From assembly GCA_050178385.1 (NCBI GenBank), contig JBFXGD010000015.1:1-39145 (forward strand): a stretch of 39,145 bases of DNA. The letters are read 5' to 3'. Below, in pieces: positions 1-39,145 of the stretch. The DNA comes from Calditrichaceae bacterium (lineage in GTDB: Bacteria; Calditrichota; Calditrichia; Calditrichales; JBFXGD01). The position numbers and the translations under genes were made by a program. How positions within the stretch are numbered: position 1 is the first letter of the stretch; every line of letters begins with the position of its first letter. The notes beneath the pieces were generated by a model. That model was given only the letters and a program-made list of their open reading frames with translations. It did no database searches and had not been told where the DNA came from.

Positions 1-50
1 ATGGCCGCTGCGAAAACGAAAGTTACGATTATTGCTGCAATCTTTTTCAT
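1..50 (-). CDS. Small secreted-peptide gene, paralog 2 (5' part only; runs off the left edge): MKKIAAIIVTFVFAAA...
   Basis: ATG at 50-48 preceded by AAGGAGTTATCAC, identical to the RBS region of the 105..260 gene. The translated N-terminus is clearly paralogous (MKKIAAIIVTFVFAAA vs MKKLASLIVAMVFAAA). Not in the ORF track. Confidence 0.8.
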   Translation of the reverse strand, partial: MKKIAAIIVTFVFAAA

Positions 51-273
51 GTGATAACTCCTTAATGCAATGTTTTTTGTGATTCTTTCAATTAACCGCT
101 TTGATTACGGTTTTGGGCGCGGGGGCGGAGGTAATGGAACAATAGTAGCGAATTCAGCGCCGGATCTTGGGCTTCCGTTTGTTGATGCGACGTCCACGGC
201 AGTAAAGACGATTGCCGCCGCGAATACCATTGCGACAATGAGGGAGGCTAACTTTTTCATGTGATAACTCCTT
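42..273. repeat. Exact 22-bp direct repeat CTTTTTCATGTGATAACTCCTT at 42-63 and 252-273 (period 210 bp), covering RBS and first codons of the two peptide genes
   Basis: Read directly from the sequence. Confidence 0.95.
105..260 (-). CDS. 51-aa secreted peptide precursor with Pro-rich C-terminus: MKKLASLIVAMVFAAAIVFTAVDVASTNGSPRSGAEFATIVPLPPPPRPKP
   Basis: Manual translation ATG(260)..TAA(105). Strong SD AAGGAG 7 nt upstream in an A/C-rich unstructured leader; classic Sec signal peptide (MKK + hydrophobic core); tandem paralog 210 bp downstream. Below the ORF-track length cutoff. Confidence 0.85.
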   Translation of the reverse strand: MKKLASLIVAMVFAAAIVFTAVDVASTNGSPRSGAEFATIVPLPPPPRPKP

Positions 274-370
274 GTGTGGTTGTGTGATATGTATTTATGC
301 GAAGAAAAGTACTTCCGTTAACAGGCGGCTGATAAAGGGACGTTGATAAATAGAAATGACAGGTCATTGA

Positions 371-609
371 TCAGATCTTCCTTACAGCAGTTCTGTAATT
401 TAAAGATCCATCTAAAATTGTAAGGCTTCCGTGCGGGGAACAGGTTTAATTGAATAAATTACCTGTTACTTGAATCGTCGCTGATTATTATCAGATTTTC
501 CTTACAGCGATTCTGCAATTAAAAGATCCTTCTAAAAATTTGTGCTTCCTTGCGGGGAACAGAATTAATGCAACAATTTACCTGTTGCTTAATTCATCTT
601 TGATTATTA
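371..609. repeat. Tandem imperfect direct repeat, two units (371-490, 491-609), about 80% identical, with conserved hairpins on the minus strand
   Basis: Manual alignment gives 96/120 identities. Shared blocks include TCAGAT.TTCCTTACAGC, CTTCC.TGCGGGGAACAG, TTACCTGTT and TGATTATTA. Confidence 0.92.
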
Positions 610-796
610 AATGAGTTGGGCTGACCGGAATAATACTGCAAATCCAAGTCCTGTTGTCATGAAATTCTGTGTGTGAGTAATTTTCCGGAAAATGGGACTG
701 AAGCATATGGCGGATTTCAGAAATGCAGGAGAATGTCTGAACGATCAGAAAGAAAAGTGATGTGGCGAATATAATGGGTTTCAGCAGTTCCCGCAT
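578..796 (-). CDS. 72-aa small protein with N-terminal signal/hydrophobic segment (possible lipobox TFSC); possible diverged member of the peptide cluster
   Basis: ORF track; GGAG upstream of the ATG (CCGGAGACAGGG-ATG); hydrophobic N-terminus; SIIPVSP resembles TIVPLPP of the 51-aa peptide; 3' end runs into repeat unit 2. Confidence 0.5.
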   Translation of the reverse strand: MRELLKPIIFATSLFFLIVQTFSCISEIRHMLQSHFPENYSHTEFHDNRTWICSIIPVSPTHLIIKDELSNR

Positions 797-850
797 CCCT
801 GTCTCCGGATGATTATCGAGAACCGTCCATGGATTAATTTGACTTCCTTG
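794..850 (-). promoter_or_regulatory. Three CsrA/RsmA-type CANGGANG motifs in the leader (843-850 CAAGGAAG, 824-831 CATGGACG, 794-801 CAGGGATG overlapping the start codon)
   Basis: Exact matches to the CANGGANG core on the minus strand; function is inferred. Confidence 0.5.
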
Positions 851-902
851 ATGAGCTCAGTTTGGCAGAAAAAACGGCAGATCTACGTAACTGATTTATA
901 AG

Positions 903-930
903 AATATAATTAATGTATGTGAAAATGCAA
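903..930 (-). promoter_or_regulatory. Putative sigma70-type promoter for the peptide cluster (TTGCAT-16 nt-TATATT)
   Basis: Same TTGnnn-16/17-TAnnnT pattern as found upstream of rpmE and lepA in this window; the AT-rich context lowers specificity. Confidence 0.45.
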
Positions 931-1050
931 TATATTTTAATATTATGTTTGACATTTTAAGCACAACTTTATGCGTATTAAATTCATTTATTGTTAGGCA
1001 CCTCAGGTAAAATATTGGTATAAATTTATTATTTTGTTAAATTTATACCG

Positions 1051-1572
1051 TTGAAAGGTTACTATCAGAAAATGGATCGATATGTGAAAAACAATGAGAA
1101 TATATACGTCAATCGGGTTTTTATAACAGGTTTTACGCTATTGACAATCTGGTTGCTCATGTTGTCTTTTGCACCGTTATTGATGGCCAGCGGTTTTCCT
1201 CCGGCAGGGTATGCGGCAACGATGATATATTTCTTAACCGACCCTGTTTGTCATCAACTGCCGGCAAGAAGTCTCTATATTTCAGGATTACCCATGCCTG
1301 TGTGCGCGCGTTGCTATTTTATCTATCTGGGGGGATGGATGGTGTTTCTGATTCCCGTATTTAGAAGGAAAATCAATTTTTGGAGTCATAGAATTTATTT
1401 GATCATGGGATTACTAATTTTAACGGAATTTGTTGTTGAAAAAACCGGTCTTTACCAAAACCCGACCGAGATAAGGATGATAGCTGGATTCTTACTGGGA
1501 ATACTGATATTCAGACTTATTATTGAAGCATTGTATTGGAATGAACAAAGAGGAACAGAGAAAAATGGATAA
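1051..1572 (+). CDS. DUF2085-family membrane protein (true start probably downstream of the TTG at 1051)
   Basis: Motifs CHQLPARS and MPVCARC..IYLG with several transmembrane segments. Confidence 0.8.
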   Translation: MKGYYQKMDRYVKNNENIYVNRVFITGFTLLTIWLLMLSFAPLLMASGFPPAGYAATMIYFLTDPVCHQLPARSLYISGLPMPVCARCYFIYLGGWMVFLIPVFRRKINFWSHRIYLIMGLLILTEFVVEKTGLYQNPTEIRMIAGFLLGILIFRLIIEALYWNEQRGTEKNG

Positions 1573-2059
1573 CAGGATTTTGTACCAGGGGGCAATTCTT
1601 GGCGGAACCGTAGCGGCTTTGACGGATGCCATGCCGTTGATAAATATGATAAATTGTCTTTGTTGTTTGGGGATTATATCCGGCGGAGTAGTGGCGGTTC
1701 TGTTTTATCGTAAAACGGCGGAACCTGAATACAGGGATCTGAATACGCCTTCCACCATACAGCTCGGGTTGATGGCAGGATTATTCGGGGCATTTATATC
1801 CTTTGGTCTGCAATATATCGTTTTTAAAATAATGGGGAACTGGCAGATAGAATTGCTGACAAATATGTTTGAAAATATGGATGACTTACCGGCTTTATGG
1901 GAAAATCTTTATCAAGAAATCCAGAAGGAAGAATACCAGGGGTTTGCGGGAATGGCTATATTAATCCGGTCGCTGATTATATTTCCTGTGTTTTCTCTGA
2001 TTGGCGCTCTGATCACAAAGCGTTTTATTGAAAGGAAATACAAGCCATCGGATAGCTAA
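1565..2059 (+). CDS. Conserved membrane protein with Cys-rich NCLCC motif (DUF4199-like), ~164 aa
   Basis: ATG at 1565 overlaps the upstream stop, suggesting coupling (track start 1523 is a TTG); about 4 TM helices with GxxxG motifs. Confidence 0.65.
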   Translation: MDNRILYQGAILGGTVAALTDAMPLINMINCLCCLGIISGGVVAVLFYRKTAEPEYRDLNTPSTIQLGLMAGLFGAFISFGLQYIVFKIMGNWQIELLTNMFENMDDLPALWENLYQEIQKEEYQGFAGMAILIRSLIIFPVFSLIGALITKRFIERKYKPSDS

Positions 2060-2067
2060 GATGGTTT

Positions 2068-3144
2068 CTATTTTTCTGCCGCCACCGCTTCGAGACGTTC
2101 AGAATGATAGGCGAGTCTTAATCCCTCCATCAGCTCGTAGATCTCACCCTCCATTACCCGGTCCAGTTTGTATAAAGTTAAGCCGATGCGATGGTCAGTG
2201 ACGCGGCCCTGAGGAAAATTGTAAGTTCTTATTTTAGCGCTTCTGTCACCGGAGCCAACCATTGATTTTCTCTGCGCGGCAATGGTACTGTTTTGCTCGG
2301 AAATGGCCTGATCCAGCAAGCGGCTGCGCAGCACTTTCAAAGCTTTCGTTTTGTTCTTTAGCTGAGATTTCTCATCCTGACAGGAAACTACAATTCCCGT
2401 GGGAATATGAGTGATACGTACGGCTGAATCGGTAGTATTGACGCTTTGACCGCCCGGTCCGCTTGACCTGAAAACATCAATTCTCAGTTCATTCGGATCG
2501 ATTTCAATGTCAACCTCCTCCGCCTCGGGCAAAACGACAACCGAAACCGCTGATGTATGAACCCGACCCTGAGTTTCGGTATCCGGAACACGCTGCACGC
2601 GATGCACGCCGCTTTCAAACTTGAGTGTACCATATGTGCTGTCGCCATCAATCGAGAAAATAATTTCTTTAAATCCGCCTCTTTCCGAAGGATTAGAATT
2701 CAGGATTTCAATTTTCAGGTTATTGGCTTCACAAAATTTAGTGTACATGCGGTAAAGATCCCCGGCGAATATAGCGGCTTCATCACCTCCCGTGCCTGCT
2801 CTGATTTCCATAATGGCATTTTTATGGTCATCCGGGTCCTTGGGTATCAGCAGCAACTTTAATTTTTCTTCGAACAGCTCAATCTGCCCCGACAATTCTT
2901 CCAGCTCCGCCTCCGCAAGCTCAATGAGTTCCGGGTCGTTTTCATCAGAAATTATACTCTGGTTGCCTTCATAATTGTTGAGAGCAATCAAGTATGGTTC
3001 TCCGAAATCAAGAATTTTTGAAAGTTCTCGATGTTCTCTCGCCAGATCTTTGTACCGCTTTTGATCATTATGGACATCAGGGTCAGAAAGCTGAATATTA
3101 AGTTTCTCGAATTTTTCTTTAATTTTAAGAATTTTATCTTTCAT
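2068..3144 (-). CDS. prfA: Peptide chain release factor 1
   Basis: [23 protein letters not shown] (PxT RF1 motif), [17 protein letters not shown] (GGQ), [15 protein letters not shown]. Confidence 0.98.
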
Positions 3145-3154
3145 ATTGTTATCC

Positions 3155-4162
3155 TTAAAGAGAAGCCGCGATAACTGTTGAACGGATCACGGGATCAGTC
3201 ACCAGTTCACTTTTGTAGTCATCTCCAAGCGCGGCCTGCAATGCCGCTATGGCTACTTCAAGCTGCTCATCATCCGGCGGTTGGGTTGTGATTCGCTGTA
3301 AACCCAATCCCGGCGCGATAAGCGCCTGAACAACAGGATGGTTTGTATTGTTGGCGGAAGCTTTTAAGGCTTCGTAACTCAATCCGCCGACAAAAGGAAT
3401 CAAGGGCAGATGGGTTAATATTCTAATCAGAAAATTTATATCTCCGTGCCACATCATGATCATCGTATCTACAAAAGCAAAGAACAACAAACTCACGAGC
3501 ATAACGATGACCAGAAAACTGGTTCCGCAACGGGGGTGAAAGGTAGTGTATTTTTGGGCGTTTTCCGGAGAAAGAATGACTTTGTCCTCAAAGGCGAAAA
3601 TGGTTTTATGTTCCGCGCCGTGGTACTGGAATAATCTTTTTATATCAGGCATGAATGAAATACCCCAGACATACAAAATAAAGAACAATATTCTTATTGC
3701 CCCGGCGGCTAAGTTGAACGTGATGGCCTGTTTTTCGATGTTGAAAACCACGGTTGTAAGATAAAGCGGAAGAACAAAGAAGACCGCTGTTCCAATGATA
3801 AGCGCGACAGAGACTGAAAAAATCGCGCCCAAAGTTGACATTCCTTTTTTGCCGGATTTTTTCTTTTTACCTTCTTTTTCTTCTTTCTCACTGATATCTT
3901 CCATGGCTTTATCCGCTGACCATTGAAGTGTTTTTATTCCCAAAATCATTACTTCAATCAGCATAATAGCGCCACGGATGATGGGGATATTAAGAATTTT
4001 TTTCCGCTGCACCAATGACTGGTATTCATTGACAAGAATTTCTATATTTCCGTTTGCCCTGCGAATCGCAGTGGCGATTCTTTTTGGTGACCGCATCATA
4101 ACACCTTCAATGACGGCCTGACCACCAACGGGCATTATTTTTTCTTCTGACACCTGGTTCAT
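3155..4162 (-). CDS. DUF1385-family membrane protein (putative metal-dependent enzyme, YqhQ-like)
   Basis: [28 protein letters not shown] motifs; usual position between rpmE and prfA. Confidence 0.92.
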
Positions 4163-4188
4163 AATATTTACACCTTGAAAATTAGACC

Positions 4189-4230
4189 AAAAAAAAACGG
4201 AATGATATGGAACTCCATTGCATCCCGTTT
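4189..4230 (-). terminator. Intrinsic terminator downstream of rpmE
   Basis: Minus strand AAACGGGATG-CA-ATGGA-GT-TCCAT-AT-CATTCCGTTT followed by a T-run. Confidence 0.75.
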
Positions 4231-4264
4231 AAAAACTTCATGTACAACCCTTTGCAGGGGGTGA

Positions 4265-4465
4265 CTATTTGCGATTGTATTTTTTCATAAATTTTTCAAC
4301 ACGACCTGCCGAGTCAACCAGCTTTTGTTTGCCGGTATAAAATGGATGGCAATTAGAGCAAATTTCTACTTTTAAATCGCCAATAACTGAGCGTGTTTCA
4401 AATGTGTTTCCGCAAGCGCAACTCACCGTACCTACTTTATAATCCGGATGGATATCTTTTTTCAT
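4265..4465 (-). CDS. rpmE: 50S ribosomal protein L31 (zinc-binding, C+ type)
   Basis: [13 protein letters not shown]...[27 protein letters not shown]. Confidence 0.98.
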
Positions 4466-4501
4466 TCTGCACCTCCTAGAGCCCTTGAAATTGAATCGTG
4501 T

Positions 4502-4530
4502 AATATAATATGATTTTTTGGGAATTTCAA
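4502..4530 (-). promoter_or_regulatory. Putative sigma70 promoter of rpmE (TTGAAA-17 nt-TATATT)
   Basis: Near-consensus boxes with 17-nt spacing between the rho stop and rpmE start. Confidence 0.55.
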
Positions 4531-4542
4531 GCTCTATTCATA

Positions 4543-5793
4543 TCAGGAACTCATAGAACGTAAAAATTCTTTGTTATTTTTTGTGTCACGCATTTTGTCA
4601 AGCAGGAATTCCATGCCTTCGATGATATTCATTTCATTAAGAAGTTTCCTTAATATCCAGATACGCGCCAGTTCTTCGCGGCTGAGCAGGAGCTCTTCTT
4701 TTCTGGTGCCCGATTTATTTATATCAATTGACGGGAAGAATCTTCGGTCGGACAAGCGTCGGTCAAGAACCAATTCCATATTGCCTGTTCCTTTGAATTC
4801 TTCAAAAATAACTTCATCCATTCTGGAGCCGGTGTCGATCAAAGCTGTGGCAATAATGGTAAGGCTGCCGCCTTCTTCGACGTTACGCGCAGATCCGAAG
4901 AATCGTTTTGGTTTTTGGAGCGCATTGGAATCAACACCGCCGGAGAGAATCTTGCCGCTGTGAGGAACAACCGTATTGTGAGCGCGAGCCAGACGGGTGA
5001 TGCTGTCGAGCAGAATCACAACGTCTTTTTTGTATTCTACAAGACGCTTGGCTTTCTCGAGCACCATATCCGCAACCTGAACGTGGCGTTCGGCGGGTTC
5101 ATCAAAAGTAGAACTGACTACTTCCGCATTTACCGAGCGTTCCATGTCGGTAACTTCTTCCGGACGTTCATCGATCAGCAGTACCATCAACTCAACTTCC
5201 GGCTGATTTTTTGTAATGGCATTAGCGATTTTCTGCAGAAGAATGGTTTTACCGGTTCGCGGCTGCGCAACTATCAGACCGCGCTGGCCTTTGCCGATGG
5301 GGGTCAATAAATTCATTATTCGTGTGGAATAGTCACTGCGGTCAGTCTCAAGTTCGATCCGTTGCAGAGGATATAGAGGTGTAAGGGTATCAAAAAGATT
5401 ACGTGATCTGGCTTTATCCGGGCTTTCAAAATTAACGGCTTCTACCCTTAAAAGCGCAAAGAAGCGTTCATTGTCCTTTGGAGGGCGGATCTGCCCACTG
5501 ACGGTATCTCCCGTTCTTAATCCGAATCTTTTTATTTGAGAAGGAGAAATATAGATATCATCCGGGCCGGGGAGATAGCTATAATTTTGTGATCGAAGGA
5601 ATCCGTAACCGTCCGGCAATATTTCAAGCACACCCTTCGAAAAGATTAATCCTTCCTGAGCCGTCTGCTCTTCCAAAATGCGAAATATCAATTCCGCTTT
5701 TTTCAGACCGGAAAATCCGGTTATATTCATATCTTGAGCAATCTTTGTCAGCTCAGTGATCTTTTTGTCCTTTAATTCTTCAATGTCTAACAT
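4543..5793 (-). CDS. rho: Transcription termination factor Rho (compact, 416 aa)
   Basis: [63 protein letters not shown]. Confidence 0.99.
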
Positions 5794-5936
5794 CAGGTAA
5801 ACCTTTCAATTTTGATAGAATAAATTGATTTCTGATTTCAATTCCAGTCTAATCGGATACTTTCTATATAAGGGAAAGAGTTATTAAATCAAGGTTTTAA
5901 AATAGAAATGTTCCTAAATTTAATCTTTGTTTAAAA

Positions 5937-7226
5937 TTAAGTCAAATTGAATTTATTTAAATATGGTCCTATTAAATAATGACTTCCGGCAACAAGCAGA
6001 ATATCATCTGCCTGTTGTTGTTTTTTTGAGAATTCGAACGCTTTGTGCAAATCTTTAATAAAATATGCGTTTTGATGGTTTTGTTTGAACAAATTGAATA
6101 GTGTGTCGCCATCCAATTTTCTGTCAGTTTCGGGTTCCGTTACAACTATCAGCCTCGCCTTCCCGGAAAGGTACTTTACGATATCCTCAAATTGTTTGTC
6201 CCGGACCAGTCCGAGCAAAAGCAGAAATTTTTCCGGAGCGACAAAATCCATTATAAAATCTATCGTCCTTTTGATCCCGTCCCTGTTATGGCTCACGTCA
6301 AAAATGATGCGGGGTTGCTTTTGCATGACTTGCAGCCTGCCTTCCCAGATGGATGACGCCAAAGAATCCCTGAATATTTTTTCTGAAAAATTAATGTTTC
6401 TTGAACTGAGAAAATTTCTGCTAACAAGATAAGCCAGGGCAATGTTGTTCAACTGAAAATTTCCAACCTGCCGGGTGTTTAAATTCCCAAACCTCTCCTG
6501 ATTTAATTTATCGCTTAAATCAAAAGTTGTGCCGTCCAGTGAAATATCTTTGATTTCACAGGTTACATGGTTTTTCAGCGCGAAAAATTTGTTTGATGGT
6601 TTTAGTCTCTCTTCTATATAATGAAATGTTTCATCATGTTGTTCCCCGGAAAATACAAATGCCTTGTCTTTAATAATTCCGGTTTTTTCAAAAACGATTT
6701 CTTTGAGTGTGTTGCCCAATTGTTTCTCATGATCGAAATCTATAGGGGTTAGAACAGCTATTTCAGAATTAACAAGATTGGTTGAATCAAGCCGGCCACC
6801 AAGTCCGGTCTCGATAACGGCCACATCCACCTGTTTGAACCTGAAATACTCAAACGCCAGGGCGGTAGTGGTGTCAAAGAATGTCGCCTGTCTTTTTAAT
6901 ACAAGTTCCTTAGTTTTGTCCCAAAAATCAATAATAAATTTTTTCTCTATTTTGATTCCATTGATCCTGATTCTCTCTCTGAAATCCACTAAATGGGGGC
7001 TGGTGAATAATCCGACTTTTAAGCCCATCGCCTGTAAAAAAGATGCGGTAAAATAGGATGTTGATCCTTTCCCGTTTGTTCCGGCAATGTGAATCACGGG
7101 ATAATCAAGATGTGGATTGGATAAAAAATCGCAAATGGCTTTTATATTCTCCAATCCTAGTTTGATCGCAAATTTTTGCAGATCATATAATTCTTCAATT
7201 GTAGTCGAATAAGGAGTTTTGTTCAC
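5937..7226 (-). CDS. folC: Folylpolyglutamate/dihydrofolate synthase
   Basis: IHIAGTNGKGS, FTSPHL, ETGLGGRLDSTN, DHEKQLG, DVSHN, GSHYLIG. Confidence 0.96.
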   Translation of the reverse strand: MNKTPYSTTIEELYDLQKFAIKLGLENIKAICDFLSNPHLDYPVIHIAGTNGKGSTSYFTASFLQAMGLKVGLFTSPHLVDFRERIRINGIKIEKKFIIDFWDKTKELVLKRQATFFDTTTALAFEYFRFKQVDVAVIETGLGGRLDSTNLVNSEIAVLTPIDFDHEKQLGNTLKEIVFEKTGIIKDKAFVFSGEQHDETFHYIEERLKPSNKFFALKNHVTCEIKDISLDGTTFDLSDKLNQERFGNLNTRQVGNFQLNNIALAYLVSRNFLSSRNINFSEKIFRDSLASSIWEGRLQVMQKQPRIIFDVSHNRDGIKRTIDFIMDFVAPEKFLLLLGLVRDKQFEDIVKYLSGKARLIVVTEPETDRKLDGDTLFNLFKQNHQNAYFIKDLHKAFEFSKKQQQADDILLVAGSHYLIGPYLNKFNLT

Positions 7227-7229
7227 AGG

Positions 7230-7652
7230 TTAAATGATTTTCCCAAGAATATATCCAATAACTATTCCGAATAACAGAACCACAGTGAGTATACGGTAAT
7301 TAACGACTTCCGATGTATATCCGCGTTTAATCGCAATGATAGAAGCAAAATAACCCAGTGCATTGATCAGCCAGAACAGCGGAAGAGCAAGAATTTTGGC
7401 AACTATCGGGCCGAAGATGGGAATAAGGCCTATGATGTTCAAAAGTCCGATAAATGCCTGCGATATGATGCCGAAAATTACAACCGCGCTTCCAATTACC
7501 GTCTTATCTACATTATAATGAATGGATACTACCACAAATGTAACAATAATTATCCATGTTACGATGGTTTTCCAGAACGCTTTAAAGAAGAGTTTGAAGG
7601 TAATGGTATAATGCTTTATCTGCTTCAGATTTTTTTTAGATTTCTTCAACAT
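7230..7652 (-). CDS. Hypothetical membrane protein (140 aa)
   Basis: Basic N-terminus plus about 4 hydrophobic segments; start overlaps the uppS stop and the stop is 3 nt from the folC start. Confidence 0.75.
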   Translation of the reverse strand: MLKKSKKNLKQIKHYTITFKLFFKAFWKTIVTWIIIVTFVVVSIHYNVDKTVIGSAVVIFGIISQAFIGLLNIIGLIPIFGPIVAKILALPLFWLINALGYFASIIAIKRGYTSEVVNYRILTVVLLFGIVIGYILGKII

Positions 7653-8446
7653 TATACATTTTGTATGGCCACTTTAGACTGAACTTGTTCGCTGATCATT
7701 CCATAACGGCGCTCACGGTGGATGTAATCCCAGATAGCGTCGACCAGCTCCGGTTTCCTGAATTCGGGCCAGGATTTTGTTGTTATGTAAATTTCAGAAT
7801 ACGCAATCTGCCAAAGCAAAAAATTGCTGATCCTATTTTCACCGCCTGTCCGGATGATTAAATCGGGATCGGGCTGACCGGCCGTGTTAAGATGACTACT
7901 GAATAATGTAGTGTCGATGACATCGGGCTCAATTTCACCTTTTTTCACGCTGTCCGCCAATTGCCTGCAGACATCCACGATCTCCTGCCGGCCTCCGTAA
8001 CTTAGCGCTACATTGAGAACAAGACCTGTATTATTCTTTGTCTGTTCAACAGCCGATTCCATGCTTTGACGGGTGATATCCGGCAATTTTTCAAGATGGC
8101 CTATTGTGCGAATCTGGACATTTTGTTCATTGAGCCGCTTAATTTTTTTATTAATAGTTGAAACAAGTAATTGCATCAGGGCGGCCACTTCCCAACTCGG
8201 GCGCTTCCAGTTTTCTTCAGAAAAAGTATAGATTGTCAAATATTTAACACCTAATTCAGCGCAGCCCTCAACGATGGACTCAACCGAATTCACTCCTTCA
8301 TTATGCCCGGCAATCCGGGGAAGATTTTGTTTTTTAGCCCATCTGCCATTGCCATCCATAATGATTCCTACATGATGGGGCAGGTCTGGATTTTGTTTTA
8401 TTTGTTCTACTTTTTCAGAATAATCCGTTATTTTTCGATTGATCAC
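7652..8446 (-). CDS. uppS: Undecaprenyl diphosphate synthase (cis-isoprenyl transferase)
   Basis: HVGIIMDGNGRWA, FSEENWKRP, YGGRQEI, PDLIIRTGGENRISNFLLWQ. Confidence 0.97.
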   Translation of the reverse strand: MINRKITDYSEKVEQIKQNPDLPHHVGIIMDGNGRWAKKQNLPRIAGHNEGVNSVESIVEGCAELGVKYLTIYTFSEENWKRPSWEVAALMQLLVSTINKKIKRLNEQNVQIRTIGHLEKLPDITRQSMESAVEQTKNNTGLVLNVALSYGGRQEIVDVCRQLADSVKKGEIEPDVIDTTLFSSHLNTAGQPDPDLIIRTGGENRISNFLLWQIAYSEIYITTKSWPEFRKPELVDAIWDYIHRERRYGMISEQVQSKVAIQNV

Positions 8447-8896
8447 GTATAAACTATTCCTTCAATATTTGGATATATCGATTTAATTTAAAGCTAATTC
8501 GCTTAAAGTCAAGCGTAAAAACAATCGACAAAAACTGTTTAAGCTTGAATTAATTATGAATTAATTTACTGATTGATTTTATAACATCCAGTGTAGAAAT
8601 CTCTATTTTAAGAAATTAAATCCGCCGGATACTACTTAGATTATGTTGAATAAATTTAGAATTTCTCCCAACATTTAAATTGACATGCAGGTAAAATTAA
8701 AGTTACAAACATTCTCCGCCTACGGCAACAGATGATTATGAAATACTTTGATTTTCTTAATACAGGGCTATATTACATTAATATAGCAGGGGAAAATGAT
8801 AAAGAAGTTATGGAACACAAAAATAAAAGATATCAATGAAGAGAGATCCGGTGTTTTTGCAAATATTTGCGTGAACAGGTTCCCAATGAGTCTATA

Positions 8897-8925
8897 TTGC
8901 ATTTAACTCACGGTTTCATTAATTT
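8897..8925 (+). promoter_or_regulatory. Putative sigma70 promoter of the lepA operon (TTGCAT-17 nt-TAATTT)
   Basis: Boxes with 17-nt spacing about 35 nt upstream of the lepA ATG. Confidence 0.4.
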
Positions 8926-8958
8926 CATAAGCTATAGACAAATAAAAAAAAGGAATAC

Positions 8959-10764
8959 ATGTATCAGGATTTAATTAGAAATTTTTGCATTATCGCGCAT
9001 ATCGACCACGGGAAATCAACACTGGCCGACCGGCTTCTTGAGTTTACACAGACAATTTCACTTCGGGATCTGAAAGCACAGGTACTGGACAGCATGGATC
9101 TTGAACGGGAGCGCGGGATAACCATTAAATCTCATGCCATCCGCATGAAATATAAAGCAAAAGATAAACAGGAATATACATTCAATTTAATCGATACACC
9201 GGGTCATGTCGATTTTAGCTATGAAGTTTCCAGAAGTCTGGCTGCATGCGAAGGAGCGTTGTTGGTGGTTGACGCTGCCCAGGGTGTCGAAGCCCAAACC
9301 ATAAGCAATCTTTATCTGGCAGTTGAAAACGATCTGCAGATAATTCCGGTGATTAATAAAGTAGATTTACCCGGCGCACAGGTGGAGACTGTCAGGAATC
9401 AGATCATAGAACTGATTGGCTGCGAAGAAGATGAAATACTCCTGACCAGCGCAAAAAGCGGGTTGGGGGTCGAAGCAATCCTTGAAAATATCATAAAGGT
9501 GGTACCTTCGCCCAAGGGTGATCCGAACGAAAAGCTTCAGGCTTTGATTTTTGATTCGATGTTTGACAGTTACCGCGGAGCAGTCGCCTACATCCGGGTG
9601 TTTAACGGAACACTTAAGACCAATGACGCCATAAAATTTTTCCGTCATCATCACCTGTTTAATGCTGATGAAATTGGTATTCTTAAACTAACCCGGGAAC
9701 CAGTATCGGAACTGCGGGCGGGGGAAGTGGGTTACCTGATCTCGGGCGCAAAAGATGTTAAGGACACTAAGGTGGGAGATACTGTCACCCTGGCCAAAGA
9801 TCCCGCTTCAAAGCCGCTTTCGGGTTATAAGGAAGTAAAGCCCATGGTATTTTCGGGTATCTATCCTATTGTGAGTGAAGATTTTGAAGATCTCAGGGAC
9901 GCGTTGGATAAGCTGACATTAAATGATTCAGCCCTGGTTTATGTTCCTGAAACATCAAAAGCTTTGGGATTTGGTTTCCGATGCGGTTTTTTGGGTCTGC
10001 TACACATGGAAATTGTTCAGGAACGTTTAGAACGGGAATACAATTTATCAATTATCAACACTGTCCCGAACGTTGTCTACAAAGTCTATCTGACCAATGG
10101 AAAAGTTAAGGAAATCGATAATCCCACCGAGCTGCCAAATCCGGGTACGATCGAATACATTGAAGAACCGTATATTTCAGCGCAGATTCTTACTCCGCCT
10201 GAATATATCGGAAATATTATGAAATTGGGTCAGGAAAAAAGAGCTGTTTTTAAAAATACGACCTATCTGGATCCAAGCCGGGCGGATATGCATTTCCTGT
10301 TTCCGCTTTCGGAAGTCATCTTTGATTTTTATGATAAACTAAAGTCACATACTCGCGGTTATGCTTCCCTTGATTATGAATTCGATGAATACCGGGAAGG
10401 AAAACTGGTAAAGCTTGATATTCTTATAAACGGCGAACCTTTGGATGCTTTATCCACAATTGTGCATATGGATAAGGCGTACGATTGGGGGCGTCGCCTC
10501 TGCCGCCACCTGAAGGATTTAATTCCGAGACAAATGTTCGAAGTTATTATTCAGGCGGCCATAGGGAGCAAAATTATCGCGCGTGATACTGTTAAACCGC
10601 TGAGAAAAAATGTACTTGCCAAATGTTACGGCGGCGATATCAGCCGGAAACGTAAACTGCTTGAGAAACAAAAAGAAGGTAAAAAACGTATGAAGCAGGT
10701 GGGCCGCGTTGAAATTCCTCAGGAAGCGTTTCTTGCGGTGTTATCGATGAATACTGATAAATAA
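8959..10764 (+). CDS. lepA: Translation elongation factor 4 (LepA)
   Basis: [69 protein letters not shown]. Confidence 0.99.
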
Positions 10765-10798
10765 AGAATAATTAGGCTATGAGGGTTAAGGAGGCATC

Positions 10799-11515
10799 TT
10801 GAGCGAATCCAAAGCAACTCCTAAAAATAGGTTCAGGGATGTTACAGAAGGTCTTGTTGTAGCGTTGCTGGCGGCTTTGATCATCAGACAATTTATTGTT
10901 CAGGCATACACTATTCCCACATCATCTATGGAAGACACGCTCCTGGTGGGCGATTTCCTTTTGGTGAATAAATTTAATTATGGAATGCGCACGCCTGACT
11001 GGATCGGAATACCTTACACAGAAATCGGTTTTGATATGCCCTGGTTTCGCTTGCCCGCAATAAGGCAACCGGAACCTTATGATGTGGTTGTTTTCCGGTA
11101 TCCGGAAAATCCAAGTCTGGATTATATAAAGAGATGTATCGCAAAAGGCGGGCAGGCAGTACAAGTCAAAGATAAAATTGTTTATGTGGATGACCAGGAG
11201 TTCAGAAGACCGCCTTTTTCAAAATATATTGACCGGCATATTTACCAGCGTAATCAGGGTGCCTATATTTTTCCAACATTCATGAGTTTGGGAAGCCGGG
11301 ACAACTATGGTCCGTTGTTAATTCCTGAAGATTCATTCTGGATGATGGGAGATAACCGGGATAATAGTTCTGACAGCAGGCAGTGGGGGTTTGTCACTTA
11401 CGATCATATAGTCGGTGAAGCTTTAATTATCTATTTTTCATGGAATTCAAGACTGCCCTGGACACAATTTTTCAATAAAATTCGTTTTGACCGGATAGGT
11501 ACAGTTATCAGATAA
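10799..11515 (+). CDS. lepB: Signal peptidase I
   Basis: IPTSSMEDTLLVGDFLLVNK (catalytic Ser), YIKRC (Lys), MMGDNRDNSSDSR; TTG start with AAGGAGG; follows lepA. Confidence 0.96.
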   Translation: MSESKATPKNRFRDVTEGLVVALLAALIIRQFIVQAYTIPTSSMEDTLLVGDFLLVNKFNYGMRTPDWIGIPYTEIGFDMPWFRLPAIRQPEPYDVVVFRYPENPSLDYIKRCIAKGGQAVQVKDKIVYVDDQEFRRPPFSKYIDRHIYQRNQGAYIFPTFMSLGSRDNYGPLLIPEDSFWMMGDNRDNSSDSRQWGFVTYDHIVGEALIIYFSWNSRLPWTQFFNKIRFDRIGTVIR

Positions 11516-11566
11516 GAATATTGAGATAATCTATTTGCGGTCAAACCCGGAATGATCATCTTTTAG

Positions 11567-12736
11567 ATGTGTTTAAATATGAAAAAAAATATCAGCCCTT
11601 TTCCGGGTATTTATATACATATTCCATACTGCGATACCAAATGCGGATATTGCGATTTTTATTCCGTCACCAATCATTCCGGCAGAAAACTTTTCATCCC
11701 TTCCCTGATAAAGGAGATTGAGAGTAAGGCCGGGGAAATTCCCGAAGACACAGTCTTTGATACTCTTTATCTCGGCGGCGGCACACCTTCGCTGCTGAGA
11801 CAGGATGAACTGGAACCATTGTTTGAATCTCTGCATAAAAATCTCCATTTTGCCGAAAACACAGAAATTACCATAGAAGCAAATCCTGGTACGATAAGCA
11901 AAGAGAGTTTTCGTCTCTACGGGGCACTAGGGATAAACAGACTGAGTATCGGTATTCAAAGTTTTTCAGATGCTGAACTCAAATTTCTCGGGAGAATTCA
12001 CACCGCCGGACAGGCAATCAATACTGTCAATCTGGCCAGAGAAGAGGATATTCGGAATATAAGCATTGATTTGATTTTTGCGTTACCGGGTCAAACTCTG
12101 AAACAATGGAGACAAAATCTTAAGACGGCGATGAGCCTGAATCCGGAGCACATATCCGCCTACAATCTGATTTTTGAAGAAGGAACCCCTTTTTACACAT
12201 CCATGTTAAACGGAAATATCGTTCCCAAACAGGATGGCGAGGAAAGCCGATTTTTTTCGGAGACGATTCAATTTTTAGCCGAAAAAAAATATGTTCATTA
12301 TGAAATTTCAAATTTTGCGCGGGACGAATCACTTTTCTCGCGTCATAATTATAAATACTGGAACCACACAAATTACCTGGGATTCGGTCCATCGGCTCAT
12401 TCATTCTGGGGACAGAAAAGATGGTCTAATATCCGTTCTGTTGCGCAATATGTGGATGGAATCCAGAAAGGTGAAAGCCCTGAGGTATTTTCTGAAACTT
12501 TGAATACCGAAACTCGGATTTTTGAGAGTATATTTTTAGGTCTGAGAACTTTGTCCGGTGTTGATTTAAACCGGTTTGAGTCGCTTTATAAAACATCATT
12601 CTTAGATTTATACAATAAGATAGTTCAAGATTTGATTGCTGACGGATTCGCCGAGATATCAGGTTCACATTTTCGGCTGACCAGGAAAGGATTATTTATT
12701 TGTGATGAAATATTACCTGCGTTTGCTCCTAATTAG
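11567..12736 (+). CDS. hemW: Radical SAM heme chaperone HemW (HemN-like)
   Basis: YIHIPYCDTKCGYCDF, GGGTPS, EANP, YEISNF, HNYKYW. Confidence 0.9.
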   Translation: MCLNMKKNISPFPGIYIHIPYCDTKCGYCDFYSVTNHSGRKLFIPSLIKEIESKAGEIPEDTVFDTLYLGGGTPSLLRQDELEPLFESLHKNLHFAENTEITIEANPGTISKESFRLYGALGINRLSIGIQSFSDAELKFLGRIHTAGQAINTVNLAREEDIRNISIDLIFALPGQTLKQWRQNLKTAMSLNPEHISAYNLIFEEGTPFYTSMLNGNIVPKQDGEESRFFSETIQFLAEKKYVHYEISNFARDESLFSRHNYKYWNHTNYLGFGPSAHSFWGQKRWSNIRSVAQYVDGIQKGESPEVFSETLNTETRIFESIFLGLRTLSGVDLNRFESLYKTSFLDLYNKIVQDLIADGFAEISGSHFRLTRKGLFICDEILPAFAPN

Positions 12737-14534
12737 TCTTTTGGTGATTCCCGCGGGCATTCCGGAGAACACGCTTCACGCTCAGGCCGCAAACCGGCTG
12801 CAGATTGCAAAAATTCTTGAAAAAGCCGGTCAGTATAAGGACGCGCTCCAGATATATCTGCCCATTTATCATTCGGGAGACCGGTCGGTTCAGGTCATCT
12901 CCGGAATTGAGAACGCGTACAGAGAGTTGTCACGGCACGATGAGCTTATCGAATTTCTAACAGGTCTGACCCGCGACTATCCGGAAAACATCAGTTATCA
13001 GATCAGTCTCGGAACGGCCTGGTTTCTGAATAATCAAAAGGACAAAGCTCTGCAAACCTGGCGGGTTGTGTATGATTCGGAACCTCAGAATATTATGAAT
13101 TACCGGTTAATCGCCTCCGCGATGATTCAATTAAGATTGTATGATCAAGCCATCGAAGTCTATAAACAGGCGATGCAGCGGATGAAAAATCAGGAAATAT
13201 TGTACAGGGAGATAGGGAATCTCTACAGAGCCCAGTTAAATTATGAGCGCGCGGTGGACAATTTTCTTCGTTATTATCGATACGATACAAAGCAGTTTAA
13301 CTATATAAATATCCAGATATTGACGATGTCAAAAGATGATGACGCCGTCGGGAGAATCATCGGAGCGATTACTGATCACACAAATCAATTTGGGAGTGAT
13401 CCCTCTATTGATGAACTTCTGGCCGGAATGTATATAAAGAAAAAGGAATTCGGAAGCGCGTTCAGAATTTACCGACAGCTTGACCAGCAGGATAAAAACC
13501 GCAATTATTTGATCCTTTTTGGAAAAGAAGCGGAAAAAAATCTCGCGTTCGAATATGCCATTCAGGCCTATAATTTATTGTTGAGTGAGAGCGGCGACAA
13601 CCGAAACAAGGATCAGGTTCAGCTAAGTCTCGCAAAATGCTACTATGAATTCGGTGAGGATCTGGGCCGCGGGGGTGACCAGCTAAAGGCGGGCCGGCGT
13701 GTGGAAGAATCCGTCAGGATGCTTGAATCCATCCAAAAACAGGCTGCCCGTCAGGATGTAAAAAGAGATGCCCTTGAACTCCAGGGCGACATCTATCTTG
13801 AATTCTATAATGACACGGATAGAGCGATCGATTTATATTCACTGCTGCTGAAGGAAAATTTACAGGTTCACATCGCCGGACGGGTTAAGATAAAGCTTGG
13901 CCAGTCTTTCCTTATAAAAAATGATCTGAATAAAGCTTCAAAAATATTCCGTTCTGTTAACAATGGTCAGTATGTGAATCAGGCGTTATACTATCTGGCG
14001 GAAATCAGTTTTTACAACGGACAGTTCAGCGGCGCGCGGTCTGAATTTGAACAGTTGATTTCACGCGCGGGAATGAGTGACACGCTGGCCAACAACGCGC
14101 TGGAAAGAATATTTTTTATTGATCAGTATTCCGCCGATTCGTCCGGATTTGCTGAGTTTTCCGCGGCGGAATTGCTTCTTGCGCAGGAGAAGAGATCGGA
14201 AGCGGCTAAAAAATACAATGAACTTTTTTTTGAAAAAAAACAAATCAGTCCGGTGGCCGGGTTAAAAGCCGCATCCATTTACAACAGTCTTAATATGTTG
14301 GATGAAGGCATAGTTGTACTGGAAAGGTTTATTTCAGCCTACGCGGATGATCCGGAAATAGATCAGGCTTTTTTCGCGCTGGCGGGAATATATGCGAGAC
14401 GGACAGACTTTGTGAAGGCGGTTGCCTGTTATCAGCAAATACTTCAGAACTATCCGGGAAGTTTTTATCTTGACGAGGCCAGACGGAATTTACGTGAATT
14501 GACGTCAAACTTGGAAAGTCTAAAAAAACAATGA
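12702..14534 (+). CDS. Exported tetratricopeptide-repeat protein
   Basis: Signal peptide, then repeated TPR-like helices (A...Y..A patterns), ending in a YbgF/BamD-like YQQILQNYPGS. Confidence 0.85.
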   Translation: MMKYYLRLLLISLLVIPAGIPENTLHAQAANRLQIAKILEKAGQYKDALQIYLPIYHSGDRSVQVISGIENAYRELSRHDELIEFLTGLTRDYPENISYQISLGTAWFLNNQKDKALQTWRVVYDSEPQNIMNYRLIASAMIQLRLYDQAIEVYKQAMQRMKNQEILYREIGNLYRAQLNYERAVDNFLRYYRYDTKQFNYINIQILTMSKDDDAVGRIIGAITDHTNQFGSDPSIDELLAGMYIKKKEFGSAFRIYRQLDQQDKNRNYLILFGKEAEKNLAFEYAIQAYNLLLSESGDNRNKDQVQLSLAKCYYEFGEDLGRGGDQLKAGRRVEESVRMLESIQKQAARQDVKRDALELQGDIYLEFYNDTDRAIDLYSLLLKENLQVHIAGRVKIKLGQSFLIKNDLNKASKIFRSVNNGQYVNQALYYLAEISFYNGQFSGARSEFEQLISRAGMSDTLANNALERIFFIDQYSADSSGFAEFSAAELLLAQEKRSEAAKKYNELFFEKKQISPVAGLKAASIYNSLNMLDEGIVVLERFISAYADDPEIDQAFFALAGIYARRTDFVKAVACYQQILQNYPGSFYLDEARRNLRELTSNLESLKKQ

Positions 14535-15790
14535 AAAAAATCATTTTTTACATGCTGATATTATTCATGGGTAAATTTTCTTTTGCCCAGTACATATTGG
14601 TTCCGATGGATTTGTCGCAAACCGATCATCTAAAAGCCTATGGTGTTGCCTACTGGGTTTTAAAACACGATGTAACCATTGAATGGCTTCTGAACTATCG
14701 GGGGGGATCTTTCCTGTTCACCGGTAGCCAGGGTTTTGAAAATGAATGCCGCGTCAGGGGCGTGAAATTCGAATCGGTTTCCGCTGGCGAGGTTAGCCGG
14801 ATTTATTCGGAACTTGAAGAAAATAATATGGAAAAAATCCTGCTTGAGAAAGCGCCGAAAATTGCCGTTTACACACCACCGGGATTTCAGCCCTGGGATG
14901 ACGCGGTTACGCTGGCCATGGTTTATGCCGAAATCGATTATGATAAAATTTATGATAAAGAAGTTTTGAGCGGTGTGCTTAGTCAATACGACTGGCTGCA
15001 TCTCCACCATGAAGATTTTACCGGGCAATACGGAAAATTCTGGAGCAGTTTCAGGAATGAAACCTGGTATATTAAGCAACAACTGGAAGCGGAAAAACTG
15101 GCGGCGGAACTAGGATATGCTAAGGTAAGCAAAGAAAAAGGGGCTGTCGCGAGAGAAATAAGGCGCTATGTGGGTGAGGGGGGATTTCTTTTCGCCATGT
15201 GCTCGGCGACCGACGCCCTGGATATCGCACTTTCAGCGGAATCAACCGATATATGCGCTTCTGTATTTGACGGTGATCCGGTGGATCCAAATTTTGAAAA
15301 AAAACTCGATTTTACAAAAACACTTGCCTTCGAAAATTTTAAACTTATCTCAGACCCCGCAATTTATGAGTTTTCCGATATTGATATCCCGTCGAGCAAT
15401 ATGCCTCGTGTGCGTGATCCGGAAACAGATTATTTTTCCTTGTTTGAATTTTCGGCAAAATACGATCCTGTGCCAACCATGCTCACCCAGAATCATGTCA
15501 ATGTTGTGAAGGGTTTCATGGGACAAACAACTATGTTCAGAGAGGAAAAGATCAAACCTTCTGTGACGATAATGGGCAAAATTGAAGGTACAAATGAAGT
15601 TAAGTATTTGCATGGTAACTTCGGGAAAGGGACTTTTACATTTTACGGGGGCCACGACCCTGAAGATTACACACATCAGGTTGGCGATCCACAGACGGAT
15701 CTCTCCCTGCATAAAAACTCACCGGGATACCGTTTAATTTTAAACAATGTCCTCTTCCCGGCGGCGAAAAAGAAAAAGCTGAAGACATAA
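14531..15790 (+). CDS. Exported conserved protein with class I glutamine-amidotransferase-like fold (family often labelled 'asparagine synthetase B' in FCB genomes)
   Basis: Signal peptide; HLKAYG, WLLNYRGGSF, PWDDAVT, DWLHLHHEDFTGQYGKF, GGFLFAMCSA, GGHDPEDY. Confidence 0.75.
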   Translation: MKKIIFYMLILFMGKFSFAQYILVPMDLSQTDHLKAYGVAYWVLKHDVTIEWLLNYRGGSFLFTGSQGFENECRVRGVKFESVSAGEVSRIYSELEENNMEKILLEKAPKIAVYTPPGFQPWDDAVTLAMVYAEIDYDKIYDKEVLSGVLSQYDWLHLHHEDFTGQYGKFWSSFRNETWYIKQQLEAEKLAAELGYAKVSKEKGAVAREIRRYVGEGGFLFAMCSATDALDIALSAESTDICASVFDGDPVDPNFEKKLDFTKTLAFENFKLISDPAIYEFSDIDIPSSNMPRVRDPETDYFSLFEFSAKYDPVPTMLTQNHVNVVKGFMGQTTMFREEKIKPSVTIMGKIEGTNEVKYLHGNFGKGTFTFYGGHDPEDYTHQVGDPQTDLSLHKNSPGYRLILNNVLFPAAKKKKLKT

Positions 15791-15799
15791 GGAGAATCT

Positions 15800-16198
15800 T
15801 TGAACACATTATCTATCAGAACCGAAAGTCGGACAGGCTTCATCGATATTACAGGGAAAATTCAGCTGATCGTAAAGGAAACTAACATGATCAGCGGAAT
15901 GGTCACGATTTTTATTCCGCATACAACAGCAGCGGTAACGATAAATGAAAACGCGGATCCGGATGTCCAGAGAGATATGCTTTATGAGATCAATAAAATT
16001 GTACCATATGATGATGGATATCATCACGGTGAGGGAAATTCCGCCGCGCATATCAAATCGTCTATGTTCGGAGCATCTGAAACCATTATTGTTGAGAACG
16101 GGCAATTACAACTCGGAACATGGCAGGGGATCTATTTTTGTGAATTTGACGGACCACGGAATCGAAAAATTTGGGTAAAATTTATAAAAACTGAATGA
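15800..16198 (+). CDS. yjbQ: YjbQ/UPF0047 family protein
   Basis: PHTTAAVTINENADPDV, HGEGNSAAHIKSS, LGTWQGIYFCEFDGPR; TTG start with AAGGAG. Confidence 0.95.
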   Translation: MNTLSIRTESRTGFIDITGKIQLIVKETNMISGMVTIFIPHTTAAVTINENADPDVQRDMLYEINKIVPYDDGYHHGEGNSAAHIKSSMFGASETIIVENGQLQLGTWQGIYFCEFDGPRNRKIWVKFIKTE

Positions 16199-16299
16199 AT
16201 ATTGATTTTTTTGCGGTTGTAATTAAATAAAACTTGCCCGATTCCTGAAATGATGATATTTTACTCATTCTTGCTGGTTTATCATAAAGGAGCTTATGA

Positions 16300-17628
16300 A
16301 TGCTGGACCAAACTGTAGAAATATTTATCTCGCGGTTAAAAACGATTGTTCTTACTGATCAGAAGATGACTTCGATTCCGCTTGCTTATTTAAAAACCCT
16401 TGATCTGCCGGAATCAATTAAACATTTTTTTGATCAGGAAGTTGAACTCTGGATTCGTGAAGAGGAAGAAAAATTCACCACTACCGAACGTTTTGATTAT
16501 GATATGCCCGAAGTACGAATGCTAATTGATCAGATTTTCGACTATCTGAAGCAAAACGCGTATTTCCATGTGAATAAATTTAATCAATTGCTTGAACGGG
16601 CGGTGAAACTCGAAATGAATTATCTTATTGAACCGCACAGGACTCTGAGTCAGTTTCTTTTTCGTAACAGCCCGATTGTCTCCACTATGGAAGTGTATGA
16701 TACACTTAAATATTTTTTCAGATATGAATATTATAAAAACGCGATTTCAGATTACTTCAATATGAAGTACATGCGTGAGATTTCGGAAGATCAGTTTGTC
16801 GAGCTGATCGATCAGATCGATGAAAAGGCATTCTCCGAAAATCGCGTCGAAACGACTCTTAAAACTCTTAAAACCATTGTATCATTTATTGGTGAAGCCC
16901 GTCAGGAGCAACTGGAAAATCTGTCACTTGATGTACTCTCCGCCGCTCTGAAAGACCGTAATTTAAATGATTTTGTAAGTTTGGTAGAGCGCGTCAAGAC
17001 TGAAACCGAATTATCGGAACTCACCTTTAATGAAATTGAAAGTATGCTGCGCGACGGGATCATTCCGGGAATGGAAAAAGAAGAAGAGGACGCGACCGAA
17101 GTTACCGGATATGATCAGGTTGAAGATATAGAAACAAGCAAACCCGAAATTGCGGTGGATAGTATTGAAGTACATGAAATGCAGGTGGATAAGGTAAAGC
17201 TGGAAGAGGAAGAAGAAGAGGAAGAAGAGGAAGAAGAGGAAATTCCCGCAACACCGGCGGCGGTGCAGGTACCTGAAGATAAATCAAAGGGTAAAGTAGC
17301 AGATGATCTGGCAGCTCATGTCGCCCGTCAAATTATGTCCGACACTCCGCTTGAAGATCTAAATACGATGATCAAGGGACGAGCCAGGCGAAAAATTCTC
17401 AAAAAACTCTTCAGTAAGAAAGAAAATGAATTTCTGAACTTTATAAATACAATTAATGAACTTTCGACATGGAAAGATGCTTCGCATGTGATTGATGATG
17501 AGTTTTATAATCGCAGCATAAATCCTTACTCGAAGGAAGCCATTGCTTTGAGTGACATCATCTATATGCGCTTTTTCCCGAAAGATAAATATGTCGGTGA
17601 AAAAAGCGATGACATGGCTTTTGATTAA
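16300..17628 (+). CDS. Acidic hypothetical protein (442 aa): helical N-domain, Glu-rich linker with 13 consecutive Glu, small C-terminal domain
   Basis: Long ORF with SD AAGGAG and its own terminator; poly-E at 17203-17241. Confidence 0.85.
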   Translation: MLDQTVEIFISRLKTIVLTDQKMTSIPLAYLKTLDLPESIKHFFDQEVELWIREEEEKFTTTERFDYDMPEVRMLIDQIFDYLKQNAYFHVNKFNQLLERAVKLEMNYLIEPHRTLSQFLFRNSPIVSTMEVYDTLKYFFRYEYYKNAISDYFNMKYMREISEDQFVELIDQIDEKAFSENRVETTLKTLKTIVSFIGEARQEQLENLSLDVLSAALKDRNLNDFVSLVERVKTETELSELTFNEIESMLRDGIIPGMEKEEEDATEVTGYDQVEDIETSKPEIAVDSIEVHEMQVDKVKLEEEEEEEEEEEEEIPATPAAVQVPEDKSKGKVADDLAAHVARQIMSDTPLEDLNTMIKGRARRKILKKLFSKKENEFLNFINTINELSTWKDASHVIDDEFYNRSINPYSKEAIALSDIIYMRFFPKDKYVGEKSDDMAFD

Positions 17629-17651
17629 TCCAAGTTTATTTTGTAAATATC

Positions 17652-17681
17652 AAGAGATCACATTGTGGTCTCTTTTTTTTT
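17652..17681 (+). terminator. Intrinsic terminator
   Basis: AAGAGATCAC-ATT-GTGGTCTCTT hairpin followed by a T-run. Confidence 0.8.
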
Positions 17682-17703
17682 ATTTAAATGAGTATTTGCG
17701 GAC

Positions 17704-18540
17704 ATGAATAAAATTTTGATACTAGGGGCCGGGAAAGTAGGCACCTCATTAAATATCGCGTTGAGATCGACGGGGTACAGCCACGTCTTAATGGCAGGCC
17801 GCCAGGGTGAAAAAGATTCTGAACACGGGACTGATTATCATGCCGGATTATCAAATGAGTTATTAGCGCATGTGGACTTAATCTTCATCTGTGTACAGGA
17901 TTCAAAAATCGCGGATACTGTAAATGAGCTCCGGCCATTTAACCTATCCGGCAAAAAGATTGTCCATACTTCCGGCGCTTATGATTCGCGAATTCTTGAT
18001 CCTCTGCGCGGAAAAGACGCTAAGACAGGCAGTTTTCATCCCATTCAGACCTTTCCGAAAAAATCACTCCCTTTAAAGATTTGGAACGGGATTGTCTGCA
18101 CTTATGAAGGTGATAAGGAAAACCGGCAAATCCTGTCAGAAATATGTACACGATTCAACGCGCGGTTGTTGCCGGTCACACCTGAGCAAAAAACAGCGCT
18201 GCATCTGGCAGCCGTCGTTTCGGCAAATTATATGGTGGCTCTGTTTTCCTGGGCAGAAAACATAATCAGTGACGCAGGTATAAAAAAACCGCCTGCCAAC
18301 GAGATTCTTGGCAATATTATAGAACAGGTTGCCAAAAACTATAAAGATAAATCCGCAGAAAATATACTCACGGGTCCTCTTGCCAGGGGAGATTCAGAAA
18401 CAATTGAAAAACATTTGGACTATTTGAAGAAGAATTATCCGGCAAAGTATTCGCTGTTATATAAAAAAATGGCGGAACTGTTATTGGATGACCGGAGATT
18501 CAATATTCCCAATAGGGACAAACTGGAGAAGTTATTATAA
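17704..18540 (+). CDS. Rossmann-fold + DUF2520 oxidoreductase (PanG-like candidate ketopantoate reductase)
   Basis: GAGKVG, VHTSGA, FHPIQTF, HLAAVVSANY, LTGPLARGD..TIEKH. Confidence 0.85.
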   Translation: MNKILILGAGKVGTSLNIALRSTGYSHVLMAGRQGEKDSEHGTDYHAGLSNELLAHVDLIFICVQDSKIADTVNELRPFNLSGKKIVHTSGAYDSRILDPLRGKDAKTGSFHPIQTFPKKSLPLKIWNGIVCTYEGDKENRQILSEICTRFNARLLPVTPEQKTALHLAAVVSANYMVALFSWAENIISDAGIKKPPANEILGNIIEQVAKNYKDKSAENILTGPLARGDSETIEKHLDYLKKNYPAKYSLLYKKMAELLLDDRRFNIPNRDKLEKLL

Positions 18541-18542
18541 AA

Positions 18543-19340
18543 ATGATGAAATGTGATTATCATATTCATACAAAGTTATGTAAACACGCAGAAGGTGAAA
18601 TGGAGGCTTATGTTGAGCGGGCTATTGAAAAGGGCCTGAAAGAAATTGCCTTTACGGATCACATACCTCTGCCGGATCAATTCGACATTGCTCACCGCAT
18701 GTCGCTTCAGGAAATAGATTTGTATCTAGAAAGAATTTTTGAATTAAAAAACCAGTACCCGGAAATTATAATTAAGGCGGGAATTGAGGCGGATTATTAC
18801 GAAGGTTTTGAATCGTTCCTGGAAAAAATATTATCATCCCGCCCGTTCGATATTGTAATTATGTCCGTTCATTTTATCAGGGGCTGGGATAACGGAAACT
18901 GGGCGTTTAAGTACGATTTCCCGGGAAAAAGTATGGAGCAAATTTATTCGGAATATCTGAATGCCGTGATGAAAGGAATCAAAACAGGGTTATTTGATAT
19001 TGTGGGTCATCTTGATCTGATCAAATCAACGGGTCACCCTTTGCTTGAAACCAATCAAAATGAAGTTGAAATGGTTTTAAAACTTGTGAATGAGAAAAAT
19101 ATGGCAGTTGAACTGAACACATCGGGTCTGCGGAAAAAAATCGGTGAAGTCTATCCCGACTTGTCCTTTCTGCCACTTCTGGATGTCAATAATATTGCTG
19201 TTACCCTGGGATCGGATGCGCATAAGCCGGAAGATACGGGATTTTATTTTGATGAGATCCTTGCTAAACTTTCAGAATTCCGGAATCTCAGGCCCGTAGT
19301 ATTTGACAAAAGAAAAATGATCAAGGATATCAAAATATAA
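18543..19340 (+). CDS. PHP-family histidinol-phosphatase (HisJ/HisK type)
   Basis: DYHIHT..CKHA, FTDH, GIEAD, SVH, GHLDLIK, ELNTSGLRK, GSDAH. Confidence 0.85.
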   Translation: MMKCDYHIHTKLCKHAEGEMEAYVERAIEKGLKEIAFTDHIPLPDQFDIAHRMSLQEIDLYLERIFELKNQYPEIIIKAGIEADYYEGFESFLEKILSSRPFDIVIMSVHFIRGWDNGNWAFKYDFPGKSMEQIYSEYLNAVMKGIKTGLFDIVGHLDLIKSTGHPLLETNQNEVEMVLKLVNEKNMAVELNTSGLRKKIGEVYPDLSFLPLLDVNNIAVTLGSDAHKPEDTGFYFDEILAKLSEFRNLRPVVFDKRKMIKDIKI

Positions 19341-19350
19341 GGAATAAGGT

Positions 19351-19767
19351 ATGAGTTCATTATGGACAAAGGTAAACAGGAATATTCCTGAGATACTTAA
19401 GCGATACCGCCATATAGCCGTAGTCGGGCTTTCTAATAAAACCCACCGCCCAAGCTACCAGGTTTCAGCGTATATGAAGTCAAATGGTTACACAATTCAT
19501 CCCGTAAATCCGAACTATGATGAAGTTCTGGGGATAAAATGTGTGGGAAGTTTAAAAGAGATTGGACAAAAAATTGAGATCGTCGATATTTTCCGCCGTT
19601 CGGAGGAAGTTTTTCCTGTGGTGGAAGAAGCGATTGCTTTGAATGCCCGTGTAATTTGGATGCAGCTTGGGGTGATCAATGAAGATGCAGCCCGAATGGC
19701 CCTGGATGCCGGGCTTGATGTCGTTATGGATCGATGCATTAAGATTGAGTACGGCTCGTTCTATTAG
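19351..19767 (+). CDS. CoA-binding protein (YccU-like)
   Basis: IAVVGLS...RPS, PVNP, VDIFRR, WMQLGV, VVMDRCIKIE. Confidence 0.93.
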   Translation: MSSLWTKVNRNIPEILKRYRHIAVVGLSNKTHRPSYQVSAYMKSNGYTIHPVNPNYDEVLGIKCVGSLKEIGQKIEIVDIFRRSEEVFPVVEEAIALNARVIWMQLGVINEDAARMALDAGLDVVMDRCIKIEYGSFY

Positions 19768-19941
19768 CTTTCCGGCCTTGATGCCCTTTTGTAAAATTAA
19801 ATCCTGCCCATGAAATCCCCAAGTCCGGATCGGGTATTTCTTTTAGGTTTGAATTATAATTCTAACTGACCCTATCAGGAATATTTTTCCAGTATCCTCA
19901 TTTATATTATCATATAATCATAACTCAAGAGGGAAAAATTA

Positions 19942-21957
19942 ATGATGCGTTACCTGCCGGTCATCGCCCTGGTTTTTTTTATGCATTTGGAAGGATTTTC
20001 GCAAATGACATCTATTCAAAATATGGAAGAAGTAGAAAAACAGGTGTATGATAAAATTTTAGAAGTCAGACAGAAGCATAATATTCACGCGCCCGATTTT
20101 CCCAAAGGATTTGACTGGATAAATACCGGAAGAAGCCTTTCGCTTGCTGAATTGAAAGGTAAAATCGTCTTGCTTGATTTCTGGACTTATTGCTGTATTA
20201 ACTGCATGCATATTATTCCGGAGTTAAAATATCTGGAGGAAAAATACGCGGATGAACCCTTCGTCGTAATCGGCGTGCATTCAGCGAAATTTGATAATGA
20301 AAAGGATGATTCCAATATCCGGCAGGCCGTACTGAGATATAATGTGGAACACCCGATCGTTGTAGATCAAAATTTTGAAATCTGGCAGTCGTATGGGGCA
20401 CGGGGATGGCCGACACTGGTCCTGCTCGACCCGGAAGGATATGTTATCGCTCATACATCCGGAGAAGGTCAGCGTGATATACTTGATGTTTATATCAGGC
20501 AGGCGCTTAAAATATATGGCAAAAAAAATGTACTTAACCGCGCCCCGCTTACTTTTCAGAAAGAAACTCAGGATGTAATCGATTCTCCGCTTCTTTACCC
20601 CGGGAAAATTATTACTGATCCTTCCGAAGAAAAACTCTATATCACTGACTCAAACCATAACCGGATCATTGTGTCCGATTTAACCGGGCAGATTCTTGAT
20701 AGAATCGGCGATGGTGAAACGGGATTGACTGACGGGGATTTTGAGCGGGCAAGATTTAATCAGCCTCAGGGACTGGCATTCTTTGATAATAAACTTTTGG
20801 TGGCGGATACAGAAAATCATGCCATCCGGTTAGTGGATTTAGATGGCCGTACAGTTAAGACTATTGCCGGAACCGGATTTCAGAACAGAACACGCATCGA
20901 TAAAGGCCCGGGTCTAAAAACAGCGTTGAATTCTCCATGGGATATCCTGGTTGTGGGTGAATACGCCTATATAGCCATGGCCGGTTCGCATCAGATCTGG
21001 CGGCTGAATCTGAATAATAATATGGTTGAACGCTACGCCGGAAACGGCCGGGAGGGACGGGGAGACGGTGAACGGCTGAAAGAAGCATATTTCGCTCAAC
21101 CGAGCGGGATTAGTTATGACGGGAGATATCTTTATGTGGCAGACTCGGAGATCAGTTCAATCCGCCGTCTTGATTTAAAGAATGACGGCCGCGTCCGGAC
21201 TGTCGCCGGAGGGGATTTATTTGATTTCGGAGATGTTGACGGAAAGGGTGATCAGGTTCGGTTCCAGCATCCCCTGGGTGTGTTTCATCATGAAGATAAA
21301 ATATATATCGCCGATACCTATAATCATAAACTCAAGTATTACCACCTAAAAACCGGAAGGGTTGAAAGTTGGGCTGGAAACGGCGTTCAGGGAAATGCAG
21401 ACGGCATATCCGCGCAATTTTATGAACCATCGGGAATGACCGTTGCAAAGGGTAAAATGTATATTACGGATACGAATAATCACGCGATTCGCGTGGTCGA
21501 TCTTAGGACAAACGAAACAACCACTCTTAGCCTAAAAACACAAAAGCAAAAAAGAGAAATAACCTCACTTGCGATGAATTCCGCTCCGGAAATTGTATTA
21601 CCGCTTCAAAAAATAAGGCCATCGGTAAAAGGATCTCTGAATTTTAGTATAGAACTGCCCGAGGCGCATCATTTTAACGAAGGAACCCCTCTGCAGTACC
21701 TGATAAAAAGCACGGACGGTATTTTAAGATTTGAAGGGGCCAATCGAATTATTACGGATGACGATCCCAAAAGAAAATTTTCAATTGAATTTACAAGCGA
21801 AAATAAAGGCGAAACGAAAATACAAACGGAACTGCTCTATTATTATTGCAGCGATTTTGACGGGATTTGTAAAATTAAATCGGTTAAATACACGATTCCC
21901 GTGCTGATCAGCGGGGACGGTGTGAGTACTATCGCTTTGCGTGAAGTGGCCGAATGA
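19942..21957 (+). CDS. Exported thioredoxin-like + NHL-repeat beta-propeller protein (NHLRC2/SOQ1-like architecture)
   Basis: LDFWTYCCINCMH, IGVHSAKF, WPTLVL; six NHL-like repeats (YPGK, FNQPQG, LNSPWD, FAQPSG, FQHPLG, FYEPSG); C-terminal YYC......C domain. Confidence 0.9.
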   Translation: MMRYLPVIALVFFMHLEGFSQMTSIQNMEEVEKQVYDKILEVRQKHNIHAPDFPKGFDWINTGRSLSLAELKGKIVLLDFWTYCCINCMHIIPELKYLEEKYADEPFVVIGVHSAKFDNEKDDSNIRQAVLRYNVEHPIVVDQNFEIWQSYGARGWPTLVLLDPEGYVIAHTSGEGQRDILDVYIRQALKIYGKKNVLNRAPLTFQKETQDVIDSPLLYPGKIITDPSEEKLYITDSNHNRIIVSDLTGQILDRIGDGETGLTDGDFERARFNQPQGLAFFDNKLLVADTENHAIRLVDLDGRTVKTIAGTGFQNRTRIDKGPGLKTALNSPWDILVVGEYAYIAMAGSHQIWRLNLNNNMVERYAGNGREGRGDGERLKEAYFAQPSGISYDGRYLYVADSEISSIRRLDLKNDGRVRTVAGGDLFDFGDVDGKGDQVRFQHPLGVFHHEDKIYIADTYNHKLKYYHLKTGRVESWAGNGVQGNADGISAQFYEPSGMTVAKGKMYITDTNNHAIRVVDLRTNETTTLSLKTQKQKREITSLAMNSAPEIVLPLQKIRPSVKGSLNFSIELPEAHHFNEGTPLQYLIKSTDGILRFEGANRIITDDDPKRKFSIEFTSENKGETKIQTELLYYYCSDFDGICKIKSVKYTIPVLISGDGVSTIALREVAE

Positions 21958-21984
21958 CAAGGATTGAAGAATACAACTCTTAAA

Positions 21985-22536
21985 CTATGAATTTAAACCG
22001 AGACTTGACGCGACACCGCTTAGCGCGCTGATAACAAATTCAACGTGCGCGGTGAACTCTACACCTAATTCTTCCGCTCCGCGTGTAATCTCCTCACGGT
22101 TTACTTTGGCGGCGAAGCTTTTATCTTTCAGTTTTTTCTTTACCGATTTAAATTGAACTTCACTTATGGAGCGGCTTGGACGGACCAGTGTGACCGCTGT
22201 GATAAATCCGCAAAGTTCATCAACTGCGTATAAGGTTTTAGCCATCAACGTTTCTCTCGGAACTCCGCTGAAATCGGCATGACCTAAGATGGCTGTCCGG
22301 ATGTCTTCGGGAATATTTTTGTCCCTGAGCAGCTCGGAACCTTTTATCGGATGCTCATCAGGGTATTTTTCGTAATCAAAATCATGCAGCAATCCGACAA
22401 TACCCCATTTCTCCACATCCTCGTTATATTTTGCAGCGTAGGCGCGCATGGCGGCTTCAACCGCGTAGGCGTGTTTTAATAAGCTGTCTGTTTTAGTGTA
22501 TTCATTAAGAATATTCAATGCTTCCTGACGATCCAT
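21985..22536 (-). CDS. HD-superfamily (HDIG-type) predicted hydrolase
   Basis: KHAYAVEAAM, GLLHDFDYE, AVDELCGFI..V.LVRPS, KDKSFAAKVNR. Confidence 0.88.
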   Translation of the reverse strand: MDRQEALNILNEYTKTDSLLKHAYAVEAAMRAYAAKYNEDVEKWGIVGLLHDFDYEKYPDEHPIKGSELLRDKNIPEDIRTAILGHADFSGVPRETLMAKTLYAVDELCGFITAVTLVRPSRSISEVQFKSVKKKLKDKSFAAKVNREEITRGAEELGVEFTAHVEFVISALSGVASSLGLNS

Positions 22537-22573
22537 TTTTATTTTCCTGTGATAATCTCTGGTAACTGTTGGA

Positions 22574-23329
22574 TTAACCGCACATCAGATGACCGGCGTT
22601 CACGCTCAAAACGGCTCCTGTTATGGCTCGCGCCAGATCCGAGGCCATAAATGCGACGGGTCCCGCGAGATCATCCGGGCTTGGGACAAATCCGAGCGGT
22701 ATTGTGGAGAGAATATGGTCGTAATTTTCACGGATAGCTTCTGATGACATATCCGTTTCCACCCAGCCGGGCGCGACACAATTCACGCGTATTTTGTCCG
22801 GTCCAAGTTCTGACGCCAGTGCTTTGGTAAAACTTATCATCGCTCCTTTCGAAGCGGCGTAATGAGAATGAAAGGCTTCACCACGCTGACCGGCGGCTGA
22901 TGAAATATTGATAATGCATCCTTTAATTTCATTTTCTTTCATATGTTTAACAATATAGTGAGAAAAATAAAACACACTATCCAGATTGACCTGCATGGTT
23001 TTACGCCAGTTCTCGACACTCATTTCTTCAATTTTACCGTATTCCCAAATCCCGGCATTATTGATGAGAATATCTATGTGATTGAATTTATCAATGACCT
23101 TATTTATAAAACCCTGAACTTCCTGATAATCACTGATATCACATTCGCTAAAAAAAATTTCACCTTCAAATTTCTGACATTCTTTCGAGACGGATTCGGC
23201 GGCTCTGTAATTTTTATTATAGTTAAATGCGACATTCGCACCCAGTGACATAAATAATTTTACAGTGGCGGCCCCTATGCCTCTGCTTCCACCCGTAACG
23301 ATAACATTCTTCCCTTTAAAGTCGAACAT
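22574..23329 (-). CDS. Short-chain dehydrogenase/reductase (FabG-like)
   Basis: TGGSRGIG, NNAGI, catalytic YAASK, NCVAPGWVETDM. Confidence 0.9.
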   Translation of the reverse strand: MFDFKGKNVIVTGGSRGIGAATVKLFMSLGANVAFNYNKNYRAAESVSKECQKFEGEIFFSECDISDYQEVQGFINKVIDKFNHIDILINNAGIWEYGKIEEMSVENWRKTMQVNLDSVFYFSHYIVKHMKENEIKGCIINISSAAGQRGEAFHSHYAASKGAMISFTKALASELGPDKIRVNCVAPGWVETDMSSEAIRENYDHILSTIPLGFVPSPDDLAGPVAFMASDLARAITGAVLSVNAGHLMCG

Positions 23330-23540
23330 TTAAAGCCTCCTGTCTATAACCGAAATCTATAATCATTAACACATTTCCAATAAGTCTTAATTCCATATAA
23401 AAAAGAAGAACCGAATAAGTAAAAACACATGAAGAGTTTATCTGCTGAAAATACCTGAGAAATATACTTATAGTTTGTTTAATATGAAAATTTTCTATAA
23501 TTTATTTTTTAACAGTCAAATAAAATATACGGAGTGAGAT

Positions 23541-24029
23541 GTGAAAAAATTTTTATCTTTGATTATAATATCATTAATGATATTTTCTATTTTCAGCTGC
23601 AGCGGTAAAAATGAAGACGTGAAAGAAGAACAATCATTAAAGTCAGAAATAAAGAAGGAAACAATTATGCCAATTTCAATTCCGGATGACGCAGTAACCA
23701 CCAGTTCAGGTTTAAAATATGTTGAGATTAAAGAAGGGGACGGCGCGCAGCCTCAGAAGGGCAATACAGTCGTTGTTCACTATACCGGCTGGCTGCTTGA
23801 CGGTAAAAAGTTTGACAGTTCGGTTGACAGGAACCAGAAGTTTGAGTTTGTTTACGGTGTCGGCCAGGTTATCAGGGGCTGGGACGAAGGTCTTTCAACG
23901 ATGAAAGTCGGTGGAAAACGCAAACTGTTTATTCCTGCTGATCTCGGCTACGGATCAAGAGGCGCGGGCGGTGTTATTCCACCGAATGCCACACTGGTCT
24001 TTGATGTTGAATTGTTTGATATCAAATAA
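23541..24029 (+). CDS. FKBP-type peptidyl-prolyl isomerase, probable lipoprotein
   Basis: Lipobox-like [47 protein letters not shown]. Confidence 0.95.
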
Positions 24030-24033
24030 AACT

Positions 24034-24062
24034 AAGCTCACCGATTCGGTGAGCTTTTTTTT
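24034..24062 (+). terminator. Intrinsic terminator between the convergent FKBP and recQ genes
   Basis: AAGCTCACCGA-T-TCGGTGAGCTT inverted repeat plus T-run. Confidence 0.85.
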
Positions 24063-24074
24063 AGCTTAAAAATG

Positions 24075-26081
24075 TTATTTCTTATCGTCAGATTTGAATA
24101 ACTGACGGTATCCAGGCTCTGTGAGAGTGAGGACGGGGTAATTTCCGGCGCTTTTGGTCAAAAATCCTTTCTGAAGCGCGGTATAGATTAATTTGATAAT
24201 CGTTTTTTCATTCTTTTCCATCATAGAGCCGAAAAAAGGACTGCGATCAATTCTTTGTGCCCTAAAACGGTCTTCGTCGATGCCTTTTAGTATATTGCTA
24301 AAAGTTGTTACACCGAATTTCCCGTCGAACTCCTCAATACATCCCAATATGAGCGAAAAATCATCATGGTTATGCTGTGATTTATCTGTGTTTTCTGATT
24401 CGGGGGATCGCCATCCGAGACAATGATCACATCCGCCGCAATTATCTTTTTCATGGTCTTCACCAAAATAAGCAAGAATATATTTTCTTCGGCAATGAAA
24501 ACCATGAACATAAGATTCCACATCATCAAGCCGGTTTAGCTGCAGGGATTTCTGTTTCCCATATGCATCAAAATCGATTGGTATTTTGGACCATAAAGTA
24601 TGGACGGACGTTAACTCTATCCCCCGTCCCCGGAAAGGTGGAGTATAGAATAGTATATTTTTTGATTCCAATTCTCTCATGGTATGGGAAAACTGATCCG
24701 CTGTGATTTCCAGCGCGTTCAGAGGATCTTCCAACGGTGTGTAATCCTCGATTCTATTCGAAAGCCACTCAAAAACCAGTTTTTGTAAGGGAGCTCTTTT
24801 TATCTTTTGAGACGCGGTTTGATAATCTTCCATTATTTCAAACTTAAAATGAAGAACCTGTTTGGCCATACGCTTTAGTATTCCGTGACGTTCAAATAGA
24901 AGAATGGCTGAAGCGACCTGCAGGTCGTTGCATTTGATATCTGACCCAATTTCAGTATAAGTCTGCAAAATCTGTTTTTTGTTCATGCTGAACAGATGGT
25001 CATAGATTTTTTTGAGTACATCTTCAGACGGAAAGCTGTTATCAATTAAAAACTCCTGAATTTTTCTGTCCTTATAACTATAAAACAGCAGGCAGTATGA
25101 GGTTTTGCCGTCTCTTCCGGCCCGGCCGGCTTCCTGGTAATAAGCTTCCATAGAACCGGGCATATTATAATGGATAACAAACCGTACATCAGCTTTATCA
25201 ATACCCATTCCAAAGGCGTTGGTGGCAACAATGACCCGTGTCTGTCCGCTCAGCCACTGATTCTGAGCAGAGTCCCGCGATGTTTTTTCCATCCCTCCGT
25301 GATATCCTGTAGAGGAAATTCTATTTTCCTTCAACAGGAGGCTAACTTCCCGGACCCCTTTTTTGGTTGATACATACACAATCCCGGATCCTTTTACTGA
25401 CGTTGCGATCCTGATCAGTTCGCGCTTCTTCTGATCCTCGGAGATATCGATTGCAAAATATTTAAGATTAGGACGGTCAAATCCTGTAATGTAAATATGG
25501 GGATTTTTAAGTCCAAGCTGCGTCAAAATATCTTTTTGAACATCTCTGGTCGCTGTCGCCGTCAGGGCAATAACCGGTGGATTCCCTAAAGACCCGATGA
25601 TTTTCTGGAGTCTGAGATATGATGGTCTGAAATCATGCCCCCATTGAGAAATACAATGCGCTTCATCAACAGCGAAAAGAGAAATCTTGATCTGGCTGAT
25701 CAGCTTTATAAAAGAAGCAACCTGAAATCTTTCCGGCGCAATATACAGCAGTTTATATTTTCCATCCCGAACATCCCGGATGCGGGACTCAGTCTCATGG
25801 TAATTGAGAGTGCTGTTCAGGAATACCGCCGAAATCCCGGATTTTTCCAAACCTTCAACCTGGTCTTTCATAAGGGCGATGAGCGGGGAAATAACCAGTG
25901 TAACTCCCGGAAGCATCAGCGCGGGAACCTGGTAACACAAGGATTTACCGCTTCCGGTCGGCATAACCACAAGTGTGTCTTCCCCCGATAAGACGGAATT
26001 AATAATTTCTTCTTGTGAAGGGCGGAAATTGGAAAATTTAAAATGTTTTTTCAGAATTTTCCGCGCGTTGCTCAGATTCAT
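24075..26081 (-). CDS. recQ: RecQ-family ATP-dependent DNA helicase (Zn-binding + RQC, no obvious HRDC)
   Basis: [54 protein letters not shown]...CGGCDHC. Confidence 0.93.
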
Positions 26082-26114
26082 TCAATGGGCTCAAAAGTAA
26101 AGGTGAAAAAAAAA

Positions 26115-27323
26115 TTAGGCGTTGTCTTTTTCAATAGAATCTATAACCATCTCATAAAACTCGGGAATGGCGGAGTTAATCCGGTTCCAGCTCGGAATAG
26201 CCGGGAGTTCCATGGGGCTGGCCAGGAATTGATCACCGGCGATGATAATGCTCCTCAGGAAAACTTCAATCGATTTTTCTTCCGCGTGACGGTCATACAG
26301 CAGAGCGTTTATAGCGGCATCGTGTGAATATTTTTCCACAAAGTCCAGAGCAGTTCGCAAATAAGTCGCTTTAATTGTTCGGAATAACTGATCTGAAAAA
26401 ACGACTCCCATGCTGGCCAGAACCCGATAAAAGGATTTGGCGATATCAATTGTCATTTTTGCCAGGCCGGTGTTGGGGTTATCTTCCGATAATTTTTGAT
26501 GTTTATGATCATATTGATCTGCAATATCCACCTGACACATCTGGTTTTTCGCGTAATTTCGGTAAATCTCATTTAACGTGCCAATTTCGAGACCCCAATC
26601 TGTGGGCAGACGCAGCGTCTGCGCCACATCATTCAATAATGCGACTTCTCCGGACAGAGGATAACGAAATGAATCAATATAATCAAGATAATCTATCGGT
26701 CCCAATATCCGTTTAAGTGTTCTGATTAATGGGGTTATGAATAATCTTGCCACACGTCCGTTTAGGTGTTCGGAGACGCGGCTGTAATAGCCTTTGCAGA
26801 ACCGGAAATTCATTGTTGGCGATGCCATCGGAAAAACAAGCTTCGCGAGAAGAGAGCGTTCATAGGTTATAATATCGCAATCGTGAATAGCGAACACCCG
26901 GGCGTCTCCGACAGCCAGAAGATAACCAAAACTCATCCACACATTTCGCCCTTTTCCCTCATCTCCGGCTGGCAAATTCTGATCTTTAAGTAATTTGTAA
27001 AGTTCCTGCATCCGTTTTCCCCGGTGCCAGATGATCCGGTGCTTTTGCGGGAGGGCAGAAAAAAATGTACGGGCGTGGTTAAATTCCTTTTCATCGGCGC
27101 GATCCAGACCGATTACAATTTCATTCAAATAGGGAACTTTTATCAGCTCATCCACAATTAGCGGAAGAGCGGGACCACGCAGCTCGCTGTAAAGGGACGG
27201 AAGAACGAGCGCGATGGGACGCTTTTGGGCAAACTGACAGATCTTATCCTCAATTTCCTGAAGAGGGTGATCTGTCAGATGATGAAGTGTAGTGATGGCT
27301 CCATTCTGAAAAAAATCCGACAT
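26115..27323 (-). CDS. gpgS: Glucosyl-3-phosphoglycerate synthase
   Basis: MSDFFQNGAITTLH, GKGRNVW, HDCDI (DxD), KGYYSR, GRVARL, YPLSGE, DWGLEIG, YDHKHQ; adjacent to an MpgP/GpgP-type phosphatase. Confidence 0.85.
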   Translation of the reverse strand: MSDFFQNGAITTLHHLTDHPLQEIEDKICQFAQKRPIALVLPSLYSELRGPALPLIVDELIKVPYLNEIVIGLDRADEKEFNHARTFFSALPQKHRIIWHRGKRMQELYKLLKDQNLPAGDEGKGRNVWMSFGYLLAVGDARVFAIHDCDIITYERSLLAKLVFPMASPTMNFRFCKGYYSRVSEHLNGRVARLFITPLIRTLKRILGPIDYLDYIDSFRYPLSGEVALLNDVAQTLRLPTDWGLEIGTLNEIYRNYAKNQMCQVDIADQYDHKHQKLSEDNPNTGLAKMTIDIAKSFYRVLASMGVVFSDQLFRTIKATYLRTALDFVEKYSHDAAINALLYDRHAEEKSIEVFLRSIIIAGDQFLASPMELPAIPSWNRINSAIPEFYEMVIDSIEKDNA

Positions 27324-27346
27324 GTAAATCTCCTTTATTTTAGGGA

Positions 27347-28213
27347 TTAGTCATGCGGAGACAGTTTTATAATCTTAGTGATGGCTTCATTCCATCCTGC
27401 CGGCCCGATGTTATTCGTCAGAAGCAGATTTTTATGATGGATACCGGACTGATGAAGGCCTGTTTTCTTTTTAACCAGGACAGCGTAATCGGTCGCGAGC
27501 AGCAGTTCCCGATCATTCATGCTGTCGCCGATTCCAATTGTCGAAAAAGTTGTATCACCTGAGCTGAGGCGGTAAAGACTAATCAATTTCTTAACTGCGA
27601 TTCCCTTATCAGTGTTCCCGATCAGGTGATAAAATCGATTACCGCGCAGCAGCCGGAATCCATTTTTCTCTACAAAGTTTTGCAGAAGATCAAGATTTCC
27701 GGGATTTTTCAAAAACACAAAAGGCTCGCTGTACAGACGGGTTTTGGCCAATTCTGAATCACTAACTGATAGACCGGTGTAATGAGCAATTTCCTCCGGT
27801 GCCATCTCATGAAACCCTTTTAGGGACAAATCAAATTTACGTTTGATTCTCCCAAAAAATTTAATGATTAAATCATAAGTTTGTCCGAGTACAAGAACGT
27901 CGTATTCATTATCATAGGATACGCCCCCGGTTTTAACTTTAAAGTATTCCTTTCGAAAAAAAACAGCGCTGCCGTTTTCAACAATCAGCGGTCCGGAAAG
28001 GCCGCATTTTTTACAGATTTCCAGCACTTCGATATGGGTTTTACTCGTACAGGGAATAACCGGTATATCCCTGTTTTTCAGATATCGCAGGGATTCTATA
28101 GCGGGATCAAACGAGTACGTATCGACATCCAGAAGGGTGCCGTCTAAATCTGTAAAAATGAGCCAGTTAATTTTTGCCGTCCTTATCGTGTTAAGTAAAT
28201 TGTTTCCGGTCAT
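27347..28213 (-). CDS. gpgP: HAD-IIB glucosyl/mannosyl-3-phosphoglycerate phosphatase
   Basis: FTDLDGTLLD, CTSKT, VENGS, R.YSEPF, G.RFYH, DKG.AV, GDSMND, GPAGWNE. Confidence 0.82.
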   Translation of the reverse strand: MTGNNLLNTIRTAKINWLIFTDLDGTLLDVDTYSFDPAIESLRYLKNRDIPVIPCTSKTHIEVLEICKKCGLSGPLIVENGSAVFFRKEYFKVKTGGVSYDNEYDVLVLGQTYDLIIKFFGRIKRKFDLSLKGFHEMAPEEIAHYTGLSVSDSELAKTRLYSEPFVFLKNPGNLDLLQNFVEKNGFRLLRGNRFYHLIGNTDKGIAVKKLISLYRLSSGDTTFSTIGIGDSMNDRELLLATDYAVLVKKKTGLHQSGIHHKNLLLTNNIGPAGWNEAITKIIKLSPHD

Positions 28214-28369
28214 CCTGAAGAAATAAATTTTTGAAAAAGCCTTAATGCCATTATATTAAACATACTCCGGTAAATAAAGTATCAAATAATTTAATTTATA
28301 CCATATGTCTAATTAGTCAATGCCTGAATCGATTTATCAAATAATTGAATTTTGCGCGGAGAACTTTAA

Positions 28370-30100
28370 ATGACCAAAAAAGAAGTTGTTGCCATACTGG
28401 AAGAAATAGGGACGATTCTCGATCTAAAAGGTGAGAATCCGTTTAAATCACGGGCATATTTCACCGCGGCGAGAGCTATTGAAACCCAGGTCGATGATAT
28501 TACCGAAATGGTAAAGAGTGGTGAAATATCGGATGTCAGGGGAATAGGCAAAGCTATATCGGAAAAGCTGACGATCTTAATTGAAACAGGACGGCTTCCA
28601 TATTATGATGATTTAAAAAACAGTATACCCGCGGGATTACTTGATATGCTCGAGATACCCGGTATGGGCCCGAAGAAAGTAAAAGCGGTGTATGAAAAAC
28701 TGCATGTTACAAGTATCGGTGAGCTGGAATATGCCTGCGCCGAAAATCGCCTGCGTGACCTGGAAGGATTCGGTCAAAAAAGTCAGGATAAAATTTTTGA
28801 GGGCATTCAGCTACGGAAAAAATACAGGGAAAGATTTCATTTTCATATCGCGATGATGGAGGCGGAAACCATCGGGGAATATCTAAAAAAGAATTCAATG
28901 ATCAATCGAATGGAGTTTGCCGGTAGCCTGCGCCGTAAAAAAGAGACGATAAAAGATATTGATTTTGTTGCTTCATGCCTGGATAAAGACCGTAAATCCA
29001 TCATGGATTACTTTGTGAATTATCCCGAAAAAGTGACCGTGACGGGTCACGGTGAAACAAAGTCGGCAATGGTGCTTAGCAGTGGGATGGTTTGTGAACT
29101 GCGGTTAGTCTCGGATGATCAGTATCCCTTCCTGTTGCATCATTCCACGGGAAGCAAAGAACACAATACCTCTTTGAGACAGCGCGCCAAAAAAATGAAT
29201 ATGACAATGAACGAATACGGTCTCTTTAACATTGGAAGTAATGAAAGTATTGTCTGCGGCGATGAAGAAGCCATCTTCAACAATTTAAAGTTAAATTTTA
29301 TACCGCCAGAACTCAGAGAAAACAATGGCGAGATTGAATCCGCTGAACAGGGAGAAATCCCGGACCTTGTGAGTCCGGATCAGCTCCGGGGAATATTTCA
29401 TGTTCATACAACTCACAGCGACGGCGCCGCATCCATCAGTGAAATGGCGGATGCATGTAAAAAGCTGGGAATGGATTATATCGGGATTACCGATCACAGT
29501 AAATCCGCCTTTTACGCGAATGGTTTGACGGAAGACAGAGTAAAGAAGCAACACGATGAAATCGATGCCATCAACGACAAGCTGAAAGATTTTACCATTT
29601 TTAAAGGAATTGAAGCCGATATTCTTCCTGACGGAAATATGGACTTTGATGACGATGTTCTCGCCTCTTTTGATTTTGTTATCGCCTCGGTACATTCAAG
29701 TTTTAATATGAGTGAAGAGGATATGACCGGGCGAATCTGCCGGGCGCTTGAAAATCCATATGTTACAATGCTGGGTCATCCCACCGGAAGACTGCTGCTT
29801 GGCCGCGAAGCTTATCCGGTGGATATGAAGAGAGTTATTGAAACGGCGGCAAAATTTGGCAAAATAATTGAAATAAACGCGAATCCGTATCGTCTTGATC
29901 TTGACTGGCGCTGGGGGCGTTTCGCGAACGAGCTTGGAGTGAAAACATCCATAAATCCCGACGCGCATGCCGTTGAAGGCTTAAAAGATATCGGGATAGG
30001 CGCCGGAATCGCCAGAAAAGGGTGGTTTAAACCCCGGTCAGTATTCAATACGTACCCGGTTGAAAAGATTAAAAGCGAATTGATAGGAATGCGGGGATAA
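28370..30100 (+). CDS. polX: DNA polymerase X / PHP 3'-5' exonuclease
   Basis: GENPFKSRAY, HhH motifs (GIGK, PGMGPKK), AGSLRR.KETIKDID, TGSKEHN; PHP motifs HVHTTHSDG, ITDHS, GHPTGR, EINA, NPDAH. Confidence 0.95.
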   Translation: MTKKEVVAILEEIGTILDLKGENPFKSRAYFTAARAIETQVDDITEMVKSGEISDVRGIGKAISEKLTILIETGRLPYYDDLKNSIPAGLLDMLEIPGMGPKKVKAVYEKLHVTSIGELEYACAENRLRDLEGFGQKSQDKIFEGIQLRKKYRERFHFHIAMMEAETIGEYLKKNSMINRMEFAGSLRRKKETIKDIDFVASCLDKDRKSIMDYFVNYPEKVTVTGHGETKSAMVLSSGMVCELRLVSDDQYPFLLHHSTGSKEHNTSLRQRAKKMNMTMNEYGLFNIGSNESIVCGDEEAIFNNLKLNFIPPELRENNGEIESAEQGEIPDLVSPDQLRGIFHVHTTHSDGAASISEMADACKKLGMDYIGITDHSKSAFYANGLTEDRVKKQHDEIDAINDKLKDFTIFKGIEADILPDGNMDFDDDVLASFDFVIASVHSSFNMSEEDMTGRICRALENPYVTMLGHPTGRLLLGREAYPVDMKRVIETAAKFGKIIEINANPYRLDLDWRWGRFANELGVKTSINPDAHAVEGLKDIGIGAGIARKGWFKPRSVFNTYPVEKIKSELIGMRG

Positions 30101-30192
30101 CGAGAAGAAATGGTGTTCCTTTAGAAGACCTATAGCATTTAAGAAAAAACTTACTTATGTTTATAGTCTGAGTTTAATCTGCTGGAGGAAGA

Positions 30193-31242
30193 ATGGCATA
30201 CAGAATAGCTGTGGATGCGATGGGTGGCGATCACGCGCCGGAGGAAATTGTAAAGGGCGTGATTAACGCGATGGAGTCAGATAAGTCTATCGAGGCAATA
30301 CTGGTTGGTGATGAAGACGCGATTAAAAAAGAATTAGACAAGTATCAGGCGAAAAAAGAAATTGAGATCGTACATACGGATCAATGGGTCGAGATGGATG
30401 AATCCCCTAAAAAGGCTCTTGAAAGCAAGCCGCGAGCCAGTATCAATCTGGCCGCGCGACTGGTAAATGATAATCTCGCGGACGCGTTACTGAGCGCCGG
30501 CAACACCGGCGCGACCGTCCTGGCGGCCGCGCAGAACCTCCCAATCATACCGGGGATAGAACGCACCGCGCTGGCGGCTATTTATCCGACCGCTAAATTT
30601 GTGAAAGGCAGTCACGGATTCGCCCTGATGCTGGATGTTGGGGCTACCATTAAATGCACGCCAAAGCAGTTGGTGCATTTCGCGTTTATGGGAAATTATT
30701 ATGTCTCTCATATTCTAGGCATTCCGCAGCCGAGAGTGGCATTGCTGAATATCGGCGAAGAGGCGACAAAAGGTGGAGAGGTACTGACAAAAACCTATGA
30801 ATATCTCCAGGCCGCGGAAGGTATCCATTTTATTGGAAATGTTGAAGGCAAGGATATTCCAAAAGGCGCCGCGGATGTAATCGTAACAGAGGGTTTTGTC
30901 GGTAATGTGGTCCTCAAATTACTTGAGGGCGTTGCAGATGTTGTCAAAGAAACCGGGAAATACGCGTTCAACAAAAAACTGACCTGGAAGCTCGGAATGG
31001 TGATGCTTTCGCAAGGTGTAAAGAGGCTTAAAGTTAAAACGGACTATTCAGAGTATGGCGGAGCACCTGTTCTTGGATTCAAAAAACTTGTGATAAAATC
31101 ACACGGACGGTCAAACTCAAAGGCTATTTCAAACGCCATGCAGGTGGCTGTACGTTCGGTAAAAGAAGATGTGTGCGCCCATATAGGAGAATCGATAGCG
31201 GAATTTAATTCCAGGCATCGATTGGACTTTATCGAAATATAG
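30193..31242 (+). CDS. plsX: Phosphate acyltransferase PlsX
   Basis: IAVDAMGGDHAP, SAGNTGA, LDVGA, LLNIGEE..KG, FIGNVEG, GFVGNVVLK, YGGAPVLG, KSHGRS. Confidence 0.95.
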   Translation: MAYRIAVDAMGGDHAPEEIVKGVINAMESDKSIEAILVGDEDAIKKELDKYQAKKEIEIVHTDQWVEMDESPKKALESKPRASINLAARLVNDNLADALLSAGNTGATVLAAAQNLPIIPGIERTALAAIYPTAKFVKGSHGFALMLDVGATIKCTPKQLVHFAFMGNYYVSHILGIPQPRVALLNIGEEATKGGEVLTKTYEYLQAAEGIHFIGNVEGKDIPKGAADVIVTEGFVGNVVLKLLEGVADVVKETGKYAFNKKLTWKLGMVMLSQGVKRLKVKTDYSEYGGAPVLGFKKLVIKSHGRSNSKAISNAMQVAVRSVKEDVCAHIGESIAEFNSRHRLDFIEI

Positions 31243-31253
31243 TGAGATTGCGG

Positions 31254-31287
31254 AACGGGTACCTTTCATAAAGTGCCCGTTTTTTTT
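31254..31287 (+). terminator. Intrinsic terminator after plsX
   Basis: AACGGGTAC...GTGCCCGTT stem followed by a T-run. Confidence 0.75.
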
Positions 31288-32020
31288 ATCTGATCTGACG
31301 CCCGCCGTCCACAGGAATAACCGTCCCCGTAATATAATCCGATCCTTCAATTAAAAATCGTACTGTCCTGGCGATATCCGCAGCTGAACCTTCCCTTTTT
31401 AGAAGCGTCTGATCAAGCGCTTTTTTCCGTTCCGCCTGAGACATTTCTTTGGGAATCATCACCGGACCGGGATTAACACAATTAACCTGAATATATGGAG
31501 CCAGAGCTTTCGCGAGCCCGATAGTCATGGCAATAATTCCTGCTTTGCTTATGGAGTAGGGAAGGTACGAAGGCCATGGGGAAAGAGCGCCGGCATCGCC
31601 AATATTTATAATCTTTCCCGAACGCTGTTTAAGCATCTCGTTGCCGGCGGCCTGAGCAAGGAAAAAGGCGCTTTTAAGATTCAGGCTATGAAAGGTATCC
31701 CAGTCTTTCTCTGTGATCTTTCCAAATTGGGTCTTATAAAAAACCGCGGAATTATTGATGAGAATATCAATGCGGCCGAATTTCCTGATTACCTCAGCAA
31801 TTAATTCATCATGTACGCCGGAAGCGGAAAGATCGCATTTGTGAATATGAATTTTACCACCTGAGGTCAGAATTTCTTCCTGAAGGCTGACAGCGTCTTC
31901 ACGACTTGAATTGTAATGACAAAATATATTCGCTCCCGCTGATGAGAGTTCTTTTGAAATGGCGCGGCCGATACGGATTGCTCCGCCGGTAATGATGACT
32001 GTTTTTTTTGATAAATCCAC
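31286..32020 (-). CDS. SDR of the pteridine reductase (FolM/PTR1-like) subfamily
   Basis: TGGAIRIG (Arg in the Gly-rich loop), HYNSS, NNSAVF, NIGD, YSISK. Confidence 0.75.
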   Translation of the reverse strand: MDLSKKTVIITGGAIRIGRAISKELSSAGANIFCHYNSSREDAVSLQEEILTSGGKIHIHKCDLSASGVHDELIAEVIRKFGRIDILINNSAVFYKTQFGKITEKDWDTFHSLNLKSAFFLAQAAGNEMLKQRSGKIINIGDAGALSPWPSYLPYSISKAGIIAMTIGLAKALAPYIQVNCVNPGPVMIPKEMSQAERKKALDQTLLKREGSAADIARTVRFLIEGSDYITGTVIPVDGGRQIR

Positions 32021-32078
32021 ATTGACTCCGGGATTTAGACTGAAAGTGATAATTTAAAAGAATGGCCCGTGGTGATTT

Positions 32079-32711
32079 TCAGAGATAATCCTGATTCAGA
32101 AAAGGATTATGTTCTTTTTCGTAACCAATGGTTGTGGTCGGCCCGTGTCCCGGATACACAATCGTACTATCCGGCAGCGTGAACAGGCGTTTTTTGATCG
32201 AATCAATGAGCTGATTATAATTGCCGCCATAAAGATCCGTACGGCCGATCGAGTCTTTGAATAATACATCCCCCACGAAGGCATGCCCGTCAAAAAGCAG
32301 ACAAATGCTGCCGGGGCTGTGTCCGGGGGTTTGTAAAATTTTAAACGCACCGGCTCCGACGCTGAATTTATCACCATCCTTGACAAAGCGGATATTTTCG
32401 GGGACCGGAGAAACATCAATACCGAACATCATGCTCTGTCTTGGAAGTGATTCCAGCAGCGGCAGATCATCCTCACATAAGTGTATCGGAATATTATATT
32501 TGTTCTGGACATCATTTAGCCGGCGGACATGATCTATATGAGAATGTGTATTAAATATATATACGGGGTTTAATTTGTTTTGACTTATAAAATCAAAAAT
32601 CTGATTTATTTCGTCGCCGGGATCGATCAGAATACAATCCTTGCCGCTATCATCATAGACTACAAAACAATTCATCTCAAAAGGTCCGACGGGAATTCTC
32701 TCAATTTTCAT
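32079..32711 (-). CDS. Metallo-beta-lactamase-fold hydrolase (glyoxalase II / YcbL-like)
   Basis: IDPG, THSHIDH, TPGHSPG, GDVLF..SIGRTDL, PGHGP.TTIG.E...NPF. Confidence 0.92.
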   Translation of the reverse strand: MKIERIPVGPFEMNCFVVYDDSGKDCILIDPGDEINQIFDFISQNKLNPVYIFNTHSHIDHVRRLNDVQNKYNIPIHLCEDDLPLLESLPRQSMMFGIDVSPVPENIRFVKDGDKFSVGAGAFKILQTPGHSPGSICLLFDGHAFVGDVLFKDSIGRTDLYGGNYNQLIDSIKKRLFTLPDSTIVYPGHGPTTTIGYEKEHNPFLNQDYL

Positions 32712-32850
32712 TTTTGCCTCTAAAATTAGACAACCAATGAGAAATATATTAAACAGAAAGCTTAAAAAAAATATTTCAAGCGCTTATTGTTATAAGTTTA
32801 AGAAATTTTATATACAAAATCACCATTTTTAGGAGAGAAAGCCAGTCTGG

Positions 32851-33690
32851 TTAAAATATTTTATACCAGACATTCATACTTTCGATGCTTCCCGAGATAT
32901 CGGTGTTGTTAATTAATGTCCCGGCGAATTGATAACCCATTCTTGAAAAAGTAATATTCATACCCGGTGAAACAGCTCTTGCTATGGTGTAAAAAGTCCG
33001 GATTTTTCTTTTAACCATTTCCGCTTCCATTTCTCTCAAAAGCAGTAACGACAAACTCTTTCCTCTGTATTCAGGAAGTGTGGCGAAGTCCGTCATTTCA
33101 ACATTCCCGGATATCAGATCCATTTCAGCTGATGAGGCGGCAACTAATTTTTCGCCATCAAACGCGCCGAAGTAAACGATGCTCTCATCCATGGTTTTAA
33201 TTATATACTCACTGTTATGAATCGGAAAAGGGTAAGATTCGAAAACGATATCATATAGATTTATTAAATGCCCCGCGTCATTTTTATCGAGTATTCTCAG
33301 TTTATATCCATGATCATGCGCGATGGTGACCGGTTGATTCTGTTTTGATATTGCAAGATGGATGATGTTTTTTATCTGATTTTTCTCGTTTTGTTCTATA
33401 TTAGCGCGATCAGAATCCAGAAATTTTGAGACAAAATATACGTCTGCCTCATCACCATAGAATTTCGGGATTGACGCCCGTTCCTGATAACCCTGGCGAA
33501 TAAAAGTTTTGCGGGCCCATTCCGGGATTTTTGCAAATATTTTTGTGTATTTTTTCTCCCTTGCGATGTCATCCAGCTTATTTAATATCTGAGGAAAATC
33601 GCTCTCCGCGAGTTTCATCAGGTAAATACGATTATTCTGATTCCCATGCTGAATTAAAGATTGACCGAGGGTTTCGACTTTGTCAAACAT
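32851..33690 (-). CDS. ablB: Beta-lysine N6-acetyltransferase (GNAT)
   Basis: N.RIYLMK, YTKIFAK, VFESYPFPI, EMTDFATLPEYRG, TIARA.S.GMN..F, GTLINNT.I.G.IESMNVWYK; in an operon with lysine 2,3-aminomutase. Confidence 0.9.
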   Translation of the reverse strand: MFDKVETLGQSLIQHGNQNNRIYLMKLAESDFPQILNKLDDIAREKKYTKIFAKIPEWARKTFIRQGYQERASIPKFYGDEADVYFVSKFLDSDRANIEQNEKNQIKNIIHLAISKQNQPVTIAHDHGYKLRILDKNDAGHLINLYDIVFESYPFPIHNSEYIIKTMDESIVYFGAFDGEKLVAASSAEMDLISGNVEMTDFATLPEYRGKSLSLLLLREMEAEMVKRKIRTFYTIARAVSPGMNITFSRMGYQFAGTLINNTDISGSIESMNVWYKIF

Positions 33691-35113
33691 CTACTTTCCT
33701 TTCGTATATATCTGTTTTTTTGAATACGGTTATGCCGGCGAATACCACCGAGGCAATAAATATACCATAAATGCTGGGATCAAGTCCCAGCGGTAGATCC
33801 ATCTTACTGAATATCAATATAAGTGTTGATCCCCCGCCAAAAATCATGGATAATAATGCAGCGTCGGGACTTCTCTTCTTAAGAAAATACGCGCCGAGAG
33901 TCGGTATGAATAAACCCGCTACCATAAATGAGTAAGCATGGAGTATAATTTCGAGAACTGTTTGAAATGAACTTGCAATAATCAATGTCAGGGCGCCGAT
34001 TATGAGTGTTGTGATTTGCGATAGCCTCATAATGGTCTTGTCAGCAGCTTCAGGGAAGTAGTATTTTTCGATGATGTCATTGACAAAATTGCCGGAGGAA
34101 GCTATAAGGCAACTGTCCGCTGTTGACATAATCGCTGAAAAATAAGCCGCAATGACGATTCCTGTGACACCTATGGGAAGAACATCTCTCAAGAGTAAGG
34201 GCAAGCCCATTTCCGCTTCCACATCCGGAAAAAACAACCGCGAGATCATTCCCAAGAATACTCCGAGGAAAGACATGACGGGATATTCAAGCAATCCGGC
34301 GATGTAGAATGCTTTTTTTGCTTCCCTTTCGGTTCGTACCGCGTAAATTCTCTGATAAAGGGTCATGGCGATAAACCAGATCGGAACAATCGTAAAAAAC
34401 CAGTTCGCAAACTGTACAATACTGATATTCCCGAGTGAGAAAAATTCCGGTGGAAGATTTGCCTGCATGGCTTCCCAACCTCCGGCAGAGATATAGGCAA
34501 AGGGAACGCCAAAAAACATCAGTCCGCCCAGCAGGACGATCCATTGGATGGTGTCAGTGTAAATGACTGCCTTTAATCCCCCAAGAACCGTATAAAACAG
34601 GACAATTCCGGCCATGAGGTACAGTGAGATATTTAGCGGGTCAACCCAGGTGATTCCTGAAAAAACACTTCCTGCCGCCAGTTTAGCGCCGGCTAGAATT
34701 TGCGCGCCGGTGAATCCGAGATAACCGATACCGGAAATAACGGCCGCGACCAGCGCTACACGGTCGTTGTATTTATATCTTAAAAAATCAGGAAATGTGA
34801 ACATACCCATTTTCGAATCGACCGCTTTTATCCTCGGAATAATAAGGATTGCGGCAAGCCACGCCCCTACTAATCCGGTGAATAAGAGCCAGCTTCCTGA
34901 TAGCCCCATGGCAAATCCGAGACCGCCGAGCCCGATAGAAAAACCTCCGCCGACATCGGTGGCGACAATTGATAAACCCACGTGTCCCGCTGATAACGAA
35001 CGCCCGCCAACATAATAGTCTTCTTTGTTTTCATTTTTTCTGTAAAAATGGAAGCCTACATAAAGAATTACTGCAAAATAGATTATAAAAATGATATAAT
35101 CGATAATATGCAT
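33683..35113 (-). CDS. Sodium:solute symporter (SSS/PutP-like)
   Basis: DYYVGGR, YTVLGGLKAVIYTDTIQ, SAIMSTADS; about 13 TM segments; overlaps both ablA and ablB. Confidence 0.92.
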   Translation of the reverse strand: MHIIDYIIFIIYFAVILYVGFHFYRKNENKEDYYVGGRSLSAGHVGLSIVATDVGGGFSIGLGGLGFAMGLSGSWLLFTGLVGAWLAAILIIPRIKAVDSKMGMFTFPDFLRYKYNDRVALVAAVISGIGYLGFTGAQILAGAKLAAGSVFSGITWVDPLNISLYLMAGIVLFYTVLGGLKAVIYTDTIQWIVLLGGLMFFGVPFAYISAGGWEAMQANLPPEFFSLGNISIVQFANWFFTIVPIWFIAMTLYQRIYAVRTEREAKKAFYIAGLLEYPVMSFLGVFLGMISRLFFPDVEAEMGLPLLLRDVLPIGVTGIVIAAYFSAIMSTADSCLIASSGNFVNDIIEKYYFPEAADKTIMRLSQITTLIIGALTLIIASSFQTVLEIILHAYSFMVAGLFIPTLGAYFLKKRSPDAALLSMIFGGGSTLILIFSKMDLPLGLDPSIYGIFIASVVFAGITVFKKTDIYERKVDV

Positions 35114-36432
35114 TACTCATCACCATCATTTCTTCTGTTTATCCGATCATTATTGTCAGGAATCAATGAAATGGTATCTCCGTAATCGGATAACAATTCA
35201 GCAATGCCGGTTGCCTTGTATTCATCGGCGTCTTCAAGATTTAATTGCAGAGAGCAGTTGTCACAGTTCCTGTCACAAAACACCTGTTCGTAAGAATCCG
35301 GTTCTTTGTAAGTTGAGATAACCCCTTCGTAGTTCCGCAGAACGACCTTGTTGGTTGACCAGGAGATCAGATAATTAGGCATAACGGGGATTTTCCCACC
35401 GCCGCCCGGCGCGTCAATCACGTAAGTCGGAACCGCGAAGCCGCTTGTATGGCCAATCAAACTTTCTATAATTTCGATTCCTTTCCCGACCGGTGTCCTG
35501 AAATGGGACAATCCCTCAGAAAGATCGCATTGATAAAGATAGTAAGGCCGGACGCGATTTTGAACCAGCTTATGGACAAGAGATTTCATAATGCGCGGGC
35601 AGTCGTTGACTCCCGCAAGCAAAACGGATTGATTTCCTAAAGGAATTCCGGCATCAGCCAGTTTTCGCAGCGCTTCTTTGGCTGAAGATGTGATTTCTCT
35701 GGGGTGATTGAAGTGTGTGTTGATCCATAACGGATGGTGTTTTTTAAGCATATTAACAAGATCGTCCGTGATACGGTAAGGAAGAACCACCGGCATTCGT
35801 GTTCCGATCCGGATCACTTCCACGTGCGGAATGGCTCGCAATTCCGTCAGCACCCAGTCAAGATAATTATCTGACAGCATTAATGGGTCACCGCCGGAGA
35901 GCAGCACGTCGCGAACCTGAGGGGTTTCTTTGATATAATCTATGCCCATCTGGACAATTCTTTTATTCGGGATAGAATCTACATCGCCGACCTTTCGTTT
36001 TCTGGTGCAGTGTCTGCAGTACATTGAGCATATATTACTGATATGAAAGAGAACACGGTCGGGGTATCGGTGCGTCAAATTTGGCACCGGACTGTCTTTG
36101 TCTTCTGCTAGAGGATCTTTCATATCATGTTCACTGATGACCAGTTCCGAAGAATTAGGGAAAGCCTGTTTATAAACCGGGTCGTTGGCGTAGTCTGTTT
36201 CATCGATCAGGGAAATATAGTAAGGAGGAACAGATAATGGGAACTTTTGCATAGTTTTTTCCAATAATTGTCTGTCTTCTTCCTTAAATTGAATTCCCAG
36301 GGCTCGCTCAAATGTCTGGATATCTTTGATGGCGTGTTTAAGCTGCCACTTCCAGTCCTTCCAGTTGGAGATAGCGGCATTTTCATCAATTCTGTTGGCA
36401 AGATCCTGTTGTCTTTCATTATATATGGACAT
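35113..36432 (-). CDS. ablA: Lysine 2,3-aminomutase (radical SAM, KamA/AblA)
   Basis: [56 protein letters not shown] (PLP Lys), RNYEG, C-terminal Cys cluster. Confidence 0.95.
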
Positions 36433-36845
36433 TTTGATTCCTTTTGATTTATAGATACAAATTTCTCAACTTCGCGGTGAAAACAAGAAAATAGATTAAA
36501 CTGACAATGTAATGTTGATTGCCGGCCCGTTGGAAAGATGTTCTGAACTTTGAAGTTTCGAAATAAAGAATATTACGAATTGGGGGAAAATCAGTAAAAA
36601 TAAAAAGTATATATTTTTTTGAATAAATGCAGATGATTTTTTAGATCGAATAATGAAATCATGATTTTATCTGGTTTTGTTTAACATAAACGGTTTGTAA
36701 GATAATACATTAAGCATGGCAATGAAAATTTTTTTGTCCATTAAATAGATTTAAATGTTTATTATTCTATTAGAATATCAAATTGGGAGATTTGGCGCTA
36801 TTTTTCAGTTTAAACAGATAGACAAGTAACTGCAGTTAAAATTTT

Positions 36846-37805
36846 ATGAATAAAAAAATAATGTCTTACTTACTGATTTTTTTTATCGCAGTATTTGCCA
36901 TAATTGTTATTTTTACGGCATGGCTAATTCTTGATGAAAAATTAAGGGATCCGGTAAAAATACTTCAGCGTGATTTTGAGATCAATGAAATCACGGAAGC
37001 CAGTAGATACATGATCCCGATCGGAAACACCGAACGATTTTACAAAGATATGGTGATGACGGCCGGTAACCGGGATACCATCCGGTTCACGATAAGTATG
37101 CCACATCTCATGCCCGAAGAACCATTGCCGCTTATTTTTATCATGGGTGGACTGGAAATAGGCAGAAACAGCCTTAAATACATTCCGGAGCATGGAAACA
37201 ATATTTTAATCGCCTATGAATATCCCTACAGTCCGAAATATTGGTACGACGGTATGGACATAGAACAAATTCCGGTCATCAGAAACGCGGTTATTCAGGC
37301 GCCCGCTCAAATGGCTGCTGTGATCTCCTGGGCTGCAAAACAGACATGGGCCGATCGTGAAAAAATAAATCTTTTGGGATATAGTTTTGGCGCCCTGTTT
37401 GTTCCTGCAGTCCAGCATTTGTCTCAGAATGATGAAATAATAATCCGATCAACCATTCTCGCCTATGGAGGGGCAGATATTTATCGATTATTAAATAATA
37501 ATTTAAAAATAAAACCGGAATGGGTAAAATCAATAACAGCATATTTAGCGTCAAAGGCAATCTGGCCTGTGGAGCCGGCGCTGCATCTGCCGAATCTAAA
37601 GGGAAAGTTTTTGGTTATCAACGGTGATCAGGATCATCAGATTCCGTCAATATCTTCCGAAAAAATGCGGATGTTGACACCCGAGCCCAGGACAATCATA
37701 ACGCTAAACGAAGGACATATGCATCCCGATAAGCCCGAATTGACCGCAAAAATTATAGATATCAGCCGGAAATGGCTGTCGGAAATGAAGACGGTAAATC
37801 CCTGA
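36846..37805 (+). CDS. Membrane-anchored alpha/beta-hydrolase-fold protein
   Basis: N-terminal TM helix; nucleophile elbow GYSFG, NGDQD (Asp), GHM (His). Confidence 0.75.
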   Translation: MNKKIMSYLLIFFIAVFAIIVIFTAWLILDEKLRDPVKILQRDFEINEITEASRYMIPIGNTERFYKDMVMTAGNRDTIRFTISMPHLMPEEPLPLIFIMGGLEIGRNSLKYIPEHGNNILIAYEYPYSPKYWYDGMDIEQIPVIRNAVIQAPAQMAAVISWAAKQTWADREKINLLGYSFGALFVPAVQHLSQNDEIIIRSTILAYGGADIYRLLNNNLKIKPEWVKSITAYLASKAIWPVEPALHLPNLKGKFLVINGDQDHQIPSISSEKMRMLTPEPRTIITLNEGHMHPDKPELTAKIIDISRKWLSEMKTVNP

Positions 37806-37831
37806 TAGTTTATAAGTCTATGTATTCATTG

Positions 37832-38869
37832 TCATAACAGATTCCATTCTGCCGCCATCAAGGTTAGCCCGAATGACAGGGTTAATGAGATCAGCGGAGC
37901 GATAATCCAAATGGTAACGAGTTTTTTTACCGATGTCTGAACGATGACTTTTCTCCATCCGAATTTGGATATCCCCAGACCGATAATGGCGGCAATGTTC
38001 ATTTGAACCAGTGAGGTCGGAATGCCCTTTGTGACGGAAGCCAGCAGGAGCAAAGTGGCCGTAATAAAGGAAACCAGTGAAGCGCCAAGCGGACCGAATT
38101 CAACGATCTGTTTTCCGGTGGTCTCAAGCACGCGGTGTCCGAAAAGCGAACTGCCAATGCCGAAGCAGGGGGCAATCACAAGTGTTGCCGCGATCATGAT
38201 CAGATTAAAGCTGCTGCTTTCCACCGGGATTCCGAGATCGTTTGACATCATCGAAGCAAGAGGACCCGCGGCATTGGCAACATTATTTGAACCTATGGAA
38301 AACGCCACATAGAGGGATGTCAGAATAACCACAAATTTTAATCCCTTATGAGAAGAAATCTGATCAAAATTGATCCATCCCCGGCTTTTTACGGGATTGT
38401 AGATGTATTTACCGATCACATATGTGATGATGAAAGATATGACAGGAAGAATAAACCAGGTTGGGATGATTTCAAAAAAAAGTTTTTCCGTTTGAAGAAT
38501 ATCAAGATAAACGGCCGGACCGACAAGCGCCGCGATTGTTGACTGACTGGTTGACTGGGGGATTTTAAGCAAATTGGCCAGGAGCAGTGACAAGGAGACC
38601 GAAAGCAGAATGATGGTTGTCAGAACCAGTGTCATGCTGTCGGCAGGCAGAATTCCTTTCCCGATGGTCAAAACCACTTTCTTCCCGGCGATCAGCGCGC
38701 CGATGAAAACAAAAATACCAAAGAGCCCGGGTATCATGTCTTTACGGATAAGATTGGCGCCATAGGCAGCAGAGAAAGACGGCGCGGTACCGCTTCCACC
38801 CATATTTATCGCAAGAAACATAGAAATAATAAATGGTATCAGAAGTATGGAGAGCATGGGAGAGAACAT
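37832..38869 (-). CDS. PiT-family anion permease, CysP (sulfate permease)-like signature; start reassigned to ATG 38869 (345 aa)
   Basis: INMGGSGTAP and SIGSNNVANAAGP motifs, P.STSQ, GIPTSLVQ; AAGGA SD upstream of 38869, whereas the track's extra 26 N-terminal residues look non-coding. Confidence 0.85.
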   Translation of the reverse strand: MFSPMLSILLIPFIISMFLAINMGGSGTAPSFSAAYGANLIRKDMIPGLFGIFVFIGALIAGKKVVLTIGKGILPADSMTLVLTTIILLSVSLSLLLANLLKIPQSTSQSTIAALVGPAVYLDILQTEKLFFEIIPTWFILPVISFIITYVIGKYIYNPVKSRGWINFDQISSHKGLKFVVILTSLYVAFSIGSNNVANAAGPLASMMSNDLGIPVESSSFNLIMIAATLVIAPCFGIGSSLFGHRVLETTGKQIVEFGPLGASLVSFITATLLLLASVTKGIPTSLVQMNIAAIIGLGISKFGWRKVIVQTSVKKLVTIWIIAPLISLTLSFGLTLMAAEWNLL

Positions 38870-38969
38870 GTCAGAATTCCTTTGATGAGATGGATGAATT
38901 GAACAGCAATTCGAAAACAACGATCTAAAACAATTCACAATATTCAAGAAACAATCTGATAAATAAGCA

Positions 38970-38985
38970 CTTACCCGAAAGTAAG
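38970..38985 (-). terminator. Small UUCG-loop hairpin right after the dehydrogenase stop (weak terminator or stability element)
   Basis: Minus strand CTTACT-TTCG-GGTAAG; only a weak U-tract. Confidence 0.35.
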
Positions 38986-38986
38986 A

Positions 38987-39145
38987 TCACCAAACCGGAT
39001 TCAGCGCAGCCTTATTTTCAAGAACGGCGATCACATTATTGGCGGCCATGCGAGCCATTTCTGTTCGCGTCTCCGGAGTGGCGCTGCCCACATGCGGCAA
39101 CAATATCACATTATTCAGTTTTAATAAACCGGCGGTGATTTCAGG
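38987..39145 (-). CDS. C-terminus of a D-2-hydroxyacid dehydrogenase (glyoxylate/D-glycerate reductase type); runs off the right edge
   Basis: Manual translation PEITAGLLKLNNVILLPHVGSATPETRTEMARMAANNVIAVLENKAALNPVW*; the PHxGSAT..TR motif is diagnostic. Not in the ORF track. Confidence 0.9.
   Translation of the reverse strand, partial: PEITAGLLKLNNVILLPHVGSATPETRTEMARMAANNVIAVLENKAALNPVW

What the first reader, a model, noticed from the sequence alone, without database searches (positions are those of the whole stretch)
1..273. Unannotated tandem array of small secreted peptide precursors with a Pro-rich C-terminal tail
Seen in sequence: a complete 51-aa minus-strand ORF (105..260) has a Sec signal, a short linker and the tail EFATIVPLPPPPRPKP. 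After 54 nt with no terminator, a paralog starts at 50. The two share an exact 22-bp RBS/start block, while their signal peptides have diverged with conservative substitutions, which suggests selection at protein level. Established knowledge: signal peptide + spacer + short C-terminal mature peptide is the layout of RRNPP-type signalling propeptides (Phr, PapR, AimP). Inference: this may be an undescribed peptide-signalling or peptide-effector cassette in a Gram-negative FCB-type lineage, with more copies and a receptor (TPR regulator or sensor kinase) or protease left of the window.
Basis: partly seen in the sequence, partly recalled or inferred. Interest (0 to 1): 0.8.

Follow-up and report, generated by a model that had tools for sequence, protein, structure and literature searches.

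The report
Tandem genes for proline-rich miniproteins
Two neighbouring tiny genes encode 51-residue, export-tagged proteins with a conserved proline-rich tail; they belong to an undescribed family seen only in Calditrichota bacteria, their job is unknown, and the nearby receptor that a signalling cassette would need is not there.

Summary
Window 105-260(-) is a 51-aa ORF. A paralog starts at 50(-) behind an identical 22-nt Shine-Dalgarno/start block and a 54-nt spacer. Its full 51-aa form lies on contig C27, which overlaps the window start. The genes are translated and constrained: copy 2 against its same-genus ortholog shows 22 synonymous and 0 non-synonymous changes.

They belong to a family found in 17 of 86 Calditrichota genomes, usually as arrays of 1-4 copies. 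No Pfam or NCBIfam model matches. The layout is MKK, about 19 hydrophobic residues, a variable polar linker, a core [YF]A[ST]I[IV]P[IL]PPP.PP, and a basic end.

The RRNPP-style cassette is not supported. Left of the window lie a terminator, then ssb, cdd, udk, tdk, a nucleoside transporter and SppA. This housekeeping block also exists without the peptide genes. A kinase lies nearby in only 1 of 11 annotated genomes.

My best reading (about 0.45): Sec-inserted miniproteins display a polyproline motif on the periplasmic side for an unlinked envelope partner, and copy number sets the dose. Whether the N-terminus is cleaved is unresolved. It is a new small-protein family of unknown function and moderate interest.

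The parts
105..260 (-). Gene 1 of the array, 51 aa including the stop codon at 107-105. Product: MKKLASLIVAMVFAAAIVFTAVDVASTNGSPRSGAEFATIVPLPPPPRPKP.
   Evidence: The family profile scores E 1.1e-23. Against the G001 ortholog there are 12 synonymous and 3 non-synonymous differences.
252..273 (-). A 22-nt block holding the Shine-Dalgarno AAGGAG (273-268), a 7-nt spacer and the first three codons of gene 1.
   Evidence: The exact pattern is found 3 times in the genome, only at these genes.
51..104 (-). A 54-nt spacer between gene 1 and gene 2. It holds the second copy of the SD block (63-51) and no terminator.
   Evidence: Spacers of 52-54 nt also occur in G001 and G002.
1..50 (-). The first 50 nt of gene 2 (MKKIAAIIVTFVFAAA...), cut by the contig end. 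The rest lies at G000:C27:28981-29133(-) and also gives 51 aa.
   Evidence: Against the G001 ortholog there are 22 synonymous and 0 non-synonymous differences.
274..369 (-). The 5' flank of the array. It contains a -10-like TCGCATAAATAC at 302-291, seen by eye, with similar words upstream of the arrays of G007, G013 and G002. I infer a promoter; none has been shown.
   Evidence: by eye only. The consensus promoter scan of 1-1200 was at chance level: 6 found against 4.1 +/- 2.3 expected.
370..609 (-). Two tandem 119-120-nt units upstream of the array, function unknown. The first unit overlaps the 3' end of the 72-aa ORF. It is not known whether they belong to the peptide unit.
   Evidence: TRF gives 2.0 copies at 80% match, and 3.0 copies in G001. 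The units are unique to this locus in G000. They were found in 2 of 41 related genomes. There is no Rfam match.
578..796 (-). A 72-aa ORF with a hydrophobic N-terminus, conserved in G001. It is possibly a further small exported protein of the locus.
   Evidence: pN is 0.119 against pS 0.415 versus G001. No Pfam family matches.

Best explanation
The two genes encode members of an undescribed family of 51-66-aa miniproteins, seen so far only in class Calditrichia.

Transcription and translation. Each gene has its own strong Shine-Dalgarno. The array is probably its own transcription unit, because in most genomes it ends at a GC-rich hairpin with a T-run just before ssb.

The product. It has MKK, then about 19 uncharged hydrophobic residues. 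This should send it to the Sec or YidC pathway with the N-terminus in the cytoplasm and the C-terminus outside.

What is exposed. On the periplasmic side this places a variable Ser/Thr/Asn-rich linker of 10-17 residues. After it comes the conserved short motif [YF]-A-[ST]-I-[IV]-P-[IL]-P-P-P-x-P-P with a basic end.

Proposed mechanism. I propose that this tail, which is hydrophobic and then polyproline, is a short linear ligand for a conserved envelope partner encoded elsewhere. The hydrophobic segment stays as a membrane anchor, and tandem copy number (1-4) sets the dose.

Shown: coding, purifying selection, the family and its motif, the array structure, and the genomic context.

Inferred: export, topology, retention of the anchor, the ligand role, and the partner.
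For: Coding and constraint.
- Copy 2 against its G001 ortholog: 22 synonymous and 0 non-synonymous changes in 51 codons.
- Copy 1 against its ortholog: 12 synonymous and 3 non-synonymous.
- Between the two copies here, the last 22 codons show 10 synonymous and 0 non-synonymous changes. The first 29 codons show pN 0.30 and pS 0.95.

Family.
- 17 of 86 Calditrichota genomes have a match: f1 1/1 plus the window's own genome, f2 9/10, f4 1/1, f6 5/10, f3 0/26, f5 0/17, f7 0/4, f8 0/16.
- 70 proteins were found in the 5.8-billion set.
- 61 representatives were found in the 1.84-billion set; two of these are long proline-rich proteins that match only in part.

Motif, in 132 unique sequences.
- The uncharged stretch after MKK is 18-20 residues in 103 of 132.
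- Of the 121 sequences with a recognised core, position 0 is Y in 102 and F in 19.
- Position +1 is A in 104. Position +8 is P in 103 and position +9 is P in 108.

Topology.
- Mean net charge is +1.9 for residues 1-3 and about 0 for the 15 residues after the hydrophobic stretch.
- By the positive-inside rule (established knowledge, recalled) this favours N-in, C-out.

Anchor retained.
- The hydrophobic half is as constrained between orthologs as the tail: 0 non-synonymous against 12 synonymous in codons 1-29 of copy 2.
- F13 is at least 90% conserved across the family.
- No small-x-small cleavage site keeps one position across the family (by eye).

Own unit.
- SD AAGGAG sits 7 nt before each ATG.
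- A hairpin with a T-run lies between the last copy and ssb in 9 of the 10 loci inspected.

Dose.
- Copy number varies from 1 to 4, with near-identical later copies in G001 and G002.
- An extra-copy variant is seen in public contigs.
Against: - No partner is identified.
- The only conserved neighbours are housekeeping genes, and the same block exists without the peptides in f3.
- The divergent DUF2085/DUF4199 pair does not co-vary with the family: it is present in f3 (20/26 and 19/26) and not found in f2 (0/10), the reverse of the peptide pattern.
- An uncharged stretch of 18-20 residues after MKK is also what a cleaved signal peptide (h plus c region) looks like (recalled knowledge). Plausible sites such as VAS|T (copy 1) and STA|T (copy 2) exist. 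Cleavage is therefore not excluded.
- No signal-peptide or topology predictor was available.
- No RNA run holds the locus, so there is no direct expression evidence.
- Related genomes are not independent, so the counts overstate the support.
Confidence: 0.45

Rival explanations
1. A cleaved, secreted propeptide. The N-terminus is an ordinary Sec signal. The C-terminal 20-26 residues, possibly trimmed further, are released as a diffusible signal sensed by a receptor encoded elsewhere. Alternatively they act as a secreted effector, for example one resembling animal proline-rich antimicrobial peptides.
For: - The layout matches secreted propeptides: a signal-like N-terminus, a variable linker and a conserved C-terminal part.
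- Plausible small-x-small sites lie near residues 25-26 of both copies (by eye).
- The two paralogs would give nearly the same mature peptide, which fits duplication for dose.
- Phr_nterm matches 7 of 14 members weakly, best E 8.7e-4.
- One genome, G048, has a hybrid histidine kinase directly upstream and a TPR-kinase about 2 kb away.
Against: - No receptor or regulator is adjacent in 10 of 11 annotated genomes.
- All Phr and NprX matches are below the curated cut-offs and cover only residues 1-20.
- The core is conserved across families instead of varying as pherotypes do.
- The hydrophobic half is under strong purifying selection.
- Mean net charge from the core to the end is only +1.1. This is far below the strongly cationic animal proline-rich peptides (recalled).
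- No immunity or export genes lie nearby.
Confidence: 0.2
2. A membrane-active small peptide of the type I toxin or pore kind. The hydrophobic helix is the active part, and expression is held down by an antisense RNA.
For: The products are about 50 aa with one hydrophobic helix and a polar or charged tail, and they occur in tandem copies. These are features shared with several type I toxin loci (recalled).
Against: - A strong, unsequestered-looking SD precedes every copy.
- The position in a housekeeping block is conserved across a class.
- A strictly conserved extramembrane polyproline motif is not something a membrane-damaging helix would need.
- No antisense gene was detected, although none could be tested for.
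Confidence: 0.06
3. A cis-acting translational element. On this reading, ribosome pausing at the polyproline run (EF-P dependent), or at the terminal Pro-stop in this genus, regulates the downstream ssb-cdd-udk-tdk operon or reports on translation-factor activity. The arrays lie next to prfA or hflX in many genomes.
For: - A PPP run is nearly invariant.
- The array lies directly upstream of ssb in 9 of 11 annotated genomes and in metagenome locus L047.
- prfA or hflX is a neighbour in 8 of 11.
- In G004 only about 30 nt separate the peptide stop from the ssb start.
Against: - The terminator hairpin lies about 70 nt or more beyond the stop codon, so a ribosome on the ORF cannot mask it.
- Several tandem copies and strong selection on the whole 51-aa sequence, including the hydrophobic half, do not fit a leader peptide.
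- The hydrophobic segment is only about 20 residues ahead of the proline run. It would still be inside the exit tunnel at the pause, so a Sec-pulling-force sensor of the SecM/MifM/VemP type does not fit (inference from recalled tunnel length).
- The Pro-stop ending is specific to this genus.
Confidence: 0.05

Closest known systems
RRNPP-type signalling propeptides (Phr, PapR, NprX, AimP)
   Same: They are small precursors with a signal-like N-terminus, a variable spacer and a conserved or active C-terminal part. NCBIfam Phr_nterm and NprX give weak matches to the N-terminal part.
   Different: - The matches are below cut-off and limited to residues 1-20.
- No adjacent TPR receptor was found.
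- The lineage is Calditrichota, which is diderm, not Firmicutes or their phages.
- The core is conserved across families rather than specific to a strain or pherotype.
Small single-pass inner-membrane proteins of enterobacteria (for example MgrB, a 47-aa membrane protein that inhibits the kinase PhoQ; abstract of PMC8404706 seen in the listing)
   Same: They are about 50 aa with one N-terminal membrane segment and a short extramembrane tail that acts on a larger partner. I think the family here works most like this kind.
   Different: - There is no sequence relation.
- The tail here is a polyproline motif.
- The genes come in tandem arrays and sit in a housekeeping block.
- The partner is unknown.
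N-terminal anchor plus proline-rich spacer of TonB/TolA (recalled; only the abstract of PMC12204202 was seen, in the listing)
   Same: Both have an N-in membrane anchor followed by an extended proline-rich stretch with basic residues in the periplasm.
   Different: - There is no C-terminal globular domain.
- The total length is 51-66 aa.
- No ExbB/ExbD-type genes are adjacent.
- No homology was detected.
Animal proline-rich antimicrobial peptides of the apidaecin/oncocin type (recalled, no call)
   Same: Both have an aromatic residue followed by a hydrophobic residue and a proline-rich run with basic residues near the C-terminus, and both are made as secreted precursors.
   Different: Cationic charge is much lower here, mean +1.1 from the core to the end. 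There are no Pro-Arg-Pro repeats. The origin is bacterial. No uptake or immunity genes are present. Nothing about this resemblance was tested.
Secretion-monitoring arrest peptides (SecM, MifM, VemP; recalled)
   Same: Both have an N-terminal export segment plus a conserved C-terminal motif that ends in or holds proline.
   Different: - The arrays are not upstream of a Sec or YidC gene.
- A terminator separates the array from the next gene in 9 of 10 loci.
- There are multiple copies.
- The distance from the hydrophobic segment to the motif is too short for a pulling-force release.

Membership tests
RRNPP propeptides (Phr/PapR/NprX/AimP) | The sequence matches a curated propeptide model (TIGR04429 Phr_nterm, NF033800 NprX) above the cut-off. 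| tested here: not met
   For Phr_nterm the best E is 8.7e-4; member 1 scores 12 bits against a cut-off of 25, over residues 1-20 only. For NprX the best E is 0.04.
RRNPP propeptides (Phr/PapR/NprX/AimP) | A cognate cytoplasmic TPR receptor gene (Rap, NprR, PlcR, PrgX, AimR) is adjacent. | tested here: not met
   In 10 of 11 annotated genomes there is no TPR or kinase gene next to the array. G048 has a hybrid kinase upstream and a TPR-kinase about 2 kb away, but these are membrane-kinase types, not RRNPP regulators.
RRNPP propeptides (Phr/PapR/NprX/AimP) | The precursor is exported by Sec and processed to a short C-terminal peptide that is re-imported by Opp. | not testable with these tools
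   No signal-peptide predictor, peptidomics or RNA data were available (one search lists no RNA holder).
Type I toxin-antitoxin toxins | There is an overlapping or adjacent antisense RNA, and translation of the toxin is restrained. | tested here: inconclusive
   No strand-specific RNA is available. A strong SD AAGGAG precedes each copy, which argues against restrained translation.
Secretion-monitoring arrest peptides (SecM/MifM/VemP) | The peptide is encoded directly upstream of, and co-transcribed with, a protein-export gene whose translation it controls. | tested here: not met
   The downstream gene is ssb, and a hairpin with a T-run intervenes in 9 of 10 loci.
Proline-rich antimicrobial peptides | The mature peptide is strongly cationic with repeated Pro-Arg-Pro type motifs (feature recalled). 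| tested here: not met
   Mean net charge from the core to the end is +1.15 in the 121 sequences with a recognised core.
Any Pfam-A or NCBIfam family | The sequence scores above the curated gathering threshold. | tested here: not met
   For member 1 there are 0 Pfam families. The best match for any of the 14 members is DUF6520 at E 0.0017, in 2 of 14.
The new family itself (Calditrichia MKK-anchor / polyproline miniproteins) | The sequence has MKK, then about 19 hydrophobic residues, a polar linker, [YF]A[ST]I[IV]P[IL]PPP and a basic end; total length is 51-66 aa. | tested here: met
   Both window copies match the profile: E 1.1e-23 and 1.7e-22.

The most novel reading that the evidence does not exclude
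The N-terminal segment is a cleaved Sec signal, and the conserved hydrophobic-polyproline C-terminus of about 20 residues is released from the cell. It would then be one of two things. It could be the first peptide cell-cell signal of an FCB-group diderm, sensed by an unlinked receptor. Or it could be a bacterial counterpart of the animal proline-rich antimicrobial peptides that act on the ribosome at the release-factor step. The frequent position next to prfA or hflX would then be more than synteny.
Probability: 0.15. Interest if true: 0.8.

Novelty: new variant of a known kind. Interest (0 to 1): 0.4.

Why it matters
Small exported or membrane proteins are poorly annotated, and Calditrichota are almost unstudied. 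This family stands out for three reasons:
- It is strongly constrained.
- It is kept in variable-copy arrays at one conserved genomic slot across a class.
- It carries a very clear short motif, a hydrophobic stretch followed by polyproline, that should bind something specific.

That makes it a tractable entry point to an unknown envelope interaction in this phylum, using a synthetic peptide, pull-downs or fusions. If the tail is released, it would be a new kind of diderm peptide signal or effector. Even so, thousands of lineage-specific small-protein families exist, so without a partner or phenotype the interest stays moderate.

Tried and rejected
Searches that found nothing useful:
- Rfam on window 1-3000 gave no match.
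- The ESM Atlas gave best feature scores of 0.79 or less, which is at chance level, and holds no structure.
- Earlier findings of this scan gave nothing by sequence, place or words.
- Three full-text searches of the literature gave nothing on this family. From these I used only listing abstracts.

Expression and sequencing runs:
- Five runs are listed and no RNA holder is among them, so nothing can be said about expression.
- Laying the contigs confirmed only that relatives with an extra tandem copy exist.

Homo-oligomer test:
- Four copies were folded with alignment A2. The verdict was 'no answer' (score 0.01, mark 0.42), with the partner's own fold uncertain. This is not evidence either way.

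Metagenome context:
- The scan returned only 2 short loci. L047 again shows two peptide genes followed by ssb and cdd. L048 shows two peptide genes beside an unknown 286-aa ORF.

DUF2085/DUF4199 as partners:
- I rejected this because their phyletic pattern is the reverse of the peptide pattern in f2 and f3.

SppA (S49) as a dedicated protease:
- I rejected this because the ssb...sppA block is ordinary housekeeping synteny, and a nucleoside transporter-tdk-udk-cdd-ssb arrangement (ORF order and sizes; not scanned against Pfam) also occurs in f3 without peptide genes.

A second, competence-type ssb:
- I rejected this because only one ssb was found in the 94%-complete assembly.

The 119-nt units as a dispersed mobile repeat:
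- I rejected this because they are unique to this locus.

Rows dropped:
- The ORFs of G005 and G009 listed were not sent to Pfam.
- The neighbours of G011, G017, G019 and G045 were not annotated.

- A profile test of whether the 72-aa ORF is a divergent member of the family was not carried out. The resemblance (SIIPVSP against the family core) is seen by eye only.

Full report
WHAT IS THERE

On the minus strand, window 105-260 is a 51-aa ORF with stop TAA at 107-105. Its product is MKKLASLIVAMVFAAAIVFTAVDVASTNGSPRSGAEFATIVPLPPPPRPKP. A Shine-Dalgarno AAGGAG lies at 273-268, 7 nt before the ATG.

After a 54-nt spacer, the same 22-nt SD/start block recurs at 63-42 and a second ORF starts at 50. 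That exact 22-mer occurs 3 times in the 3.89-Mb assembly, only at these genes. The simple terminator scan finds nothing in 1-273.

The window is the start of contig C15. The reverse complement of contig C27 overlaps it by 213 nt with one mismatch, CCG/CAG in the proline run, probably a strain variant. C27 carries the whole of gene 2, which is again 51 aa: MKKIAAIIVTFVFAAAIFMTILSTATTDASPRSGAEFATIVPLPPPPRPKP.

There are at least two copies. The same-genus genome G001 has three. Contigs of two public runs show a relative with an extra tandem copy. A third copy here therefore cannot be excluded.

IS IT CODING?

Yes.
- Copy 2 against its G001 ortholog differs at 22 synonymous and 0 non-synonymous positions in 51 codons.
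- Copy 1 against its ortholog differs at 12 synonymous and 3 non-synonymous positions.
- Between the two copies in this genome, the last 22 codons show 10 synonymous and 0 non-synonymous changes. The first 29 codons have diverged (pN 0.30, pS 0.95).
- In G001 the C-terminal halves of copies 1 and 2 are almost identical at the DNA level too (1 synonymous difference). Gene conversion therefore also acts there.

THE FAMILY

A profile of the first homologs finds the family in 12 of 39 genomes of the order and in 17 of 86 genomes of the phylum. By family the counts are f1 1/1 plus the window's own genome, f2 9/10, f4 1/1, f6 5/10, f3 0/26, f5 0/17, f7 0/4 and f8 0/16. Related genomes are not independent, and some are incomplete.

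The seven loci found in named genomes are all titled Calditrichota, Calditrichia, Calditrichales or Calditrichaceae. The large protein collections hold 70 proteins and 61 representatives at 50% identity, two of which are long proline-rich proteins hit only in part. None has a name other than 'hypothetical protein', and the only taxon named is Calditrichaeota. No Pfam or NCBIfam model reaches its cut-off, and the Atlas gives only chance-level look-alikes.

Over 132 unique sequences the layout is:
- MKK;
- an uncharged stretch of 18-20 residues (103 of 132);
- a variable Ser/Thr/Asn-rich linker, mostly 10-17 residues;
- a sharply conserved core, counted in the 121 sequences where it was recognised: Y 102 or F 19, then A 104, S/T/A, I, I/V/P, P 92, I/L/V, P 78, P 103, P 108, P/E, P, P 86;
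- a basic end.

In this genus the protein stops at RPKP. In f2 a Lys-rich tail follows (KKKDG...). A large metagenomic subfamily ends in PPARRGC, and 35 of 132 sequences have a C-terminal Cys. F13 within the hydrophobic segment is at least 90% conserved.

Arrays hold 1-4 copies. They are often one divergent first copy plus near-identical later ones.

CONTEXT

In this genome the order on the peptide strand is as follows:
- prfA (2068-3144);
- two divergently oriented genes, DUF2085 (1051-1572) and DUF4199 (1523-2059);
- a 72-aa ORF (578-796);
- two 119-120-nt tandem units (370-609);
- the two peptide genes;
- on C27, a GC-rich hairpin with a T-run;
- ssb, cdd, udk, tdk, a nucleoside transporter, SppA (S49), a CDP-alcohol transferase and a nucleoside phosphorylase.

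I annotated the neighbours in 11 genomes.
- ssb follows the array directly in 9 of them: the window's own genome, G001, G002, G004, G007, G013, G021, G047 and G049. It also does so in metagenome locus L047.
- prfA lies upstream within 4 kb in 6 of them.
- In G044 and G048 the array lies next to hflX instead.
- Only G048 has kinases nearby: a hybrid kinase directly upstream and a TPR-kinase about 2 kb away.

A hairpin with a T-run separates the last copy from ssb in 9 of 10 loci inspected. In G004 only about 30 nt separate the two genes.

In f3, locus L045 of G012 shows a nucleoside transporter-tdk-udk-cdd-ssb arrangement (by ORF order and sizes; these ORFs were not scanned against Pfam) opposite the DUF2085/DUF4199 pair (their places). 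The 670-nt gap holds no peptide gene. The neighbours are therefore ordinary conserved synteny, not a dedicated cassette.

The DUF2085/DUF4199 pair is found in f3 (20/26 and 19/26) and not in f2 (0/10). This is the opposite of the peptide's distribution, so it is not an obligate partner. The genome has a single ssb.

HOW IT MOST LIKELY WORKS

What is shown: these are translated, strongly constrained miniproteins with an export-type N-terminus and a conserved polyproline motif. They are encoded in variable-copy arrays with strong ribosome-binding sites.

What is inferred:
- Topology. MKK (mean charge +1.9), followed by a hydrophobic stretch whose far flank is neutral, should insert N-in and C-out by the positive-inside rule (recalled). 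That puts the linker and motif in the periplasm.
- Cleaved or not. This is open. The hydrophobic half is as constrained between orthologs as the tail. F13 is nearly invariant. No cleavage-type site holds one position across the family. All three favour a retained anchor.
- Against that, the total length of the uncharged stretch is also typical of cleaved signals (recalled). Plausible sites exist near residues 25-26 of both copies.

My best reading, with confidence about 0.45, is a membrane-anchored miniprotein. It would present a short ligand, hydrophobic and then polyproline, to an envelope partner encoded elsewhere, and gene copy number would set the dose. In working principle this is closest to small single-pass regulators such as MgrB (abstract of PMC8404706, seen in the listing). 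In shape it is closest to the anchor-plus-proline-spacer part of TonB/TolA (recalled). It is not a member of either.

RIVALS

(a) A cleaved, secreted signal or effector peptide (0.2).
- For: the layout fits, and the two paralogs would give nearly one mature peptide.
- Against: there is no linked receptor, the core is conserved rather than pherotype-like, the N-terminal half is constrained, and net charge is low (+1.15 from the core on).

(b) A type I-toxin-like membrane peptide (0.06).
- Against: the SDs are strong, the slot is conserved class-wide in a housekeeping block, and the extramembrane motif is conserved.

(c) A cis-acting polyproline pause or leader element for ssb, or a translation-factor sensor (0.05).
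- For: the adjacency to ssb, prfA and hflX is suggestive.
- Against: the terminator lies well beyond the stop codon, the copies are multiple, the whole sequence is under selection, and the hydrophobic segment is too close to the proline run for a pulling-force mechanism.

The description is right, and so is the guess of an FCB-type lineage.

The RRNPP analogy fails its defining tests:
- no adjacent TPR receptor;
- model matches below cut-off and confined to the signal-like part;
- the wrong lineage;
- a conserved rather than diversified mature part.

The predicted 'receptor or protease to the left' turns out to be housekeeping genes. SppA is there, but it belongs to a housekeeping block, and a like ssb-to-transporter arrangement stands in f3 without peptide genes.

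NOT OBTAINED

- There is no expression evidence, because no RNA run holds the locus.
- No signal-peptide predictor was available.
- The homo-oligomer fold gave no answer.
- The metagenome context scan gave only two short loci.
- Three literature searches found nothing on this family.
- A profile test of the 72-aa ORF against the family was left out. Its resemblance to the core is by eye only.

VERDICT

This is a real, undescribed small-protein family that I saw only in Calditrichota, of unknown function. It is a new variant of the known kind 'small exported or membrane miniproteins'. Interest is moderate (0.4). It would rise sharply if the tail proved to be a released signal or effector (probability about 0.15).

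Noticed in passing
window 370-609 (-), and L009 6301-6661: Two tandem 119-120-nt units (80% alike) lie between the 72-aa ORF and the peptide array. The same-genus genome has three units (92% alike). In both genomes the number of units equals the number of peptide genes (2 and 2, 3 and 3). Each unit holds several short inverted repeats. The units are unique to this locus, were found in 2 of 41 related genomes, and have no Rfam match. Their function is unknown; they could be regulator binding sites or a structured RNA.
   Followed up: partly
window 578-796 (-): A 72-aa ORF has a hydrophobic N-terminus and a Cys after it. It is conserved in G001 (pN 0.119, pS 0.415) and has no Pfam family. Its C-terminal part (SIIPVSP) looks by eye like the family core, so it may be a divergent third member. 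This was not tested. An ORF upstream of the peptides in L048 (987-1247) looks similar.
   Followed up: partly
G000:C27 about 28830-28980 (between gene 2 and ssb); the same place in G001, G002, G007, G013, G005, G009, G021: Just upstream of the hairpin with its T-run before ssb, a T-rich word (TTTGTATTT, then about 15-20 nt, then TAATTTTAA) recurs across genera. By eye it looks promoter-like. If it is a promoter, the hairpin would sit at the 5' end of the ssb mRNA rather than only ending the peptide transcript.
   Followed up: no
G000:C27 29182-29295 against window 1-213: The two contigs differ at one base in their 213-nt overlap. The change turns one Pro of the PPPP run into Gln. It is probably a co-assembled strain variant and the cause of the assembly break.
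   Followed up: partly
window 1051-2059 (+); L038, L044, L045, L046: The overlapping gene pair DUF2085 and DUF4199 is conserved as a pair across families f1, f3 and f6 of Calditrichia. In f6 it is preceded by an unknown ORF of about 290-300 aa. The pair is not found in f2.
   Followed up: partly
L013 (G013:C30) about 6135-6500: The array of G013 holds a run of N (masked or unassembled) inside what look like further peptide copies, so its copy number is uncertain.
   Followed up: no

Follow-up and report, generated by a model that had tools for sequence, protein, structure and literature searches.

CsrA-consensus sites in the leader and tandem repeats of a small peptide operon of a Calditrichaceae bacterium: a possible multi-site CsrA target

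The stretch of DNA analysed here (39,145 nt, positions 1-39,145 of contig JBFXGD010000015.1 of a Calditrichaceae bacterium; hereafter, the window) carries a group of small genes on the minus strand near position 1. The CsrA-type motifs and the peptide genes found there probably belong to one minus-strand transcription unit, a small genus-specific operon with transcript limits that we placed from the sequence. The features are given below in the putative direction of transcription, with positions counted along the window.

895..923, minus strand: promoter-like block TTCACA (923-918), 17 nt, TATAAA (900-895), read by eye
near 888, minus strand: putative transcript start, placed from the promoter-like block
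797..888, minus strand: putative 5' leader of the operon, ~92 nt
843..850, minus strand: CsrA-consensus site 1, CAAGGAAG, from the motif search
824..831, minus strand: CsrA-consensus site 2, CATGGACG, 19 nt after site 1, from the motif search
803..806, minus strand: Shine-Dalgarno (SD) sequence GGAG of the 72-codon gene, kept in both relatives (G001 and L021, see below)
794..801, minus strand: CsrA-consensus site 3, CAGGGATG, spanning the ATG, 30 nt after site 2
786..824, minus strand: helix GGUUCUCG (824-817) / CGGGAACU (793-786) predicted by folding, enclosing the SD and the start codon
578..796, minus strand: gene for an orphan 72-aa protein with a hydrophobic N-terminus
490..608, minus strand: tandem repeat copy B, 119 nt, carrying CAAGGAAG (545-552)
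370..489, minus strand: tandem repeat copy A, 120 nt, carrying CACGGAAG (426-433)
261..369, minus strand: leader of the first peptide gene, with the SD AAGGAG (269-273)
105..260, minus strand: 51-aa pre-peptide gene, encoding a signal-peptide-like N-terminus and then SPRSGAEFATIVPLPPPPRPKP
1..50, minus strand: 5' part of a second peptide gene, a paralogue of the first, truncated at the contig end

The region was compared with two relatives. G001 is a genome of the same genus that is ~81-86% identical to the window and colinear across its whole length, and L021 is a metagenome contig. Because G001 and L021 form one lineage relative to the window, they effectively amount to one comparison. The promoter-like block (895..923) lies within 930-891, a stretch with hardly any difference between the window and G001, and it was not listed by a consensus promoter scan. 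The ~92-nt leader that follows shows 72% identity between the window and G001. The ATG of the 72-codon ORF is placed six bases downstream of the GGAG. The 72-codon gene runs into repeat copy B, its 3' end forming the first ~31 nt of that copy, and the leader of the first peptide gene contains a degenerate partial copy of the repeat that retains AACGGAAG (314-318). The divergent genes upstream of the operon encode DUF2085 and DUF4199 membrane proteins (Pfam). In G001, where the operon can be followed further, three tandem peptide genes are succeeded by a terminator hairpin of -17.1 kcal/mol with a U-run (z -5.8), and an ssb-like gene, recognized by reading the translated sequence, lies beyond it.

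The 72-codon ORF aligns with its counterparts in G001 and L021 with zero indels. The differences are distributed over the three codon positions as 4/9/26, and the dN/dS ratio is 0.22. The gene is thus real, and its ATG, which is spanned by site 3, is the true start. The proteins of the operon are otherwise isolated. Neither the 72-aa ORF nor the 51-aa peptide belongs to a Pfam family; in the Atlas search, the 72-aa ORF had no usable match and the peptide matches were all below 0.8. The 72-aa ORF is present in 2 of the 39 genomes of the order, and a profile of the peptide found only three clusters among 5.8 billion proteins. The peptides are proline-rich, begin with a signal-peptide-like N-terminus, and end in an invariant SPRSGAEFATIVPLPPPPRPKP tail.

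The assembled copy number of the 119/120-nt repeat is two in the window, three in G001, and four in L021. In the reads of three DNA runs, extra contigs pile up on the repeats, so these assembled copy numbers may be under-counts; apart from this, only a second, G001-like strain was seen when the runs were compared with the region. The repeat unit is nearly invariant over the nine copies. Between the species, the repeats share 86% identity, compared with a dS of 0.59 for the adjacent gene, which indicates that the whole unit is under constraint. The last copy in G001 and L021 has lost the third GGA. Each unit contains the inverted repeats AACAGGT-N15-ACCTGTT and AGATCTT...AAGATCT. We considered whether the repeats are decayed copies of the peptide gene and rejected this idea, as the unit begins inside the 3' end of the 72-codon gene and has no similarity to the peptide unit.

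The distribution of the element is narrow. A BLAST search of the region against its own genome matched only the region itself, so the 120-nt unit is unique to the locus. A covariance model of the repeat (R1) detected, among 39 genomes, only the two copies of the window and the three copies of G001. Among 39 (41) genomes, the repeat model, the 72-aa ORF and the region DNA were found only in the genome of the window (G000) and in G001. A search of species-representative genome contigs returned only G001 as a relative of the region, and a metagenome scan added one further locus, L021. Elsewhere in the genome, GGA-rich short-repeat arrays occupy long non-coding regions (C93), and related simple-repeat blocks occur in C50 and C10. 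These arrays are distinct from the long, strongly conserved, intra-operon 120-nt unit.

The original prediction described a strong excess of CsrA/RsmA-type binding motifs on the peptide strand, and its positional content proved exact. The five CANGGANG motifs lie on the minus strand at 426-433, 545-552, 794-801, 824-831 and 843-850. One of them, CAGGGATG (801-794), contains the ATG of the 72-aa ORF, as had been noted. The shorter ANGGA cores are all present as well, at 527-531 and 499-503 in repeat copy B, at 407-411 and 379-383 in repeat copy A, and at 314-318 in the peptide leader, and the SDs of both peptide genes (59-63 and 269-273) also contain ANGGA. The estimate of well under one CANGGANG in the span agrees with the genome count, in which 1579 motifs in 2 x 3.89 Mb correspond to ~0.12 per 600 nt of one strand.

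In a strand-specific window count, the locus is the top one of the genome; no other 600-nt window in the 3.89 Mb genome has at least four CANGGANG motifs on one strand, and this one has five. Seven other loci have three motifs per 600 nt, and all seven are located in or across long ORFs. Among the eight loci with at least three motifs, the peptide-operon locus is the only one that falls outside long ORFs. Two of its five motifs, however, are copies of one site that arose through the 119/120-nt tandem duplication. Because every pattern has some top locus, we built an empirical null from 540 patterns of the shape XXNXXXNX with genome frequencies within +-10% and tested it in G000. At least five matches per 600 nt somewhere in the genome were reached by 14.3% of these patterns, and a triple within 57 nt was found for 15.7%. 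When the duplication is counted once, four motifs remain, and 57% of the null patterns reach at least four. A search for the three-site pattern over the 39 genomes of the order gave 12 matches versus 14 for a reversed control. By ANGGA density, the locus ranks in the top 0.19% of 74,270 windows; by plain GGA, with 15 per 600 nt versus a genome mean of 10.1 (sd 4.3), it ranks only in the top 16%. Over the whole 39-kb window, there are 20 motif matches versus 15.1 +- 3.5 in shuffled sequences, an unremarkable total that 12 of 100 shuffles reach; the notable feature is how the motifs crowd together locally on a single strand. The excess is therefore that of the genome's top locus, but the word "strong" overstated it in view of the pattern null and the order-wide control. 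The motif count by itself is weak evidence for CsrA control. Position adds weight, as no other cluster falls on the sense strand of a leader and overlaps a genuine start codon.

All sites persist in G001 and L021, which answers, within one genus, whether the motifs are conserved in orthologous loci. Site 1 is CAAGGAAG in the window and CAGGGAAG in both relatives, with only the N position altered. Site 2 reads CATGGACG in the window, CACGGAAG in G001, and CATGGAAG in L021, and site 3 (CAGGGATG) is identical in all three. Every repeat copy retains CA(C/A)GGAAG. Taken over the leader sites, the window and G001 differ at 3 of the 6 N positions and at 0 of the 18 fixed positions. Outside its coding parts, no triplet of the transcript is better conserved than GGA (12/12, versus 54% for all triplets), although two of the 12 conserved GGAs are SDs and are kept for a reason of their own. 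Conservation is among the lowest for triplets spanning the N position, namely CAA (3/14), CAT (1/7), and AAG (5/14). As a control, GGA on either strand is conserved at 51 of 71 positions in the window's remaining intergenic DNA, versus 60% for all triplets; with the SD zones excluded, the count is 34 of 51. A one-sided Fisher test of 12/12 against 51/71, computed by hand, gives ~0.03. The contrast in GGA conservation with the other intergenic DNA is real, though modest. Because the comparison covers one genus (2 of 39 genomes), it affords no covariation and little independent sampling.

The leaders fold no better than shuffled sequences (z +0.74 for the window and z -0.23 for G001). The helix GGUUCUCG/CGGGAACU appears in the MFE and centroid folds of both the window and the G001 leaders, but both of its arms are invariant and it is thus without covariation evidence. 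Two hairpins are predicted for each repeat, in which an upstream UUCC may pair with GGAA. The consensus fold of the repeat is uninformative, with a double change in 1 of 26 pairs. The predicted unpaired probability of the GGAs ranges from 0.01 to 0.48 versus a transcript mean of 0.49, and local 24-nt folds put the GGA of 5 out of 18 site instances into a hairpin loop, versus 164 of 727 control positions. The preferred form of CsrA targets consists of short stems with hexaloops, as described in PMC7652899. One site is predicted to take this form; the local fold of site 2 in G001 has a 4-bp stem (AACC/GGUU) with the hexaloop ACGGAA.

The presumed regulator is encoded in the genome. The assembly, which is 94% complete, contains one csrA gene, in the region G000:C51:20818-20973, and the reading thus does not fail for lack of the protein. 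The product has 79 aa and matches PF02599 with 86.5-86.8 bits. Over residues 1-53, its alignment to E. coli CsrA (1y00, E 1.4e-15) and to 2bti is gap-free, and R44, a residue whose role is covered in PMC7652899, is retained. A search of the genome for fliW and flagellin (PF02623 and PF00669) gave zero matches. Over the 39 genomes of the order, csrA occurs in 33 and fliW in none. A literature search for CsrA together with Caldithrix found no paper. We know of no CsrA antagonist in the lineage. According to PMC7652899 and PMC13443453, CsrA is widespread, but most of what has been characterised of its targets and antagonists comes from Gammaproteobacteria and a few lineages with FliW.

Among the readings that we considered, a multi-site CsrA-repressed mRNA is the most likely single explanation of the locus, and we advance it tentatively; both the binding and the direction of regulation are conjectured from the sequence. 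The leader has three exact CANGGANG sites with start-to-start distances of 19 and 30 nt, which are within the range of 10-63 nt that a CsrA dimer can bridge (PMC7652899). The operon would encode a putative 72-aa membrane protein, followed by two to four copies of the 120-nt intercistronic repeat and then by tandem proline-rich peptides that are probably secreted. A CsrA dimer held at the consensus sites of the ~92-nt leader could bridge to the start-codon site beside the SD. Such a bridged dimer would block the loading of ribosomes onto the 72-codon gene and so repress its translation. The sites in the repeats and in the peptide leader, with their flanking ANGGA cores, might extend the occupancy of CsrA towards the peptide genes. 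Multi-site control of the peptide operon, which was one of the two alternatives originally proposed, is thus favored by the presence of csrA, the layout of the leader, and the conservation of the sites, whereas the motif excess is weaker than claimed and the predicted folds do not expose the GGAs. We count against this reading the pattern null, the order-wide control, the unexposed GGAs, the two GGAs that belong to SDs, and the restriction to a single genus. In addition, the consensus that we applied is the general CsrA motif, which may not be the preference of the CsrA of this lineage.

Two other explanations bear on the leader and the repeats together. The elements may be functional and unrelated to CsrA, serving as a helix that sequesters the ribosome-binding site, in RNA processing or stability, or as the target of another RNA- or DNA-binding factor, in which case the CANGGANG matches would be incidental. 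The helix predicted around the SD and the AUG in both species fits such a role, as do the repeats, since their two hairpins could equally be inverted repeats of the DNA and the near-invariance over nine copies extends to the entire unit beyond its GGAs; the GGAs are also predicted to be mostly paired. We nevertheless consider this explanation rather unlikely. The leader fold does not exceed its shuffles in either species (z +0.74 and -0.23), the repeat lacks a convincing compensatory change (1/26 pairs), and it is the fixed C, A, GGA and G that are kept as the N positions drift. To our knowledge, nothing except CsrA prefers CA-N-GGA-N-G, which also counts against a function unrelated to CsrA. 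The cluster could instead have arisen by chance, with three matches in the leader, a fourth one doubled by the tandem duplication, and a conservation that reflects only the short divergence within the genus. The null frequencies (14% for five matches, 57% for four, and 16% for the 57-nt triple) leave room for this, and so do the order-wide triple (12 versus 14 in the reversed control), the density of plain GGA (only top 16%), and the above-average conservation of GGA in other intergenic DNA (51/71 versus 60% for all triplets). However, chance clusters should mostly hit coding DNA, as the seven other three-site loci do, whereas the present cluster is in a leader, on its sense strand, and one of its sites covers a real start codon. 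GGA is moreover kept in 12 of 12 cases beside neighbouring triplets that are mostly lost (CAA 3/14, CAT 1/7, and AAG 5/14). A chance origin is therefore, in our judgment, improbable.

The second of the original alternatives, a sponge RNA of the CsrB/RsmZ type, was not borne out. The repeats are located between two coding regions of one mRNA with no terminator after them; the terminator search found there only a weak, window-specific hairpin at 588-570 and none in G001. GGA is at an ordinary level (3 per 120 nt, top 16%), its occurrences lie outside predicted loops, and there is no Rfam match to such an RNA, as the scan of window positions 1-3000 at E <= 10 returned only three chance matches (two snoRNA families and a lncRNA region). 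The density of GGA in the repeat region is about half or less of that of sponge RNAs. A narrower form of the idea is that the main role of the 120-nt repeats is that of a CsrA decoy within the mRNA, titrating CsrA in a lineage without FliW or a known Csr sRNA. The repeat number varies in close relatives, each copy offers one consensus site and two ANGGA cores, and the repeats have changed less than synonymous sites. Of the 39 genomes of the order, 33 have csrA and none has fliW, and two crude searches of the genome found no RsmZ-like RNA. Against the decoy, the repeats have neither a promoter nor a terminator of their own, the first copy overlaps an ORF, GGA occurs only about once per 40 nt and outside predicted loops, the Rfam match is absent, and the third GGA is missing from the last copy in G001 and L021. 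An element found in 2 of 39 genomes also cannot be the general CsrA antagonist of a lineage in which 33 of 39 genomes have csrA. We regard a decoy as the main role of the repeats as very unlikely. It is an equally slim prospect that the 120-nt intercistronic module serves as an amplifiable cassette for CsrA binding, that is, an mRNA-embedded decoy whose copy number (2, 3, 4) tunes the free CsrA. Its hosts would be Calditrichota-like bacteria with csrA that lack FliW, flagellin and a recognisable Csr sRNA. If it were so, the module would be the first CsrA antagonist proposed for the phylum and a decoy evolving by tandem duplication within an operon.

The searches for a canonical sponge elsewhere also produced a few separate observations. 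Of 108 non-coding regions upstream of terminators in the genome, none has more than three ANGGA. The RsmZ model RF00166 gave only sub-threshold matches over the order, as it did in 9 of 14 control genomes, and we rejected these candidates; the best matches in G000 and G001 are 3' ends of genes with terminators and are thus spurious. Two three-site matches from other families of the order resemble small RsmZ-type RNAs with hexaloop sites and a terminator, namely G002:C1:789217-789263 (RF00166 23.2 bits, with a cut-off of 44) and G007:C2:108648-108726. Neither has BLAST-level relatives, even in a congener. In addition, G000:C83 contains a short non-coding stretch that precedes a tRNA and ends in a terminator. 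Its GGA cores are kept in G001 while the N positions change (CAAGGATG to CACGGAAG), and by BLAST the stretch is limited to the genus. The loci in G002, G007, and C83 are leads, not findings.

Whichever reading holds for the peptide operon, its leader is a compact RNA of ~100 nt with three consensus sites and is suited to probing the canonical specificity of such a CsrA. Binding to the leader would connect CsrA with the making of secreted peptides in an uncultured lineage. Should binding fail, the strongly conserved 120-nt repeat would still be a functional element awaiting explanation.

Among known systems, the proposed multi-site CsrA repression most closely recalls glgC-type leaders. The glgC leader of E. 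coli has four CsrA sites, and a site in a hairpin loop tethers a dimer that bridges to the SD (PMC7652899). The present leader likewise has several GGA-consensus sites in a short leader, a spacing in the bridging range, a last site that covers the ribosome-binding region, and a genome that encodes CsrA. It differs in its host, which is Calditrichaceae-like and has no fliW or flagellin matches, and in its products, which are orphan small proteins. It also differs in that loop presentation of the GGAs is not predicted and that extra sites occur in intercistronic tandem repeats. With the gammaproteobacterial sponge sRNAs CsrB/CsrC and RsmX/Y/Z (RF00018, RF00166 and relatives), the locus shares repeated units that each carry a CANGGANG-type site and a repeat number that varies among relatives. 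In contrast to these RNAs, it has no separate sRNA gene or terminator, its GGAs lie outside predicted loops, and it occurs in one genus only. The fim leader of Salmonella is an mRNA that doubles as a CsrA titrator. The flaA mRNA of Campylobacter jejuni is likewise a coding mRNA that titrates CsrA (PMC4894983). Like the flaA and fim mRNAs, a coding transcript with several CsrA-type sites could sequester CsrA in a setting without a known Csr sRNA; binding and titration have been shown for those mRNAs, whereas for the peptide operon they are conceivable.

Folding predictions for both the window and its congener G001 show a helix that encloses the Shine-Dalgarno sequence of the 72-codon gene together with its start codon, and the two strands of this helix are invariant between them. 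Given its prediction in both and its invariance, the helix could be a structure that sequesters the ribosome-binding site of this gene. The features of the operon and its neighbours are as follows (L003, congener locus; L021, related metagenome contig).

Window 786-824, minus strand: predicted helix GGUUCUCG/CGGGAACU
Window 370-608, L003 1381-1740 and L021 1689-2167: 119/120-nt repeat
Window 1-260, minus strand, and L003 714-1285: tandem genes for 51-aa pre-peptides
Window 1051-2059, plus strand: DUF2085 and DUF4199 membrane-protein genes

Three close relatives carry 2, 3, and 4 copies, respectively, of the 119/120-nt repeat, whose duplicated unit begins within the 72-codon gene, at its 3' end. 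Conservation of the repeat between species (86%) is above the expectation from a dS of 0.59, and CsrA binding is its candidate function. The pre-peptides have a signal peptide-like N-terminus and an invariant tail, SPRSGAEFATIVPLPPPPRPKP. At least two gene copies lie in the window, where the contig end cuts the array, compared with three in G001. A search among 5.8 billion proteins detected only three clusters of the pre-peptide, every one of which comes from the genus of the window. The DUF2085 and DUF4199 genes, which are transcribed divergently from the operon, are colinear and conserved in G001.

Two other stretches were noted in the window's own genome (G000).

G000:C83:14190-14275 (L036 1190-1275), plus strand: short non-coding stretch
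G000:C93 ~5620-5960 (L022 1620-1960), minus strand: short-unit arrays

The C83 stretch, a possible small RNA carrying CsrA-type sites, contains AAACAAGGATGT, ACGGAAT, and AATGGATT, followed by a terminator (GCCGGTC/GACCGGC), with a tRNA gene immediately downstream. Its conservation in G001 is 88%, with CAAGGATG replaced there by CACGGAAG. The C93 arrays consist of approximately eight units of ~20 nt with GGAGGGAAGG, followed by approximately seven units with ACGGGAAGGG, and are surrounded by a ~1.7-kb non-coding stretch rich in the heptamer repeats (AAGTAGG)n and (AAAAGAT)n. Two further loci, C50:19701-20200 and C10:31126-31625, carry related blocks of simple repeats.

Site clusters were also observed in three other genomes of the order.

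G004:C15:3421-3476 (L024 ~1490-1560), minus strand: tandem array of 9-nt CACGGATGA-like units
G007:C2:108648-108726 (L029 ~1500-1640), plus strand: four intergenic CANGGANG sites
G002:C1:789217-789263 (L026 1455-1552), minus strand: three CANGGANG sites, intergenic (~100 nt)

The G004 array holds five CANGGANG in 56 nt and adjoins an apparent tRNA gene on the opposite strand. The G007 sites include the hexaloop hairpins AAC-AAGGAA-GUU and GCUC-AAGGAU-GAGC, with a terminator on their 3' side (GTCGCTCC...GGAGCGAC and a run of T after it); a search for a counterpart in G017, a congener of G007, found none. The G002 stretch, for which BLAST within the order detected no relatives, could form the mini-hairpins GC-AGGGAA-GC and UC-ACGGAU-GA, followed by a GC-rich terminator, and it matches the Rfam family PrrB_RsmZ below threshold (23.2 bits, E 0.035; cut-off 44).
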